Below the pieces are notes generated by a model. The model was not told the origin of the DNA. It did no database searches and saw nothing but the letters and a program-made list of their open reading frames with translations. A stretch of DNA of 64,000 nt from a virus. This document shows, in pieces, positions 1 through 64,000 of the stretch. Within the stretch, counting starts at the first letter, position 1. Each line of letters opens with the position of its first letter. The stretch lies in the IMG/VR virus record IMGVR_UViG_3300025889_000002, positions 16,573 through 80,572 of that record. One strand, written 5' to 3'. The translations under genes and the position numbers were made by a program.

Positions 1-315
1 GGGGATCGTCAGACATGCGAGTGCGGGGCTGGCGCCAAACGACTTATCAGCGCGCCTAGAGTGATTTCGGACAGCATGGAGCCGACACTTGGGCCTGATG
101 GGAAGATGCATACCAGTCTCGCCTCGTATCGTCATTCCTGCACTGCCGAGGGCAACCCGCAGGGCGAAACATATCTAGAGCTTGGGCGGGAAGAATTGCC
201 TGAGTTCAAAGCGCCGGAGTTCGACCGACGCAAGAGGCGTGAGGACATCCGCGCCGGGATCCAGGATGTCAAAGAGGGCCGCGTTCCGCCCGTTGTTGTA
301 GGGGATCTACCATGA
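1..315 (+). CDS. FmdB-like zinc-ribbon protein (5' truncated by window)
   Basis: Frame open from base 1 (GDRQTCECGAGAKRLISAP); homolog of 39171-39554. Confidence 0.65.
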   Translation, partial: GDRQTCECGAGAKRLISAPRVISDSMEPTLGPDGKMHTSLASYRHSCTAEGNPQGETYLELGREELPEFKAPEFDRRKRREDIRAGIQDVKEGRVPPVVVGDLP

Positions 316-1508
316 CTGAATTAGCCGAAGCAGAAAGCAACTCGACAGTCCTTGAGGAAAACGTGCCTGCGGGCGTGTCCGGTGGCGGTGAGCCTAAACT
401 GGAGCCTGAAGAACCGACATCGTTGCGCGACACGCTTGCCGACGAACTCAAGAAGGATGCCGAAAGCCAGAAGGAGCCTGCCAAGGATGACGCCTACGCC
501 GCCAAGGGAGCCGATGGGGACGAAGATGGCGAGGCCGAAGGAAAGGCGGACAAGGCCGATAAAGACGACGCCAAACCCAAGGAAAAGGCAGAGGGCGACG
601 TAAAGCCTGCCAAGGAGCGGGCTGAAGACGGCAAGTTCAAGGCGAAAGAAGCGAAAGAGGCAAAAGACGCCAAGGAAGCGGAAGGCGAAAAGCCGGGGCA
701 TTACCAGGCACCTGAGAAATTCCTGCCCGATGCGCGGGAAAAGTGGCTCAATGTGCCCAAGCCGGTGCAGCGCGACATCGACAACATGGCGCGCGAGCAC
801 GAAGCCGAGGTGACGCAGCTTCGTGAAGCAACGCAGCGGTATGAAAGCATCCGTCAATTCGATGAGTTGGCGCAAAGCAATGGCCGCGACCTGACAGAAA
901 GCCTGACGAAGCTCAACGAGATCGAGAACGTCATGCAGCAGAATCCCTATGCGGGTCTGAACATGATTCTGCAGGAAATCGGGCCGCGCAAGCCGGATGG
1001 CTCGCCTGTGTCGCTTTACGAAGTGGCGCAGTTCGTGGCGCAGCAGGGGCCGGACAAGTGGCAGCAGATGGTATCGGTGCAGCCGCAACAGCAGCAGCCG
1101 CAGGAAAACCCCGAGGTTGCGCAGTTGAAGCAGCAGATTGCGCAGATGCAGGTCCAGCAGACCGCGCAGAGCGTGATCGAACCATTCAAGGCAGAGCATC
1201 CCCGTTACGATGAATTGAAGGGGGATATTGCAATGTTCCTGAAGTCTGGTAGGATACCAGCTAGCTTGAGCGCGGCAGACCGTTTGGAGGCTGCTTATTA
1301 CATGGCTGAGAGGTTAAACCCTCCTTCCGATGTGCAGGACGCCCCGACGAAGCCAAGCCCTGACGCAGACCGCCGCGTTGACGACCTCAGCGGCACGAAA
1401 TCCATCAAGTCCGCGCCGGGTTCTGCATCTCCTGATATGGCTCCTCAGCGCGGTGGTTCCATCGCCGACATTCTTCGCGAAGAAGCACGAAGATCACGTC
1501 GAGCATAA
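312..1508 (+). CDS. Capsid scaffolding protein
   Basis: Charged low-complexity N-terminus, helical core, directly upstream of the capsid gene. Confidence 0.7.
   Translation: MTELAEAESNSTVLEENVPAGVSGGGEPKLEPEEPTSLRDTLADELKKDAESQKEPAKDDAYAAKGADGDEDGEAEGKADKADKDDAKPKEKAEGDVKPAKERAEDGKFKAKEAKEAKDAKEAEGEKPGHYQAPEKFLPDAREKWLNVPKPVQRDIDNMAREHEAEVTQLREATQRYESIRQFDELAQSNGRDLTESLTKLNEIENVMQQNPYAGLNMILQEIGPRKPDGSPVSLYEVAQFVAQQGPDKWQQMVSVQPQQQQPQENPEVAQLKQQIAQMQVQQTAQSVIEPFKAEHPRYDELKGDIAMFLKSGRIPASLSAADRLEAAYYMAERLNPPSDVQDAPTKPSPDADRRVDDLSGTKSIKSAPGSASPDMAPQRGGSIADILREEARRSRRA
1228..1255 (+). promoter_or_regulatory. Putative promoter inside scaffold gene
   Basis: TTGCAA-16-TAGGAT with TGG before the -10; equivalent at 40482-40509. 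Confidence 0.4.
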
Positions 1509-1523
1509 TTGAGGGGTAGCGCA

Positions 1524-2534
1524 ATGGCTATCGTTTCAGATCGTAACTACGGGCAGATTCTGACTGCCTCCGTTGCTCGTCGTTCGTCCGACGTGCAAAA
1601 TATCGTTTACAACTCCACTCCCCTGACAGCGATCCTTAAGGACATGGGGAAGATCAAGCAGAAGCGCGCGGGCGGGCCGGAACTTCGTGTCCCGATCATG
1701 TTCGACAAGCTCGAAGCACAGTGGTTCACTGGCTACGACAAGCTGCAGATCACTCCCAAGGAACTGCTGAACAGCGCGGTCTACAACTGGTCGCGTTGCG
1801 TTGGTATGTTCTCGCTCACCGGCACTGAACTGCTTTACAACAGCGGTGAAGACGAAGTTATCGACCTCATGGAAACCTACATGGATGCTGCTGAGCAGTC
1901 CGTGAAGGAAGCCTTCGAGGAAGGTCTCGTCGGTGATGGTACGGCAGACGGTGGTCGCCAGATGACGGGCCTTGGTTCGGCGGTTCCCATCGTCACCAAT
2001 ACCGGCGTATATGGCGGAATCGACCGTGCAACGGTTCCTAACTGGCGCACGTCCACCTTCGACATCCCGGCTGGCGATGTTGCGGGCTACACCACTTGGG
2101 ACAGCACCACGGCACGGGCGATCATCGAAAAGATCACCCTGCAGCGTTCGCGCGGTGGCCGTTATCCTGACCTGATCATTGCCGACGCCAATTCGTATGC
2201 TGCCATCTCGGCTGCATTCGTGGCACACCAGCGTCTCGCATCGGAACGTCTGGCACGCCTTGGCTTCACCGGCATGACGATCATCACCCCGGCAGGCCCG
2301 GTCGACGTGATCGCAGCAGGCGGTATCGGCAATGTCATGCCCGCAGATACGTTCTTCGGCATCGATACGCAGGGTATGGCGATCTACACGTTCCCCGGTC
2401 AGGAATTCGTTCCTTTCCATCCGGGCAACGGCATGCGTCCTATCAATCAGGATGCGGTGGCTCAGGGTGTGGTCTGGACAGGGCAGCTTGTCCTTGAAAA
2501 CCCGCTCTTCACCTATCGCGCCATCACGGCCTAA
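1524..2534 (+). CDS. Major capsid protein
   Basis: 336 aa, GAGGGG RBS, strongly conserved with 40776-41786, follows scaffold. Confidence 0.85.
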   Translation: MAIVSDRNYGQILTASVARRSSDVQNIVYNSTPLTAILKDMGKIKQKRAGGPELRVPIMFDKLEAQWFTGYDKLQITPKELLNSAVYNWSRCVGMFSLTGTELLYNSGEDEVIDLMETYMDAAEQSVKEAFEEGLVGDGTADGGRQMTGLGSAVPIVTNTGVYGGIDRATVPNWRTSTFDIPAGDVAGYTTWDSTTARAIIEKITLQRSRGGRYPDLIIADANSYAAISAAFVAHQRLASERLARLGFTGMTIITPAGPVDVIAAGGIGNVMPADTFFGIDTQGMAIYTFPGQEFVPFHPGNGMRPINQDAVAQGVVWTGQLVLENPLFTYRAITA

Positions 2535-2549
2535 AGAGAGGACTGAAAC

Positions 2550-2867
2550 ATGGTTACTTCACCTTTCCGCACCACTGGCCAGCTTGGCCCGGATCTGCAC
2601 CAGCAGGTTACTCCGGGCGAAGTCTGGTACGACAATCCCGATCTTGTCAGCCCCGTCGTGGGGACTCGCGAGACCGGCGACGACGGTTTCGACTATGTCT
2701 GGGTTCGCGCTTCTGCGACCATCTCGGCAGCATCGGCACCGGGCACGCAGGTTTCGATCACGGTTCCTGCTTACACGGCAGCGGCTGGCGCAGGCGGGTT
2801 TTATGCCCCGATTGCCGGTGTAACATCCGGCGATTACTTCTGGGCCAAGAAGGGTTCGACCCTTTAA
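2550..2867 (+). CDS. Putative capsid decoration/cement protein
   Basis: 105 aa, Ala/Gly/Thr-rich, strong RBS, nearly identical in unit B, precedes a terminator. Confidence 0.6.
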   Translation: MVTSPFRTTGQLGPDLHQQVTPGEVWYDNPDLVSPVVGTRETGDDGFDYVWVRASATISAASAPGTQVSITVPAYTAAAGAGGFYAPIAGVTSGDYFWAKKGSTL

Positions 2868-2874
2868 TTCGGTG

Positions 2875-2898
2875 GGGGGCCTTTGTGCCCCCTTCCTT
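2875..2898 (+). terminator. Putative weak intrinsic terminator
   Basis: GGGGGC-ctttgt-GCCCCC plus pyrimidine tail; positional equivalent at 42129. Confidence 0.5.
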
Positions 2899-2920
2899 CC
2901 TCTAGTTGGAGCGTCCATCC

Positions 2921-3655
2921 ATGACACAGTTAGCAGTTATCGACGAACGGGACCTTTCGGTTACGCCCGTATTCAAAGTTATCCAGGTTGAAGACATCAA
3001 CGCCTCCGAGCGCGCGGGCCATCTTGTGATGAAGACGCGCGAAGTCGTAGAGGTGCGCATTGCGGGTTATCGCGATGTGAAGGTTTTCCCCTCTGACGCT
3101 GTATGGCGGCGCGAAGGCAACAGGGCGATCACCTATGCCGAACGCTGGCCTGAACAGTACGCATCCTATCACAATGGCGACGACCAGATGGCAGTGGGCA
3201 CGCCGCTTGAAATGCTGCGTCCGTATGGCATTTCGGAATCGATGATTTCGGTCTGCCGCGCGCTGAAGGTGTATTCGATTGAAGCCCTGTATTCTCTTGA
3301 GGATCGGGGCCTCAAGGCGCTCGGCATGAACGGCAATCGGCTAAAGGACGCGGCCCGCCAGTTTATGTCCGAGCGCCAAACCACTGCATCGGCACTGTCC
3401 GAGGTTGAAGCCCTTAAGCAGCGCATTGCCGAGCTTGAGGCATCTGGTTCCAAGGTCGAGGTTCCCAAGGAACTGCCGACTGATGACGATGTGGAGGCTG
3501 CGCTGGCTGCATCCGATAGCGAGTTTGAGGGTATGAGCGACGACAATATCAAGGAAGAGATCGCGTTGCTTGCAGGTTCCAAGCCGCGCGGGAACCCCTC
3601 TCGCGCCACATTAGTCAACTCCCTGCGCGAATTGCGCGAAGCAAAGGCGGCATAA
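2921..3655 (+). CDS. Conserved phage morphogenesis-region protein
   Basis: Homolog at 42181-42915. Confidence 0.7.
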   Translation: MTQLAVIDERDLSVTPVFKVIQVEDINASERAGHLVMKTREVVEVRIAGYRDVKVFPSDAVWRREGNRAITYAERWPEQYASYHNGDDQMAVGTPLEMLRPYGISESMISVCRALKVYSIEALYSLEDRGLKALGMNGNRLKDAARQFMSERQTTASALSEVEALKQRIAELEASGSKVEVPKELPTDDDVEAALAASDSEFEGMSDDNIKEEIALLAGSKPRGNPSRATLVNSLRELREAKAA

Positions 3656-4378
3656 ATGACGGTTCTTGCGGCTCTCCAATCGGCGGCTCTGCGGCTTGCA
3701 GGCCGGAGGCCGCAGACCTTCTTCGATGCGTCTGGCCAGCTTGAGCAGGAACTGTGTGATCTTGTAAACGAGGTTGCACAGGACATCGCGCAATACACCG
3801 ATTGGCAACAGCTTATCCGCCTGCATACGATTGTGGGTGACGGGGCGACTTCGGAATTTCCTCTGCCCGACGATTATGGCAGCTTTCCTATCAAGGGAGA
3901 CGTGCAGGACTATACGACGTGGGCGTGGGGGTATCACCACTACACCGACCTCGATACGTTCCTGTTCGATCAGGCGCGCAACTTCAACGCACTACCGGGC
4001 GGCTGGATTATCTACGGCGACCTGATGCGGTTCTCGCCTGTTCCGGGTGAGACTGTGCAGGCGCGCTTCCCGTATCTGACAAAGAACATCGTCCGTGCGT
4101 TTTCCACAGTTCCGAAAGAAGAGTTCACGGCAGACGACGATACGTTTCTTCTGCCCGAACGCCTTCTGACGCTTGGACTCGTATGGCGCTGGCGCGAGAA
4201 TAAAGGTCTTGCTAGCACTGGCGACCAGGAAGCGTATATCAAGGCTCTCGACGATTACGCAGCAAAGAGTAAGGGGCCGGTTGTGATCAGACGTAACGGC
4301 GCAAGGCACTTTCCAGGAACGCACGCCGCCTTTCCATGGCCCCTCGGTGAGGGTGCCAATTACTGGCCCGCTGGCTGA
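3656..4378 (+). CDS. Head-tail adaptor (tail tubular A-like)
   Basis: 240 aa, position before nozzle gene, conserved in unit B. Confidence 0.6.
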   Translation: MTVLAALQSAALRLAGRRPQTFFDASGQLEQELCDLVNEVAQDIAQYTDWQQLIRLHTIVGDGATSEFPLPDDYGSFPIKGDVQDYTTWAWGYHHYTDLDTFLFDQARNFNALPGGWIIYGDLMRFSPVPGETVQARFPYLTKNIVRAFSTVPKEEFTADDDTFLLPERLLTLGLVWRWRENKGLASTGDQEAYIKALDDYAAKSKGPVVIRRNGARHFPGTHAAFPWPLGEGANYWPAG

Positions 4379-6294
4379 TGGTTTATCCTCGCCGCCGAAT
4401 GCAACCCAAGCCAAGGCGCTCGCAGACGCGTAAGTGGCCTGCGCCTGTCTCCGGCTGGGTATCCAATCGCATGCTGTCTGATCCCAAGTCCATTGAGGGG
4501 CCGGGCGCTGCGGTCATGGATAACTTCTTTCCCCGCTCGACGGGTGTTGCGCTGCGCAGGGGCAAAGCGCGCTATGCCACGCTTGAAGATGAGGCGTTGG
4601 ATGTCGAGGCTTTGTTCACCTATCACGATGGCACAAGCGAGCAGATGTTTGCGGCAAATGAAACGACCATTTATGACGTAACCAACGTGGTATTCCCTGA
4701 GCCGCAAGACCTGGGCGATGGTGACGGCGATTCCTTCGGGGACGGTGAAGGCAATATCATTGGCTGGAACTCGACGGCGGGCCTTGATGTGGCAGGCGGT
4801 TATACCTCCGGCGACTGGTCGGTTATCCAGTTTGCCACAACAGGCGGGATTTACCTTGTCGGGGTCAATGGTTCGGATCTGGGCTTTATCTTCGACGGTG
4901 AGCGGTTTTATCCGGCTGTCGATGGCGGCACGACGCAGCTTAATTATGACGGGCTGACAGAAGACTTCGTAACCGGCGAAACGATCACGGGCGGCACAAG
5001 CGGGGCGACAGCTACGCTATGGCGGCAAGAAGTGGCAACCGATACAACCGGACAGCTATTCCTCTACAACGTGACAGGCACGTTCGTGGATGACGATGTT
5101 CTGACGGGTGAAACGGCAGGGGAGGCAGATGCGATTGGCGCGCCTATTCCTGACGTAGCGCCGGGGATGGACTTCGGATCGCTGACTAGCGCAGACATGT
5201 CGTTCGTGTGGTCCTACAAGAACAGGCTCTATTTCGCGCAGAAGAACAGCCTTTCGGCATGGTATCTCGACGTTGATAGCATCGGCGGCACGGCAACCGA
5301 ATTTCCGATGGGGGGCATTTTCGCCAACGGCGGTTCGCTGATGTTCGGGCAGCGGTGGTCGCTGGAATCGGGCGGTTCTGGCGGTCTGTCGGAGCAGAAC
5401 ATATTCGTGTCGACCGAAGGCGAGGTGGCTATCTATCAGGGCACGTCGCCTAACGAAGCCTCTACATGGTCGCTGGTCGGGGTTTATCGCATTGGTGCGC
5501 CGCTTGGGAAACGCGCTTACATTCGCGGAGGTGGCGACTTGGCCATTGCCACGTCGGTCGGGCTGGTGCCGCTTTCCAAGGCTATTTCGCTGGATGTCAC
5601 GGCCATGAACGTAGCATCGATCAGCTACAAGATTGCCGACGCTTGGACGGAGGCTGTCAATCTGCGCGGAGAGCAGAACTGGCAGTGCATGATATGGCCG
5701 GAAAAGAAGATGGCCGTTATCGCGTTGCCAGACATGGTGGGGGGCAGCGATCCGGTGATGTTCGTTTCCAATACCGAAACGGGCGCATGGGGGCGTTATA
5801 CGAACTGGCAGGGCCTTTCGATGGCGGTCTATCAGGGACAGCTTTATTTCGGCTCGCCTGAGGGGCGTATCTATCAGGCAGAAACAGGCGGGCTGGATGA
5901 TGGGGAAACCTATTCGGGCGCAGTTGTGCCGCTGTTCGATGACATGGCGTTCTCTGCCGGCTCCAAGGTTGGCAAGATGGCGCGTGCGCGCGTGCGTGCC
6001 TCGACTACGATTGTCGATAATGTATCCCTGTTGGCCGATTATGACGTGACGCTTCCGCCTGCTCCCGATGCGACTGCCGTGTTCGCGTCCAACACATGGG
6101 GCGCAGGCGTATGGGGGCAATCGACATGGGATTCCGCAACGCCGAACGTGCTTAATCAGGAATGGCGATCTGCGGGCGCTATCGGGTATTCGCTTGCACC
6201 GTGTTACCAAGTAAGTAGCGGAAGTCCTGCGTCGATACAGGTCGAATTGATCGATATTGAAATGCTCTACGATGTCGCTGAGGCGGTGACTTGA
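4378..6294 (+). CDS. Tail nozzle / DNA stabilisation protein (P22 gp10-like)
   Basis: 638 aa beta-rich protein with DNFFP N-terminal motif and YKNRLYF; podovirus gene order. Confidence 0.65.
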   Translation: MVYPRRRMQPKPRRSQTRKWPAPVSGWVSNRMLSDPKSIEGPGAAVMDNFFPRSTGVALRRGKARYATLEDEALDVEALFTYHDGTSEQMFAANETTIYDVTNVVFPEPQDLGDGDGDSFGDGEGNIIGWNSTAGLDVAGGYTSGDWSVIQFATTGGIYLVGVNGSDLGFIFDGERFYPAVDGGTTQLNYDGLTEDFVTGETITGGTSGATATLWRQEVATDTTGQLFLYNVTGTFVDDDVLTGETAGEADAIGAPIPDVAPGMDFGSLTSADMSFVWSYKNRLYFAQKNSLSAWYLDVDSIGGTATEFPMGGIFANGGSLMFGQRWSLESGGSGGLSEQNIFVSTEGEVAIYQGTSPNEASTWSLVGVYRIGAPLGKRAYIRGGGDLAIATSVGLVPLSKAISLDVTAMNVASISYKIADAWTEAVNLRGEQNWQCMIWPEKKMAVIALPDMVGGSDPVMFVSNTETGAWGRYTNWQGLSMAVYQGQLYFGSPEGRIYQAETGGLDDGETYSGAVVPLFDDMAFSAGSKVGKMARARVRASTTIVDNVSLLADYDVTLPPAPDATAVFASNTWGAGVWGQSTWDSATPNVLNQEWRSAGAIGYSLAPCYQVSSGSPASIQVELIDIEMLYDVAEAVT

Positions 6295-6695
6295 TCGTAA
6301 CCGGCGAACACGTCGCGCAATTCGTTTCCCAAAAGATAGGCGTGGGGTTGTGCCCACCTTACACGACGCTTGGGCTAGAGCGCGATGGTGTGCTTGTCGG
6401 CGGTGTCGTGCTGAATTGCTGGGAGGGTGCAGACATACATCTAACGGCAGCGGGGGCGCATTGGACGCCGGGTTTTATGCGTGCTGTAGGACGGTATGTT
6501 TTTGATCAGCTTGGATGCCTGCGTTTCACGATGGAAACGGAAAAGCCTGCAGTGGCGGAATATGCCAAGAGGCTCGGCGGTGTGGTTGAGGGGAGATTAA
6601 GGGACCACTTTGGCGAGGGCCGCGATGCGATCATTATCGGGGTCTTGAAAAAGGATTACGCTTACTATAGACATGGCGAAACCGAGCGCCGCTGA
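6291..6695 (+). CDS. GNAT-fold virion assembly protein
   Basis: FDQLGCLR...RLGGVVEGRLR motif; sits between nozzle and ejection genes. Confidence 0.6.
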   Translation: MIVTGEHVAQFVSQKIGVGLCPPYTTLGLERDGVLVGGVVLNCWEGADIHLTAAGAHWTPGFMRAVGRYVFDQLGCLRFTMETEKPAVAEYAKRLGGVVEGRLRDHFGEGRDAIIIGVLKKDYAYYRHGETERR

Positions 6696-6728
6696 ATTCC
6701 TTCAGGTGCTTCCACTAAACAGGAAGCA
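6685..6728 (+). promoter_or_regulatory. Two-hairpin RNA motif over RBS
   Basis: AGCGCC-gc-TGAA-ttcc-TTCA-GGTGCT overlapping TGCTTCC/GGAAGCA; covaries with 45942-45987. Confidence 0.55.
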
Positions 6729-6732
6729 TGCC

Positions 6733-7551
6733 TTGAAATCTCCTAAGCAGCCAACTCCGCCAGATCCTAACGTGGTCGCGCAAGCCCAAGCCGGGATGAA
6801 CATCGACACGGCTCTTGCTCAGCAGAGCCTCAACATGGTTGATACGGTGAACCCGTGGGGCACGACCAGCTATGCGCAAAACGGCCAGACAAGCTTTGTC
6901 GATAGCAACGGTCAGCGCGTTACGCTGCCGCGCTATACCCAAACCACTAACTTATCGCCAGAACAACAGGCGATTTTCGACGCCTCGCAGGGCGCGCAGA
7001 CGAACCTTGCCAATATCGCGCAGGAACAGTCTGGCCGTGTGCAGGAAACTCTTTCCGACCCGTTCCAGTTTACCAATCAGGATGCAGCCGATTGGGCCTA
7101 TGATCTGGGCCAGTCACGCATTGCTCCCCAGCAGCAGCAGACCGAAGCCGCGCTTCGTGATCGGCTGATCAATTCCGGCATTCGCCCCGGCACACAGGCT
7201 TGGGATTCGGAGATGGCCCGCATGACGCAGGGCTTTAACGATCAGAACAACCAGTTAGCTTTGCAGGGCCGTGGACAGGCGTTTTCCGAGAACCTTGCCA
7301 CGCGGAATCAGTCGCTTAATGAGTTGTCCGCGCTACTCTCCGGCTCGCAGGTATCGAACCCTGCGCAGATGTCGTCTGCCACGCCTCAAGTAGGGGTCGG
7401 TGGGGTCGATTATTCCGGCATGGTCCAGAACAATTACAACAACCAGATGCAGCAGTATAACGCCCAGATGCAAAATCGCGGCGGTATGCTCGGTGGCTTA
7501 TTTGGCTTGGCAGGCTCGCTTGGCGGCGCTGCTATTCGAAGGGGTTTCTGA
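6733..7551 (+). CDS. Ejection / internal virion protein 1
   Basis: Q/N-rich, N-terminal KxPxxPxPPDP, Gly-rich hydrophobic C-terminus; TTG start inferred by comparison with unit B. Confidence 0.65.
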   Translation: MKSPKQPTPPDPNVVAQAQAGMNIDTALAQQSLNMVDTVNPWGTTSYAQNGQTSFVDSNGQRVTLPRYTQTTNLSPEQQAIFDASQGAQTNLANIAQEQSGRVQETLSDPFQFTNQDAADWAYDLGQSRIAPQQQQTEAALRDRLINSGIRPGTQAWDSEMARMTQGFNDQNNQLALQGRGQAFSENLATRNQSLNELSALLSGSQVSNPAQMSSATPQVGVGGVDYSGMVQNNYNNQMQQYNAQMQNRGGMLGGLFGLAGSLGGAAIRRGF

Positions 7552-8315
7552 TGATCCTCCCACAGTCTGCAATGGCCGCAGTCGATCCCGTAGCGCAGGC
7601 TTTGACGCCTGAAGCCGCGTTCACTTGGGCGCATGGTGGCTTGAAGATGACGCCGGAACAAGCGGCAATGCAGCGTCAACAGGGTATGGCGCGTAGCCGG
7701 GGTGATTACTCGCCTATCCAGCATTGGACACAGGGCCTTGCGCGTGTGGCGGATAACGTCATGGGTGCACTAGAGGCACGTAAAGCCGACAAGCAGATTG
7801 CAGCGGGTGCAGATGCAGACCGCGCGCTGATGGAAGCGATTGCGGGCGGTGGTGTGGATGACACCATGATCGCCCGCGCACTAATGGACCCTAATGTAGG
7901 GCAGGGCGTGAAAGAGTTTGCGGGCATGGAGTATGCCGCGCGTAGGCCCAAGCAACAGGCTCCGCTAGAGGTTGAGCGGCTAGCTATGCTGGCGAACGAT
8001 CCCAGCGCAGCGCCTTACGTGCGCGAGGCAGCAGCGGCCAAGCTTCGCAATCAAAACGATCCGCTTATCACAACGACCTTGCCGGGTGACAGGTTCTATT
8101 CGGGGCCGCAATCCGGTCTGGCAGCAGCATTGGGAGGAGGTGGTCAAGAATCTGGGGCACAGTCTACGGCGGTGCCTCCCGAGGCGGTGGCGGACCTAAT
8201 GGCCGATCCGTCACCGCAGGCTATGGCAGAGTTTGATGACGCATTCGGACAGGGTGCGGCAGAGCGCGCTCTAGGAGGTCAGGCGTCCGCGCCTGATCCC
8301 TTTCCCGCAAGTTAG
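7551..8315 (+). CDS. Ejection / internal virion protein 2
   Basis: Ala-rich helical protein; homolog at 46811-47512. Confidence 0.6.
   Translation: MILPQSAMAAVDPVAQALTPEAAFTWAHGGLKMTPEQAAMQRQQGMARSRGDYSPIQHWTQGLARVADNVMGALEARKADKQIAAGADADRALMEAIAGGGVDDTMIARALMDPNVGQGVKEFAGMEYAARRPKQQAPLEVERLAMLANDPSAAPYVREAAAAKLRNQNDPLITTTLPGDRFYSGPQSGLAAALGGGGQESGAQSTAVPPEAVADLMADPSPQAMAEFDDAFGQGAAERALGGQASAPDPFPAS
8273..8304 (+). other. Putative +1 frameshift signal (AGGAGG, hairpin, CCC TTT C)
   Basis: 32 nt identical to 47473-47504; downstream SLT ORF is in the +1 frame and open from TTC. Confidence 0.55.
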
Positions 8316-8322
8316 CGGAAAC

Positions 8323-8697
8323 ATGCTCGACAACATCACTATGCAGGCCGAAAGTAATGGCAGGCGTTATGGTGCAGGCGGTGGACTGCTGCGCTCACCT
8401 AAGGGAGCGATGGGGGAAATGCAGGTAATGCCAGCGACAGCCCGAGATCCCGGCTATGGCGTGCGCCCTTGGGACGGTTCGTCGCCGGATGATCTAGCCC
8501 GCGTTGGCCGCGATTATCGCAGGGCCATGGAGCGGGAGTTCGGCGGGGACTATGCGGCGATGTTCGGGGCTTATAACGCTGGGCCTGGCCGCGTAAGGCA
8601 ATTGCTGGATCGTTACGGCGGCGACTGGTTGCGCTATGCTCCTGCTGAAACCCGTAACTATGTAAACAAAAACATGCGCGCTCTGAGGGGCAGATAA
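8323..8697 (+). CDS. Lytic transglycosylase (SLT domain), virion-associated
   Basis: AES catalytic motif, GAMGEMQVMPATA, AYNAGPGRV, ETRNYV. Confidence 0.9.
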   Translation: MLDNITMQAESNGRRYGAGGGLLRSPKGAMGEMQVMPATARDPGYGVRPWDGSSPDDLARVGRDYRRAMEREFGGDYAAMFGAYNAGPGRVRQLLDRYGGDWLRYAPAETRNYVNKNMRALRGR

Positions 8698-11453
8698 TGG
8701 CTGAAAATCGTTTCCAGAAATATGTCCAGCCACAGCAGGGCGTAGTGTTCACCGATCCGAACGCGGCGGCGGAGCAGCAGCGCGAAGAAGATCGCCTTGC
8801 GATGGATCGCGAGCGCATTAGGTTAGCTCGCGAAGCTGCCGACAGAGCAGCGGCTAACGACGCCATCACGCGCGAAGAAAAGGCTGCTGAAAAAGCGCAA
8901 GCTGACAAGGAGGCTGCGGCACTAGAGGCCGCGCAGCGTAGCCAAGTGCGCGAAACTGCCGCTACTATGAGCACGGTTATCGAGAAAGCAAAGGAGGCGA
9001 AGCGTAGATCGAACGATTGGTTCGCTACTGGCTTTGGCGCGGAAACTGCTCTTGATTGGGGCGGCTCGGCAGCGGCAGACGTTCGAGAACTGCTTGCGCC
9101 GATTAAGGCTAATCAGGCTTTCACCACGCTTCAGAAAATGCGCGAGGCTTCGCCAACTGGTGGCGCGCTTGGTGCGGTATCCGAACGCGAACTTGCCCTG
9201 CTTCAAAGCACGATCACCGGCCTTGAGCAGTCGCAGTCTGATGCGCAATTCCAGTATGCAATGGACGAGATTGTCCAGCGTTACACGCGCGCCCTTGCCG
9301 CGCTGGAAGATGGCGACCGCTATTACCGTGAAAACGGCTCGATGGAAGGCTATGTCGGCCCTTCAGATGAATATCTGAACAGCTACAATCCTGACAATCC
9401 AGAGCCTAGAGGAGCCGCGGGTTCCGGCGCTACGCAAACCAGCCTTGAACTGCCGCAGGAATACCAGGATCGTCACGCGGCCTATCTGCGCCAGAATTGG
9501 GGCAATATCACGCCTGATGGTTATGCGCAGTTCCGTGCTGGGCTTGATAACGAGTTCCCAGAGTACGGCTCGCCTAACCTTGAGGCATACCGCGATATTG
9601 TTCCCTCCTTCAACCAGATGGCGGCAGAGGGGCAACCTCCTGAAGCCGCAGGGCAGGTTCCTGCTGCAACGCGCGAACTGTCTGGATTCGATCAGTTCCG
9701 TAATAATATTATCTCAGACCCTTTAGGTACAGGGGTAACGTCCGCGATCAATAGTGCCACAGGCGGCCTTCCTGATTTGCTCGCGGGTCGCAGGTTGCAG
9801 GCGGCGGAAGAGCTTAACCCTAAAGCAGCCTTTGTGGGCGACCTTGTTGGCAGTACGGCAGGATCTGCACTTTTTGGTAGCGGCCTGACTGTTGCGGGGG
9901 CGGGCAAGTTCGCTCCGTTTCTCGGTGATGCGCTTTACGGGACAATGTACGGCGCAACCAGCGATGAAGACCCTGTAACTGGCGCATTGCTTGGCTTAGG
10001 TTCGTCTATAGTGGGCGACCAGGCTGGTAAATACGCGGGCCGTGCAATCAACTCGATCCGTCTGCCTGATATGAACCTTTCCGAAGGGCAGCGGGTCATT
10101 ACCCAGACGGTGCGCGAAGCGGGTAATCAGGATGAAATCGCACGCGCGCTAATGAGCGCCGATGAACTTGGCGTGCCGATGACGCTGGCCGACGCATCTC
10201 CTGAATTACAGTCTCTTGCCGGTTCGGCAGTTCGCTTCTCTCCGACCACGGCGGGCGTAGCGCGGCAGACCATGGCGCGCAGGAACGAAGGCCAGTTTGA
10301 CCGGCTTGCCGAGGCAGTGGCGCGTGATCTTGGCCCGGTTGAGAATATCCCTCAGCGCAGCGCCGATCTATTGCAGCAGGCACGCACTAATGCAGGGCCG
10401 TTGTATGAGCAGGCTTATGCGGCTCCAGGTGCGGATATGGTGGACCTTACCGACCTTGCCGACCGTCCGACATTCGAAAAGGCATTGCGCGAAGCCTATA
10501 ACGAGGTGCTTGACGAAGGTCTTGACCCGTCTGCCGCTGGCATTGTCCAGACTGAAGGTGGCATGGTCATGGCCTCGCCGTCATGGCAGTCCTTGGACTA
10601 TGCGAAGCGCGGTCTGGACAACATTATTGAACGCGGTATTCGGCAAGGCGATATGCCGGAAGTACGCCGTGCACAGGCTATGAAATCAACCCTATTGCAG
10701 CGCATGGATGAAGCCAATCCCGCCTATGCGGAGGCTCGTCGCGCTTATGCAGGGCCAGCGCAGGAGCGTTCGTTTATGGAGCGTGGACGCAACGTGTTCA
10801 AAGAAGATTCCGAACAGTTGGGCGTGGATATAGCCAATCTGACGCCGGAACAAATCGGCCAAACGAGGCTCGGCGTTCAAAGCGGCACGATGCGCGAGGC
10901 GCGCAAGGTGCGGAACAACGGCAACCCGTGGGGTAGAATGGACAACCCTGAACGGGAAGCCATCTATAAAAATGTCTATGCCAGCGCCGAAGATGCCGAC
11001 ATCGCGCGGCTGCTGTCTCAGCGGGACCTGGAACTTCAGCTTGCAGGAAGCGCCAATCGTCTCATTGGCAACAGCGCCACGGCGGAACGCGAGATTCAAG
11101 ACGAGTTCTTCAAGCATCGCACCGGCATGGGCGGCGATGTCGCAATGGGTATTGTTGAAACCGGCGCGCTCGGTGGGCCGTGGCTGACCGTAGGCAAAGG
11201 TATTGCAGATCGCGTGTTCAAGGATCGTCGCGAAAAAGCTGCAGCAACCGCAAACCGCGCACTAGCCGACGATCTTGGCCCGCTGTTGCTCAATCAGTCG
11301 CCTACAAGCTCGGTTGATGCCTTGTCGCAGATGATGGCTGAGGATGAAGCCTATCGCGCTATTGCGGAAAGCCTGACGCAGCAGGGTGACATGTGGGGCC
11401 GCCGTATCGGAACAGGGGCAGCTACGGCGCTAACCGATTACCTGGCTTACTAA
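8697..11453 (+). CDS. Large ejection / internal virion protein 3
   Basis: 918 aa, SPTGGALGAVSEREL motif, hydrophobic Gly-rich middle; homolog at 47891. Confidence 0.65.
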   Translation: MAENRFQKYVQPQQGVVFTDPNAAAEQQREEDRLAMDRERIRLAREAADRAAANDAITREEKAAEKAQADKEAAALEAAQRSQVRETAATMSTVIEKAKEAKRRSNDWFATGFGAETALDWGGSAAADVRELLAPIKANQAFTTLQKMREASPTGGALGAVSERELALLQSTITGLEQSQSDAQFQYAMDEIVQRYTRALAALEDGDRYYRENGSMEGYVGPSDEYLNSYNPDNPEPRGAAGSGATQTSLELPQEYQDRHAAYLRQNWGNITPDGYAQFRAGLDNEFPEYGSPNLEAYRDIVPSFNQMAAEGQPPEAAGQVPAATRELSGFDQFRNNIISDPLGTGVTSAINSATGGLPDLLAGRRLQAAEELNPKAAFVGDLVGSTAGSALFGSGLTVAGAGKFAPFLGDALYGTMYGATSDEDPVTGALLGLGSSIVGDQAGKYAGRAINSIRLPDMNLSEGQRVITQTVREAGNQDEIARALMSADELGVPMTLADASPELQSLAGSAVRFSPTTAGVARQTMARRNEGQFDRLAEAVARDLGPVENIPQRSADLLQQARTNAGPLYEQAYAAPGADMVDLTDLADRPTFEKALREAYNEVLDEGLDPSAAGIVQTEGGMVMASPSWQSLDYAKRGLDNIIERGIRQGDMPEVRRAQAMKSTLLQRMDEANPAYAEARRAYAGPAQERSFMERGRNVFKEDSEQLGVDIANLTPEQIGQTRLGVQSGTMREARKVRNNGNPWGRMDNPEREAIYKNVYASAEDADIARLLSQRDLELQLAGSANRLIGNSATAEREIQDEFFKHRTGMGGDVAMGIVETGALGGPWLTVGKGIADRVFKDRREKAAATANRALADDLGPLLLNQSPTSSVDALSQMMAEDEAYRAIAESLTQQGDMWGRRIGTGAATALTDYLAY

Positions 11454-11693
11454 GAGGCAGACCGAGAGAACCCCGCCGATTGCATATAGCGGCCAGCGGG
11501 GTTTCGGTTCTTCATAACCTGCTTTGAATCCGGCCAGATAGGCTTGGCGCACCATGCGGTCTTTGATGCCCTGCAATGACGCTTCGTTAAGCCTGCGACG
11601 TGAACGGCGCGCAAGAAAGCCTTCTGCCTCGCTTTCCTTGAAACGGGCGCGGTGTATTTCCCGCTCAATAGCCTCGATATTCGCGTCTGCCAT
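11430..11693 (-). CDS. Small C-terminally anchored membrane protein (superinfection-exclusion candidate)
   Basis: Antisense to the late operon, homolog at 50689-50955, own promoter TTGTTA-17-TATCAA. Confidence 0.65.
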   Translation of the reverse strand: MADANIEAIEREIHRARFKESEAEGFLARRSRRRLNEASLQGIKDRMVRQAYLAGFKAGYEEPKPRWPLYAIGGVLSVCLLVSQVIG

Positions 11694-11736
11694 GCCGGTC
11701 TTGATAGCATTCGCCCTATCGTGTAACAAGGGACAA

Positions 11737-11782
11737 CGCGGTTGAATCCACCTCACGCGATTGCCTTGAAACGCAAGCGGAG
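11737..11782 (+). promoter_or_regulatory. Two-hairpin RNA motif upstream of tail-collar gene
   Basis: CGCG-gt-TGA-N7-TCA-CGCG plus TTGC/GCAA hairpin next to GGAG; equivalent at 51006-51052. Confidence 0.45.
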
Positions 11783-11790
11783 TTCAACCT

Positions 11791-12576
11791 GTGCCACGAA
11801 ATTCATCTGGCGATTATTCTCTACCGGCTGGCACCACTGTCAACACAGGGGATACGCTGCTGGTTAGCCAGCACAATCCACCATTCCAGGATGTCGCACA
11901 GGCGCTTTCATCGTCTCTCGACCGTGACGGTAAGGGCGGAATGCGCGCCAACCTGCAGATGAATGGTAACAAGATCACGGGCGCGGCACCGGGAACTGAT
12001 CCTACAGACGTTGCTACCGTGTCTCAATTGCCCGTTGGTGCGACATCGGGTGTCCCTATCGGGGCGGTAATCGACTATTGGGGGGCAACACCTCCTGCAG
12101 ATTACCTCTTTGCTGCAGGTCAGGCTGTTTCGCGTACGACTTACGCGGCGCTGTTCGCGGTTATCGGCACAAGCGCGGGCGCTGGCGATGGATCCACTAC
12201 GTTCAATCTTCCCGATTATCGCGGCAGGGTCGGGGCTGGACGTGAGAATATGGCAACACCTGCAACAACTCGCCTCAATACGCTGTCGAGTTCAACGCTT
12301 GGTGCTTCTGGCGGTGCGCAGACGCACACCCTGACCGAAGCGCAGATGCCGGTTCATAACCACAGCGTTACCGATCCAGGCCACTCTCACACTTATACGC
12401 GGCCTGTGTTCGCCTTGGGCAATCCCACGACGACAGATTCCGCGCTGGCTTCCACCTCATCGGCTACGACCAACCTTGCCACGACCGGCATAACAATCGG
12501 CAACAAAGGTGGAGGTGAGGCGCATAACATCGTCCAGCCCACCATCATCTGTCAAAAAATAATCAGGATAAGCTAA
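11791..12576 (+). CDS. Tail fibre protein with tail-collar domain
   Basis: PIGAVIDYWG...GQAVSRTTYAALFAVIGT...TTFNLPDYRGR. Confidence 0.85.
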   Translation: MPRNSSGDYSLPAGTTVNTGDTLLVSQHNPPFQDVAQALSSSLDRDGKGGMRANLQMNGNKITGAAPGTDPTDVATVSQLPVGATSGVPIGAVIDYWGATPPADYLFAAGQAVSRTTYAALFAVIGTSAGAGDGSTTFNLPDYRGRVGAGRENMATPATTRLNTLSSSTLGASGGAQTHTLTEAQMPVHNHSVTDPGHSHTYTRPVFALGNPTTTDSALASTSSATTNLATTGITIGNKGGGEAHNIVQPTIICQKIIRIS

Positions 12577-14369
12577 TGGCTGTCATTCCTCCCAGAGACT
12601 TGAACGCGGCAGCTTCGGTTTCCGATACTGATGTTCTAATCGTCGACAAAGGGTCTTCGGTTGAAAAGGCCCTGCCGTCACAGATCGTGGATGCGGCTAT
12701 TCCCTTGGCCTCACAGGTCGAAGCTGAGGCTGGAACTGACAACGCCAAACGCGTCACGCCGCTACGGGTCAAGCAGGCGATCGATGCCATTGGTGTTTCT
12801 GCGGATTCTCTGGCTGCTGGATTGGCAACCCGCGTTTCGACCTCTGCACTGGCCGATCCTGAAGGTGCTGCGCTAGCGGGCTTTAAACAGCTCGGTGTCG
12901 GTGCGGCGAACAGAAACGTACTGGAGAAACTGCGAGACACCATAAGCGCCAAGGATTTCGGCGCAGCGGGTGACGGCGTGACGAATGATACACCTGCGCT
13001 TCAGGCTGCGATTGACAGCTTCGGCGCTGGTGGCGGTACGGTTATCGTTCCGTACGGGATGCGCTGCCTGGTCGACGCCAGCCTGACCGTGAAGTCCAAC
13101 GTCTCACTGGTTGGACCGCACGAATATATCGGGTCGCCCAACAATAATACGGACGCGCCCTACGGCAGTGTCGGCGGGGCTCTGATCGTCAATTCCAGCG
13201 CGACAATCACCCTGAAGGGCGGCGCGTCTTTGAAGGGCCTGCTAATCTACCGCAAGGGCATGACGTTCCCTGCGGCGAACTCGTCTGCCTTCGCTGGCAC
13301 GGCGGTAACGATTGGCGGCGATGATGCCGCCGCTTCCTGCTCCATGATCCTTGGGTTCGAAAAGGCCGTCCTTAGCGATGGATACCAGCGCCCCCGCTTC
13401 TACAATTTGTGGCTGGATAACGTCAACGGCATTTCGATAACCGATGCCTATGACATCCCGCGCATCGAAAATGTGCATTGCTGGCCTTTCGCCACGATTG
13501 AGCAATATGCCATTGACCTCTTGCCCTCGCAACTACAGCGCAGCGGCACGGCGTTCCTGCTTGAAGGGGTGTCGGATTGGGTCAAGCTGAATAACTGCTT
13601 CGCCTATGGCTATTCGCGCGGGTTCGATCTTAACAACGTCAACACGCCCACGCTGGTTAGCTGCACCGTGGACGGCACGGCCCCACCTAATGTGCTGGCA
13701 GGTTCGCGCGGTTTCTCGATTCGTGGCACGTCCTATGACGCAAAGCTTATCGGGTGCCAGGCTGCGAGTCAGGAAATCGGGTTCTATCTCGACACGGACG
13801 CGAATATCCAGAACCAGCTCATCGATTGCATCGCTTGGAACGGCACCAGCCACGGCTTCTTTATCGGGTCGGGCGATTGGGTGTTTATGGGTGGCGCTAC
13901 GCGACAAGTCTCGAACGGTATTCTTTACAACAATGCCGCATCGCGGGTGACGTTGCGCGGGTTTCAGTTCGGGGCCTCGCTTACCAACCCGATTAACCTC
14001 AACGTCACGCCGACTACCGGCTTCGTGGACTTCGACGGGGTGCAGGCCCCATCGGTTGCGGCGGGCGGTACGTTGGTTGCGGGCACCTCTGCCACAATCT
14101 CGGTGGCATCCGCGCAGCCATTGCTTGTCCCCGCGACGGGGCGGGCTTTCAACATTACCGGAAGCACCAACTTTAGCAACCTGCAAAGCGGGTGGGCGGG
14201 GCGTGAAGTTACGCTGATTTTTACTGGCGCGCTGACCGTTGTGAGCGGTACGGGCGCACCCGACGCCATTCGCCTGAAGGGAAATTCCAACTTTACCACC
14301 ACGGCGGGCTCTACTTTGACCTTGTGGCATAACGGTACGCAATGGTATGAAAAATCAAGCGCGGCATGA
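12576..14369 (+). CDS. Tailspike / beta-helix (pectate lyase 3-like) receptor-binding protein
   Basis: KLRDTISAKDFGAAGDGVTNDTPALQAAID followed by beta-helix-like repeats. Confidence 0.8.
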   Translation: MAVIPPRDLNAAASVSDTDVLIVDKGSSVEKALPSQIVDAAIPLASQVEAEAGTDNAKRVTPLRVKQAIDAIGVSADSLAAGLATRVSTSALADPEGAALAGFKQLGVGAANRNVLEKLRDTISAKDFGAAGDGVTNDTPALQAAIDSFGAGGGTVIVPYGMRCLVDASLTVKSNVSLVGPHEYIGSPNNNTDAPYGSVGGALIVNSSATITLKGGASLKGLLIYRKGMTFPAANSSAFAGTAVTIGGDDAAASCSMILGFEKAVLSDGYQRPRFYNLWLDNVNGISITDAYDIPRIENVHCWPFATIEQYAIDLLPSQLQRSGTAFLLEGVSDWVKLNNCFAYGYSRGFDLNNVNTPTLVSCTVDGTAPPNVLAGSRGFSIRGTSYDAKLIGCQAASQEIGFYLDTDANIQNQLIDCIAWNGTSHGFFIGSGDWVFMGGATRQVSNGILYNNAASRVTLRGFQFGASLTNPINLNVTPTTGFVDFDGVQAPSVAAGGTLVAGTSATISVASAQPLLVPATGRAFNITGSTNFSNLQSGWAGREVTLIFTGALTVVSGTGAPDAIRLKGNSNFTTTAGSTLTLWHNGTQWYEKSSAA

Positions 14370-14397
14370 TCGCCGGCTCGTATCGAAGGAAAATGAC

Positions 14398-14502
14398 ATG
14401 AAACACTACGCCGTATCGTCCATGTTCTACGCAACCCGCAAACCCAAGCCCCTGCCGCCTGTGCTTCAGCCGAAGCCGTTTGTCGACGACGCGCGGGGAT
14501 GA
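14398..14502 (+). CDS. 34-aa Pro/Lys-rich peptide
   Basis: AAGGA RBS; stop overlaps the next ATG (ATGA). Confidence 0.45.
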   Translation: MKHYAVSSMFYATRKPKPLPPVLQPKPFVDDARG

Positions 14503-14591
14503 AAACTATTCTCGCCGTGATCGGTCTGCTATGGATCGTGAGTAGCCTGGAGCGTCACCGGCGCTTCTGGGCGACGGCGAGGCTCTGGTGA
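14499..14591 (+). CDS. 30-aa hydrophobic peptide MKTILAVIGLLWIVSSLERHRRFWATARLW
   Basis: Conserved at 54030-54122 with synonymous and conservative changes. Confidence 0.7.
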   Translation: MKTILAVIGLLWIVSSLERHRRFWATARLW

Positions 14592-14941
14592 TGCCGGATT
14601 CAGGAAACGCAGAACAAATCAGAATGGTTGCCGAGCAAGTGGCGGACACAGCCATATCTCGGTTCGCGTCGCAACATCCCGAGATAAGAAGGGGCACCGT
14701 GGTTTCTGAAATACCCGCACCACTAAAGTGGGCGGCTGCTGTGGTCGCAGCCCTATTCACCGCGGGGACTGCAACCCTCGCATTCTGGTTGTTCAATTCG
14801 GTTTCGCTGATGAGCGTCACCTTGGCGCGCATGGACGAGCGCATGGCCAATTACGCCACCGCCCAGGAGGCTCGGATCGACCAGCTTGAAGGTCGGGTCG
14901 AAGGGCTGGAATTATATCACCGACAGGGACCTGTGAGATGA
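14591..14941 (+). CDS. Single-TM lysis-region protein
   Basis: One hydrophobic helix plus coiled coil; positional analog at 54689. Confidence 0.55.
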   Translation: MPDSGNAEQIRMVAEQVADTAISRFASQHPEIRRGTVVSEIPAPLKWAAAVVAALFTAGTATLAFWLFNSVSLMSVTLARMDERMANYATAQEARIDQLEGRVEGLELYHRQGPVR

Positions 14942-15282
14942 AATGGACCGAATTTCTCCGCGGACACAACGGCGGACTGGAGATCAATCGGCTTGTTGGC
15001 TTCATCGGCGGTGTTGCCTACATCGCCAGCGCCATCACGTTCCAATGGTGGAACTGGGCAACCTTCGACGTCACGGCCTTCTGCCTAGCCTTCTCTGGCG
15101 GCTTGTCGGTCATCGTGGGTGGCACGGCTGGCGCGGTGGCCCTGAAGGATCGGCAGGTAGCTTCTGCCGCTGTCATCGCCGAAACAGGCAGCAAACCTGC
15201 CAAGCCCCCTGCACCCGCTCCGAAGCCGCAAGAGGGGCTGGATGATGGGGCAGAAGACAAGCGGCCTCCGTATGCTCGGTGA
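14938..15282 (+). CDS. Putative holin
   Basis: Two hydrophobic segments and a charged C-terminus, directly upstream of the endolysin. Confidence 0.5.
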   Translation: MKWTEFLRGHNGGLEINRLVGFIGGVAYIASAITFQWWNWATFDVTAFCLAFSGGLSVIVGGTAGAVALKDRQVASAAVIAETGSKPAKPPAPAPKPQEGLDDGAEDKRPPYAR

Positions 15283-16057
15283 ACCGCAATGGGCCTTAAT
15301 CTTTGGCGCGGCCCGCAAGCGCGGAGCAACGTGGGATGACCTCGCAGACGTAAACGCCTTCAAGCGCGAGATCGAGGTGGCCTTGGATGACGGCACCATC
15401 ATCGTCACGGGGAACAAGCCCCCCGAAGTCCTGCCATGGGCAGACATGCTTGCCAGCATCACGAACACGAACGCCCCAGCCCTCACGCAAGACGATTACG
15501 AGCGCGCCGCCGTCGAGTTGGGCAATGGTGTCACCCCCAAGCACATGCGTGCCAGCAAGACGGTTGAGGCGCCGCGTGGGGCATTCGATGACAATGGCCG
15601 GCCTTCGATCCTCTACGAGCGCCACGTATTCGCCCGCAACACCACGCCCAAGGGGCGGTTCAATTCATCCTACCCCGACCTGTCGGCCATCCGTGGCTAT
15701 GGTGCAGGCGGCTATGGGCCGTTCTCGTCGCAATACACCAAATTGCAGCGCGCCTACGCGCTAGATCCGGAATCGGCTTTTGAGGCGTGTTCATGGGGCG
15801 CGTTTCAGGTGCTTGGTGAGAATGCGGTGCAACTAGGTTATGCGTCTGCCCGCGATATGGCCTGCGAACTGGCCAAGAGCGAAGCGGCGCACCTCGATAG
15901 CTATGTGCGATTCATCAAGGTCAATGGACTGGCAGACGAACTAGGCAGATGCCGCGCTGGCGATCCTGAAAGCTGCATACCCTTTGTCGAGCGATACAAC
16001 GGCAGCGGGTTTCGCAAATTCAGTTACCATGTCAAATTCGCGGAGGCTCTGCTATGA
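15242..16057 (+). CDS. Endolysin, N-acetylmuramidase (DUF3380-type)
   Basis: GRPSILYERHVF, SWGAFQVLGEN, RYNG motifs; start uncertain (15242/15245/15272). Confidence 0.85.
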   Translation: MMGQKTSGLRMLGEPQWALIFGAARKRGATWDDLADVNAFKREIEVALDDGTIIVTGNKPPEVLPWADMLASITNTNAPALTQDDYERAAVELGNGVTPKHMRASKTVEAPRGAFDDNGRPSILYERHVFARNTTPKGRFNSSYPDLSAIRGYGAGGYGPFSSQYTKLQRAYALDPESAFEACSWGAFQVLGENAVQLGYASARDMACELAKSEAAHLDSYVRFIKVNGLADELGRCRAGDPESCIPFVERYNGSGFRKFSYHVKFAEALL

Positions 16058-16143
16058 ACGATAGGCTATGCAAAGCAATGCCCACGATAGCCCTTGCGCT
16101 GACCTGCTTGGCGCTTGGCCTGTTTATAGGAGTTACGGCATGA
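16054..16143 (+). CDS. 29-aa hydrophobic peptide
   Basis: GGAGG RBS; C-terminus LALxCLxxxxxIGVT is shared with the ORF ending at 56093. Confidence 0.5.
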   Translation: MNDRLCKAMPTIALALTCLALGLFIGVTA

Positions 16144-16397
16144 TTGCGGAAGTAGCTACCCTTTACGAAACCAACGCGCGTTCGATTCCTGACATGCTTC
16201 GCCAAGCGGCGGATAGCATCGAAGAGGAAGCCAGCGAAGATTGCTCACCGACCGTTGCCATGGTGGCTGTCCAAATATCAGAAAGCGGTCAGGTGCATGT
16301 TTATGGATGGGGCGACACTGATGACCTCCGCGCTATTGGCCTAATGGAGCGCGGAAAGCATAGCCTCTTGGCTTCTATCGAGGAACTTACGGCATGA
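16140..16397 (+). CDS. Hypothetical protein inserted in lysis module
   Basis: Flanked by 13-bp direct repeats; absent from unit B. Confidence 0.6.
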   Translation: MIAEVATLYETNARSIPDMLRQAADSIEEEASEDCSPTVAMVAVQISESGQVHVYGWGDTDDLRAIGLMERGKHSLLASIEELTA

Positions 16398-16765
16398 TTA
16401 CCACATTCTTTGCCTCGACCATCAATAAGGTATTCGCAGGTGTCGTTCTCGCGCTTCTGGTGGCCCTTGGGATAGCCATGTGGTCGAACGCCCGCAAGGA
16501 CGCCACAATTGAAACCCTGCGCAACGCAGTGGCCGTCTCGGAGGCACAGCATAGCGTAACCGCTGCATCACTGGACTCACTGACCCGCCGCATGAAGGAG
16601 CTTGTCGAACAAGGGCAGTTGCGGGAAAGCCTGCTAGCCGAAGCCATGAAGGAAGCGGAAGAAGAAACGTCCGAATTGCAGGACGAAGCCGACGCCCTAC
16701 GCAAGGAAGGTGTTACCGACCAGTGTGTGACGCCCGCTGGGGTGCTTCGAAGCCGTGGCTTGTGA
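16394..16765 (+). CDS. Inner-membrane spanin (Rz-like)
   Basis: N-terminal TM, coiled coil, C-terminal Cys. Confidence 0.65.
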   Translation: MITTFFASTINKVFAGVVLALLVALGIAMWSNARKDATIETLRNAVAVSEAQHSVTAASLDSLTRRMKELVEQGQLRESLLAEAMKEAEEETSELQDEADALRKEGVTDQCVTPAGVLRSRGL

Positions 16766-16883
16766 TGCTGCGGCGGGTCAGGATTTGAACCTGAGACTGA
16801 CCCGCCTTCGATCCACTAGGGCCATCGACGCAGCGCTCTATCCTACAGGGCTTGGCTCCCTTCTGAGCTACGCCGCCGCAGCA
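16766..16883 (-). ncRNA. tRNA-like RNA with enlarged D and anticodon arms
   Basis: Minus strand: TAGCTCAG...ATAGAGC, TCAGG-TTCAAAT-CCTGA, 11-bp closing stem, no encoded CCA. Confidence 0.65.
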
Positions 16884-16888
16884 AGGAG

Positions 16889-16917
16889 AAACTAGATGAA
16901 ACGCATCGCCATCGCAA
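16889..16917 (-). promoter_or_regulatory. sigma70-type promoter for tRNA-like RNA
   Basis: TTGCGA-17-TAGTTT; identical boxes at 56567-56595. Confidence 0.55.
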
Positions 16918-17165
16918 GCCTGTTGTTGCTTTCCGCCTGCAATCACCCGCAGCCTGGAATTGAGATACGTGAAATCCCGGTTGTCGTACCATCCCCTTGC
17001 TTGGCCAAAGACGACATCCCACCCGAACCAGCCCAAGTAGGCGACCAGCTAACCGGCAATGCCGCGTCAGACCTGCTTATCGTGGCGGCGTCTGCGCTGG
17101 AATTGCGGGCGGCGGTTATCACGATGAGAAGCGCGCTTTTGGCTTGTGCGGAGGGTGAGGGTTAG
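16896..17165 (+). CDS. Outer-membrane spanin lipoprotein (Rz1-like)
   Basis: Lipobox LSAC, Pro-rich, AAGGAG RBS. Confidence 0.8.
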   Translation: MKRIAIASLLLLSACNHPQPGIEIREIPVVVPSPCLAKDDIPPEPAQVGDQLTGNAASDLLIVAASALELRAAVITMRSALLACAEGEG

Positions 17166-19093
17166 CTGTTCCTGTAGGCGCTATATGCGTCCGCAACATC
17201 GGCAAGAGCGTTGGCGTGGAACCCTTCGTCAATGGCACTGTAATGTTCAGCGCGTTTGCGAAGGTCGGCCACGACAATAGCGATAGCGGCGTCTGCGTCA
17301 GGCAGCCAGCAATCAACCATCTCAGCCACGTCTGTTTCAGACAAGCTTGGGAAGTTCCGGCGGATCATCGCCTTCGCCACTTCATCCCTAAGCATACCAC
17401 ACTCCTTCCCCTGCGCCGTCATCCGGCATTCTCGGTTAGTATGCCAGAGGGTTTGGGCGCATGAACCGCGCTTTCGTCCTTCGGATCGAGCCCTTCGGTC
17501 TCGCCGGTTCCCGCTTCAATCGCTTGCGCGAGTATCCGGCTCAGCTCGGGGTCTGGCTTAGGCGGGTGGCACCATTCGCAAGGGCGGATGCATAAACAAG
17601 AACCCTCGCCTTCATCGTAGGTGTCGCATTGCCAATCCCACGAGCATCCGTAGATAAAGCCTTCGCCGTGGCAATTCGCGCAATCGCTTTCATCAAAATC
17701 CCAGTAGGGGTCATCCCCCCGCTCAATACCAATCGGCATCGGTCTGCTCCATAAAACCAAGGGGGTAATTTTCTGGCAAGGGCATCCAAATGGCACCGCG
17801 CAGAAAATCATCGCCCAGAGGAAAGGCGTCTTCGCCATCAAGCGGACCATCGTCGCTCATCATCGCAAGGGATGACGAGCAGCCATCATCGCAGACTATG
17901 ACAACCTTTTGCCCTGGTTGCGGCGGGTCGATTTCCCAAGACGCCCACGCGTCAGGGATTGAAGCCTTTGGTGGAGACGGCACGGCTCCATCGCGAAGCG
18001 ACGAAAGCCCGCCCGGACGCACATCATCCTTATCCATCACACCCTCCCTCCGTTAAGCGCATCCAGAGCGGCTTTAAGCAAAGACCTGCGGGGTGTTTCC
18101 ATGGGCAATATCCGCCCGGTGTAGCGATGACCTCCGCCGAATGCGTGGGGATCGCGATTAGTGCGGGTAAGGCGTTCTATGCGGCTCACTTTGCGGCTCC
18201 TTTCAGGGATCGGATGGCTTGGGCAACATCGTTGCAAGCCTCATTGTAGATGTCGGGCCGCATGTCTCCAGCAGACGCAGAGGCATCAACGTAGTGCTGC
18301 GCATAGCGTTCGCCTTCAGCAGACTCCGCCGCCCGCTCGTATGCCTCTCGCACCTGTTCCTCCAACCGAGTGTTACGGGCTTCGAGTGCGGCGATGTGGT
18401 CGCGGGCAGCAAGGAACGTGCACTCAGGGCGACCGCACTTGCAATCGAGCAAGACAAGCATGTCCTGCGTCTGCTGTGCTAGATCACTCACTGGCCTGAT
18501 CCTTCGTTGAGTAGGTTGTCGATGCGAGTGATAGCCTCCCATGCGATTGCATCGTTCATTTCATGCCCACCGCCGGGGTCGCCTTCGCAAACCGCACAGC
18601 CACGACAATTGTTGCTTATGCGCTCCAGATACTCCCTCACTGTCATGAACCCTTCCCGCTCTCGCGTGGGGGCGGATAGGGCGGCGCAAGAGGGGCATGG
18701 CAGACCTAAATCAGACGGCAGCATGGTGCGGTGGCCAACGGGTGGATCGACTGCATAAACTCGAGCGGCTTCACGCGCCGCTGCCACCTTGTCGGCTTCG
18801 GTTTCGCAGGCGTCCTTATCCCAAGCCAGTTTTGCCAAAAGGCCCGTTGCCGCCTCGACGTTTGCCACCCAGTCGGCAAACTCATCCCGATAGCGGTCGT
18901 CGTCCCATTCATACGGCCCGCGCCCTTCCAGCAGCCAGCGATGCCCGTTGAGCGCGCGTTTAATGTGGCCAAGTGCGATTGCCACAATGTAGCGATCACG
19001 GTCGAGCAGATGGCGCATGTCTTCCAACCCCGCCGCGCTCGGCTCGGTCTTGGCGGATTTCAGCATTTCTCCTGCTTTGTTACCATCGGTCAT
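17162..19093 (-). other. Leftward cluster of small hypothetical genes, including a Cys-rich protein and 18488-19093
   Basis: Chained overlapping ORFs; two have homologs at 58859-59164 and 59694-60374. Confidence 0.6.
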
Positions 19094-19581
19094 GTGTTAT
19101 TTCCTCGTCTGGCGAGACTAACGGCACGGTGACGCAAATTCTTGCATGCCTTGCATCTCTTATATCCCGTCTTTTTGTTTATATATGTATTCTCTGGCGT
19201 GTACTCGTGGCCCCGTCCACAATGGGTCATCCCCTGAGTGGCCATCTTCCTAGAAATGCCACTGTTGCCCCTCTGAATGTTCACAATGTGGGTAACGGGC
19301 TCAAGGTGTTCTGGATTGCAACACGCCCGATTGCGGCACAAGTGGTCAACTACTAAGTCTGTAGGAACCCGCCCCTTAGTAAGATGGTAGGCAAATCGGT
19401 GAGACGATACCCGACCGAGCGGCTTGAAGTTGAATGACCCATAGCACTTAGGATTTAGATAGCCTTTCCACATCCAGCATTGGTCGCGCGTTCCGCGGTC
19501 TATTTTTGACCAAAACCTATCCTTCACTTTTTGCGAGATCGCTTCTGGGTCTGGGATGGGTTTGATTTTAATAGGCATCAC
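19090..19581 (-). CDS. HNH endonuclease
   Basis: RFWSKI..CWMWKG, VVDHLCRNRACCNPEHLEPVT..N. Confidence 0.9.
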   Translation of the reverse strand: MMPIKIKPIPDPEAISQKVKDRFWSKIDRGTRDQCWMWKGYLNPKCYGSFNFKPLGRVSSHRFAYHLTKGRVPTDLVVDHLCRNRACCNPEHLEPVTHIVNIQRGNSGISRKMATQGMTHCGRGHEYTPENTYINKKTGYKRCKACKNLRHRAVSLARRGNNT

Positions 19582-19718
19582 CTCGATCCTTTAAATATCC
19601 GCGCAAACAGTCCGGGCCTCTCCATGGGCAGGATGCGCGCGTTGTAGTGGTAGCCGCCGCCAAAGTTCTGGCGGGGTGCGAACCTGTGGCTGCGTTCGTA
19701 TGTGTGCGAGCGGGTCAT
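19578..19718 (-). CDS. Conserved 46-aa protein
   Basis: Nearly identical at 57355-57498; paralogous motif at 18037-18189. Confidence 0.65.
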   Translation of the reverse strand: MTRSHTYERSHRFAPRQNFGGGYHYNARILPMERPGLFARIFKGSR

Positions 19719-22062
19719 GATGCGCCTCGGGCTTTGGCGATGGCGGCGCGGGCGCGTCGCTCACACTGTCCCTTGATCGTGAATCCGCCATGCTCGCGCA
19801 GGCATTCCTCCAGCGCTTCCAGTAATTCCGGTGCGGCTGCGATTAGGCGAGCGTTTGCCTCCCAAGGATCCGTCCCGGCTTCACGATGCTTGGCCAGCGT
19901 GATTGCATCCCTCGCTTCCGGATCAGAGGCTTGGCAGATGATGCCTCCACGGAATTGCCCCTGCTCGGTGACAGGTGCGCGGACACAACCCCAATCGTCA
20001 TACTCATCGGGTCGGTAAGCCCACGGTCCCGGCGTGTGGTTCGTTCCCATCTCAAACACTCCCTGCCATTGATTGTGCGTCGTCTATGGATATGCCCTGC
20101 GCTGCCAGCGATCGCACAAGTGCGGCAAAGGCGTCTGCATGTCGCTGCTCGACCTCGGGATATTCGCCTGTGCCGTCTGCTGCCATTTCCACGGCCAGGT
20201 TGGCGTCCTTCATTTCGAGATAGGCTTCCTTGATGGTCATGGCTGCTTCCTTTTGGCGAGGATGGCGCGAAGGCCAGCCAATGCATTGGCTTGTTGATCG
20301 ATGAGGCTGCGGAGATTGCCTTTGGCGTCCCGCATCTCTGCGTTGGACAGGGCGTCATACGCCGCAGGGAAAAGTCGTACCGCCTCCATCGCCTCATCCA
20401 GTTGAGCACGTAGGTCTGCTATCTCTGCCGTGAGGGGGCGGGCGGCTTCGGTGCGGTGGCGGGCAAAGGCTTTGACGATGGGAAAGTGGTCACCTTGTCC
20501 CAGCCGAATTTCTTTGGCCTGCCAGTCTTGGCCACCGGCTTCCAAAAGACGAACTGCACCATTCCGATCAGCCTGCGTCACCTCCGGCACGTCCTTGGTC
20601 CTATCCATGGGTTTCTCCTGTGGGGGTTTCGGTGTGTTCTTTTCGAATTTCGCGCTCACGGATAAAAATCCGGTCTAGGGTATCATGCGGAACCAGCTCA
20701 ATCACCGCTCTACGGAAGGCGTCTGCATCTTGAATATCGTGCATCCGCTGATTGATAAGCGTGAGACGCTTCTGGATGCTCTGATGCTTTAAACCCAACG
20801 CCTCGACAGACCGCTTATCCCCCTCAGCTTTCGCTCCCATCAATTCATTCTGAATGCGGACAAGCTCGGTTACCAATTGCCGTCTCTCGCTAAGGCATTC
20901 ATCCTTGGAATAGTTCGCAGCCGACTGAATTAGGTCATCTTCAGCGACGAAACCCGCCTGAGCCACGGGAGCAACAACAGTTCGGCGCGCCCTACGCTGA
21001 AGGCTGCGTGATGTGCCTTTATACATATCAGGCCTCCATCCAATTCCGCCTGCGCGGATCAACGCCGTGATAAGCACGCATAGCCGCAGCATGGTGTTCC
21101 GCGTCGAAAACGTCCTGACGTTCGATCATCTCCCGCAGTTCCGCGTCGTCTCCCGTGTCGATTGCAGCCTGTGCTTCATCCATCCACTGTTGGCGGGTGA
21201 AGAGAGGGTAATCGGCCTTGGGGAGGTCGCCTGAGAGGATGGCGTAAGCACGCTCGCGGTGCGGCAAGCTGCGGGCCGTCTGGTTGTAGGCGGTTAGGGC
21301 GCGGGTGAGCGGGGTTACGGCGTTCATGCCAGACCTCCGCGCGGGCATTCCCAGTCGCATTCTTCGGATCCTGCCTTTGAGCAGTAACCGTCCGGCATCA
21401 TCCCACAGTCGAAGTTATTCCGGCAATGCTCCCACGTCTCGCCGCAGCAATCGCAAAGACCATCATCATCCTCTGGTCCGCAATGATATTCGGCAACCGC
21501 TTCAGCGTCCGGATAGCCACACTGGCGGCATTCGTCGGGAAGGTGAGCGCCATCTTCCAGCCACTCCGATCGAGCGATAAGACCGCCGCAGGAAGGGCAC
21601 CAATGTCCATCCTCGTTGACAGACCAGCAAGCCACTTCGTCATCCAACGTCATGCGCCTTGCTCCAGCGCGAGATCCGCGTCTTCTACCGCCTCGGCAGC
21701 CTTGCGAAGGTGATCCTGCGCGCAGATGGATGAGTCCAGAACTGCATCAATCAGTTCATAAGCCTGCTTGAGGCGGCTGTCGTACCAATCGGTGGATTGG
21801 CTCTGCACCCCACCCTCGGCGCGTTCGATCTTGGAGGGGGTCATTTCCAGCTCTCCACCTGATCGCAAAGCGGGCAGAACCCATCAGCAGCGGGTGTTGA
21901 AAAAGCCTTCCGGTCCGCCTCTGTTGCGGTGCGCACCCTTGTGATGCGGTATATCCCGCCAGCCAAGCGCGGCTCGCCATCTTTGTAGATGAATGCGGCG
22001 CAATGGTTCGGCAGGTTCGCGGAGAGGATCATTGCCTCATATCCGCTGTCTTGCTCAGCCAT
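19715..22062 (-). other. Leftward early cluster of small hypothetical genes
   Basis: Chained ORFs including an HTPGPW...ANARLIAAAPELL-type protein (19715-20059). Confidence 0.6.
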
Positions 22063-22119
22063 CGGTGAAACTCCCACCCGACAGATCTGCGGGATGCAGT
22101 CCTTCGTCGGTGTGGGGCC

Positions 22120-22210
22120 TTTCTGTACGACTTTAGCACCCATGTCAACAACAGAATGTGCGATTATCGAAAATAAATGTCTTGCACGGGGTGCGATTAT
22201 CATGCAGAAG
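22120..22210. promoter_or_regulatory. Divergent promoters with repeated operator GTGCGATTATC
   Basis: Leftward TTGACA (22143-22148), rightward TTGCAC (22182-22187); repeat at 22158 and 22191. Confidence 0.6.
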
Positions 22211-22216
22211 CTGGTT

Positions 22217-22420
22217 ATGGAAAATGCAAAATCATATGCGAGCCGGGTGATTGATGCACTTGGGGGCACAACCAGCGTGGCGAAGGAAATAGATTCGCCA
22301 AAGTCTACAGTTCATAGCTGGAGGGTCAACGGTATTCCGTCTTCCAGGCTATCTCACCTCAAGCTGCTTGCGTGGTCAAAACGCATCGACTTGCCCGAAC
22401 AGGATATTGGCAATGAGTGA
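22217..22420 (+). CDS. Cro-like HTH regulator
   Basis: VIDALGGTTSVAKEI..PKSTVHSWRVNGIP. Confidence 0.8.
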   Translation: MENAKSYASRVIDALGGTTSVAKEIDSPKSTVHSWRVNGIPSSRLSHLKLLAWSKRIDLPEQDIGNE

Positions 22421-22983
22421 ATGGCAAGACATTTCGACTGCGCCGAAGGATGGGACGTGGATACTGGTAGCGGGCACCGTTTGGGCCGGCGAAGTCGCCG
22501 GCATTGCAAGAAACGCAAAGCCTGAAGTGAGTATAGCGAACTACACAGGCGGCAACAGCGATTATCCCGGCGATTGGTGGAATGAGGCTGGTGGAGATTA
22601 TTACGCTTGCTGGTGCCAACCCACCCACTGGCAGCCCCTTCCCACCCCTCCCGAACAGTAAGGAACGCATGATGGAATACTACGAACACAAGCCGGTTGA
22701 ATACCCAAACCTACCCATCGGACTTCGCATCCTGTCATGGGCTATCGGCGCTGCAATAGGCACTGCGCTTTATCTGGTGGCCTATCACCTTGCACAGGTT
22801 CTTGCGGCATGACCCCCGACTACCGCGACCGCTACTTGCAATCCAGGATCCAGTTAGCCGACACCAAGGCTGCTCTTGGAAATGTGACCCACGCACTCCT
22901 ACTCGCCTGCAAAGCTTTGGAGAGCGAGGGCCACGATGTCAGCCACCTTAGAACAGCCGCAACAGAGACTGAAGGATTACGCT

Positions 22984-23541
22984 ATGAATAGGCCAGTGGA
23001 GATAACCCCTGCTGTCCTGCGCGATCTCATATCATACGATCCGGAAACTGGCGATATGGTATGGAAAGAAAGGCCCGCAAAGTTTTTCATCGGAGCGAAA
23101 AGGGACGGCGATTGGTCGGCTAAGCAGTGGAATAGTCGGCTAGCGGGTAAGCCAGCTTTGGCTTCGGTTGCCGCTACCGGTTGCCTCAACGGAAGCGTTT
23201 TTGCGCAACCCCTTCTGGCTCATCGCGTGGCGTGGGCCATCTACCATGGAGAATGGCCTAAAAATGAAATTGACCACATCAATGGGAATAGGGCCGATAA
23301 CCGAATTGTTAATCTACGAGATGTTCCGCGCTCTTTGAACGTCAAAAACTGCAAACGCCGAAAAGACAACACTTCAGGTTTCGCAGGAGTGTACCGGTAT
23401 AAGAACCGATACCTCGCCCATCTTCGCATTAACGGAAAACTGAAGATCGTTGCTCGGTGTGACACGCCAGAAGAAGCTTTCGCCATTCGCGAGCAGGAAA
23501 AACTCAAATATGGCTTTCACCCAAACCACGGAAGAGATTGA
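22984..23541 (+). CDS. HNH endonuclease with AP2-like C-terminus
   Basis: YDPETG, AHRVAW, IDHINGNRADNRIVNLR, NTSGFAGV. Confidence 0.9.
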   Translation: MNRPVEITPAVLRDLISYDPETGDMVWKERPAKFFIGAKRDGDWSAKQWNSRLAGKPALASVAATGCLNGSVFAQPLLAHRVAWAIYHGEWPKNEIDHINGNRADNRIVNLRDVPRSLNVKNCKRRKDNTSGFAGVYRYKNRYLAHLRINGKLKIVARCDTPEEAFAIREQEKLKYGFHPNHGRD

Positions 23542-23543
23542 GA

Positions 23544-24209
23544 ATGAACGATATTTTTCTTGATTGCGAGACACTGCCAAGCCAATCGGCTGAATACCGC
23601 GCAGAGGTCCGCGACAGCATTACCGCCCCGGCACAATACAAGAAGCCGGAAAGCATTGCGCAGTGGATCGCAGACAACGGCGATGCGGCGGCTGACGAGA
23701 TTGTAGCCAAGACTAGCTTTAATCCCGCGCACGGCCATATCTGCACGATTGGTTTTGCGATTGGTGATGAGCCAGTAGAAACTCTCAGTATTGGGTCAAA
23801 TATTGATCTTGAGTGGGATATCCTACACGAGTTCTTCGAAGCACTCCCCACGCAAGGGCTTAACCGCTTCATCGGCCACTATATCAGCGGCTTTGATCTG
23901 CGCTTTATCCTGAACCGCGCAATCGTGCTTGGCGTCCAATTGCCGCCTAGCGTCATGTTCCCCCGCGACATTAAGCCGTGGTCGGATAATGTGTTCGACA
24001 CGATGGTAGCATGGGCGGGGCCGCGCGATAAGATCAGCCTAGACGATCTGTGCAAGGCTCTCGGCATTCCCGGCAAGGATGGCTTTGACGGATCGATGGT
24101 GGCTGAAGCATGGGCGAACGGCGAGCATGACAAGATCGCCAGCTATGCAAAGGATGATGTCGAGCGCGTGCGTTCGGTGTTCCGCAAGTTCGCAGAAGTG
24201 GGCTACTGA
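23544..24209 (+). CDS. DnaQ/PolB-like 3'-5' exonuclease
   Basis: FLDCET, GHYISGFDLRF, YAKDDV. Confidence 0.8.
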   Translation: MNDIFLDCETLPSQSAEYRAEVRDSITAPAQYKKPESIAQWIADNGDAAADEIVAKTSFNPAHGHICTIGFAIGDEPVETLSIGSNIDLEWDILHEFFEALPTQGLNRFIGHYISGFDLRFILNRAIVLGVQLPPSVMFPRDIKPWSDNVFDTMVAWAGPRDKISLDDLCKALGIPGKDGFDGSMVAEAWANGEHDKIASYAKDDVERVRSVFRKFAEVGY

Positions 24210-24210
24210 T

Positions 24211-24795
24211 ATGAGCAAAGCAATCATTACCGCACTGGCGAAGGTTTTGCCGACGCTTGAGAACGCCAAGAAGAACGCGGCTAACCCGCACTTCAAAAGC
24301 AAGTATGCCAACCTGTCGGCGGTCATGGAAGCCGTCGAGCCGATCAAGGCACACGGTCTATGGTATCGCCAGCAGCCCCACGACAAGCCTGATGGTGCAT
24401 GTATCGAAACCATATATCTGCACGAAAGCGGCGAGGAAATGAGCGCGGGTTTGACGTTCGTAAAGGCCGACAAGCAGAACGCACAGGGCTTTGGATCTGC
24501 AATGACCTATGCGCGGCGCTATAGCCTGCAAACGGCGTTCGGTCTGGATGCCGAGGATGACGATGGCAATGCGGCCTGCCCGCCCAAGCAACAGCCTGCA
24601 CCCAAGGTCGAGACAATCACCGACGCCCAGCGCGAAGAACTCATGCTGCTGTGTGACCGGCTTAACGTCCCTGTTGACCGCTTCCTGAGCGTTGGCGGGG
24701 TCAAGGATTTAAGAGAAGTTCCCGCATCACAGTTTGGACAAGCCAAGCAGTGGATCGAAGCGGAAGGCAAGAAACTGGAGAACAACAATGCTTAA
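24211..24795 (+). CDS. ERF-family single-strand annealing protein
   Basis: [27 protein letters not shown]. Confidence 0.9.
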
Positions 24796-25189
24796 TCGTG
24801 CAATGATCATTGGCCACCTTGGCGCTGATCCTGAAATTCGCTCCTTCCAATCGGGAGGTAAGGTCGCAAACCTGCGCATTGCCACTACGGAAAAATGGAA
24901 AAAAGACGGCGAGCAGCAAGAGCGCACCGAATGGCACAGCGTTGCGATTATGAATGATGGGCTTGTCGGTGTGGTTGAACGCTTCCTGCGCAAAGGCAGT
25001 AAGGTCTACATTGAAGGCCAGCTTCAGACGCGCAAGTGGCAGGACCAGTCTGGCAATGACCGCTACAGCACCGAGATTGTTTTACGCGGCTTCGGTGGAT
25101 CGCTTGTGATGCTCGATGGCGCGCAAGGCCAGAGCAACAACGACAGCTACAATCAGGACGCTGGCGATAGCGGCGGCGGTTGGGGTTAA
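24788..25189 (+). CDS. ssb: Single-stranded DNA-binding protein
   Basis: [35 protein letters not shown]. Confidence 0.95.
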
Positions 25190-25196
25190 GTTACGG

Positions 25197-25262
25197 TCAG
25201 GCAATATCGAATACGGTTGCCTGAGGAAGCCACGCGGCGGGCCGTGGCCGTTAGAGCCCGCC
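25197..25262 (+). other. Hairpin plus H-type pseudoknot
   Basis: TCAGGCAA/TTGCCTGA; GCCACG/CGTGGC crossed with GGCGGGC/GCCCGCC. Confidence 0.5.
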
Positions 25263-25282
25263 AATCAATTCAGGAGAAACAC

Positions 25283-25624
25283 ATGCTCCCCCGTAAAATC
25301 GCCAAGAAGGGAAACCGCACCGCGCGCTGGAAAAGCCAAGCCCATTGCACCTTCGTTCGTGGACATCATTGTTCCGTTCCAGGATGCGAGGAAATGCCTA
25401 TCGAGGTGGCTCATGTCCGCTGCGGTTCGGATGCAGGAATGGGTCGCAAGCCGTCAGACTGGCACACGATAAGCCTTTGTCGCGAGCATCACTCCCAGCA
25501 GCACGCTATCGGGGAAGGTTCGTTCGAAGACCTGTATAGCATCGACATGTCCGAACTGGCAGAAGAGTTTGCCAAGGCCTCGCCCAAGTGGCGGGAGATA
25601 CAAGAGGCGCGGCGCAATGGGTAG
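25283..25624 (+). CDS. DUF968 / putative HNHc nuclease family protein
   Basis: HCTFVR..CSVPGC, AHVR, GMGRKPSD..TISLCREHH..QH. Confidence 0.7.
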   Translation: MLPRKIAKKGNRTARWKSQAHCTFVRGHHCSVPGCEEMPIEVAHVRCGSDAGMGRKPSDWHTISLCREHHSQQHAIGEGSFEDLYSIDMSELAEEFAKASPKWREIQEARRNG

Positions 25625-26009
25625 CCGCACGATATTCCTGATAGGTGAAAGCCAGCGCGACTATGCCAAGCGGTCCATTGATGAAGCCCCTGCGGACTAT
25701 GTTTGCAAGATCACGAAGGTAACACGTAGCGATAAGCAGAACCGCAAGCTTTGGGCCATGATTCGAGACATCCAGGAACAGGTGCCCGAAACCGCGACAC
25801 GTTCGGCTGACGATGTGAAGTGTCAATTCCTGAATACGCTCGGTGTAGAGATGCGCTATTTACCAACGCTTGATGGGGGCGGCGTCTTCCCAACCGGAAT
25901 GCGCTCGTCACAACTCAACAAAGAGCAATTCGCAGCGCTGATTGAATTGATCTTCGCTTGGGGCGCGCGTCACGAAATCAGGTGGAGTAAGGAGAGTTTA
26001 GAGCCATGA
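25617..26009 (+). CDS. ninB: NinB-family recombination protein
   Basis: RSDKQNRKLWAMIRDI, RSSQLNKEQFAALIELIFAWGA. Confidence 0.85.
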   Translation: MGSRTIFLIGESQRDYAKRSIDEAPADYVCKITKVTRSDKQNRKLWAMIRDIQEQVPETATRSADDVKCQFLNTLGVEMRYLPTLDGGGVFPTGMRSSQLNKEQFAALIELIFAWGARHEIRWSKESLEP

Positions 26010-26575
26010 GAGTTCTGGTAGCATGTGAATATAGCGCGGTTGTGCGTGATGCCTTCCGTGCCCGCGGCTTCGATGCCCGTGATATAGAGGGCTTTCCCGG
26101 TTATGTTGTCACGGCCTGCGGGCAGGTGTTCAGCCGTAACCACCCGACCGGACCGCTCCGTTGGTTCAAGCCGCTAAAAGGCCACATTGATAAGAAGGGC
26201 TATCATGGTCTGACGCTGTGCAACTCTGACGGGCACTTCCCCCGCCGTGTGCATCGCTTGATTGCAGATGCTTTTCATCCGAACCCGGACGACCTTCCCT
26301 GCGTCCGCCACATCAATGGCAATCCTGGAGATAACCGGGCTGAAAATCTCGCGTGGTCCACTTACGCAGAAAATGAGGCTGATAAATGGGCGCACGGGAC
26401 CTGGAATACCCGTCGCAACGGGAAGCTTTCCATCCCCCAAGTAAAGGCTATCAAGCGCCAGATTGCTGCTGGCGAGGTGCACCAAGAGATTGCCGACAAA
26501 TACGGTGTCAGCAGAATCACCGTGACCCGTATAGCCAAAGGCACGACGTGGGGAGATGTCCCATGCGTGTCCTGA
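26006..26575 (+). CDS. HNH endonuclease fused to a methyltransferase-like N-terminus
   Basis: First ~24 aa resemble the next gene's start, then VHRLIADAF..VRHINGNPGDNRAENL and a C-terminal HTH. Confidence 0.8.
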   Translation: MRVLVACEYSAVVRDAFRARGFDARDIEGFPGYVVTACGQVFSRNHPTGPLRWFKPLKGHIDKKGYHGLTLCNSDGHFPRRVHRLIADAFHPNPDDLPCVRHINGNPGDNRAENLAWSTYAENEADKWAHGTWNTRRNGKLSIPQVKAIKRQIAAGEVHQEIADKYGVSRITVTRIAKGTTWGDVPCVS

Positions 26576-27156
26576 TTGGTTGCGAGTTTTCCGGCTCTGT
26601 CCGTGAAGCGTTTCGCACAAAGGGATTTGAAGCATACTCATGCGACATTCTCCCTGCTGAAGATGCCAGCCCGTTCCACATCGAGGGCGACGTCCTCGAC
26701 GTTCTGAATGACGGTTGGGCACTTGGAATTTTCCATCCGCCATGCACTCACTTGGCAGTAAGCGGCGCACGCTGGTTCAAGGACAAGCGGCAAGAACAGG
26801 CGGAGGCGTTGGAGTTCGTCCGCACCCTGCTTGAGGCGCCAATCCCACATATTGCTCTGGAGAACCCCGTCAGCATCATATCAAGCCGCATCCGCAAGCC
26901 AGACTGCACCTATCAGCCGTAGGAGCACGGGCACGGCGAGATCAAGCGAAGCTGCCTGTGGCTCAAGAACCTGCCGCCGATTAAGCCATCTAAAGTGGTC
27001 GATGGACGGGAAGCGAGGGTTCATAAGATGGCTCCTGGACCTGACCGTTGGAAAGAACGATCCCGAACTCTTGAGGGTGTAGCCAAAGCTATGGCCGATC
27101 AGTGGGGCGACTACCTTTTATCACTTCCGAAATACAAGGAGGCAATCAATGCTTGA
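26563..27156 (+). pseudogene. Phage DNA cytosine methyltransferase-like gene with in-frame TAG at 26920-26922
   Basis: MRVLIGCEFSG, HPPCT, ENP; same frame continues EHGHGEIKRSCLWLKNLP...AMADQWG. Confidence 0.7.
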
Positions 27157-27473
27157 AGACCCTACCGTTACCTACGCCCGCGCCTGCAATGACGCTCAAT
27201 GGGCGGCTAAACTCGAATCCCGTCTGGCATCACGCAAGCAAGCCCGACAGTCTGGCGAGACACAGGTATCAGCCCACCGTCGCACTCTCAGCCCACGTTA
27301 CGCAAAATGAGCGCCGCTGAATACCTACGCCACAAAGCCACCATTCTGCGCAAAGCCGCTGACAATCCCCGCAAGGGCTACAGCGAAGAGACACGCGGGA
27401 ACATGATCTACGCGGCAACGCAGCTTAATGTTGCTGCCGACGAATTGCAGAACGAATTTAACGAGGAAGACTG

Positions 27474-28193
27474 ATGTTAGCCATCGACTTTGCAGAGCCC
27501 GAACCATCGGAAGACTTTGCGGACTATCGCGATTCCATGCGCCGTAGCAGCCAAACGTTCCTGACTGCGATCCAGACAGCGAAAGGGACACATTGGCTTT
27601 GTGGCCATCATCGCGGGCCGGATAACACGCATACCATAGCCGGAAAGACGCAATGCAAGAAGTGTCGCCGAAATAAAATTAACAGCGTTCTAAAGGTGAT
27701 TGCGCAGCGCCAAGCTGTAGAGCGCGCCCTTGCTGTTCATGCGGCGGAGATGGAAGAACGTAGGATTGAAAGGCGTAAAGGCGAAAAGCAACGCGAGGCC
27801 GAGCGCTACAGGCGCGAGCGAGAGGAAAAGCGCCGGTTGCGCGATCAGGCCAACCGAAGGGCCAATGAAATACGTGCTGCTATTGTAGAGCGCACGATCA
27901 TACACCCTGCGAATGGCCGCATTCCTTTGCATGATTTAATCCAGGCTGTTGCCACTGCGTTCGGCATTGACCCTGAGGGTGTGCGCAGCAAGGCGAGGGG
28001 TAAGAATTTCCTATATGCCCGATGCGTGCTTGTGAAAATCCTGCAAGAGCGAGGCGCGTCATATCCCGTCATTGGAAGGCTGTTAGGCGGTCGCGATCAT
28101 AGCACCACGATCAACGCCTATCACATGTTCCCGACATATTGCCGGAAAGACCCGCGTGTCGCCAGCACATACGAAAAGTATAAGGACCGCTAA
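27474..28193 (+). CDS. Protein with C-terminal DnaA domain IV-like HTH
   Basis: SYPVIGRLLGGRDHSTTINA. Confidence 0.7.
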   Translation: MLAIDFAEPEPSEDFADYRDSMRRSSQTFLTAIQTAKGTHWLCGHHRGPDNTHTIAGKTQCKKCRRNKINSVLKVIAQRQAVERALAVHAAEMEERRIERRKGEKQREAERYRREREEKRRLRDQANRRANEIRAAIVERTIIHPANGRIPLHDLIQAVATAFGIDPEGVRSKARGKNFLYARCVLVKILQERGASYPVIGRLLGGRDHSTTINAYHMFPTYCRKDPRVASTYEKYKDR

Positions 28194-28531
28194 TGATCCT
28201 GCTACCTTACCCTGCGCCGCCCCTGTGGCCGAACAAGCGCGCCCATTGGGCCAAGAAAGCCCGAGAGACAAAGAAGCATCGTGCATGGGCGCATGGGGCC
28301 GCACTGGCGGCAAAGCCCTCCGCTGACGGGGAGCCCATTCCGGTGCGAATCACGCTTTACCCAAAACCCAAAGGGCCAGCACCGGACAAAGACAACGTTG
28401 TTGCCAGCGCAAAGGCTTATCTCGATGGGATAGCTGAAGCGATGGGAGTCAATGATCGTGCGTTCGCCTCGCCAATTGTTCGCATATCGGGAGAGCGCCT
28501 TAGCCAGATGGGGATTGAAATTGGCAAATAA
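28193..28531 (+). CDS. RusA-like resolvase
   Basis: DKDNVVASAKAYLDGIAEAMGVND. Confidence 0.7.
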   Translation: MILLPYPAPPLWPNKRAHWAKKARETKKHRAWAHGAALAAKPSADGEPIPVRITLYPKPKGPAPDKDNVVASAKAYLDGIAEAMGVNDRAFASPIVRISGERLSQMGIEIGK

Positions 28532-28671
28532 CCCTAAATTATGCGCGCACCATCAAACTCGGCGTCATGGGTTCTTTCACTCTGCCTGTACGAATTGCGG
28601 GGCGCTGTTTGTTGTGGTTCGCAAAGATCAGGTTGACGCTGCTTTTAGGCGCGTATTGTTGGGGAAATGAG

Positions 28672-29277
28672 ATGCAGCCCTACGATCCAGTTTTGACAGT
28701 GATAGCCAACGAGGCCCGCGTGCGTACTCCGCATGTCTTTCACCTGATACACGCCATGAAGGCCGGTAAGTTCCACCAGGCTGCGTTCGCGCAATTCACA
28801 GGGCTAGAGGAACGCCATGTCGAACGGATGCTAGAGGCAATCGAAAAACACGGCGTGGAGATTAAGGCGAAGCGTCAGCAGACGACACGGGGGCACCGCC
28901 TGCCCGATGACTGGACCTTGCCACAGGAATGGCGCGACTGGGCAATCAAGGAACGCAAGTGGGAGCCTTCTGTGGTATTGGAAGAAGCCGCGAACTTTGC
29001 CGATTACTGGCATGGCGTATCCGGCACGAAAGGCACGAAACTGGACTGGCAGGCAACGTGGCGCAATTGGGTTCGCAATTCCCGGCGCGCCACTGGCGAT
29101 TATGTGCCAGTAGAGCAGCGCCAGACAGCGGAGGGCTGGGTAGCGTATTGCGAGCAGCAGCTACAGCGGTGCAAGGAAAAGAACTATCGTCAGGGCATCG
29201 AGGAATGGACTGCGAAGCTGAACGCGGCGCGCGATAAGGTAGCTGCCAATGTTCTGCCATTCCGGCGCGAAGCCTAA
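28672..29277 (+). CDS. Replication-associated protein with DnaT-like DNA-binding domain
   Basis: RLPDDW...FADYW...KLDWQATWRNWVR. Confidence 0.55.
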   Translation: MQPYDPVLTVIANEARVRTPHVFHLIHAMKAGKFHQAAFAQFTGLEERHVERMLEAIEKHGVEIKAKRQQTTRGHRLPDDWTLPQEWRDWAIKERKWEPSVVLEEAANFADYWHGVSGTKGTKLDWQATWRNWVRNSRRATGDYVPVEQRQTAEGWVAYCEQQLQRCKEKNYRQGIEEWTAKLNAARDKVAANVLPFRREA

Positions 29278-29298
29278 ATTATTTTTTCTCCTGTCATT

Positions 29299-29333
29299 TT
29301 CCACTTTACAAGGTGGAATATCCACTACATAAA
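29299..29333 (+). promoter_or_regulatory. Cassette-1 promoter/operator
   Basis: TTTACA-17-CATAAA with TCCACT/GTGGAA boxes. Confidence 0.6.
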
Positions 29334-30116
29334 GGGGACATAGACAAGGAGATACGAAATGACGGTTCAGTTTCAGATCAACGGCCAGACCCGCATCGGC
29401 AAAGTCATTGCGCGTGGGTATGGGAAAGTTGATTCGCCAGAGTCGTTTGAGGTTGAAGTCAACAAATACGGCTTCACCAAGTGGATCCCCGTCAAGGACT
29501 GCAAGGTCATCTAATGGATAGGGAATTCTGGGCCGCTCCCATTGGTGACAACCGATTGAGCGGCCTGCTCTCCGAACTTTGGGAGGCAATCGAGGACTGC
29601 GACGATCCCGACCGCCTTTATCGATTTCATCGCCGCTTAACGATGGGAATTGTGAACCATGCCAAACGCCGAGAAAATGAACTGCGAGACGTGTAGGGGT
29701 TGGGGTGTCAACGATATGACAGGACAAACTTGTCAGCACTGCAATGGAAAAGGAACTATTGAGCAATCCTCAAAGGTTGCCGTTGCTTCGTCACACTGGC
29801 GCAGCGGCAAAAGCCTTGATAGCCTCGGAGCCGATGGGCAGGAGGTCGCAACTGTCAATAATTCCTTGACGGTTCAAGTGCAAGACCGCCTTGAAGGCTT
29901 GCGGGAGTGGGTAGACGATAACTGCCCCGAAGGCGTGGCTGGTATTCCCGACGATGTGCGCTGGCTCTTGTCCTATGCCGAATCTGTAGCAGCCGCAGAT
30001 CTGAAACAACGCCTAAGCGATGCGGTCACGCTGCTTTATACGCATGGCGTGATTACCGAAAAGATGCGCGCCCATGCTCGGCGCAACCTGTAAGCAATCG
30101 TTACAAGTTGGAAACT

Positions 30117-30269
30117 ATGACCGATTGGCGTGAACACCTAACCCCCGAAGAGGCCAAGCGCCTCGACGATATCGAAACGGAAAAGCTGACCCTGCGCCGT
30201 GAACATCGCCGCATCTTTGATCGTGCGCGCAAGCGAGCAGTAAGGGGCTTGCAATCCAAATCAGGATAG
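30117..30269 (+). CDS. 50-aa basic protein (DWR...RRIFDRARKR), paralog 1
   Basis: Paralog at 31432-31596. Confidence 0.7.
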   Translation: MTDWREHLTPEEAKRLDDIETEKLTLRREHRRIFDRARKRAVRGLQSKSG

Positions 30270-30279
30270 CGCATAAAGT

Positions 30280-30745
30280 TTGGGCCGGAACGCTGGTGGA
30301 AGCGCCCGGCCCGATTGCTTTGAACAAGCCCCTTATAGGCCCCGCAATCGGACAATGCAAGGTTCGAATTGGCGCTTGGCCTAATCCACCCAAAAAGCTG
30401 CCTTGATCGACCACGTGCGCCGAGTTTTTCCGGCAAAGTGCAATCGGTCACAACGTGTTGAGTGCCACGTAAAAGCGGCTCCAGGGGTTCTTTTGCCTGT
30501 GACAAGGGATGCCTCGGGTGTTTACCCCCGCACCGCCGATGCGTGAACCGCGCTAAGGCATGGCCGAACCACGTAATGCCGCTCGCAAGAGTGAAATCGA
30601 GGACGACGCTCTAAACGGTCGAGACTATCGCTGGCCACGATCCCGGAAGGGCAAAAGGCAGGTTCGGAATAAACGAGGCTAAAGGTTCAGGTGATCCGTC
30701 GCTATCGGTAAGGTAGCACCTCGACGGGGGTATGGGCTATGTCCA
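30280..30745 (+). ncRNA. Candidate large structured non-coding RNA or origin region
   Basis: Longest gap without a credible gene; many nested helices, GCAA tetraloop, upstream TTGCAA-17-CATAAA. Confidence 0.45.
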
Positions 30746-30983
30746 AAGGAGACGCAGAATGGAAAAGAGACCAGTGCCGGCCCCCGGATACACAAAGATA
30801 AGCGGGCATCGATCACCTCCGAAAAGCATGGGCACAAACCTGTACGTGCAAATACGCGCTGGCCACTGCGACCCTACGCCATGGCCTGTAGCAACCACGC
30901 GGTGGAAATGGCAGAGAGATGAAGCAGGCAACGTGATCGAACACGCGGGCGATGTGGTCGCGATTCGCCGGGCGGAATAATTG

Positions 30984-31016
30984 TCCGCTTGACATAGGTG
31001 GAAATCCGCTTATTGT
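30984..31016 (+). promoter_or_regulatory. Cassette-2 promoter/operator
   Basis: TTGACA-16-TATTGT with TCCGCT/GTGGAA boxes. Confidence 0.6.
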
Positions 31017-31037
31017 GGCGGACAAGGAGAAAAAAAT

Positions 31038-31439
31038 ATGTCTTGGAATCTTTGGGATAAGGAAGCTGAGATTTCCACCATGCTCGGATGCGTGTTCGAT
31101 AAAATCGAAGGTGCGGAAGATGGCTCGGATGAAATCAAGTTCTACGAAAATGGCGTAGAGCGCTTCCGTATGTATCACACACAGGATTGCTGCGAGCATG
31201 TCAGGCTTGAGGATACCGCTGGCGACATAGCGGATCTGATTGGCTCACCTATCCTCGAGGCGGAATGTGTCACAAACAGCGAAGACGATCCGCCTGAATA
31301 TGCCGATAGCTGGACGTGGACGTTCTACAAGCTTGGCACCATCAAGGGCCATGTGACCTTGCGCTGGCTAGGTGAGAGTAACGGATACTACAGCGAAAGC
31401 GTAGATCTTGCGGACATGCAGAAGATCGGCAATGCCTGA
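31038..31439 (+). CDS. Acidic phage hypothetical protein
   Basis: AAGGAG RBS; H.QDCCE and TWTFYKL...WLGESNGYYSE motifs. Confidence 0.75.
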   Translation: MSWNLWDKEAEISTMLGCVFDKIEGAEDGSDEIKFYENGVERFRMYHTQDCCEHVRLEDTAGDIADLIGSPILEAECVTNSEDDPPEYADSWTWTFYKLGTIKGHVTLRWLGESNGYYSESVDLADMQKIGNA

Positions 31440-31596
31440 TTGGCGCGACACATTGACCGAAGATGAGGCGCAAAGGCTGGAAGAGATACCAGCCGAACGG
31501 TATGCGCTTTCGGCGGAATATCGCAGGATATTTGATCGGGCTCGCAAGCGGGCAGATCGCGGCAGAGTACGCAAGCACAGGGCGGAGAAGCAGTGA
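31432..31596 (+). CDS. Basic protein (DWR...RRIFDRARKR), paralog 2
   Basis: Paralog of 30117-30269. Confidence 0.7.
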   Translation: MPDWRDTLTEDEAQRLEEIPAERYALSAEYRRIFDRARKRADRGRVRKHRAEKQ

Positions 31597-31598
31597 TG
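31560..31598 (+). repeat. 39-bp direct repeat, copy 1
   Basis: Identical to 32639-32677. Confidence 0.9.
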
Positions 31599-31974
31599 GA
31601 TGATGAAAAACTATGGACCCTGCGCGGTATATGGTCGCAGATGACCGCCGCTGAGCAAGACGTTGTTTTCATGCTCGCAGACCGCAAGTTCACTAAGTCT
31701 CGCAAGCGCGACCTGATTGCGCGCCTTGAACATCTGATTGAGCAAATCGAATACGTGCAGGAGGGTGGGACATGAGCCTCTACAGCGAACTTTCGTGGGC
31801 CGGCCCTAACTTCTACGGCCAGACGTTCACAGCCCACCACTTCTACCACTGCGCAGCCCGTGACGAGCATATGCGCCTTGAACGCGCCAGAAGGATGGCG
31901 AGAGCGGCAGTCAGGAGTGTTAGGCATGGGTGAGCAATTCAAGCGCGTCGAATAATTTTCGGGATGGTGCATTT

Positions 31975-32008
31975 TCCTCTTTACAAGGCGGAACAATGGC
32001 CCTAGAAC
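31975..32008 (+). promoter_or_regulatory. Cassette-3 promoter/operator
   Basis: TTTACA-17-TAGAAC; TTTACAAGGYGGAA shared with cassette 1. Confidence 0.55.
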
Positions 32009-32459
32009 GGACTTAACGAAACGGGGCACTGCCCCACCAGACAAGGGAAATTGAAAATGACTTACGGATGGACCACTACGAAGAACGAAGCAGGCTTCAC
32101 TTGGGCCGTTACCGCAACCGAATGGAGTGAAGAACTCGGTCGCGGTGTTAGCAAAGTTCTCAAGTCTGGCACAGTCGCAACCCGTGCCAAGGCAGCAGGC
32201 GCCGCAAAGCGTTGGGTTCTCTTTTTTCGTCGCGGGGGCTCGATCTGATGGCCACCTACAAGAACCCTTGGCACAAAGATGGGCGCCCAGAGTATGGGCC
32301 GCTTGATTATGTGACAGACGTAGAGCCCAAAGAATACCGCGGGTATTTGATATATAATCGCAATCCAGTCGTCTGGGATGTGGTAAAAGACGGCGTGTGC
32401 GTAACGCAACTTGCAGGTTCTCGTGGCGCTCGTGACGCAATCGACAGGATTTTAAGGAA

Positions 32460-32675
32460 ATGACTCCCACAGAGTTCAAAGCAATCCGAAACGGTGCAGG
32501 GTATTCTCAAAATGCCCTCGCTGACCTCCTGCGCATATCTGATGGCAGAACCGTGCGCAGATGGGAGGATGGGTCCAGACCCGTCACAGGGCCTATTTCG
32601 ATCCTCATGGAGGGCTTGAGGGATGGCTGGTTCCATGACGGCAGAGTACGCAAGCACAGGGCGGAGAAGCAGTGA
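32460..32675 (+). CDS. XRE-type HTH regulator
   Basis: MTPTEFKAIR..GYSQNALADLL....RTVRRWEDG. Confidence 0.85.
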   Translation: MTPTEFKAIRNGAGYSQNALADLLRISDGRTVRRWEDGSRPVTGPISILMEGLRDGWFHDGRVRKHRAEKQ

Positions 32676-32677
32676 TG
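32639..32677 (+). repeat. 39-bp direct repeat, copy 2
   Basis: Identical to 31560-31598. Confidence 0.9.
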
Positions 32678-34217
32678 AGCAAGTCACCATTAGAGCACCT
32701 TCTTTCAGAGTTTACCGAATGGCCCGACAGCGAGCTTGTCCAGCTTTGTCTCGCACCGCCTCCCGGAGAGCACAAGGGCGGACCCGTTGTAGCTGCAACA
32801 CTTGGCCAACTTCGCAGGAGCGTCTTGAAGGAGCAGCCCAGCATTGGAACTCACCCATGACTAAAACAATCGACCAAGAGGTGATCCAGGCGGATCGTGA
32901 GTTGGTTGATTGCATCATGTGCGATGATCCAGCCGCGCCTGACTTTGAGTACGCATACCGCGAGGTTGCAGCCCACCGCATGACAGAGCGCGCGGCAATC
33001 GTGGCGTGGTTGATAAGGCAGGCGGTCTATTACACCGAGATAGACGAAGGTTATCACGCTAACGCCGTTTCAGATGCCGCAGACGCTATCGAACGCGGCG
33101 GCCACATGGAGACAATCAAGCGCGTTCGAGCAGAAGGGGCGCAGGGATGAGTGGCCTAATCTTGGGGAGTGGTATTGGAACGCGCGTCGTGGTTCGCGCG
33201 TCATAGGCTACAAACCCAAAGCCACCACCGAAGCAAAGCCCGACGACACCCGCCTCATGGCAATCATCGAACGCATAGCCTCTAACGGCGTAGCATCCAT
33301 AACCGATGTCAGGGAGTGTGAGGCAATCGTGGCAGAGCGGAGGCCGGTTGATCCGTTGGTTGAGAGCGTAGCGGAACTGGTTCACGATGCCATGATGTGG
33401 GGCGTTGGATGCGGCGGGGAGCCTAGTAATTGGGCAGGCAAGAAAAGTCTCGGTGAGGAAATGGCGCGCGAATACGCCAAGGAAATTATCAAGAAACTCA
33501 AGATCGTAGAGGCATAACAATGACCGAGATAGACTGGAACGCACCGCTTGAGGCCGTGCATGATGATGGCAGGGTTGTTAGTGTAACTAAAAGTCGCGGT
33601 TGGGAGTGTGCCGATGCCGATGGTGAGTATCGTTTAGACGGAATCCCTGAAAGCATGTATGCTCCGTATTTCAGCAGTACCGGGCGCGGTGACGATCCTT
33701 CGTGGCAAATCCGCAACCGCACCACAAAGCCCGCCAATGCGCCTTCGCCGGAGTTCATGCAGTCGGTAAAGGCATTGGCCAAAGGTGCGCTAATGCAGTG
33801 GTCGAGCGGAGTGTATCACGATCACGCAAAAGCCATCCTCGCAGAACTAGAGCCTAAGCCCGATGCTTTGGATGAAGAGTTCGATAAGTGGATTGAAGGC
33901 TACTGCGGCAAGTTCGATCCAGAAGAAACAAACATACGCTTTACGGCAAACGAAATGCGTAAAGCATTCAAGGGCGGTTCCGCAATCAAGCGCGTTAGAG
34001 CGGAGAAGGGGTGATGGGTGACTATGAAGCCGTACCGTGCCAGAGACCTGCGGGCCTTAGCGATAGCGATGTTATCATAACCCACGAATACACGCGAGGA
34101 TGGGGAAGCTGTTGCTACAAGCGCAAGGTGGCCGACATTGATTGGTCTTTGGTGTTTGGCATTCATCGCGCACCCATAACCCAAACCCCACTTGCCCACA
34201 AAGGCAATACAGGCTAG
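32672..34217 (+). other. Cluster of small hypothetical genes
   Basis: Chained ORFs 32672, 32857, 33520, 34011 with shared terminal motifs. Confidence 0.55.
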
Positions 34218-34279
34218 ATAGGGCAGTATGGCTTCGACCCCTAAAATCCTGCACATGATTTTTTTCAAAGGAAATCAAG

Positions 34280-34585
34280 ATGGCGCACGGGGGTAAGCGT
34301 CCCGGTGCCGGTAGGCCTAAAGGGGCTAAGGACAAGCTGACACGCGAAGCGGGTGCTAGCCTTGCTGAGATAGCGCGGGAACACACGGAATCCGCCATAG
34401 AGACACTTGTGCAGATTGCGGTTTCTGGTGAGAGCGAGGCTGCTAGGGTGAGTGCAGCAAACGCGCTGCTTGATCGTGGTTACGGTAGGGCTCCACAGTC
34501 AATCGAACACACGGGCGAGGTCGCATTCAGCAAAGCCACTGAACTGTCAGACGACGAACTGGCAAAGCTGGCAACCGGGCGGTGA
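34280..34585 (+). CDS. terS: Terminase small subunit
   Basis: GGKRPGAGRPKG, LLDRGYGR; overlaps terL. Confidence 0.75.
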   Translation: MAHGGKRPGAGRPKGAKDKLTREAGASLAEIAREHTESAIETLVQIAVSGESEAARVSAANALLDRGYGRAPQSIEHTGEVAFSKATELSDDELAKLATGR

Positions 34586-36132
34586 CGATAACTCAGCAGG
34601 AGGCTGCAACGGAACTCCTGCGCCGCCGCCGCGCCAGATCCAGCCTTGTTGATTATGCCCGCTATATCGATGTTCCCGGCGCACCTGTCACTGAAGACGA
34701 TCCCGACTGCGAGACATTCAAACCGGTCGAAACTGTTCTAGCCGAGCATCACGAAATCATCCTGAACGCCACACAGCGGTGCATAGAGCGCCACCGTGGG
34801 CGAACGATGCTGTTCCTGCCCCCTGGTAGTGCGAAGTCGACATACGCAACGGTCGTGTCATCAACATGGGCGCTGGGTAGGCAAGAGGGGTACAAGGTTA
34901 TCAATGTCAGCTATGCCAGCGACATAGCTAAGAAGTTTGGCCGCCGAATGAGGGCGATAACCAAGCAGAAGAAGTTCGAAAATCTATTCTCCACCAGTTT
35001 ATCGAAAGAGAGTAGCGCCGCTGATGAGTGGGCCTTGTTGAATGAATCTGAATTCATGGCTGGCGGCATTCTTTCTGGCATAACCGGGAACCGTGCAGAT
35101 TTCGTATGTATTGACGATCCCATTCGCGGGCGACGTGACGCGGATTCGGAAACAATTCGGAAGAACACCCGCGATGCATACGATGATGATGTTCTAACCC
35201 GCTTGAAGCCCGGTGGGAGCGTGATGATTACGCAAACGCGCTGGCATGAAATGGACCTTGCTGGCTCTATCCTGCCTGAAGGATGGAATGGCGAAAGCGG
35301 CATGATTGAGTGCCGTGATGGCGAGACGTGGGAAGTTATCTGCATTCCTGCCAAGGCTGAGCGTCACGACGACATGCTTGGGCGTTTGCCGGGTGAGTAT
35401 ATCTGGCCAGAATGGTTCGGTCCTGAGCATTGGGCTCCGTTCGAGCGGATGCCCCGTACATGGAATGCCCTCTACCAACAGCGACCAGCCCCCGACACAG
35501 GCGACTACTTCAAGCGCGAATGGATTATCGAGGAAGATGCTGTTCCACCTCTCCAGACCATGCAGATATTCGGTGCATCCGATTATGCCGTGACCGCAAA
35601 CGGCGGCGATTACACGGTGCATGTCGTCATGGGGATAGATCACACGGGCCGCTTGTGGCTGCTTGACCTATGGCGGCAACAGGCATCGTCCGATGTATGG
35701 GTGGATAGCCTGTGTGCGTTGGTGAAGCAGTGGAAGCCGATAGGATGGGCAGAGGAAACCGGGCAGATCAAGTCGGGCGTTGGCCCGTTCCTGGTGAAGC
35801 GGATGCTTGAGACTGAGGCTTACGTGGCCCGCGAGCAGTTCCCGACACGCGGCGACAAAGCGGTGCGAGCCCAGTCCATTCGTGGGCGCATGGCAATGCA
35901 GGGGCTGCACGTTCCCCGTGGTGCGCCATGGTTGCCAACACTCATTTCCGAGATGATGTCTTTCCCCGTCGGCAGTCACGACGATCAGGTCGATGCGCTG
36001 GGTTTGGCAGGACAGTTGATTGCGAAGATGGATTTCGGTAAGACACCTGAAGACGAGAAACCTAAACCGGGGGCACCGCCGCGCGTCGTGGCGGATGGTG
36101 TTATCGCCCCGCCATTGAGGATGAGGCGGTAA
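34582..36132 (+). CDS. terL: Terminase large subunit
   Basis: PPGSAKS, IDDP, QTRWHEMDL, HDDQVDAL. Confidence 0.95.
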   Translation: MTITQQEAATELLRRRRARSSLVDYARYIDVPGAPVTEDDPDCETFKPVETVLAEHHEIILNATQRCIERHRGRTMLFLPPGSAKSTYATVVSSTWALGRQEGYKVINVSYASDIAKKFGRRMRAITKQKKFENLFSTSLSKESSAADEWALLNESEFMAGGILSGITGNRADFVCIDDPIRGRRDADSETIRKNTRDAYDDDVLTRLKPGGSVMITQTRWHEMDLAGSILPEGWNGESGMIECRDGETWEVICIPAKAERHDDMLGRLPGEYIWPEWFGPEHWAPFERMPRTWNALYQQRPAPDTGDYFKREWIIEEDAVPPLQTMQIFGASDYAVTANGGDYTVHVVMGIDHTGRLWLLDLWRQQASSDVWVDSLCALVKQWKPIGWAEETGQIKSGVGPFLVKRMLETEAYVAREQFPTRGDKAVRAQSIRGRMAMQGLHVPRGAPWLPTLISEMMSFPVGSHDDQVDALGLAGQLIAKMDFGKTPEDEKPKPGAPPRVVADGVIAPPLRMRR

Positions 36133-36138
36133 GGCATA

Positions 36139-38454
36139 GTGATGGACAGCACCCAAGACTTCACCGGCACGCCTGAGCAGACGCGCGAGAAAGCCTCCGC
36201 GCCTATCCTGCAGGCCCTCAAGCGCTCGCAGGACGCGTTCAAGGAATGGGACGCCACCTGCCACGGTATCGATGACATCTACTCGCGCCACGGATCGTCC
36301 TATGAAACCCTGATGACCGATTATGGCGGATCCAGCTGGAAAGATGCACAGATGGACCTGTTCTGGTCATCGTCGGAAGTGCTGAAACCTGCAGTGTATG
36401 CGCGCCCGCCTGTTCCTGCGATTGCGCCGATCTTCAAGGATGGTGGCCGTCTGAAGTCAACCACGGCTGAATTGCTTGAGCGTGCGGCGGTATCGACCTT
36501 CAAGAAGACTGGCATTGACGATGTGATGCAGTCGGTGCGCGATGACCTGCTGTTCTCCGGCCGCGGTGTCATGTGGCTGCGGTATGAGAGCGACGATGGA
36601 AAGCGCGTCTGTGTAGAACACCTCGATCGCGATGACTTCCTGCATGACGTGGCCCGCAAGTGGTCTGCCGTCGGCTGGGTGGCTGGCGGTTTCTGGATGT
36701 CTCGTGAAGAGATCAAGGAGCGGTTCAAGGGTCTGACTGAAGACCAGATGGACACCATCAAGTTCCTTGAGCGCCGCGACGTGGACAACCGCGACGAAAA
36801 GGCAATGACTGCCAAGGCGCGTGTGTGGGAGGTCTGGCACAAGGCCAACAACCGCGTTTACTGGGTTACTGAGGGTCTGGATGTCTATCTGGACGATGGT
36901 GAGCCCCACCTGAAGCTTGATGAGTTCTTCCCCTGCCCACGGCCAGCCTATGGCACGCTGCAGCGGCGTAGCCTTATTCCTGTGCCCGACTTCGAACGCT
37001 ATTCAGGCATGTTCGCCAAGATCAACACGCTGACGGCGCGCATTTACCTGCTGCTTGATCAGGTCAAGATGAAGGGCCTTATCCCTGCAGGAGGGGACAT
37101 TGCAGACGCCATCCACCAGGTTATGCGCTCGGATGACGACAGCATCGTTATCGGTGTTCCTGGCGCTGCCATGATGGAGGGCGCCGCAGTAGTGCAATGG
37201 TTGCCACTCGACCAGATCGCCGCCGCCATTACGGGCCTGATCGAAGCCCGCCGCCAGCTGATCGAAGACTTCTACCAGCTTTCCGGAATATCGGACATCA
37301 TGCGCGGTGCGACACAGGCGGAAGAAACGCTTGGCGCCCAGCAGTTGAAGGCGCAGTTCGGTTCTGTGCGTGTGCGCCAAAAGATCGACGAGATGCAGCG
37401 GATTGCGGCTGAAGCGGTCAAGATCGCATCGGAGATACTGGCCGAAAAGTTCGACGGTGACACGCTGCTTGCCATGTCGCAGATGGAATTGCCGACACGC
37501 AAGGACATCGAAAAGCGGCTTAAGGAGATTGAAAGCGCCGCCGAAAAGGAAATGAAGGCGCTGGCTGACAAGGCCATGGAAGGCGGGCAGGACATGGATC
37601 CTGCACAGGCCCAGCAGATGCTTCAACAGGCGCAACAGGAGATTGTCTCCCGCTATGCGCCGATGTTCGAAGAAGCCGAGAACCTTGTGCCGATCGATGA
37701 CGTGGTGGACCTGCTGCGCGATGACCGGGCGCGCTCGTTTGCCTTCGAGATCGAGACCGATTCCACTATCATGGTGGATGAGATTGCCGAGAAACAGGCC
37801 CGCAACGAGTTCATGGGGGCGTTCAACAGCGCCACGCAGGGGCTTATGGGGCTGGCTGGCATGGGTGAGCCCGGGGCCAAGCTTGCGGGTGAGTTGATGA
37901 AGTTCGTGCTGGCGCCCTATCGCGTCGGCCGGCAGATGGACACGGCGATTGACGACTTCGTGAAGCAGGCGCCTGCGATGATGGCAGGACAGGGTGAAGG
38001 TGAAGATCAGCAGGGCGTTGCGGCACTGGCTGAAGCCGAGATGGAAAAGGCCAAGGCTCAGATGGCCAAGGTCGAGGCCGATAGCGCGCTCAAGCAGGCT
38101 GAAAACCAACGCAAGTTCGCTGAATTGCAGGTAAAGGCGCAGAAGGATCAGGCGGACGCTCAGGCCAAGATGGTCAAACTGCAGCAGGATGCGGATGCAA
38201 TGGGAATCAAGGCGCAGGAAGCGTTGGCCAATGTCGATCTGCTGCGGGCACAGACCATGAAGGCCATGTCCGAGGCTGGAATAGCTATCGACACCGCGCA
38301 GCTTGACGAGTTCCGTTCGCTGTCGGACATTGAGATCAAGCGCAGCCAGGAACAGCGCGCCATCGCCAATGACGCAAGGCAGGCTGCACGGGCCGATCGC
38401 CAAGAGGTGCGGGAGGTTATGGAGCCGCCCGAAACCGAGATGGAGGACGATTGA
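36139..38454 (+). CDS. Portal protein
   Basis: 771 aa after terL with a long helical C-terminus typical of P22-like portals. Confidence 0.8.
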   Translation: MMDSTQDFTGTPEQTREKASAPILQALKRSQDAFKEWDATCHGIDDIYSRHGSSYETLMTDYGGSSWKDAQMDLFWSSSEVLKPAVYARPPVPAIAPIFKDGGRLKSTTAELLERAAVSTFKKTGIDDVMQSVRDDLLFSGRGVMWLRYESDDGKRVCVEHLDRDDFLHDVARKWSAVGWVAGGFWMSREEIKERFKGLTEDQMDTIKFLERRDVDNRDEKAMTAKARVWEVWHKANNRVYWVTEGLDVYLDDGEPHLKLDEFFPCPRPAYGTLQRRSLIPVPDFERYSGMFAKINTLTARIYLLLDQVKMKGLIPAGGDIADAIHQVMRSDDDSIVIGVPGAAMMEGAAVVQWLPLDQIAAAITGLIEARRQLIEDFYQLSGISDIMRGATQAEETLGAQQLKAQFGSVRVRQKIDEMQRIAAEAVKIASEILAEKFDGDTLLAMSQMELPTRKDIEKRLKEIESAAEKEMKALADKAMEGGQDMDPAQAQQMLQQAQQEIVSRYAPMFEEAENLVPIDDVVDLLRDDRARSFAFEIETDSTIMVDEIAEKQARNEFMGAFNSATQGLMGLAGMGEPGAKLAGELMKFVLAPYRVGRQMDTAIDDFVKQAPAMMAGQGEGEDQQGVAALAEAEMEKAKAQMAKVEADSALKQAENQRKFAELQVKAQKDQADAQAKMVKLQQDADAMGIKAQEALANVDLLRAQTMKAMSEAGIAIDTAQLDEFRSLSDIEIKRSQEQRAIANDARQAARADRQEVREVMEPPETEMEDD

Positions 38455-38609
38455 TGAACGTCACCATAGTTGAAAGCGGGGGCTATCCCGTTACGCCTGT
38501 AGATGACGGCGCACCTCCTGCCGAAGTGGTCGATGAAGGCGGTTATCCCATTACCATCGTGGAAAGCGGCGGCGTTCCGTTCGTTCTCAATAATTACACA
38601 CCCGCATAA
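38454..38609 (+). CDS. 51-aa internally repetitive protein
   Basis: GGAGG RBS; TIVESGG x2, GGYP x2. Confidence 0.6.
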   Translation: MNVTIVESGGYPVTPVDDGAPPAEVVDEGGYPITIVESGGVPFVLNNYTPA

Positions 38610-38621
38610 GGACTGAGTGAC

Positions 38622-38879
38622 ATGGCGAATGCAGAAAGATTGATGGCTCTGGGCGTAACAGGCCCGATGGCTGTGGAAATGGCGGCACAGATCGAAGCGC
38701 AGGAAGGCAATGCCGACCGTCTTCGTGAACTGGGCATGGTCCCTTCGCTTGCCGCGGAACTGGCTGGCCAGATCGACGCTGAAGGCGCGACCGACGCGCC
38801 GAAGCTTGCCGCGCATAGCATGGTGCCCGATGTCGCGGTGGAAACCGTGGCGCAGATCGAGGCTGACAGGGCTGAATAA
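38622..38879 (+). CDS. 85-aa three-repeat protein
   Basis: Three ~27-aa repeats ending AQIEA/GQIDA/AQIEA. Confidence 0.65.
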   Translation: MANAERLMALGVTGPMAVEMAAQIEAQEGNADRLRELGMVPSLAAELAGQIDAEGATDAPKLAAHSMVPDVAVETVAQIEADRAE

Positions 38880-39170
38880 TGCCGGGGCTTGTCCGTCGTC
38901 TGGTCGATACTGGCATGTCCTATCAGCAGGCCCAGCAGTTCAGCGACCTGTCTGGAAGCGACATTGCGACACCAGTTACATAACTTGCGACGGAAAATGA
39001 AAGGAACTGACATGACTACGAAGAAAGAACAGGAAAAGATCGACAACGACGACAACGGCCTTGCCGATCGCATGAAGACGATGGACCCGCGCTTCGATGA
39101 GAAGGGTAAGCCCGTCGAAGAGGAAAAGAAGGAAGGTCAGACCAAGACCGCCAGCAAATAGGAGGCTGTC

Positions 39171-39554
39171 ATTCCGTTGTACGATTTTTTGTGCGAGAAC
39201 TATCATCGTTTCGAACGGTTCGTTCCGCTTGCGTCCTTTGAAGATCGTCAGGAATGCGAATGCGGGGCCGGTGCTTCGCGTCTTATCAGTGCGCCAAGGA
39301 TCATATCGGACAGCATAGAGCCGACCATGGGGCCAGACGGTAAGATGCACACCAGTCTCGCATCGTATCGCCACAGCTGCACGCCAGAGGGTAATTCCCG
39401 CGGCGAAAAGTTCGAAGAGTTGGGGCGGGATGAATTGCCCGCTTTCAAGGCGCCGGAATTCGACCGACGCAAACGGCGTGACGACATCCGCGCCGGGATC
39501 CAGGATGTCAAAGAGGGCCGCGTTCCGCCCGTTGTTACCGGGGATACACCATGA
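39171..39554 (+). CDS. FmdB-like zinc-ribbon protein
   Basis: (M)PLYDFLCENYH...CECG; ATT or TTG start after AGGAGG. Confidence 0.65.
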   Translation: MPLYDFLCENYHRFERFVPLASFEDRQECECGAGASRLISAPRIISDSIEPTMGPDGKMHTSLASYRHSCTPEGNSRGEKFEELGRDELPAFKAPEFDRRKRRDDIRAGIQDVKEGRVPPVVTGDTP

Positions 39555-40762
39555 CCGATCTAGCCGATATTGAGACTGTTTCGACCAACCTTGAGGAAAC
39601 CACGCCTTCCAGCCCGTCCGGTGGGGGCGTTGTTAATCCGCCTGCCGAAGATGGCAAGGAGGAAACCTCTCTGCGCGATACGCTGGCCGACGAACTGAAG
39701 AAGGACGAAGGCCGCAACAAAACTGAAAAGCCGGAGAAGCCTGAGAAAGCTGAAAAGCCCGCAAAGGAGCCTGCCAAAGATGACGCCGACGCCGCCAAGG
39801 GAACCGATGGGGACGAAGATGGCGAGACCGAAGGAAAGGCGCAGCAGGGCGATAAAGACAACGCCGAACACAAGGAAAAGGCAGCGGCCAAGCCCGACGA
39901 TGTAGAGGGTGACAAGGGGCGTGCTGAAGGCAAGACTGAAGACAAGCCCGGGCATTATCAGCCGCCGAAGAACTTCCTGCCCGATGCGCGCGAAAAGTGG
40001 CTCAATGTTCCGCGCCCTGTGCAGCGCGACATCGACAACATGGCTCGCGAATACGAAACGCAGGTGCAGCAGTATCAGAAGGCTACGGAACGCTACGAAT
40101 CCCTGCGCGAGTTCGATGAACTGGCACAGACGAACGGGCGCGATCTGACCGAGAGCCTGACGAAGCTCAACGAGATTGAGAATCTGATGCAATCCAACCC
40201 GATTGCGGGCTTGAACGCTATCCTGCAGGAGATTGGCCCCCGTCGCGCTGACGGAACGGCGCCCTCTCTGCGCGAAGTGGCTGCATTCATCGCTCAGCAG
40301 CCGGATGACAAGTATCAACAGATGGTAGCACAACGTCCGCAGCAGCAAGAGCAGCAGGCTGACCCTCAGGTTGAGGCACTGCAGCGCCAGATTTACGAGA
40401 TGCAGATTCAGCAGACGGCCCAGAATGTCATCGAACCATTCAAGGCCGAGCATCCGCGCTACAATGAATTGCAAGGGGCTATTGATAAAATACTTCGTTC
40501 TGGTATGGTGCCTTCTAGCTTGAGTGCGCCTGACCGACTGGCAGCGGCTTACGACATGGCTGAGAGGCTTAACCCTCCTTCGAATGTCGAACAGCCCGCC
40601 TCACAGGCAAACCCTGACGCAGATGCCCGCGTTGATGACCTCAGCGGCACGAAATCCATCAAATCTGCGCCGGGGTCAGCATCACCCGATCTCGAACCCG
40701 ACCGCAGCGGCCCAACACGCGACATCCTACGCGAGGAAATGCGCAGGCGTCGTGCAAGCTAA
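39551..40762 (+). CDS. Capsid scaffolding protein
   Basis: Homolog of 312-1508. Confidence 0.7.
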   Translation: MTDLADIETVSTNLEETTPSSPSGGGVVNPPAEDGKEETSLRDTLADELKKDEGRNKTEKPEKPEKAEKPAKEPAKDDADAAKGTDGDEDGETEGKAQQGDKDNAEHKEKAAAKPDDVEGDKGRAEGKTEDKPGHYQPPKNFLPDAREKWLNVPRPVQRDIDNMAREYETQVQQYQKATERYESLREFDELAQTNGRDLTESLTKLNEIENLMQSNPIAGLNAILQEIGPRRADGTAPSLREVAAFIAQQPDDKYQQMVAQRPQQQEQQADPQVEALQRQIYEMQIQQTAQNVIEPFKAEHPRYNELQGAIDKILRSGMVPSSLSAPDRLAAAYDMAERLNPPSNVEQPASQANPDADARVDDLSGTKSIKSAPGSASPDLEPDRSGPTRDILREEMRRRRAS

Positions 40763-40775
40763 GAGGGGATAGGAC

Positions 40776-41786
40776 ATGCCTATCGTTTCAGATCGTAACT
40801 ACGGGCAGATTCTGACTGCCTCGGTTGCACGTCGTTCGCGCGATGTGCAGAATATCGTCTACAACTCCACTCCACTGACTCGCATCCTGCGGGACCAGAA
40901 TCGCATCAAGATGAAAACTGCCGGCGGGCCGGAACTTCGTGTTCCGATCATGTTCGACAAGCTGGATGCACAGTGGTTCACCGGCTATGACAAGCTGCAG
41001 ATCACGCCCAAGGAGCTGCTGAACTCGGCAGTCTTCAACTGGTCGCGGTGTGTCGGCATGTTCTCGCTTACTGGCACCGAACTGCTTTACAACAGCGGCG
41101 AAGATGAAGTCATCGATCTCATGGAAACCTACATGGATGCTGCAGAGCAGTCCGTGAAGGAAGCCTTCGAAGAAGGTATCGTGGGCGATGGCACTGCCGA
41201 CGGCGGTCGCCAGATGATCGGCTGGGGTGCTGCTATCCCGACCGTGACCAACACGGGCGTTTATGGCGGAATCGATCGTGCAACAGTTCCTAACTGGCGT
41301 ACCTCGACCTTCGACATCCCGGCAGGCGATGTCTCGGGCTTCACCACGTTCGACAGCACCACGGCTCGCCAGATCATCGAACGGATTACCCTGCAGCGCT
41401 CGCGCGGCGGTCGTTATCCCGACTTGATCATCGCGGATGCCAAGTCCTACGAAGTCATCTCTTCGGCCTTTGTCGCTCATCAGCGGCTGGCTTCGGAACG
41501 CCTCGCGCGTCTCGGCTTCCAGGGCATGTCGATCGTCACTGGCGCAGGCATCGTCGATGTCGTGGCAGCTGGCGGTATCGGCAACGTCATGCCGGAGAAT
41601 ACCTTCTTCGGTATCGATACCAAGGGCATGTCGATCTACACCTTCCCGGGTCAGGAATTCGTTCCTTTCCATCCGGGCAACGGTATGCGTCCGATCAACC
41701 AGGATGCGGTGGCTCAGGGTGTGGTATGGACGGGACAGCTTGTCCTCGAAAACCCGCTCTTCACCTATCGCGCCATCACGGCCTAA
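40776..41786 (+). CDS. Major capsid protein
   Basis: Homolog of 1524-2534. Confidence 0.85.
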   Translation: MPIVSDRNYGQILTASVARRSRDVQNIVYNSTPLTRILRDQNRIKMKTAGGPELRVPIMFDKLDAQWFTGYDKLQITPKELLNSAVFNWSRCVGMFSLTGTELLYNSGEDEVIDLMETYMDAAEQSVKEAFEEGIVGDGTADGGRQMIGWGAAIPTVTNTGVYGGIDRATVPNWRTSTFDIPAGDVSGFTTFDSTTARQIIERITLQRSRGGRYPDLIIADAKSYEVISSAFVAHQRLASERLARLGFQGMSIVTGAGIVDVVAAGGIGNVMPENTFFGIDTKGMSIYTFPGQEFVPFHPGNGMRPINQDAVAQGVVWTGQLVLENPLFTYRAITA

Positions 41787-41802
41787 CCGAGAGGATTGAA
41801 AA

Positions 41803-42120
41803 ATGGTTACTTCACCTTTCCGCACCACTGGCCAGCTTGGCCCCGATCTGCACCAACAGGTCACTCCGGGCGAAGTCTGGTACGATAACCCGGATCTCGT
41901 CAGCCCCGTCGTGGGCACGCGGGAAACCGGCGATGATGGCTTCGATTATGTCTGGGTTCGCGCCTCGGCAAACGTCGCAGCAGCATCGGCTCCGGGCACG
42001 CAGGTATCGATCACGGTTCCTGCCTACACTGCGGCTGCAGGCGCGGGCGGTTTCTACGCTCCGATTGCAGGCGTAACGTCCGGCGATTACTTTTGGGCCA
42101 AGAAGGGCTCAACACTTTGA
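41803..42120 (+). CDS. Putative capsid decoration protein
   Basis: Homolog of 2550-2867. Confidence 0.6.
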   Translation: MVTSPFRTTGQLGPDLHQQVTPGEVWYDNPDLVSPVVGTRETGDDGFDYVWVRASANVAAASAPGTQVSITVPAYTAAAGAGGFYAPIAGVTSGDYFWAKKGSTL

Positions 42121-42128
42121 TCGTCACG

Positions 42129-42159
42129 CGGGGGAGGTTTCGGCTTCCCCCGTTATTTT
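42129..42159 (+). terminator. Intrinsic terminator
   Basis: CGGGGGAGGT-TTCG-GCTTCCCCCG-TTATTTT. Confidence 0.75.
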
Positions 42160-42180
42160 CTCTAATTGGAGCGTCCATCC

Positions 42181-42915
42181 ATGACTGAAGCCGTACTTAT
42201 CGACGAACGTGACCTTCAGGTCACTCCCATGTTCAAGGTCATCCAGGTCGAAGACATCAACGCCTCGGAACGCGAAGGCCACCTCGTGATGAAAACTCGC
42301 GAAGTGGTCGAAGTCCGCATTGCCGGCGCGCGCGATGTGAAGGTGTTTCCCTCGGATGAAGTCTGGCGCCGCGAAGGCAATAGGGCGATTACCTATGCCG
42401 AACGCTGGCCTGAACAATACGCCACCTATCACAACGGCGACACGCAGCAGGCGCTAGGCACGCCGCTGGAAATGCTGCGCCCCTATGGCATCTCGGAATC
42501 GATGGTTTCGGTCTGCCGCGCGCTCAAGATTTATTCGGTTGAGGCCCTGTATGCTCTAGAGGGTGCGGGTCTCAAGGCGCTCGGTATGAACGGCAATCGG
42601 CTAAAGGACGCGGCCCGTCAGTTCATGGCCGAGCGCCAATCTTCTGTCAGCGCCATGTCGGAAGTCGAAGCCCTGAAGGCTCGCATTGCCGAACTGGAAG
42701 CCAATGGTTCGAAGGTGGACATTCCCGCCGAATTGCCTACTGATGCAGAGATGGATGCGGCGGTGGCTGCTTCCGATGCGGAGTTTGCGGATATGAGCGA
42801 CGAGGCAATCAAGGAAGAGATCGGGAAGCTTGCCGGATCCAAACCCCGCGGAACTCCTTCGCGCTCGACACTTGAAAACTCCTTGCGCGAACTTCGCGCT
42901 GCAAAGGCTGCTTAA
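42181..42915 (+). CDS. Conserved phage morphogenesis-region protein
   Basis: Homolog of 2921-3655. Confidence 0.7.
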   Translation: MTEAVLIDERDLQVTPMFKVIQVEDINASEREGHLVMKTREVVEVRIAGARDVKVFPSDEVWRREGNRAITYAERWPEQYATYHNGDTQQALGTPLEMLRPYGISESMVSVCRALKIYSVEALYALEGAGLKALGMNGNRLKDAARQFMAERQSSVSAMSEVEALKARIAELEANGSKVDIPAELPTDAEMDAAVAASDAEFADMSDEAIKEEIGKLAGSKPRGTPSRSTLENSLRELRAAKAA

Positions 42916-43638
42916 ATGACGGTGCTTGCGGCCCTCCAAAAGGCTAGTATCAGGCTAGTGGGTCGCAAGCCCAATACGTTCTTTGGCGCCAAGGGTCAGT
43001 TCGAACTTGAATTGACCGACCTTGTTAACGAGGTGGCGCAGGACATTGCCCAGTATCAGGATTGGCAGGAACTTGTCCGCATAGGCACGGTGACGGGCGA
43101 TGGCGTGGCAACCGATTTCGATCTGCCGACCGATTACAGTCGCTTTCCCGTCAAGGGTGCCATTCAGGACTATACGAATTGGGCTTGGGGATATTTCCAC
43201 TATCAGGACCTCGACACGTTCTTGTATGATGAAGCGCGCAACTTCAATGCACTGCCGGGTGGCTGGATCATCTACGGCAATTTGATGCGTTTCTCGCCTG
43301 CTCCTGCAACGGATGCGCAGGCCAAATTCCCTTACATCACGAAGAACATCGTGCGGGATTTCTCAACCAACACGAAAGAGGAATTCACCGATGACCGCGA
43401 TGAGTTCCTGCTGCCCGAACGCCTGCTGACGCTGGGCCTCGTGTGGAGGTGGAGGGAGAATAAGAAACTTGATTCCACTGGCGACCAAGAGGCATTCATC
43501 AAGGCTCTGGACGAATACGCTGCCAAGTCGGGCGGCCCTGTGGTTATCCGTCGCAATGGCGCCCGCGGTATCCCCGGTACGCATCCGGCCTATCCTTGGG
43601 AACTTGGACAGGGCGCTAACTACTGGCCCGTCGGCTGA
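42916..43638 (+). CDS. Head-tail adaptor
   Basis: Homolog of 3656-4378. Confidence 0.6.
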   Translation: MTVLAALQKASIRLVGRKPNTFFGAKGQFELELTDLVNEVAQDIAQYQDWQELVRIGTVTGDGVATDFDLPTDYSRFPVKGAIQDYTNWAWGYFHYQDLDTFLYDEARNFNALPGGWIIYGNLMRFSPAPATDAQAKFPYITKNIVRDFSTNTKEEFTDDRDEFLLPERLLTLGLVWRWRENKKLDSTGDQEAFIKALDEYAAKSGGPVVIRRNGARGIPGTHPAYPWELGQGANYWPVG

Positions 43639-45551
43639 TGGTGTACGCACGCCGCCAGTCGCGGCCTAAGCCCCGCCAAGCCCAAACCCGTAAATGGCCC
43701 GCCCCTGTGGCCGGCTGGGTTTCCAACAGGATGCTTTCTGATCCCAAGTCGATCGAAGGCCCTGGCGCTGCGGTGTTGGACAACTTCTTCCCCCGTGCAA
43801 CTGGTGTGGCCTTTCGCCGCGGGAAAGCACGTTACGCCACGCTTGAGAATGACACGCTGGATGTGCAGGCGCTGTTTACCTATGACAATGGCACAAATGA
43901 AAGCCTGTTTGCTGCCAATGCAAGCACGATCTATGACATTTCGGATGTGATATTCCCTGAAGCGCTCGACATTACCGACGGCGATGGCGATGCACTGGTT
44001 GACGATCTGGGCAATATAATCGGATGGAGTTCGACCGAAGGACTGGACCGCGCCACTGGCTACACGTCGGGCGATTGGTCCGTTATCCAGTTTGCCACCA
44101 CGGGCGGGATATTCCTTGTTGGCGTAAATGGATCGGACATCGGCTTCATCTATGACGGGACCAACTTCTACCCGAACGTCGTGGGCGGCACGACACAGGT
44201 CAATTATGACGGCCTGACCGATGATTTCACGCCGGGCGAGGTTATTACGGGCGGCACAAGCGGGGCCACAGGCACGCTATGGCAGCAGAAGTCTGCGACC
44301 GATACGACGGGCCAACTGTTCCTGATCGATGTCACAGGCACATTTGAAGACGATGAAGAACTGACCGGCGCGACCACTGGCGTTGCTGATGTTATCGGTG
44401 ATCCGGTAATTGCGGCTCCGGGCATGGATTTTGGCGCTTACACGTCTGCCGATATGTCTTTCGTGTGGTCCTACAAGAACCGCCTGTATTTCACCCAGAA
44501 CGATAGCCTGACGGCTTGGTATCTGCCTGTCGATCAGATTGGCGGCACGGCAAGCGCGTTCCCTATGGGCGGCATTTTCGCCAATGGCGGCTATCTCATG
44601 TTCGGACAACGCTGGTCGCTTGAAGCGGGCGGGTCCGGCGGCCTTTCCGAACAGAACATCTTCGTGTCGTCTGAAGGCGAGGTCGCAATTTATCAGGGCA
44701 CGTCACCCGATGAACCTTCAACGTGGTCGCTGGTGGGGGTCTATCGGATTGGAAACCCGCTCGGGAAACGCGCCTACCTTCGCGGCGGCGGTGACTTGGC
44801 CATCGCCACGTCTGTCGGTCTTGTTCCCTTGTCGAAGGCTATTTCGCTGGATGTGACTGCGCTCAACGTGGGCACGATCAGTTACAAGATCGCCGATGCA
44901 TGGACTGAAGCCGTGCAACTGCGTGGACAGCAGAACTGGCAGTGCATGATCTGGCCCGAAAAGAAATTGGCCGCGATTGCTTTGCCCGACATGATCGGCT
45001 CCAGCGATCCCGTCATGTTCATTTCGAACACTGAAACAGGCGCATGGGCACGCTATACCAACTGGCAGGGACTTTCTCTGGCAGTGTTCCGCGGGCAACT
45101 TTATTTCGGATCCACGGGCGGCAAGGTATATCAGGCCGAGGTTGGCGGGCAGGACGACGGGGAAACCTATTCCGGTGCCGTTGTGCCGCTGTTCGATGAC
45201 CTTGAGTTTTCGGCCGGTGCCAAGGTTGGCAAGATGGCCCGGGCTCGCGTGCGTGCCTCGACCGAGATCGTGGACAATGTTTCCCTGCTGGCCGATTACA
45301 ACGTGGACCTTCCTCCCGCTCCCGATGCGACGGGCGTGTTCGCTTCCAACACTTGGGGCGCAGCCGTTTGGGGTGAGGCGACGTGGGGTGCTGCGGTGCC
45401 GAGCGTTATTAATCAGGAATGGCGATCGGCAGGGGCAGTGGGATATTCGATTGCGCCCTGCTACCAGGTGACCAGCGGAGCCCCTGCGCCTCTGGACGTA
45501 GAATTGATCGACATCGATATTCTCTACAACACGGCAGAGGCGGTGACTTGA
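43638..45551 (+). CDS. Tail nozzle / DNA stabilisation protein
   Basis: Homolog of 4378-6294. Confidence 0.65.
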   Translation: MVYARRQSRPKPRQAQTRKWPAPVAGWVSNRMLSDPKSIEGPGAAVLDNFFPRATGVAFRRGKARYATLENDTLDVQALFTYDNGTNESLFAANASTIYDISDVIFPEALDITDGDGDALVDDLGNIIGWSSTEGLDRATGYTSGDWSVIQFATTGGIFLVGVNGSDIGFIYDGTNFYPNVVGGTTQVNYDGLTDDFTPGEVITGGTSGATGTLWQQKSATDTTGQLFLIDVTGTFEDDEELTGATTGVADVIGDPVIAAPGMDFGAYTSADMSFVWSYKNRLYFTQNDSLTAWYLPVDQIGGTASAFPMGGIFANGGYLMFGQRWSLEAGGSGGLSEQNIFVSSEGEVAIYQGTSPDEPSTWSLVGVYRIGNPLGKRAYLRGGGDLAIATSVGLVPLSKAISLDVTALNVGTISYKIADAWTEAVQLRGQQNWQCMIWPEKKLAAIALPDMIGSSDPVMFISNTETGAWARYTNWQGLSLAVFRGQLYFGSTGGKVYQAEVGGQDDGETYSGAVVPLFDDLEFSAGAKVGKMARARVRASTEIVDNVSLLADYNVDLPPAPDATGVFASNTWGAAVWGEATWGAAVPSVINQEWRSAGAVGYSIAPCYQVTSGAPAPLDVELIDIDILYNTAEAVT

Positions 45552-45952
45552 TCGTAACAGGCGACCACGTTGCCCAGTTCGTATCTCAACGGCTAGGCTT
45601 TGCTCTCTGTCCTCCCTTTACTGCACTCGGCCTTGAGCGCGATGGCGCATTGGTCGGCGGGGTCATTTTCAACCAGTTCGAAGGCGCGGACGTGCATGTC
45701 TCGGCAGCAGGGTCTTGCTGGACACGCGGCTTTTTGCGGGCGGTGGGGTCTTATGTGTTCGACCAGATGGGGTGCCTGCGCATGACATTCACGACCGAGC
45801 AACCCGATGTAGCGGAGTATGCCAAGCGGCTTGGCGGTGATGTGGAAGGCGTGCTTCGGGACCATTACGGGGAAGGCCGGGATGGCGTGATTATCGGGGT
45901 ATTGCGAAAAGATTGGAAATTCGGTAACAAGAGGGCAACCGAGCGCGGCTGA
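45548..45952 (+). CDS. GNAT-fold virion assembly protein
   Basis: Homolog of 6291-6695. Confidence 0.6.
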   Translation: MIVTGDHVAQFVSQRLGFALCPPFTALGLERDGALVGGVIFNQFEGADVHVSAAGSCWTRGFLRAVGSYVFDQMGCLRMTFTTEQPDVAEYAKRLGGDVEGVLRDHYGEGRDGVIIGVLRKDWKFGNKRATERG

Positions 45953-45992
45953 ACCTTACTTCACGCGCTTTCCGTGAATGGAAAGCGAGCAA

Positions 45993-46811
45993 GTGAAGAC
46001 ACCTAAAGCGCCCCCTCCCCCGGATCCAGTAGCGACAGCGCAGGCCCAAGCGGGCCTCAATCTGTCAACTGCCATCACGCAGCAGAACCTCAACATGACC
46101 GATCAGGTCAATCCTTGGGGAACGACAAGCTACACGCAGAACGGCAACACGCGATTCCAGGATAGCTTCGGGAATTGGGTGGAGGTTCCACGCTACACCC
46201 AGACAACCGAGTTTTCTCCCGAACAGCAGGCGATCTTCGACAAGTCGCAGGCTGCACAGACGAACCTTGCCGGTATCGCACAGGAACAGTCTGGCCGCGT
46301 GTCGGAAGCCTTGGCTGATCCGTTCTCTTTCAACAATCAGGACGCAGCAGATTGGGCCTATGACCTTAGCCAGTCTCGCATTGCCCCGCAACAGGCGCAG
46401 CAGGAAGCGGCTCTCCGCGACAGGCTGATCAATCAGGGTATCCGCCCGGGCACAACTGCTTGGGATGCGGAGATGGGCCGTCAGACGCAGGGCTTCAACG
46501 ACCAGAACAACCAGCTTGCCCTTACGGGTCGCAATCAGGCATTTTCGGAAGCCCTCGCAACGCGCAATCAGCCGCTTAATGAGTTGTCCGCGCTGCTCTC
46601 CGGGTCGCAAGTGTCGAACCCCGCCCAGATGTCTGGCGCCACTCCACAGGTCGGCGTCGGCGGTGTGGACTATTCCGGTATGGTCCAGAACAACTACAAC
46701 AACCAGATGCAGCAGTATAATGCGCAGATGCAGAACCGCGGCGGTATGCTGGGAGGACTGTTCGGGCTTGCAGGTTCCTTGGGTGGGGCCGCTATTCGAG
46801 GAGGTTTCTGA
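45993..46811 (+). CDS. Ejection protein 1
   Basis: Homolog of 6733-7551. Confidence 0.65.
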   Translation: MKTPKAPPPPDPVATAQAQAGLNLSTAITQQNLNMTDQVNPWGTTSYTQNGNTRFQDSFGNWVEVPRYTQTTEFSPEQQAIFDKSQAAQTNLAGIAQEQSGRVSEALADPFSFNNQDAADWAYDLSQSRIAPQQAQQEAALRDRLINQGIRPGTTAWDAEMGRQTQGFNDQNNQLALTGRNQAFSEALATRNQPLNELSALLSGSQVSNPAQMSGATPQVGVGGVDYSGMVQNNYNNQMQQYNAQMQNRGGMLGGLFGLAGSLGGAAIRGGF

Positions 46812-47512
46812 TGATCCTCCCCCAAGCAGCAATGGCCGCAGTCGATCCGGTTGCACAGGCTCTTGCGCCGCCTGAAGCCTTCGTCTGGGGGCACGGCGGG
46901 CTCAAGATGACCCCGCAACAGGCCATGATGCAGCGGGAGCGCGGTATCGCCCGATCGCAAGGTGACTTTTCGCCTATCCAGAATTGGACGCAGGGCTTGG
47001 GCCGTGTGGCCGAGAATGTGCTTGGCGCCCTTGAGGCACGCAAGGCGGATAAGGCTCTTGCTGCAGGTGCGGAAGCCGATCGAGGGCTTGCAGAGGCTAT
47101 CGCTGCTGGAGGTGTGGATGATGCCACCATTGCCCGGGCGCTGATGGATCCGAATGTGGGTCAGGGCGTGCGCGAATTCGCGGGCATGGAATATGCGGCA
47201 CGTAGGCCAAAGGCGGCGGCTCCTACCAACATCGAAAAGCTTATGATCTCGCGCGGCATTCAGCCCGGTTCGCCGGAATGGAATCGCACGCTTGACGCGG
47301 CCCTGCAGAACGAAACCGATCCGTTCGTGACGTTCCAGGGTCCGACCTATGGTTATACCGGCAGGCAATCTGGTCTTGCCGCTGCAATGCAGGGAGGAGG
47401 TGGTCCGGTATCTGGAGCGCAGCCGGGTGGTGAGCCCCCGGCAGTGCTTCCCCCTGACTTTGACTTCGGGGAAGGAGGTCAGGCGTCCGCGCCTGATCCC
47501 TTTCGGCGCTAG
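46811..47512 (+). CDS. Ejection protein 2
   Basis: Homolog of 7551-8315. Confidence 0.6.
   Translation: MILPQAAMAAVDPVAQALAPPEAFVWGHGGLKMTPQQAMMQRERGIARSQGDFSPIQNWTQGLGRVAENVLGALEARKADKALAAGAEADRGLAEAIAAGGVDDATIARALMDPNVGQGVREFAGMEYAARRPKAAAPTNIEKLMISRGIQPGSPEWNRTLDAALQNETDPFVTFQGPTYGYTGRQSGLAAAMQGGGGPVSGAQPGGEPPAVLPPDFDFGEGGQASAPDPFRR
47473..47504 (+). other. Putative +1 frameshift signal
   Basis: Identical to 8273-8304. Confidence 0.55.
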
Positions 47513-47519
47513 CGGCTCA

Positions 47520-47891
47520 ATGCTTGATAACATCACCGCTCAGACCGAGAGCAACAACCGCAACTATGCCAACGGCCGGCCTGTGACCTCGCCTGCGGGG
47601 GCTATGTTCGCCATGCAGGTTATGCCTGCGACTGCGCGTGACCCCGGGTTTGGGTTGCGCCCCGCCAATCCGAGTGATGCAAACGACATGAACCGCCTTG
47701 GCCGTGAATATCGCGCCAAGATGGAGCAGCGCTACGGCGGCGATCTTAGCAAGATGTGGGGAGCCTATAACGCAGGGCCGGGGCGTGTAGACGATCTCAT
47801 TCGCCAATACGGCAATGATTGGCTAAGGTATGCCCCCGCTGAAACTCGCAATTATGTGTCCAAAAACATTCGCGCTCTAAGGGGCAAGTAA
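47520..47891 (+). CDS. Lytic transglycosylase (SLT domain)
   Basis: TES, MQVMPATA, AYNAGPGRV, ETRNYV. Confidence 0.9.
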   Translation: MLDNITAQTESNNRNYANGRPVTSPAGAMFAMQVMPATARDPGFGLRPANPSDANDMNRLGREYRAKMEQRYGGDLSKMWGAYNAGPGRVDDLIRQYGNDWLRYAPAETRNYVSKNIRALRGK

Positions 47892-50692
47892 TGCCGACAA
47901 AGACTTATCAGGGCTACACCTACGAACAGCAGGCAGACGGCAGCTGGGCGCGCATTGGTTCCGCTTCCGCACAGGGCGCGGTGTTCCAGACCAATCCGAA
48001 CGCCTCTGCCGAACAGGCGCGCGAAGATGAGCGCCTGCGCAATGAGCGTCGGCGTCTGCAGATCACCGAAGACAATGCAATGCGCCAAGCGGAAAAGGAC
48101 CGTATTGCGTTAGACAAGGATTCGGCTGAAGTCGCTCAGAAGGATAAAGAATCGGCAGCCTTGGAGGCTGCGCAGCGCGCACAGGTTCGCGAGACTGCGG
48201 CCACCATGCGCACGGTCATCGAGAAAGCCAAGCAGGCTAAGGCGCGGTCTAACGACTGGTTTGCCACAGGGTTTGGCGCAGAGACGGCTTTGGGGATAGG
48301 TGGTAGCGCAGCGCAGGATGTGCGTGAACTTCTGGCGCCGATAAAAGCCAATCAGGCATTCACGACTTTGCAGAAGATGCGTGAGGCTTCGCCTACTGGC
48401 GGTGCTTTGGGTGCGGTTTCCGAACGTGAACTGGCATTGCTACAAAGCACGATCACAGGTCTTGAGCAGACGCAATCTGATGCGCAATTCCAATATGCGA
48501 TGGATGAAGTTGTCCAGCGCTACACCCGCGCGCTTGCTGCGCTTGAAGATTCGGACAGGTATTACCGCGAGAACGGCTCGCTTGAAGGATATGTCGGGCC
48601 TTCGGAAGAATACCTTAACAGCTACAACCCGAGCGATCCCAAGCCCGCCACTGCAGCAGGACAGGGTGCTACACAGACAAGCCTAGAACTGCCGCAGGAA
48701 TACCAGGATCGGCACGCGGCCTATCTGCGCGAGAACTGGGGCAACATCACGCCCGACGGCTATGCGCAATTCCGTGCGGGGCTCGATAACCAATTCTCAG
48801 ACGTGGCATCGCCTAATATCGAAGCCTATCGCGACATTGTTCCTGCCCTCAACCAGATGGCGGCGGAAGGCCAACCTCCTGAAGCGGCCGGACAAGTTCC
48901 GCCTGCGGTGCGCGATCTCTCGGGCAGCGAACAAGCGGTAAACGATTTCGTCACAAGCCCGTTCGGCACCGGCGCCACATCAGCGATCAACAGCGCCACG
49001 TTCGGCATTCCTGATGCTTTGGCTGGCCGGCGCCTTCAGGCTGCGCAGGAACTCAACCCCAAATCTGCCTTTGCCGGTGACTTCTTGGGTGGCGCTGTAG
49101 GCTCCGCTCTAGGGGGCACAGGACTTGCGGCAGCTGGTGTAGGGCGTGCGGCACCTTTCCTTGGCGATGCGCTCTACGGGACCACATACGGCGCTCTGAG
49201 TGATGAAGACCCTGTAACGGGCGCCCTGATCGGTCTGGGTTCGTCTATCGTGGGCGATCAGGTGGGCAAGTATGCGGGGCGCGGCATCAATTCGCTTCGC
49301 GCTCCTGAAAATGCACTGAGTGAAGGCCAGCAGGCTATCACGCAGACTGTTCGCCAAGCGGATAATCAGGACGTCATTGCGCAGGCTTTAATGCAGGCGC
49401 GCGATCTTGGTGTGCCGATGACGCTGGCCGATGCTTCGCCGGAACTGCAGTCTCTTGCCGGTTCCGCTGCTCGTTTCTCGCCTACCACGGCCGGCACGGC
49501 GCGCTCGGTCATGGCAACCCGCAATCAAGGGCAAATCGATCGACTGGCTGAAGCGGTGGCGCGCGACCTTGGCCCTGTCGAGAACATCCCGCAGCGCAGC
49601 GCCGACCTGATGCAGCAGGCTCGCACGAATGCAGGGCCGTTGTATGACGCGGCCTATTCAGCCCCGGGCGCTGAGATGGTGGACCTTGGCGACCTTGCTG
49701 ACCGTCCGACCTTTGAAGCGGCCTTGCGTGAGGCATATAACGAGGTCCTTGATGAAGGTCTGGATCCGTCTGCAGTTGGATTGCAGGGTGTTGGCGATAG
49801 TGTAGTGCTGGCTCAACCGTCATGGCAGGCCCTCGACTATGCCAAGCGTGGGCTCGACAATATCATTGAATCGAACACTGATATTTCAGGCAAGGTTTCT
49901 CCTGCGGGCCGCCGTGCGTTGCAGATGAAGAATGACCTTCTTTCCCGCATGGATGCCGCAAACCCGGATTATGCTGCTGCCCGTCAGGCTTTCGCAGGAC
50001 CAGCGCAAGAGCGCGCGTTTATGCAGCGCGGGACAGAGGCCTACAACACCCGCCCTGATCAGCTTGGCGTCGATACTGCTAACCTGACGCCCGAACAGCG
50101 CCAGCAGATGCAGCTTGGCTTTCAATCGGAAGTAATGGGCCGTGCGGGCAACCTTCGCGGAAACACAAATCCATGGGGGCAATTGAACACGCCAAACATG
50201 GAAGGGCGCATGGGGGCACTCTATGGCGAAGATGCAGACATTGCCCGTTTACTGACGCAGCGCGACCTTGAATTGCAACTGGCCGGCAGCGCCAATCGTC
50301 TGATTGGTAATAGCGCCACGGCCGAGCGCGAGATTGCCGACGAGTTCTTCAAGAAACGGAACGGCATGGGAGGCGATGTCGCTATGGGTATTGTCGAGAC
50401 AGGCGCTCTAGGTGGTCCTTGGCTGACTGTCGGCAAGGGCATTGCTGACCGTGTATTCAAGGACAAGCGCGAAGCCGCGGCTGCTGCTGCCAATCGTTCG
50501 CTTGCCGATGACCTTGGCCCGCTCTTGCTCGATCAGAACCCGCAAGGGGCGGTTGATTCCCTGTCGTCCATGATGGCACAGGATGCTGAGTATCGCGCTA
50601 TCGTGGAAGCGCTGACCAATCAGGGCGATAAGTGGGGCCGCCGGGCTGGAATGGGCCTTAGCACTGCAACTACGGACAGGATTGCTTACTAA
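47891..50692 (+). CDS. Large ejection protein 3
   Basis: Homolog of 8697-11453. Confidence 0.65.
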   Translation: MPTKTYQGYTYEQQADGSWARIGSASAQGAVFQTNPNASAEQAREDERLRNERRRLQITEDNAMRQAEKDRIALDKDSAEVAQKDKESAALEAAQRAQVRETAATMRTVIEKAKQAKARSNDWFATGFGAETALGIGGSAAQDVRELLAPIKANQAFTTLQKMREASPTGGALGAVSERELALLQSTITGLEQTQSDAQFQYAMDEVVQRYTRALAALEDSDRYYRENGSLEGYVGPSEEYLNSYNPSDPKPATAAGQGATQTSLELPQEYQDRHAAYLRENWGNITPDGYAQFRAGLDNQFSDVASPNIEAYRDIVPALNQMAAEGQPPEAAGQVPPAVRDLSGSEQAVNDFVTSPFGTGATSAINSATFGIPDALAGRRLQAAQELNPKSAFAGDFLGGAVGSALGGTGLAAAGVGRAAPFLGDALYGTTYGALSDEDPVTGALIGLGSSIVGDQVGKYAGRGINSLRAPENALSEGQQAITQTVRQADNQDVIAQALMQARDLGVPMTLADASPELQSLAGSAARFSPTTAGTARSVMATRNQGQIDRLAEAVARDLGPVENIPQRSADLMQQARTNAGPLYDAAYSAPGAEMVDLGDLADRPTFEAALREAYNEVLDEGLDPSAVGLQGVGDSVVLAQPSWQALDYAKRGLDNIIESNTDISGKVSPAGRRALQMKNDLLSRMDAANPDYAAARQAFAGPAQERAFMQRGTEAYNTRPDQLGVDTANLTPEQRQQMQLGFQSEVMGRAGNLRGNTNPWGQLNTPNMEGRMGALYGEDADIARLLTQRDLELQLAGSANRLIGNSATAEREIADEFFKKRNGMGGDVAMGIVETGALGGPWLTVGKGIADRVFKDKREAAAAAANRSLADDLGPLLLDQNPQGAVDSLSSMMAQDAEYRAIVEALTNQGDKWGRRAGMGLSTATTDRIAY

Positions 50693-50955
50693 GCGAAGGC
50701 GTTAAGAACGGCGACAATTCCAAGCGCCGCCACCGCCCAAGGCACAAGCATGAATTCCATTCGATCGGATGCCGCCCGATAGCCTGCGAGAAACGCTAGC
50801 TGGCGATCCTTCTGGCGGTATGTCTTGGAGGCTTGCTCAAGGGCTTTGCGCTCATGGCGTGACCTTAGATATTTCTCGGAATCCAGTTCGCTGAACCGTG
50901 CGCGCTGCAGTTCCTGCTCAATCTGCGCAATGGTGTGTTTCGGAGCCGGTTCCAT
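50689..50955 (-). CDS. Small membrane-anchored protein (superinfection-exclusion candidate)
   Basis: Homolog of 11430-11693; TTGTTA-17-TAGCAA promoter. Confidence 0.65.
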   Translation of the reverse strand: MEPAPKHTIAQIEQELQRARFSELDSEKYLRSRHERKALEQASKTYRQKDRQLAFLAGYRAASDRMEFMLVPWAVAALGIVAVLNAFA

Positions 50956-51060
50956 GCCCCTATTGCTAGCACACCGCCTTTGATGTAACAAGCACATGAG
51001 AAATTGCGCGGTTGAATTTACCTCACGCGCTTGTGTTCCAACGCAAGCGGAGTTTGGCCT

Positions 51061-51843
51061 GTGCCAAGAGATTCAAACGGCGACTATGATCTTCCCCCGG
51101 GTAGTATAGTCAATACTGGGGATGACGTTCTTCCCAGCCAGCACAATCCACCCCTGCAAGACCTGGCGCAAGCCATGGGCAATTCCCTCGACCGCGACGG
51201 TAAGGGCGGGATGCGTGCCGATCTACCGATGAATGGCAACAAGATCACCGACGTTGCACCGGGGACCAATCCCACGGACGTGGCGACGGTAAGCCAGATC
51301 GTAGGTGGTTCGAATATTCCTATCGGCGTGGTGGTGGACTTTTGGGGCTCAACTCCCCCTGAAAACTATCTGTTCGCCGCGGGGCAAGAGGTCAGCCGTT
51401 CGACGTATGCTGCCCTGTTTGCCGTTATCGGAACAAATGCAGGCGCAGGGGACGGTTCCACGACATTCAATCTTCCCGATTACCGCGGCAGGATCGGTGC
51501 TGGACGTGAAAGCATGGCTACACCTGCCACGACGCGCCTCAACACACTGTCATCGTCTACCTTGGGGGCGGCAGGTGGTGCCCAGACGCACACTCTGACT
51601 GAAGCGCAGATGCCAGCGCACAATCACTCGGTTACAGATCCCGGCCACACGCATTCCTATCAGCGCGCCACGGTACAGGGCAATGTCGGCGCGGAAGGGG
51701 GTATCACTTCTTCGACCACTGTCACTTCTGCCAGCACGGTCAGCGCCACAACCGGCATTACCATCGCCAGCAAGGGCGGCGGCGAAGCGCACAACAACGT
51801 GCAGCCTACTATCATTTGCAATAAAATTATCAGGATAGCATAG
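51061..51843 (+). CDS. Tail fibre protein with tail-collar domain
   Basis: Homolog of 11791-12576. Confidence 0.85.
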   Translation: MPRDSNGDYDLPPGSIVNTGDDVLPSQHNPPLQDLAQAMGNSLDRDGKGGMRADLPMNGNKITDVAPGTNPTDVATVSQIVGGSNIPIGVVVDFWGSTPPENYLFAAGQEVSRSTYAALFAVIGTNAGAGDGSTTFNLPDYRGRIGAGRESMATPATTRLNTLSSSTLGAAGGAQTHTLTEAQMPAHNHSVTDPGHTHSYQRATVQGNVGAEGGITSSTTVTSASTVSATTGITIASKGGGEAHNNVQPTIICNKIIRIA

Positions 51844-51844
51844 C

Positions 51845-53923
51845 ATGGCGACCATTCGACCAGACGACCTTCCTGCCGCCTCTACGGTAAGCAACACCGA
51901 CGCGTTTGTAGTAGACCGGGGTAGTGCAGTCCAAAAGGCTACGCCTTCGCAGATCGTCGATGCAGCAACCCCTCTCGCTTCACAAGCTGAGGCTGAGGCT
52001 GGAACAGACAATGCCAAGCGCGTCACCCCTTTGCGGGTTAAGCAGGCTATCGATGCGATTGGTATCTCTGCGGATTCGCTGGCAGCTGGATTAGCCACCA
52101 AGGCTGACGCAGCCGCGACCACTGCCGCCCTTTCGGTAAAAGTCACCGCAACAGCGGCAAAAAGCGACGTTGCCAACCTCGGCGCATCCGGCCCTCGCAC
52201 GGTCACGCTTGGCGGCGATAACTTCGACCGTTCATCCAGCGACCTTTCTGCATGGGTCGATCGAGATCCTACGAACAGCGTAATCATCCCCTTTGCCAGC
52301 GACACCACGGGCGCATCGGGCGGTTATGTTCGCAGGGGTCCGTGGGCGCTTGGGACCGTCTATGCAACATGGTTCGGGTTTGTGGCCGACAGCACGGGCG
52401 CGGCAGGCAACGGAACGGATAACACTGCTGCACTTCAGGCCGCCATTGATTTTGTGTGTCCTTTTATCTGGCAGGGCGGAACCCGCGCAACCGAATTGCA
52501 GGGAAGCTTTTCGGGTGAGGTAATCCTGCCCAAAGGCATCGGGCGCATCACCGACAAGATCAAGCTTGCTCCAAACCTTTCCCTTCGCGGGCAGGGATGT
52601 GCAAACGACTGGACAGTCCGCACGGGTATTGCAGGGGTAGCATCTGGCACCGAGCGCATGGGTAGCGCACTGTTCTGCGATATCAACGATTTTACCACAT
52701 ACGCTCTCGACACATGCCCTTACGATAATACAGGCGTTCGCCTCGACGACACTACGGTAGAGGGTGGAGACAGCTCAAGCGGACTCAAGACGCAGGTTTC
52801 GAACGTCCAGATTTCCGCCCTGACGATTTACGGCAACTGGACGTGCAAGGGCGTGAACCTCGCGGGCGCGGAAAGCTGCAAGATCGCAAGCGACGTGCTT
52901 ATTCGCGGATTTACAGTAGGCGTGCGATGTTCTGCGACATGGTACGCTAAAATCTACTGCCGCATCCTTCACAATTGGCGCGGTCTCATCGGCTATCTGT
53001 CGGGCACGGATATTGATATTTCCGGCGCTTCGTTCTGGAAGCCTGTCGAGGCTCCTGTCTACGATCCTGCGGTTAGTGGGTATGACGGCACCGAACCGAC
53101 GATCGATGCTTGGTGGACGGCAGCGGCCCTGAAGCGCACCGCGCATATCTTCAACTTCTACTGCAACATTACGGGCACGAATGTCGGCGCCGAGCTTGGC
53201 GATGTGATGTTCATGTCGAAGAACGGCGTTGCCAACCTCACCGGGATTTACACCGAAGGCGCAACCTTCACGACCATATTCACCGAAGGCCCGGACCAGC
53301 AGAACGAGTTCTACCAGTTCGATACGACAGTTTCGGCCAGTGTGCCGCTGCTCTATTCGAAGAATGCGCGCATTCAGGTCGATGTAGCCCACCACAACAA
53401 CCAGAACGGATATTCTGCGGTTATCGGCGATCTGGTCAACTCGATCGGCTACGAAGGCTTGCCCGTCCTTAATGGGGTCAAGCTGACCGGCTCGGACGTG
53501 TTTACCGATCCGAGCATCGCTTATGGCGGGTTGCGTCAGTATCAAGGGCCATGGTCGCCCGTTCCCAAGTTCGGCGGCACGGCAGGGGATAGCGGGAGCG
53601 GCACGAAAACAGGCCGCTGGGTGCGCATCGGCAACACGGTGACTGTGTGGGGCTACGTCACGATCCAGACGCTCAACGGCGCTGCATCGGGCGCGTTCAC
53701 CATCGATGGCCTGCCCTTTGTAATCCGCAACGTTTTTGGTCTCGACTCCTGTGCCGATGTTGCTTTCTCTTTCGGCACGCCGGCTCTCACAAAAGGACGC
53801 GGGGAAGCTGGCGGATATGCTATCAAGTTCGATGGCATCACGAAAACCGGCTTTTCCAGCGGTGCTGACATTCGTTTCCAGATGACCTATGAAACGACAG
53901 AACTAGGCCCATGGGGATGGTAA
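51845..53923 (+). CDS. Tailspike / receptor-binding protein
   Basis: N-terminal ~85 aa shared with 12576; ATWFG..DNTAALQAAID; divergent body. Confidence 0.75.
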   Translation: MATIRPDDLPAASTVSNTDAFVVDRGSAVQKATPSQIVDAATPLASQAEAEAGTDNAKRVTPLRVKQAIDAIGISADSLAAGLATKADAAATTAALSVKVTATAAKSDVANLGASGPRTVTLGGDNFDRSSSDLSAWVDRDPTNSVIIPFASDTTGASGGYVRRGPWALGTVYATWFGFVADSTGAAGNGTDNTAALQAAIDFVCPFIWQGGTRATELQGSFSGEVILPKGIGRITDKIKLAPNLSLRGQGCANDWTVRTGIAGVASGTERMGSALFCDINDFTTYALDTCPYDNTGVRLDDTTVEGGDSSSGLKTQVSNVQISALTIYGNWTCKGVNLAGAESCKIASDVLIRGFTVGVRCSATWYAKIYCRILHNWRGLIGYLSGTDIDISGASFWKPVEAPVYDPAVSGYDGTEPTIDAWWTAAALKRTAHIFNFYCNITGTNVGAELGDVMFMSKNGVANLTGIYTEGATFTTIFTEGPDQQNEFYQFDTTVSASVPLLYSKNARIQVDVAHHNNQNGYSAVIGDLVNSIGYEGLPVLNGVKLTGSDVFTDPSIAYGGLRQYQGPWSPVPKFGGTAGDSGSGTKTGRWVRIGNTVTVWGYVTIQTLNGAASGAFTIDGLPFVIRNVFGLDSCADVAFSFGTPALTKGRGEAGGYAIKFDGITKTGFSSGADIRFQMTYETTELGPWGW

Positions 53924-54033
53924 TGCAGAAGCCCAAACCTACGACGCATAATTACATGGAGTGCGGTGGTCCGCCTCCTGAAGAACGGTATTGGGAAAAG
54001 GACAAGCCCAAACCGCGTAAGGCACGCAAGTGA
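53923..54033 (+). CDS. 36-aa Pro/Lys-rich peptide
   Basis: Overlaps flanking genes via TAATG and GTGA. Confidence 0.45.
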   Translation: MQKPKPTTHNYMECGGPPPEERYWEKDKPKPRKARK

Positions 54034-54122
54034 AAACTGTTCTCGCCGCTATCGGTCTGCTATGGATCGTGAGTAGCCTGGAGCGTCACCGACGTTTCTG
54101 GGCTGCGGCAAGACTTTGGTAA
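54030..54122 (+). CDS. 30-aa hydrophobic peptide
   Basis: Homolog of 14499-14591. Confidence 0.7.
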   Translation: MKTVLAAIGLLWIVSSLERHRRFWAAARLW

Positions 54123-54134
54123 AGGAAACACATT

Positions 54135-54251
54135 ATGGCCCTGCCACCGCCTCCACCGCCACCCGCTCCCCCGAGCCCGCCAGATATCCCCGAGGGTCGC
54201 AGCGTGAAGAACCCGAAAACCAAAAAGACCAAGAAGTCCAAGAAGGACTGA
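54135..54251 (+). CDS. 38-aa polyproline/Lys-rich peptide
   Basis: AAGGA RBS; MALPPPPPPPAPPSPP...KTKKTKKSKKD. Confidence 0.55.
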   Translation: MALPPPPPPPAPPSPPDIPEGRSVKNPKTKKTKKSKKD

Positions 54252-54252
54252 C

Positions 54253-54696
54253 ATGATCGAGGCGCTGACATACGCGTCTTACGTTGCCTTAGCCCTTGCT
54301 GCATGGACCGCTTTCCAAGGTGGACCGTCAGCAGGGGCTTTGGTTGCGAGTAACGTTGTGGCGCGCCTTGTCTACACGATTGGCCTGCCGGTGACGTACG
54401 ACCTCCTTTTCATCTTAGACATTCTAGTGATCGTTTTCATCTACGCAGGCATGGTGCGCAGAGGGCGCCCGCTACTGAGGGAGGCGGCAATCATCCTGCT
54501 GTTCCCGATAGCATGGCGGTTTTACTGGTTGCCGGCTGAAGAACAGTACGTTGCTTTTTGCGTGATAACGTCTGTCGTGATAGTACAACTTATGCTGACG
54601 CTTCCTTTGATGACAATACGTTACCGGGCATTAAAGGCGTTGGGTCGCAATGGGCCGATGATCGAACCGTCACGGCTGGAGAAAACGCATGCCTGA
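54253..54696 (+). CDS. Multi-pass membrane protein
   Basis: 4-5 hydrophobic segments. Confidence 0.65.
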   Translation: MIEALTYASYVALALAAWTAFQGGPSAGALVASNVVARLVYTIGLPVTYDLLFILDILVIVFIYAGMVRRGRPLLREAAIILLFPIAWRFYWLPAEEQYVAFCVITSVVIVQLMLTLPLMTIRYRALKALGRNGPMIEPSRLEKTHA

Positions 54697-55009
54697 CGGG
54701 AATGATCTACAAAGGGAAATAGTATTTCGCGGGATGGCCGAGCAGCTTCTTGAGCAATGGGAAGCGAAGCAGTCAGCCAAGAAAAGCCCTTTCAACCTTA
54801 CCAATCTAACAAGCATCATGGCCCTGCTGATTTCGGTGGGGACGTTGATCTGGCAATCGGCCATTACGACCGATCGGGTGGAGCGCAACACATCGCGGCT
54901 GGAAAAGCTTGAACAAAGCAATCTGACGGCAGACTTTGCGCGCTTGGAGGCAAAGGTGGATCTGCTGCTTGAGGACAGGGCTCGCAACATAAACACGGGA
55001 GTAAGGTGA
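54689..55009 (+). CDS. Single-TM lysis-region protein
   Basis: TM plus coiled coil, upstream of lysozyme. Confidence 0.55.
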   Translation: MPDGNDLQREIVFRGMAEQLLEQWEAKQSAKKSPFNLTNLTSIMALLISVGTLIWQSAITTDRVERNTSRLEKLEQSNLTADFARLEAKVDLLLEDRARNINTGVR

Positions 55010-55010
55010 C

Positions 55011-55580
55011 GTGGACAGAAAGCCGATATTTGATGAATTACGCGCCATTCTTGGACGTGGTCTGACGCAAGCCGAAGTCGATAGCATGGACACTGCTATA
55101 GACGCCGCTGAAGGCATTATCGTGGTTCGGCCACCCAAACCCAAGGGCCGCCAGATAAACGCAGCAGGCGAGCGTCTGATCAAGTCCTTTGAGGGATTGG
55201 AGTTGGAAGCCTATCCAGACCCCGGGACAGGCGGTGAGCCGTGGACTATCGGATGGGGGCATACGGGCGGCGTGAGCCGTGGAGATCGCGTCACGGAAGA
55301 AGAAGCCGATGATCTGTTCGACAACGACACCGATCGCTTTGAAGCTGCTGTAGAACGCTTGGCACCCAAGGCCACTGACAACCAGTTCGCGGCGCTTGTC
55401 TCGTTTGCCTACAATCTGGGTGAAGGCAATCTGGAAAAGTCCACGCTGCTGAAGAAGCACAACGCGGGTGACTATGCAGGTGCGGCCAAAGAATTTCCCA
55501 GATGGAACCGCGCAAATGGCAAGGTTATGCGCGGCCTGACCCGCCGTCGTGAAGCCGAGCGCAAGCTGTATCTGTCATGA
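55011..55580 (+). CDS. Endolysin, GH24 lysozyme
   Basis: LIKSFEG..AYPDP..WTIGWGHT, ALVSFAYNLG, GLTRRREAE. Confidence 0.95.
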   Translation: MDRKPIFDELRAILGRGLTQAEVDSMDTAIDAAEGIIVVRPPKPKGRQINAAGERLIKSFEGLELEAYPDPGTGGEPWTIGWGHTGGVSRGDRVTEEEADDLFDNDTDRFEAAVERLAPKATDNQFAALVSFAYNLGEGNLEKSTLLKKHNAGDYAGAAKEFPRWNRANGKVMRGLTRRREAERKLYLS

Positions 55581-55987
55581 CGATCCGCAACTCGATCCGC
55601 ACATGGGCACTGGTCGCCGTATTTGTGAGCAGCCTTTTCACAATCGGCGCGGCGCTATGGATTATCAAGATCCTGTCGGCGCGGAATTGGTGTGCGGATA
55701 TGCTTGGCGCATCGAAGTACGTGGACGGTCGGCCTGACTTCGCGGTCATGGCATGCAAGGAACTGGCGCTTCAGAACGCCGACAAGCTTGGCGATGCCCT
55801 GACAATCGCGATGGGCGTCCAGGCTGTCGCGCTGCTTGTGCTGGTGGTAATCGTGCTTGCAGGCGGTCGCTTGTCATTCAAGGCGGGCAAAGAAGGCGTA
55901 TCAGCCAACATGTCACGTGAAGAAGCGGCGCAACAGGTGGCGGATGCCGCCGAGAATGAGGCGCGCGAGATTTCAGGTGATCGCTAA
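55577..55987 (+). CDS. Two-TM membrane protein (holin candidate)
   Basis: Two hydrophobic helices and a charged C-terminus. Confidence 0.5.
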   Translation: MTIRNSIRTWALVAVFVSSLFTIGAALWIIKILSARNWCADMLGASKYVDGRPDFAVMACKELALQNADKLGDALTIAMGVQAVALLVLVVIVLAGGRLSFKAGKEGVSANMSREEAAQQVADAAENEAREISGDR

Positions 55988-56089
55988 AACCATTTCGCGC
56001 CGGATACGAACTAGGCTATGGTACGCCGCCCCAGTGATAGGGCTGGCCTTGGGCTGTCTTGGGTATGCGATTTATATAGGAGTGACGGG

Positions 56090-56461
56090 ATGATTAAGGC
56101 TTTCTTCGGTCCCATCGTGAACCGTATCTTCGCAGGCGTCGTTTTCGCGCTGCTTGCCGCTCTCGGCATTGCCCTGTGGTCGAATGCGGCCAAGGATCGC
56201 GAGAATGACCGCCTCCGCAACACTCTCGCAGTCTCGGAAGCACAGCACAGCGTAACAGCAGCGTCTCTGGATGCCCTGACGCGCCGGATGCAGCAGCTTG
56301 TCGATGAAGGCAAGCTACGCCAGAGCCTTTTGGAAGACGCCATGAAGGACGCGGAAGCGGAAGCGGAAGACTTGCAGGACGAAGCCGATGCACTGCGCAA
56401 GGAAGGCGTGGTCGATCAGTGTGTGACGCCAGCTGGGGTGCTGCGCTCGAAAGGGCTTTAG
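56090..56461 (+). CDS. Inner-membrane spanin (Rz-like)
   Basis: Homolog of 16394-16765. Confidence 0.65.
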   Translation: MIKAFFGPIVNRIFAGVVFALLAALGIALWSNAAKDRENDRLRNTLAVSEAQHSVTAASLDALTRRMQQLVDEGKLRQSLLEDAMKDAEAEAEDLQDEADALRKEGVVDQCVTPAGVLRSKGL

Positions 56462-56464
56462 GGG

Positions 56465-56561
56465 TGCTGCGGTTCTTGGTGGGATTCGAACCCACGGCGG
56501 GGGCTTCTAACCCCTGCGGAATCAAACCTGCCTTAGACCACTCAGCCACAAGGCCGCAGCA
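56465..56561 (-). ncRNA. tRNA-like RNA (Ser/Leu-type scaffold, truncated anticodon arm)
   Basis: TGGCTGAGTGGTCTAAGGC D arm, long variable hairpin, GTGGG-TTCGAAT-CCCAC T arm, TGCTGCGG/CCGCAGCA closing stem. Confidence 0.7.
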
Positions 56562-56573
56562 AGGAGAAACTAG

Positions 56574-56843
56574 ATGAAACGCATTGCCATCGCAAGCCTG
56601 TTATTGCTTTCCGCCTGCAACCATCCGCAGCCGGGGATTTCCGTGCGTACTGTGGAGGTCCCGGTTCCTCAGCCTTGTTTAAAATCAGCGGATATTCCTC
56701 CCGAACCAGCCCAAGTAGGCGACCAGCTAACCGGCAATGCCGCGTCCGACCTGCTTATCGTGGCTGCATCTGCTCTGGAATTGCGGGCTGCGGTGATCAC
56801 CATGCGTGCAGCCCTTATGGCTTGTGCGAGTGATGGGGGTTAG
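56574..56843 (+). CDS. Outer-membrane spanin lipoprotein (Rz1-like)
   Basis: Lipobox LSAC; homolog of 16896. Confidence 0.8.
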   Translation: MKRIAIASLLLLSACNHPQPGISVRTVEVPVPQPCLKSADIPPEPAQVGDQLTGNAASDLLIVAASALELRAAVITMRAALMACASDGG

Positions 56844-58081
56844 GGGCAATATCGTAACCTTGCTCCACCAGCGCCCTAAGCACCGCCGACGCAGCAGCTT
56901 CGGAAGCCGCCTTGAACACATTGTCTGCCTGATCTTCAATATGTGTGCGGCTCAAGTATTCCTCTAGTGTGCTTGGACGGAAATCATCAGGCCCGTTATT
57001 GGCCCAATCCGTATGATCGGTATATTCTGAATTTGGCCAAGGAAAACTCTTGCGCGCGCCTTCTTCGATTGCCTTCGTGATTATCTCTTTCGGTGTCATC
57101 ATACCCTCTCCCTACCATGCTTCAGAGATACCAGGAGCATGTCTATAACGTGCCGTGATGTGCCAAGGCCAAGCTGCTCGGCAATGCGGTGGGGGAGAGG
57201 GCGATTGCCACCTCGTCGGCAACGAATTTACTCACAGCCTTGGCTAAGGCGGCGTGGCTAGCGTCTTCCTTCGACTGCTCCCGAATTATCCGGAATGCGT
57301 CGATGTAGTGGTACTCTGGATTAAGCGCCTCCACGGCCTCGGAGTTGGCCTTGGTCATACTCTCGATCCTTTGAATATCCGCGCAAACAGTCCGGGCCTC
57401 TCCATGGGCAGGATGCGCGCGTTGTAGTGGTAGCCGCCGCCAAAGTTCTGGCGAGGTGCGCACCTGTGGCTGCGTTCGTATGTGTGCGAGCGGGTCATTC
57501 GATCACCACCTTGACCGCGCCAGACTTTACGATGTCCACGATTTCGCGCTTAGTCAGGTTGTGGATGGCAGAGCGAATAGCCGCCGAAAGCGCATCTGCC
57601 TCCTTGCGGACGGCGCTGTTCAGTATCTGACGGGCTTCACTTGGGGGCCTTCCGTATCCGCCGAGATCGAACATGGTGAACGTGGATAGGTCGTCCAGAA
57701 GGCTCACTGCCTTGTCGTAGATTTTCTGGCCTGCGTCGTCGTCCAGTTTGGCGTTGGCGATGTCGGTGGCGAGAGAATAGCCTGCGTTCGTAATGATCCG
57801 CTCAGCGTTCTCTCTGGCATATCCACTTAGCCCAGAAAGGATGGCGTCCTTGATCTCGGCCTCATTGACATACTCCATGATGTCGATATCCATCTCAAAC
57901 ACTCCCTGCCATTGATTGTGCGTCGTCCCATTCGGCGTTGAGATCCGCCCACCTCGCCTCGCCCATCCTGTCGCGTGCGTGGGCTATGTGCCGATCCAGG
58001 CTGTAGTTCGCCTCCCATTCGCGGGTGAGAACATCACGCGCGGCATGGTCTTGCTGGCGGCTGAGTTGTGCTGTGCGGCTC
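56815..58081 (-). other. Leftward cluster of small hypothetical genes
   Basis: Chained ORFs 56815-57102, 57143-57358, 57355-57498, 57495-57902. Confidence 0.6.
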
Positions 58082-58421
58082 ATGCGGGCACCGTGATAGC
58101 GAGGACAAGCCAAGCCCCTTTGCAGGCAAGATGAATGGCCTGATCCTGATTGAAGGTAATCTTGCCGCGACACTTTGCGTCGTCAGTGAACCAGTGGATC
58201 GCCGCTTCAGCAAAGAACAGCCACCAGATGCCAGTAATGAAGGCGACAAAAGCGCCATGGATCGCAACGTGTGCGCCAAGGGCTTGCCACCACGGAACAC
58301 CGGGTATTGGCGTAGTGCGGTTCTTCGCTTTCGAAAGAAAATCACCTTGCAGCGGGTAGTCCGCTAAGGCGTGACCTGCGACAAGCGCGATTGCCATCAT
58401 AGGTATGGTTTCAACTAGCAT
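58080..58421 (-). CDS. DUF3307-like membrane protein
   Basis: GHALADYPLQ..H..IHG..HWFTD..DQAIH. Confidence 0.75.
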   Translation of the reverse strand: MLVETIPMMAIALVAGHALADYPLQGDFLSKAKNRTTPIPGVPWWQALGAHVAIHGAFVAFITGIWWLFFAEAAIHWFTDDAKCRGKITFNQDQAIHLACKGAWLVLAITVPA

Positions 58422-59158
58422 ATTCAGCCTCCAAGGCTTCTGCCGCCAAATCCCATACGCTGGCCGCTTTAGGGCAATACGCGTCGGGATTGCTCCGGCA
58501 TTGATCGGCTCGCCAGCGGAAATCTTTAATCAGGCGCTTGCCCGCCTCCATCGCCTCATCCAGTTGAGCACGTAGGTCTGCTATCTCTGCCGTGAGGGTA
58601 TCAACTTCATCCCGAGCCTCCCTCAGTACCGACCAATGAACAGCTACGAATGTTTCGCTGGCTGAGAGGCCGTACATTCGACATTCCAAGGCGGGGACGA
58701 TTTCTTGTCCGTTGAGGGCTGAAGTGAAGAACGGTATAGGATGCTTGTAAGTCGGAGATTTCAGATATTCATCTGCCTCCCATGGCTCCGCCTTTGCCTC
58801 CACAACCTCCGGCACGTCCTTGGTCCTATCCATTATGGGTTTCTCCTGTTCTACGGTTTTATCCATGGTTGCTTCCTTTGGGTTGGCGGGGGCGAAGCGC
58901 ATCTTCTGCCGCTCGCATTCCGGCGATTTTGTCCTTCGCGAGCGCGGTCGCCATAATGTCCCGTAGGGCCTTGCGTTCAGCGATCTCTTCAGCGGTTAGA
59001 GGATTGCACCACTCACAACGGCGGGTGCAGAGACACGTCCCCTCCCCCTCGTCATAGGTGTCGCACTGCCATTCCCACGAACAGCCATAGGTGAACCCTT
59101 CGCCGCCGCAGTTCGCGCAAGCGGGACCGTCGTAGTCCAGATCATCTAGGTCATGCTT

Positions 59159-59728
59159 GCTCACGACTTCTCCCCCTCCCCGCGCTCAGGCGGGTCCGTG
59201 CGATCGGGGGCGTCCCACGTTACCAACGGTGTTGCGTAGGGAAGCATGAGAGTATGACGGGGCTGGCCATCCTTGGCCGTGCCGAAGCACATTACAGGCT
59301 TGCCTGTTTCGAACATCATGGCGGCGACTTCCCGCCACCGATTGCGAAGGCTCTTCGGCAACTTCGAGAGAGGCCCCCAGCACGGTATGAGAATATCCGC
59401 CTCGGCAAATATCTGGCGCAAATACTCGTCGTTTTCCGGCCCTACAGGATCCGCCGCAGTGCGCAGTTCACGAACGTCTTTTGCTCGGTAGGCGAACTTG
59501 TTAGCCTTGATGATGCGTGACCATCCCAGCACCTCGCCAAAGCCTAAGTCCTTGCGAATTGTCTGGTCATTCTCGACTGCATCGGCAGTGGATGGGTTCA
59601 CGCCAACCAACGCAGCTACCGCCCCCCCACAAAGGGGGCGAACATCGCGATCAAGGCGAAGGCGGAACGTGCCGCACTCTGAAATAACTGCGCTCACGAC
59701 TTATCCCCCTCCCCACGCTCAGGCGGGT
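59159..59728. repeat. 37-bp direct repeats flanking DUF1643 gene
   Basis: 59159-59195 and 59692-59728, 2 mismatches. Confidence 0.85.
59161..59697 (-). CDS. DUF1643-family protein
   Basis: AVISECGTFR..L.R, NPSTADA..D.TI, GQPRH.L. Confidence 0.8.
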   Translation of the reverse strand: MSAVISECGTFRLRLDRDVRPLCGGAVAALVGVNPSTADAVENDQTIRKDLGFGEVLGWSRIIKANKFAYRAKDVRELRTAADPVGPENDEYLRQIFAEADILIPCWGPLSKLPKSLRNRWREVAAMMFETGKPVMCFGTAKDGQPRHTLMLPYATPLVTWDAPDRTDPPERGEGEKS

Positions 59729-61425
59729 TGGCTAACGCGCAAACACCATCGTAAAGATCCCATGCGACCTTCTTGACGGGCTCCAGCGACATGGCTTTTT
59801 CCGCTCTCGTGCCCTCAGGGCATCGGTAATCGGATATGGCGTCGTTTATGTCCTTAAAGTCTTGCAGGAAGCCGCGTGCATGCCGGTTGGCGATGGCGAC
59901 CATATACAGTGCGCCAAGCGAGCGAATTGTGGCCTTGCCCGTCGCAATGTCTGCGCGGATCATCATCAGGTTGTAATCGCCACCCATCATCCCTCTCCCA
60001 TCCAATGCTTGCGTTGTGGCGGAACACGATGGGCACGGCAATCCCAAATCTGACGGAAGCATGGTGCGGTGGCCGACAGGTGGGTCTATCGCGTATACGC
60101 GCGCAGCTTCGCTTGCTGCCGCAACTTTATCCGGGTCGGTTTCGCAGTAGTCCTTGTCCCACGCTAGCTTCGCCAGTAGGCCCGTCGCCGCTTCTACGTT
60201 CTGGACCCAATCGGCGAATTCGTCGCGATAACGATCATCATCCCAATCGTAGGGGCCGCGCCCTTCAAGTAACCAACGGTGGCCATTCAGGGCGCTTTTG
60301 ATATGGCCGAGTGCAATCGCCACCACATACCGGTCGCGGTCAAGCATGTGGCGCATAGTCGCTATATCGATCACAGCACCCTCTCCTTCATCCAGTGTTG
60401 CTTTTGCGGGTCCGTGCGCCCGTCCGAAGTCTGGCGGGCGAACATGTCGATCCACTCTTTCCAGGTAGCCAACGTCGCCCACACATCGCTGCCCTGCGGA
60501 TAGCTGCCGAAGATCAGGTGCGTGTCGTGCGGTGCGCAAAGCTGGCGCTGGATCGTATCGGCCAGCTTGCGAGCCTTGGCCGCGTCACAATGGCCTGTAT
60601 CGGCACCATGGCGCAGAACCGTGATGGCTGCGTTGGCGCGGGCAATAAGGCGATCAGCGGAGATCTGCGATGTGTTGCGCGTATGCTGGTTGTAGGAGGT
60701 TAGGGCGCGGGTGAGATTGGAGGGGGCGTTCATGCGAAGTCCTCCTCGCGAAAGCCTGTGCGCATTTCCCATTCGGGCCGGTCGTCATATCCCTGCGGTT
60801 CCGGCTGCGGGCGCGATCCACCTCCGGTTTTAGCTTTGGCGATTACTGCCTCCATCGCTTGGACCTGTGCGCTGTGGCCAAACGGGCGCAGCAGCTTAAC
60901 GGCAAACTCAAGGTGGGCGAGCAACTCCGGTGACGCTGCGATTAAGCGGGCATTGGCTTCAGTCTCATTTGGGTAATTGAAGGCGTTTATGCCTTTGGCT
61001 TGCACAGCAGCAAGGGTTGGCAATTTACCTAAAGGCGCGACGTAGTAGCCCTCGTAATTAGAGGCATATCCGAATCCCCAAGGCCCCGGCGTATGCCCAC
61101 CCTCGGCGCGTTCGATCTTGGAGGGGGTCATGCTGCGATCCTGATGCGTTCGGCAATGCGCTTGCGTTCATCGGCGCGAATTTCATCTTCACTCTTTCGA
61201 ACGGACGAAGGCGAAAGAACGGCTGAAAGATGGTCAGCGTCTTCTGTGGCAAGGCCGAAAAGGGTTATGTCAAAGCAACCCTGCGCGGTGTCGATCATGA
61301 TTGATACGGCGTTGCTATTATTGTGGGCGACAGAAGTGCTGCGGACTCCGCTAACTTCGTGGATCATTATGGAAGTAGCCATGCTCTTAACTCCTTTGCC
61401 AATCGTCGGATTGGTCTGTGTTGGT

Positions 61426-61513
61426 GATGGGGTTATGGATGAGGCAATCTAGCCTGTCAAGCATTAGTTTTGCAAAATAAGTGCTGGACGTGCGTGAAAT
61501 TAGCATATATAGT
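61426..61513. promoter_or_regulatory. Divergent promoter region
   Basis: Leftward TTGACA-17-CATAAC; rightward TGGACG-17-TATAGT. Confidence 0.55.
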
Positions 61514-61520
61514 ATTCGGC

Positions 61521-61715
61521 ATGGACAAGAAAGCCGAACTCGATAAGCTTCACTCACGGGTCTTTGCGCTTCGCAAAACTATGGGCCAGGTGTGCAATGA
61601 AGCAGGTGTCGCGCACTCAACAGTGTCGCGATGGAATAACAACCCAGACAGCATGACGGCTGGCACGCTCCGAAGGATGGAGATTGCATTAGAGCGTATG
61701 GAGGCAGGACAATGA
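61521..61715 (+). CDS. Cro-like HTH regulator
   Basis: MGQVCNEAGVAHSTVSRW; positional equivalent of 22217. Confidence 0.75.
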   Translation: MDKKAELDKLHSRVFALRKTMGQVCNEAGVAHSTVSRWNNNPDSMTAGTLRRMEIALERMEAGQ

Positions 61716-62123
61716 GTGATTGGAAGGAAGGCGATCTGGCTTTGTGTGTCCGGACTCGCCTTGGACGTTGGCGTCAGGATCCGCATCCTTGCGAGGTCGG
61801 CAGAATTTATGAAGTCGAACGCATTGTGCCTACGAAGAATGAAGGGTTGGGGCTAGGTCTGGTCAATATCGTATTCCCGAACTGTTTTCTGAACGCAGAC
61901 ACTGAGAAAAACTACCGCAAAGTAACACCTGAGAAAGCCGACGAGTTCGACCGCGAAGTTATCTTCCACATGCAGAACCAAAGGATAACCCAATGACACA
62001 CAAAGACTACAGCCCCCACCCTTTCTCGATAGCGCTGTTCGCGTTTATCGCGGGATGCACGTTCGGCGGGTTTCTCTGGTTCCTCACGCAAGCGATTGCG
62101 GGCGTTGTTGGGGAGATGGTGGG

Positions 62124-63461
62124 GTGAGATACGGTTCGGTGTGTTCGGGTATCGAGGCTGCTACAGTAGCGTGGCATCCGATCGGCTGGACGCCTGCATT
62201 CTTCTCGGAGATCGAGAAATTCCCCCGCGCTGTTCTGGCGCACCACTACGCCGACACACCGTGTCATGGCGACTTTACCACAATCGGAGCATATGAATAT
62301 GGGCCAATTGACCTTCTTGTCGGAGGAACTCCATGTCAATCATTCAGCATCGCAGGACTCAGAGGCGGCTTGGCAGACGACCGTGGGAACCTGGCCCTCG
62401 AATATCTTAGACTTGCTCAACGAACACGGCCCCAGTGGTTGGTTTGGGAGAACGTCCCCGGCGTCCTGTCAAGCAACGGAGGAAGGGACTTTGGTTCCAT
62501 TCTCGGGGGCATGGTCGAACTCGGGTATGGCATCGCCTACCGAGTGCTTGACGCTCAGTACTTTGGAATTCCACAGCGGCGCCGCCGCGTGTTCGTTGTC
62601 GGATGTCTTGGAGACTGGCGACGTGCCGCAGCGGTTCTTTTTGAGCGCCACAGCCTGTCGGGGCATCCTGCGCCGCGCAGAGAAAAGGGGCAAGTCGCTC
62701 CCACCGTCCCTAGCCGCGGCTCTGCAGGCGGTGGCCTCGGAACCGACTTCGACTGCGATGGCGGATTGACAGTAATGGCGCACGGCCAAGGCGGTGCGGA
62801 AATAACCACAGGCAAGGCGCCCACACTTTCCTGCAATCATGAAGCGCCGATTCTTGCTCATTCGCTTCGGGCTGAAGGTTTCGACGCAAGCGAAGACGGC
62901 ACGGGGAGAGGGACGCCGCTTGTACCGGTGGCCATCCAAGAGCGCGCCACTTCGGAAAACGAAGCTGCCGGTCCGGACGGCAAAGGCTTCCGCACCGATG
63001 GCATGGCCTACACGCTTGAAGCCCGGGCGACGGTGCAGGCGGTAGCGTTCGGACTAGCCACGCAGCAAGAACCGAAATGGGCAGAGGAACTTTGCCCAAC
63101 ACTTCAGGTGCCGAGTAGGTGCGGTGGTGGTCAGCCTGATGCAGTCGCGTTCGATATGCGGGGGCGTGACGGTGGTGCGCAGTTCGAAGGCCCCCACGAC
63201 ACCGCGAATATCCGCGCTGCGTCTGGCGGTTCGTCCCGCTCCTATGTCGCCAGTTCCGCAGTCCGCCGCCTTACCCCCATGGAATGCGAACGCCTGCAAG
63301 GCTTTCCTGACGGCTACACGCAAATACCGTGGCGCGGGAAAGATGCAGACCAATGCCCAGACGGGCCGCGGTACAAAGCGCTAGGAAACTCGATGGCTGT
63401 TCCGGTGATGAACTGGATTGGCCGGCGCATCGAACAAGTAAACCAAAAGGAACCCACATGA
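62124..63461 (+). CDS. C5 DNA cytosine methyltransferase
   Basis: SVCSGIEA, GGTPCQSFS, ENV, QRRRRVF, ECERLQGFPD, GNS. Confidence 0.95.
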   Translation: MRYGSVCSGIEAATVAWHPIGWTPAFFSEIEKFPRAVLAHHYADTPCHGDFTTIGAYEYGPIDLLVGGTPCQSFSIAGLRGGLADDRGNLALEYLRLAQRTRPQWLVWENVPGVLSSNGGRDFGSILGGMVELGYGIAYRVLDAQYFGIPQRRRRVFVVGCLGDWRRAAAVLFERHSLSGHPAPRREKGQVAPTVPSRGSAGGGLGTDFDCDGGLTVMAHGQGGAEITTGKAPTLSCNHEAPILAHSLRAEGFDASEDGTGRGTPLVPVAIQERATSENEAAGPDGKGFRTDGMAYTLEARATVQAVAFGLATQQEPKWAEELCPTLQVPSRCGGGQPDAVAFDMRGRDGGAQFEGPHDTANIRAASGGSSRSYVASSAVRRLTPMECERLQGFPDGYTQIPWRGKDADQCPDGPRYKALGNSMAVPVMNWIGRRIEQVNQKEPT

Positions 63462-63666
63462 CCATAGACATAGGCCCTGGATACGATCGGCCAGCCTTCA
63501 ACGCATACGCCGCTTACCAGAGCGAGCGTGAATATAGCCACAAGCTTGAAGAAGCCCTGTCTGCTGCCCTTTCCCTGCTCGACATGGAAAATGGCCGCCG
63601 TGCCCTTCGAGGCGAGGATGTGGGCCACCTTCAGGCATTCGTTAAACAGACCCGGGAGATTTGGGC

Positions 63667-64000
63667 ATGAACGTAATTTTTCTCGACATAGAATCTTTGC
63701 CAAGCCAATCGGCTGAATACCGCGCAGAGGTCCGCAACACCATCACCGCACCGGCACAATACAAGAAGCCCGACAGCATTGCACAATGGATCGCAGACAA
63801 CGGCGATGCGGCTGCTGACGAGATTGTTGCCAAGACCAGCTTTAATCCCGCGCACGGCCATATCTGCACGATAGGTTTTGCGATTGGTGATGAGCCAGTA
63901 GAAACTCTCAGTATTGGGTCAAATATTGATCTTGAGTGGGATATCCTACACGAGTTCTTCGAAGCACTCCCCACGCAAGGGCTTAACCGCTTCATCGGCC
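63667..64000 (+). CDS. 3'-5' exonuclease (3' truncated by window)
   Basis: Second copy of 23544. Confidence 0.85.
   Translation, partial: MNVIFLDIESLPSQSAEYRAEVRNTITAPAQYKKPDSIAQWIADNGDAAADEIVAKTSFNPAHGHICTIGFAIGDEPVETLSIGSNIDLEWDILHEFFEALPTQGLNRFIG

Follow-up and report, generated by a model that had tools for sequence, protein, structure and literature searches.

We identified a short cassette at the 3' end of an ejection-type gene of podophage-like viruses and prophages, most of them uncultured, that is likely to direct programmed +1 ribosomal frameshifting through a composite 5' stimulator. Its product would be a fusion of the upstream protein to a small peptidoglycan hydrolase, as the initial annotation had proposed. 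Comparative evidence supports that proposal: the element is conserved, its hairpin covaries, the frame relation is constant, some of the hydrolase ORFs have no usable start codon, and in some relatives the two parts are joined in frame. From this evidence we infer the slip itself. To our knowledge, few programmed +1 frameshifts are known from bacteria and phages, and a stimulator has been defined for only a small number of them. No prior description of the cassette was found in open-access papers.

The junction in two tandem phage genomes

The stretch of DNA that was analysed (the window, 64 kb) is part of an 80.5-kb IMG/VR virus record and consists of two related phage genomes, units 1 and 2, of about 39.2 kb each, placed head-to-tail and 70–92% identical in their alignable parts. 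The structural module is podophage-like by PHROG matches, with terminase and portal at 34.6–38.5 kb and a virion structural protein and the major head protein at 0.3–2.5 kb. The order in unit 1 is head, tail, a 638-aa protein, a small acetyltransferase, a 292-aa structural protein, the 254-aa gene, an SLT lytic transglycosylase (124-aa ORF), a 918-aa protein and the tail fibres, and Rhizobium phage RHph_I3_18 has the same gene order as the window's structural module. The 918-aa protein matches a PHROG family described as 'released from the phage upon host infection'. Solely by position and synteny, the 254-aa gene is taken to encode a putative internal virion (ejection-type) protein. A separate endolysin is encoded in the lysis cassette (15242–16057, near the putative lysis genes), so the SLT of the structural module is not needed as a lysis enzyme. 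The most plausible role for the structural-module hydrolase is that of an enzyme carried in the virion to cross the cell wall.

In unit 1 the upstream gene (7551–8315 in the ORF list; 0 frame; plus strand, as are all features of both junctions) encodes 254 aa and ends ...GGQASAPDPF-PAS-stop. Close to its 3' end lie three elements: an internal Shine-Dalgarno (SD)-like GGAGGU (8274–8279), which encodes Gly-Gly; a hairpin (8277–8298, loop UCCG, core 8279–8285 paired with 8290–8296) defined by folding and covariation, whose 3' end is 2 nt before UUU; and a putative shift site UUU_C (8301–8304) in which the TTT is in frame. The 0 frame reads CCC TTT CCC GCA AGT TAG, placing the stop (8313–8315) three sense codons past UUU. 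The +1-frame ORF (8305–8697) begins with the linker PQVSGN and continues into an SLT domain (Pfam PF01464, E = 2.5e-9) with its own ATG at 8323. Since a TAG at 8272–8274 closes the +1 frame just upstream, this ATG is the first canonical start of that frame. The stop of the SLT ORF, ending at 8697, overlaps the ATG of the 918-aa gene in another frame.

Unit 2 has the same arrangement. Its upstream gene (46811–47512) encodes 233 aa, 61% identical to the unit 1 counterpart, and its cassette (47474–47504, 48.8 bits) comprises GGAGGU at 47474–47479, the hairpin at 47477–47498 and UUU_C at 47501–47504. The 0 frame reads CCC TTT CGG CGC TAG, with the stop at 47510–47512, and the +1-frame ORF (47505–47891) consists of the linker GASGS and an SLT domain (PF01464, E = 1.2e-10) with an ATG at 47520. 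The PF01464 scores of 37.2 bits (unit 1) and 41.4 bits (unit 2) compare with a cut-off of 21.3, and the two SLT sequences are 65% identical. The catalytic E-S motif lies at residues 10–11 past the unit 1 SLT ATG and is invariant in 11 SLT sequences. Around the junction the units are 77% identical across 855 aligned columns. In both, the SLT ATG is 7 nt past the 0-frame TAG, and GGAGG is 44–50 nt from the ATGs.

Sequence comparison bore out what the initial annotation had read from these junctions, with one small correction. The 32-mer AGGAGGTCAGGCGTCCGCGCCTGATCCCTTTC is the same at 8273–8304 and 47473–47504; what precedes it, described as unrelated, is an indel-rich, mostly unalignable stretch, and the spacer downstream has diverged. 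The in-frame CCC TTT C is present in both units, no stop interrupts the +1 frame between TTC and the SLT domain (F-PQVSGN-M... and F-GASGS-M..., with both ATGs in that frame), and the TTTC-to-ATG spacers of 18 and 15 nt differ by exactly 3 nt. The early 0-frame stop, given as 3–4 codons later, was found in both units, with the counts amended: three and two sense codons follow TTT, the stop being the fourth and third codon respectively. The hairpin, noted as 7 bp, is real and extends to 9 bp at 8277–8298 when G-U and the G-C closing pairs are counted, with a folding energy of −14.1 kcal/mol (z = −5.1).

Two other roles for sequences at this junction were considered and rejected. The hairpin is not an intrinsic terminator, as no terminator-like site was detected in 7400–9000 and just three U follow it. 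For a second frameshift, from the SLT ORF into the 918-aa gene, the CAAAAAC run near the SLT end does not match the canonical −1 heptamer, and inspection by eye showed an immediate stop in the −1 frame.

Conservation of the cassette and its hydrolase cargo

Homologs of the upstream protein were gathered from viral contigs, metagenome contigs and bacterial genomes, and their junctions were extracted by script. The search that had been suggested, for GGAGG, a hairpin and TTTC ahead of +1-frame hydrolase ORFs, returned 25 distinct junctions, comprising both window units and 23 further relatives whose upstream proteins are down to about 30% identical. Their sources are mostly marine, soil or plant-associated metagenomes; L088 belongs to a Qipengyuania genome (a prophage of Qipengyuania sp. 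MTN3-11, NZ_BTGM01000002.1, at about 21–27 kb) and L098 to a Janthinobacterium MAG. The architecture is the same in all 25: GGAGG, nearly always followed by U, immediately 3' of it a hairpin of 7–9 bp, 2–5 unpaired nucleotides, an in-frame UUU_Y, and a 0-frame stop after 0–4 codons. The linear distance from GGAGG to UUU is 22–25 nt (22 nt in the window), and four G columns of GGAGG are invariant.

The codons of the element are unusual for the genes that contain it. Phenylalanine is TTT in 25/25 cases at the site, compared with 32% of Phe codons elsewhere in the same genes, and the base after TTT is always a pyrimidine (C in 23, T in 2), compared with about 31% elsewhere. The Gly-Gly codons are GGA GGU, both in the minority: GGA accounts for 12% and GGT for 22% of the Gly codons outside the element, where GGC is the commonest. 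This codon choice points to selection at the nucleotide level. The CCC before UUU is confined to the window's subgroup, the other elements having GGC, AAC, ACC or GGG, so the general shift site would be UUU_Y rather than CCC_UUU_C. The earlier proposal of UUU_C slippage into an SLT domain therefore stands as to the slippery UUU_Y; its CCC is not general, and its cargo must be widened from SLT to any small peptidoglycan hydrolase.

The stems differ widely in sequence, including UCAGGCG/CGCCUGA, CCGACGC/GCGUCGG, CCGGCUG/CAGCCGG and GCGGGGC/GCCCCGC, and so does the peptide encoded between GG and F (QASAPDP, PTPTASGG, PAAPQPGG, AGSGSRT and others). Over the nine pairs of the MAFFT alignment (A4), 88.8% of cells were paired, compared with 69.0 ± 2.0 in shuffled alignments. 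Changes on both sides of a pair numbered 38 across these 25 related elements, compared with 10.8 ± 3.2 in shuffles, none of 500 of which reached 38. When the registers were slid by 1–3 columns, just 35–49% of cells remained paired. On this comparative evidence the hairpin is selected as an RNA structure. As the elements are related by descent, raw counts over the 25 overstate their independence; the exchange of cargo families and the inverted gene layouts described below are more independent evidence.

A covariance model of the element (R1) was run over the whole window with filters off. It matched only 8266–8306 (45.4 bits) and 47466–47506 (48.8 bits), the next best match scoring 10.8 bits. 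In two bacterial genomes with a prophage copy the model found one site apiece, and under stricter filters it matched 1 of 151 sampled genomes of one order. The model thus provides a searchable signature for annotating similar recoding in metagenomic phage genomes.

In every one of the 25 junctions the +1 frame holds a peptidoglycan-hydrolase ORF, of 83–131 aa in the 23 complete cases. The cargo is of several kinds: the SLT type of the window, a second SLT type (..QESGG..), two Peptidase_M15_3-like types (PF08291) and one domain of a PHROG endolysin family. It is always a small hydrolase, of differing types, indicating several exchanges of cargo during which the signal and the +1 relation persisted. 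Homologous genes without the signal gave 77 distinct junctions, 74 of them scorable: at 60 the next gene was in the +2 frame, with the familiar TAATG or ATGA overlaps, at 9 it was in the 0 frame, and at 5 it was in the +1 frame. A frame relation that varied among relatives had been named as evidence against frameshifting; the hydrolase is in the +1 frame at 25/25 junctions with the element, compared with 5/74 without it.

Most relatives, like the window, have an ATG or GTG 1–10 codons past UUU. Five complete hydrolase ORFs (L012, L007, L018, L115 and L123) have no ATG, GTG or TTG before the catalytic motif. L012 and L007 have Asp or Arg where the window has Met, and their first start is a Met three residues ahead of the catalytic Glu; L012 also resembles unit 1 in having a +1 frame that is closed immediately before the element. 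The first start of L018, L115 and L123 is 34–67 codons into the ORF, past the catalytic motifs, and a further relative whose contig ends early (L108) has none in its 28 available codons. The residues ahead of those first starts are conserved, L7 and T11 being invariant across 11 SLT sequences. The L012 and L007 arrangements recur with zero mismatches over 189–236 nt in contigs of other collections (L107 and L109; a TARA contig and an ENA contig), so assembly error is unlikely. An AlphaFold2 model of the L012 +1 ORF, of low confidence (mean pLDDT 68, about 50 at the N-terminus), has a helix at residues 4–16 that ends at the catalytic Glu and would be cut by an internal Met start. As judged from these sequences, the start-less ORFs need ribosomes arriving from the upstream frame. 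A free SLT made from its own ATG, which had been put forward as a possible sole product, therefore cannot be so in every lineage. Gene calls would also be corrected by this reading, both for start-less 'orphan' hydrolase ORFs and for SLT calls cut to an internal Met.

The fused architecture also exists as a plain protein. Applied to 471 kb of related loci in which the +1 arrangement is absent, R1 gave three non-training matches, representing two distinct relatives, L033 (35.3 bits) and L027 (identical to L119; 30.2 bits). Both keep the SD-like element, the hairpin and UUU_Y, and in both the homolog of the upstream protein runs in frame into an M15 domain. The protein of L033 across the junction, ..GGPTQPASETFSAGF-RGLPGETVTSTFRTPAHN.., aligns with the conceptual shifted product of L018, ..GGPTPTASGGF-RGVEGETITSTYRTPAHN... 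The +1 frame closes after 2 codons in L027 and after 12 codons in L033, so ribosomes slipping +1 would make the short form. The two predicted products are the same for either gene layout, which, on the sequences, is hard to explain unless the signal works.

The in-frame fusions found (L027, L033, P0027 and P0028) carry M15 cargo only, and no in-frame SLT fusion occurs among the 28 sequence-detectable homologs (proteins of 139–445 aa). A related SLT lies in frame within proteins of 720–758 aa from Bordetella phage BPP-1 (Bbp11) and Caulobacter Rauchvirus. These were not counted as evidence for fusion, because their N-terminal parts have no BLAST similarity to the upstream protein of the window. 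A tblastn search of 50,697 phage records with the upstream protein, the M15 cargo and the type-B SLT cargo yielded no usable relative among cultured phages.

Proposed mechanism and alternative readings

The junction combines a shift-prone site, a conserved +1 ORF that depends on upstream translation, and a conserved cis-acting stimulator at a fixed distance, all of which are expected of +1 recoding. The proposed events are as follows. Most ribosomes would read UUU and two or three further codons and terminate, which would yield the short protein (254 or 233 aa; about 27 kDa in unit 1). A fraction would slip while UUU occupies the P site, the single tRNA-Phe (anticodon GAA) exchanging UUU for the overlapping UUC. 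Having slipped, they would translate a short Ser/Gly-rich linker and then the SLT domain in the +1 frame, producing a fusion of 381 aa in unit 1 (about 41 kDa) or 359 aa in unit 2. Stimulation would come from the 5' side: the hairpin ends 2–5 nt before UUU, adjoining the E-site codon, and with UUU in the P site its 3' arm would begin at about −3 or −4. The 16S rRNA tail has full complementarity to GGAGGU, which lies at the 5' foot of the hairpin, and probably pairs with it, anchoring the mRNA to the platform. Re-formation of the hairpin behind the ribosome would shorten this tether and strain the mRNA forward, favouring forward slippage.

Two properties of the element count against frameshifting. 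The 0-frame A-site codons past UUU (CCC, CGG, CGC and CCG) are not obviously slow in G+C-rich hosts, and the 22–25 nt from GGAGG to UUU exceeds by a wide margin the SD spacing known for +1 stimulation, unless folding of the hairpin shortens it; the folded hairpin would leave GGAGGU only a few nucleotides from UUU. The purpose of the arrangement may be to tether a small hydrolase to a packaged and ejected protein at a set ratio of short to long form. A hydrolase of 9–14 kDa made alone would have no evident way into the capsid, and fusion to a packaged protein would supply one. If the frameshift holds, it explains how such an enzyme enters the virion without a packaging signal. With some reserve, we favour a more general description of the cassette as a natural, modular 'frameshift tether', in which an SD-anchored hairpin refolding at the E-site codon acts as a spring-like +1 stimulator on UUU_Y and sets the ratio of plain to enzyme-bearing protein; its cargo would be exchangeable (SLT, M15 and others) and its polarity invertible, with the long form in the 0 frame and the short form in the +1 frame.

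Could these be two ordinary genes, with the hydrolase made only as a free protein by termination-reinitiation and the GGAGG-hairpin serving coupling or transcript stability? The window ATG 7 nt past TAG, the ATG or GTG within 10 codons of UUU in most relatives, the tight coupling that is the norm in these genomes and the lack of an in-frame SLT fusion among the 28 homologs are all consistent with this arrangement. We nevertheless consider it improbable. It does not accommodate the five complete ORFs that lack a canonical start before the catalytic motif, and GGAGG is 44–50 nt from the window ATGs. The element is at a fixed distance from UUU and not from the start codon, whose position ranges from 1 to 10 codons. 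All 25 hydrolases are in the +1 frame, while coupled neighbours are overwhelmingly in +2, and the in-frame fused relatives retain the element although no reinitiation is needed there. Frameshifting and reinitiation are not exclusive: because the ATG is 7 nt past the 0-frame stop, some free SLT is possible in the window, and there, as in most relatives, which also have a start codon soon after UUU, termination-reinitiation may even be the main route to free hydrolase.

Initiation inside the +1 frame offers another account, in which the hairpin would bring GGAGG near a non-canonical or nearby start as a split ribosome-binding site. Such sites have been proposed for some phage T4 genes (25 and 38), and the geometry of SD, hairpin and short spacer resembles theirs; in L026 a GTG directly follows UUC, and in L020 a GTG lies two codons later. 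This seems very unlikely, since most elements have no +1-frame ATG, GTG or TTG within reach of the hairpin (the nearby codons being ACU, UUC, CCU and the like), since what never varies is a UUU_Y in register with the upstream frame, for which initiation has no need, and since the 0-frame stop is always within 0–4 codons. Least credible of all is an absence of RNA function, the 32-mer being a conserved C-terminal peptide motif (GG...PDPF) or a recombination joint of mosaic phages with an incidental hairpin. The motif does encode a recognisable Gly-Gly...Phe tail. However, the peptide from GG to F varies widely while pairing is kept by compensatory changes, the Gly-Gly and Phe codons are fixed against local usage, and the association with a +1 hydrolase ORF is complete (25/25). 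Programmed +1 frameshifting remains our preferred reading, and the cassette is directly testable because it is short (about 45 nt), conserved and clearly covarying.

Comparison with known systems

The product of the proposed frameshift resembles T7 gp16 and its relatives, in which a virion-borne lytic transglycosylase is delivered with the internal or ejection proteins (PMC8954989). In T7 gp16 the enzyme is an in-frame N-terminal domain, whereas the SLT of the window has its own +1 ORF that follows a smaller protein, would be joined to it, if at all, by recoding, and is in a frame other than that of the 918-aa gene. Peptidoglycan hydrolase domains are known to swap between ejection proteins, and the review of these proteins does not mention frameshifting (PMC8954989).

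In Listeria phages PSA, A118 and A500, and in other phage structural genes, a +1 shift near the end of an ORF likewise yields a short and a C-terminally extended product (PMC5009743). Those shifts occur at CCC (CCC_UGA, or CCC with a 3' pseudoknot) in capsid or tail genes and add Ig-like or other decorations, whereas the cassette has UUU_Y, a 5' stimulator and an enzyme as the extension, with CCC before UUU in the window's subgroup only. The shift site itself is closer to others already described. UUU_Ynn is especially +1-prone in bacteria (PMC5009743), and UCC_UUU_CGU is the PA-X shift site of influenza A (PMC3498833). PA-X and bacterial UUU_Ynn sites such as Yersinia YopN-TyeA share UUU_C and re-pairing of tRNA-Phe with the cassette, unit 2 of which reads CCC_UUU_CGG; their hosts and genes differ, and a conserved 5' SD or hairpin is not described for those sites (PMC3498833, PMC5009743).

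Escherichia coli prfB (RF2) has a +1 slip of the P-site tRNA on an NUU_U/C-type site, a 5' duplex abutting the E-site codon and an SD-like sequence (GGAGG in the cassette, AGGGGG in prfB), all of which parallel the cassette. The SD:anti-SD duplex of prfB sits next to the E-site codon. Two relatives only, L020 and L024, have UUU_UGA, with the A site occupied by the stop codon as in prfB. The prfB SD is 3 nt from the shift codon with no hairpin, whereas that of the cassette is 22–25 nt away with a covarying hairpin between. The A-site codon of the cassette is usually a sense codon, and the output would be a structural fusion rather than prfB-style autoregulation. The window itself, with sense codons (CCC, CGG) past UUU and the SD 22 nt upstream, falls outside the prfB/RF2 type.

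Engineered refolding hairpins juxtaposed to the E site raise +1 shifting, both in yeast and in vitro with a 70S system, and have been called a functional mimic of the internal SD duplex (PMC6321510, PMC3639245). As in the cassette, a stable hairpin ends a few nucleotides 5' of the shift site. Those constructs are synthetic and used CUUUGA or yeast sites, whereas the cassette would be natural, conserved and combined with an SD. It would offer a natural system for +1 stimulation by an upstream hairpin and an internal SD, and the tether, if true, would be the first natural example of an upstream-hairpin mechanism so far seen only in engineered constructs.

Organization of the paired genomes

The 80,572-bp IMG/VR record (G000) is made up of two genomes, each about 39.2 kb long, joined head-to-tail; they are distinct but related, with 70–92% identity in their alignable parts. 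The record is flagged as having direct terminal repeats. The locus is likewise present twice on the metagenome contig JGI24660J20065_1000005 (79,250 bp), where the two copies (L104 and L105) show no differences across the 281 nt compared. Prophages lying in tandem, a concatemer or an artefact of co-assembly could account for this paired-copy layout.

Upstream protein and adjoining genes

The N-terminal ~100 aa of the putative internal virion protein (window 7551–7850) carry the motif ..FxWGxGG..TP.Q....DYSPIQHWTQGLARV... The same N-terminus begins proteins of 400–850 aa on many other podophage-like contigs (loci L025–L099), and is also found in a 'putative tail protein' (659 aa) of Rhizobium phage RHph_I3_18. 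It may be a common anchoring module to which variable C-terminal parts are joined. Further along the gene, a second SD-like run, GGGAGGAGGTGGTC, has the same sequence in both units (window 8132–8145 and 47392–47405), lying ~155 nt upstream of the shift site in unit 1 and ~95 nt upstream in unit 2. This run codes for a Gly run of the protein; by codon count, Gly-Gly is often spelled GGAGGT or GGAGGA in these upstream genes.

The stop codon of the SLT gene overlaps the ATG of a 918-aa gene through TAATG (window 8695–8699), a kind of coupling that is usual in these genomes. The lysis region encodes a separate endolysin (phrog_1224/2860; window 15242–16057), and the phage therefore has two cell-wall enzymes.

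Variant arrangements in relatives

In two relatives, the M15 hydrolase is fused in frame to the upstream gene, yet the SD–hairpin–UUU_Y element is retained (L027:3333–3376; L033:3138–3181). The +1 frame in these loci reaches a stop after 2 or 12 codons. Judged from sequence, their layout is inverted, in that the slip would produce the short form.

Two other relatives carry the variant shift site UUU_UGA (L020:3170–3176; L024:3284–3290). This puts the 0-frame stop itself in the A site, an arrangement shared with prfB.

Follow-up and report, generated by a model that had tools for sequence, protein, structure and literature searches.

Inserted DNA is known to rearrange the genes of two-component spanins. 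Between phages T5 and Shivani, a homing-endonuclease gene inserted between the spanin genes has turned an overlapped into a separated architecture (PMC6139136). A tRNA-like RNA domain with an additional terminal helix is known from the bacterial Y RNA YrlA, whose terminal stem emerges on the anticodon side, whose 'acceptor' forms a closed hairpin and whose genes adjoin rsr (PMC4201824). The third point of reference is formed by the tRNA pseudogenes and degenerate tRNA copies of phages (RF00005), and the fourth by cargo slots for counter-defence genes such as Tad1.

The locus described here, a spacer between the two spanin genes of a phage, resembles the T5/Shivani case in that inserted DNA splits the i- and o-spanin genes, one relative (L007) has an HNH endonuclease gene in the gap, and the N-terminal signal sequence of the o-spanin is rebuilt with each insert. 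It differs in that the insert studied here consists of about 100 nt of non-coding, stem-closed, tRNA-derived DNA rather than a gene. With YrlA it shares a terminal helix formed from the two ends, T- and D-arm-like hairpins and the lack of a working anticodon arm. However, its stem extends the acceptor and not the anticodon side, no TROVE/Rsr gene lies within 4 kb of the element or anywhere in the same phage genome, the GNCGAA motif was not seen on reading the sequence, and the Rfam Y RNA families gave no match to the element at E values up to 10. We thus reject a bacterial Y RNA on account of the missing Rsr gene, the missing model match and the wrong topology, and regard the likeness as superficial. 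The nearest known kind is the phage-borne tRNA pseudogene, as the D arm, variable hairpin and T arm are all recognisable; in contrast to such pseudogenes, the element runs antisense to the adjoining genes and lies within an additional 8-bp helix, which unrelated inserts also have. The same junction carries a Tad1 homologue in a close relative, as a counter-defence cargo slot would, whereas the spacer studied here encodes no protein and gives no sign of acting against defence.

The spanin genes and the stem between them

The window, i.e. the whole 64,000-nt stretch of DNA that was analysed, corresponds to positions 16573-80572 of an 80572-base record in which two diverged phage genomes, each about 40 kb long, stand in tandem (units A and B). 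The two units are 68-98% identical where alignable, with a longest exact shared stretch of 57 bp, and are two related phages. The terminal repeat of the record is exactly 100 bp, and the tandem may have arisen from a figure-of-eight assembly in which two co-occurring phages were joined, in other words an artefact and not one 80-kb genome. A contig of Qipengyuania pacifica contains a relative, which makes Erythrobacteraceae the probable hosts, and an encoded SU10-type adaptor domain suggests that the phage is a podovirus. The window also encodes three HNH_3 proteins.

In unit B, an endolysin gene (PF00959, E 5.5e-46) precedes the i-spanin (Rz-like) gene on the plus strand at 56090-56461; its ORF opens at 56018, the homologues start at the ATG at 56090, and the stop codon TAG occupies 56459-56461. 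The encoded protein has a membrane helix at its N terminus, a coiled-coil body and a Cys at its C terminus; it matches the PHROG Rz-like spanins weakly (E 0.004) and is homologous to that of the unit A gene at 16394-16765. The o-spanin (Rz1-like) gene, also on the plus strand (56574-56843), encodes an outer-membrane lipoprotein with a signal peptide, the lipobox LSAC and a proline-rich body; its 40 homologues are all small lipoproteins. The membrane-helix i-spanin, the lipobox-bearing o-spanin, the adjoining endolysin and the gap of 112 nt between the genes identify a two-component spanin of separated architecture, and the tRNA sense of the spacer is antisense to both genes. Homology between the two units ends exactly at the o-spanin stop codon (56844-57500 versus 17166-17900), and the convergent minus-strand genes beyond it are unrelated between the units and unannotated, forming a second variable region beside the slot.

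The spacer is closed by an inverted repeat whose left arm (56465-56472, plus strand TGCTGCGG; the 3' arm on the minus strand) and right arm (56554-56561, plus strand CCGCAGCA) are 100% complementary over 8 bp. The same arm measures 11 bp in unit A and 10 bp with one mismatch in a third variant, L010 (Ga0181432_1024413). Its placement is tight: the left arm begins 3 nt past the i-spanin stop codon in unit B and 0-3 nt past it across the variants, and the last base of the right arm is the first base of the Shine-Dalgarno sequence AAGGAG (56561-56566). Unit A, unit B and L010 share an identical flank from the right arm through the first o-spanin codons. All three variants form the closing stem and leave the Shine-Dalgarno sequence unpaired when the plus strand is folded at minimum energy. 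Seven pairs of the unit B stem were scored: six have pair probabilities of 0.96-1.0, and the innermost has 0.33. In each of the three pairwise comparisons, homology is lost exactly inside the arms, and removal of the interiors would leave a perfect palindrome of 16-22 bp.

A further repeat involves the left arm of unit B. An 11-nt direct repeat (56435-56445 = 56461-56471, plus strand, 26 nt apart) has three exact copies in the window against 0.04 expected, and the left arm with its preceding bases repeats the i-spanin codons for G-V-L-R. The arm 8-mer itself is not clearly over-represented (10 occurrences versus 5.25 expected), an enrichment too small to be significant for a Chi-like hot spot, and a dispersed repeat of the MITE or REP type was rejected since only two slot copies share the flank in the record. 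Exact-pattern scans of IMG/VR found neither the right flank (as a 23-mer and an 18-mer) nor the unit B junction, and no second copy of the unit B insert was found there. Three further candidates were dropped: an integron attC site, because the arms read without a GTTRRRY core and no integrase was found; a retron msr/msd, because no reverse transcriptase domain was found; and an intrinsic terminator, because there is no T-run.

Origin and damage of the tRNA-like insert

Read on the minus strand from 56561 to 56465, the unit B element consists of an 8-nt arm, a tRNA-like body and the complementary 8-nt arm. The element proper thus spans 56465-56561, and the longer interval 56465-56595 also covers the o-spanin ribosome-binding site and first codons. 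The body (56471-56555) was assigned to tRNA-Ser(UGA) from its RF00005 match, from alignments to phage and host tRNA-Ser genes and from BLAST. It comprises, all on the minus strand, the 5' strand of the acceptor (56555-56549), a class II D arm (56546-56530), an anticodon remnant with a two-pair stem (56528-56516) and TGA at 56524-56522, a GGGG/CCCC variable hairpin (56515-56497), a perfect T arm (56495-56479) and the 3' strand of the acceptor (56478-56472), which pairs at five of seven positions. An earlier note on this DNA had read the minus strand in the same way, with canonical-looking D and T arms, an anticodon stem of about 2 bp around TGA and the GGGG/CCCC variable hairpin, and we arrive at the identical reading. 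The note saw in it a class II (Ser/Leu-like) scaffold whose D and T arms are intact and whose anticodon arm is ruined; the alignment to tRNA-Ser(UGA) bears this out and identifies the Ser type.

The body lies below the thresholds of the standard tRNA models. With permissive thresholds, RF00005 scored 25.7 bits at 56471-56555 on the minus strand, short of the curated gathering score of 29 bits, and this was the sole RF00005 match in the 80.5-kb record (E 1.4e-4 for the record). An Rfam scan with gathering scores reached no family, and ARAGORN reported zero tRNAs in the whole window at default settings and an odd 85-nt tRNA form for the unit B element only with the threshold lowered to 90%. The tRNA likeness of the element is genuine, though sub-threshold: the E value of the tRNA model and the BLAST matches to tRNA-Ser genes rule out a chance cloverleaf. 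BLAST against 201 Erythrobacteraceae genomes gave matches in 198, the best of them with 75-80% identity over query positions 6 or 14 to 85 and E values down to 4e-10, and all six of the best-scoring host loci checked were tRNA-Ser(tga) genes according to ARAGORN. In phage records, the longest BLAST matches of the 100-nt element fell on annotated tRNA-Ser genes, and the alignment to these phage genes agrees with the host result. A tmRNA was discarded as a candidate, since the ARAGORN tmRNA search returned nothing at a threshold of 85%.

Conservation differs between the parts of the body. Over the T arm and its 5' junction, 20 of 20 aligned positions agree with host tRNA-Ser(UGA) genes, and the D arm differs by two changes; all loop bases for the tertiary (elbow) contacts between the D and T loops are retained, so that the conserved D- and T-arm sequences of a canonical tRNA are in place. 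The variable arm differs in sequence from the host tRNA-Ser genes with its hairpin preserved, and both strands of the inner four acceptor pairs differ from the host genes with their pairing preserved. The five-pair anticodon stem and 7-nt loop of a canonical tRNA are absent: four nucleotides of the 5' strand of the stem are deleted and three loop positions are changed, TGA still standing at the anticodon position. A functional tRNA with an intron does not account for this, since it is the stem that carries the deletion and a group I intron is absent. At the other end, the acceptor falls short of seven pairs because of mismatches at 2-71 and 3-70, the discriminator is a C in place of the G of host tRNA-Ser, and CCA is absent, the element reading GCAG where host genes read GCCA. 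The 5' and 3' flanks of the pseudo-tRNA pair with each other.

Taken by its best full-length similarity, its long variable arm and the TGA at the anticodon position, the unit B element descends from tRNA-Ser(UGA). With four nucleotides deleted from the anticodon stem, two acceptor pairs broken, an incorrect discriminator base and no CCA, it is unable to decode. Stems that differ in sequence and remain paired, like the variable and inner acceptor ones, are what a copy of a working tRNA from a different lineage should show; the source was a tRNA-Ser(UGA) from outside the sampled host lineages, put out of action by one deletion and a few substitutions.

The counterpart in unit A (16766-16883, minus strand) is an 11-bp closing repeat around a 96-nt interior. 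This interior contains a tRNA-like T arm (21 of 23 positions identical to host tRNAs) and the start of a D arm, with no full-length tRNA homologue, and ARAGORN reported a Tyr-like form only with introns allowed and the threshold lowered to 85%. It carries a 22-nt insertion in the D-loop region, and an internal 10-bp helix (16772-16781 / 16797-16806) competes with the T arm. Flanks and arms of units A and B align and the interiors do not, in agreement with the earlier note, which had described a non-homologous counterpart in the same slot of unit A.

A variable slot between the spanin genes

In this group of marine phages, the spanin junction serves as a variable accessory slot. Two relatives (L004 and L008) have no gap at all, the i-spanin stop overlapping the o-spanin start as TAATG. 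In a close relative (L006, IMGVR_UViG_3300001726_000009), a 117-aa ORF lies exactly between the spanin genes (1936-2289); it is a homologue of Tad1 (Thoeris anti-defence 1; PDB 8kbb, E 8e-23), with a match to the Pfam family Acb2_Tad1_hairpin just under threshold. The gap of L007 (IMGVR_UViG_3300009603_000028, 1892-3207) contains a small ORF and the gene of a 271-aa HNH endonuclease (phrog_374, E 2.8e-54). Unit A, unit B and L010 hold non-coding interiors of 96, 81 and 65 nt, respectively, which are mutually unalignable, lie within common arms and precede the same ribosome-binding site and signal-peptide codons. The L010 spacer (901-985) is devoid of tRNA features, and its 65-nt interior found no match in 61 genomes of the host family or in Rfam. 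L010 and unit B have almost identical i-spanin flanks, so that the exchange of interiors between these two is recent.

The exchanged segment seems to reach beyond the spacer. The o-spanin signal peptide occurs in at least five unrelated versions that track the slot content (56574-56620 in unit B and 16896-16940 in unit A; proteins P0006-P0035), with conservation of the mature lipoprotein beginning at the lipobox Cys. Seven further o-spanins (P0006, P0008-P0011, P0030 and P0033) have the signal peptide that goes with the arm-type slot. Because the signal peptide varies with the slot content and the mature o-spanin does not, whole modules, from the last Rz codons to the lipobox, appear to be exchanged among these phages. 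The 1-kb region had no BLAST match in the phage collection, and protein searches in 401 family and 85 genus genomes found distant prophages only, none of which had a spacer among those read.

Passenger DNA or functional element

With middling confidence, we propose that the element is a tRNA-Ser(UGA) relic, carried within a stem-closed spacer that lies at a recombination hot spot, with a tRNA shape that has no dedicated function. The tRNA-derived interior would be a passenger, either captured or left-over DNA, and the closing stem would be the part kept by selection or descent. Whole slot modules would be swapped via recombination in the conserved coding flanks and would take along the final codons of Rz and the signal peptide of Rz1. 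In the late mRNA, the stem could pinch the spacer off and bring the Rz stop codon and the Rz1 Shine-Dalgarno sequence side by side. The stem may be kept for this pinching off in the lysis mRNA, or the palindrome may be a fragile site that repeatedly captures filler DNA, which would include copies of tRNA genes. Some findings sit uneasily with this proposal. Of the three spacer variants, two resemble tRNA, each with a disrupted anticodon arm, which a pure relic would explain only as coincidence, and the D and T loops retain every base of their tertiary contacts. As to the stem, the o-spanin has its own strong Shine-Dalgarno sequence, so that the stem is not needed for translational coupling.

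Closely related to this proposal, and differing from it only in assigning a positive function to the whole spacer, is the idea of a cis-acting element of the late mRNA, in which the plus-strand spacer would serve as a compact stem-closed site for processing or stability, or as a tuner of o-spanin translation, the interior being irrelevant. The closing stem with its unpaired Shine-Dalgarno sequence in the folds of all three variants, the fixed position of the arms between stop codon and Shine-Dalgarno sequence and the onset of non-homology exactly inside the arms in every pairwise comparison all speak for such an element. We nevertheless consider it unlikely: folding of the spacers is not clearly better than that of shuffled sequences (plus-strand z-scores of -1.0, -2.7 and +0.16), the arms are conserved across the three sequences without covariation, the spacer has neither a helix of RNase III length nor a terminator, and L004 and L008 do well without any spacer.

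A working tRNA mimic would instead be transcribed from the minus strand, alone or as the tail of a convergent early operon, as a tRNA-shaped RNA held by the long closing helix. It would act through the T/D elbow, with its destroyed anticodon arm and acceptor end barring it from translation, as a decoy or inhibitor of a tRNA-directed host nuclease or modification enzyme or as a handle for a tRNA-binding protein, and different phages would carry different mimics (Ser-like or of the unit A type) as interchangeable cassettes. The identical T arm, the nearly intact D arm with its elbow-contact bases, the paired variable and inner acceptor stems of altered sequence and the recurrence of tRNA-like spacers disrupted in the anticodon region are what such a mimic would be expected to show; Tad1 in the same slot of a close relative indicates that the slot can hold counter-defence cargo, and bacterial and phage Y RNAs show that a tRNA-like domain with a terminal stem can function (PMC4201824). 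The promoter scan and the folding point the other way. The tRNA-sense strand has no sigma-70-like promoter in either unit, in a scan for the sigma-70 consensus that phage-specific promoters or read-through from convergent genes would escape, and in unit B no terminator follows the element on that strand, which is antisense to the late lysis mRNA. The minus-strand cloverleaf with closing stem (-32.3 kcal/mol) is 10 kcal/mol worse than the minimum-energy fold (-42.6 kcal/mol), and in the ensemble the D stem almost never forms (pair probability 0.03, against 0.28 for the T stem and near 1.0 for the closing stem). Neither an integrase or recombinase nor a TROVE/Rsr or RNA-repair domain occurs among the 75 ORFs of unit B and surroundings, and no partner protein is encoded nearby. 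The absence of tRNA features from the L010 spacer, the lack of a second copy in IMG/VR and the very few mutations needed to explain the damage likewise weigh against a mimic, which we hold to be doubtful. The fuller scenario, an exchangeable stem-closed RNA cassette whose tRNA-shaped versions, Ser-derived in unit B and expanded in the D loop in unit A, are expressed as anticodon-less mimics that mislead or bind a tRNA-directed host factor, strikes us as more doubtful still.

The earlier note had taken the sparing of the T arm, with damage concentrated on the anticodon arm and acceptor end, as an argument against random decay and for a mimic; neither step is supported by the comparison. The damage amounts to one 4-nt deletion, three loop substitutions and two acceptor mismatches, and intact D and T arms are expected in a recently disabled copy, since those arms barely vary among real tRNA-Ser genes. 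On a rough count of about six damaging events, the chance that all miss the 36 nt of the D and T arms is near 0.04, in a test chosen post hoc. With D and T arms invariant in the parent family and so few damage events, the argument that sparing of the T arm excludes decay is weak. Against the step to a working mimic stand the third spacer without tRNA features, the missing sigma-70-like promoter and the cloverleaf 10 kcal/mol above the minimum.

Transfer RNA genes are the usual targets of site-specific integration, and att cores normally extend to the tRNA 3' end. The element could in this sense be an attP-type tRNA fragment or a former integration target, and the identity of its T arm to host tRNAs over 19-20 nt would fit. 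This origin is very improbable, however: no integrase or recombinase domain was found among the 75 ORFs, the identity to host tRNAs is confined to the T arm and stops before the 3' acceptor strand, the whole tRNA body including the D arm is present and not a 3' fragment, and the element lies inside the lysis cassette. An attP core in a tRNA gene is disfavoured on the same grounds, as there is no adjacent integrase and the identity block falls short of the tRNA 3' end.

If the element is only a relic, its value is descriptive: it marks the i-/o-spanin junction as a hot spot for genes (Tad1, HNH endonuclease) and for non-coding filler, and the comparison shows that each slot swap rebuilds the o-spanin signal peptide. 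The three unrelated interiors within the same arms and near-identical flanks hint at a structural requirement of the lysis mRNA or at an insertion process at the palindrome centre. If the cassette scenario were true, the insert would be a non-coding counterpart of the Tad1 gene at the same spot in a sister phage, and a functional tRNA shape would add an RNA example to phage counter-defence cargo. The main value of the finding lies not in the tRNA likeness, but in an interchangeable stem-closed spacer within a slot that elsewhere carries Tad1.
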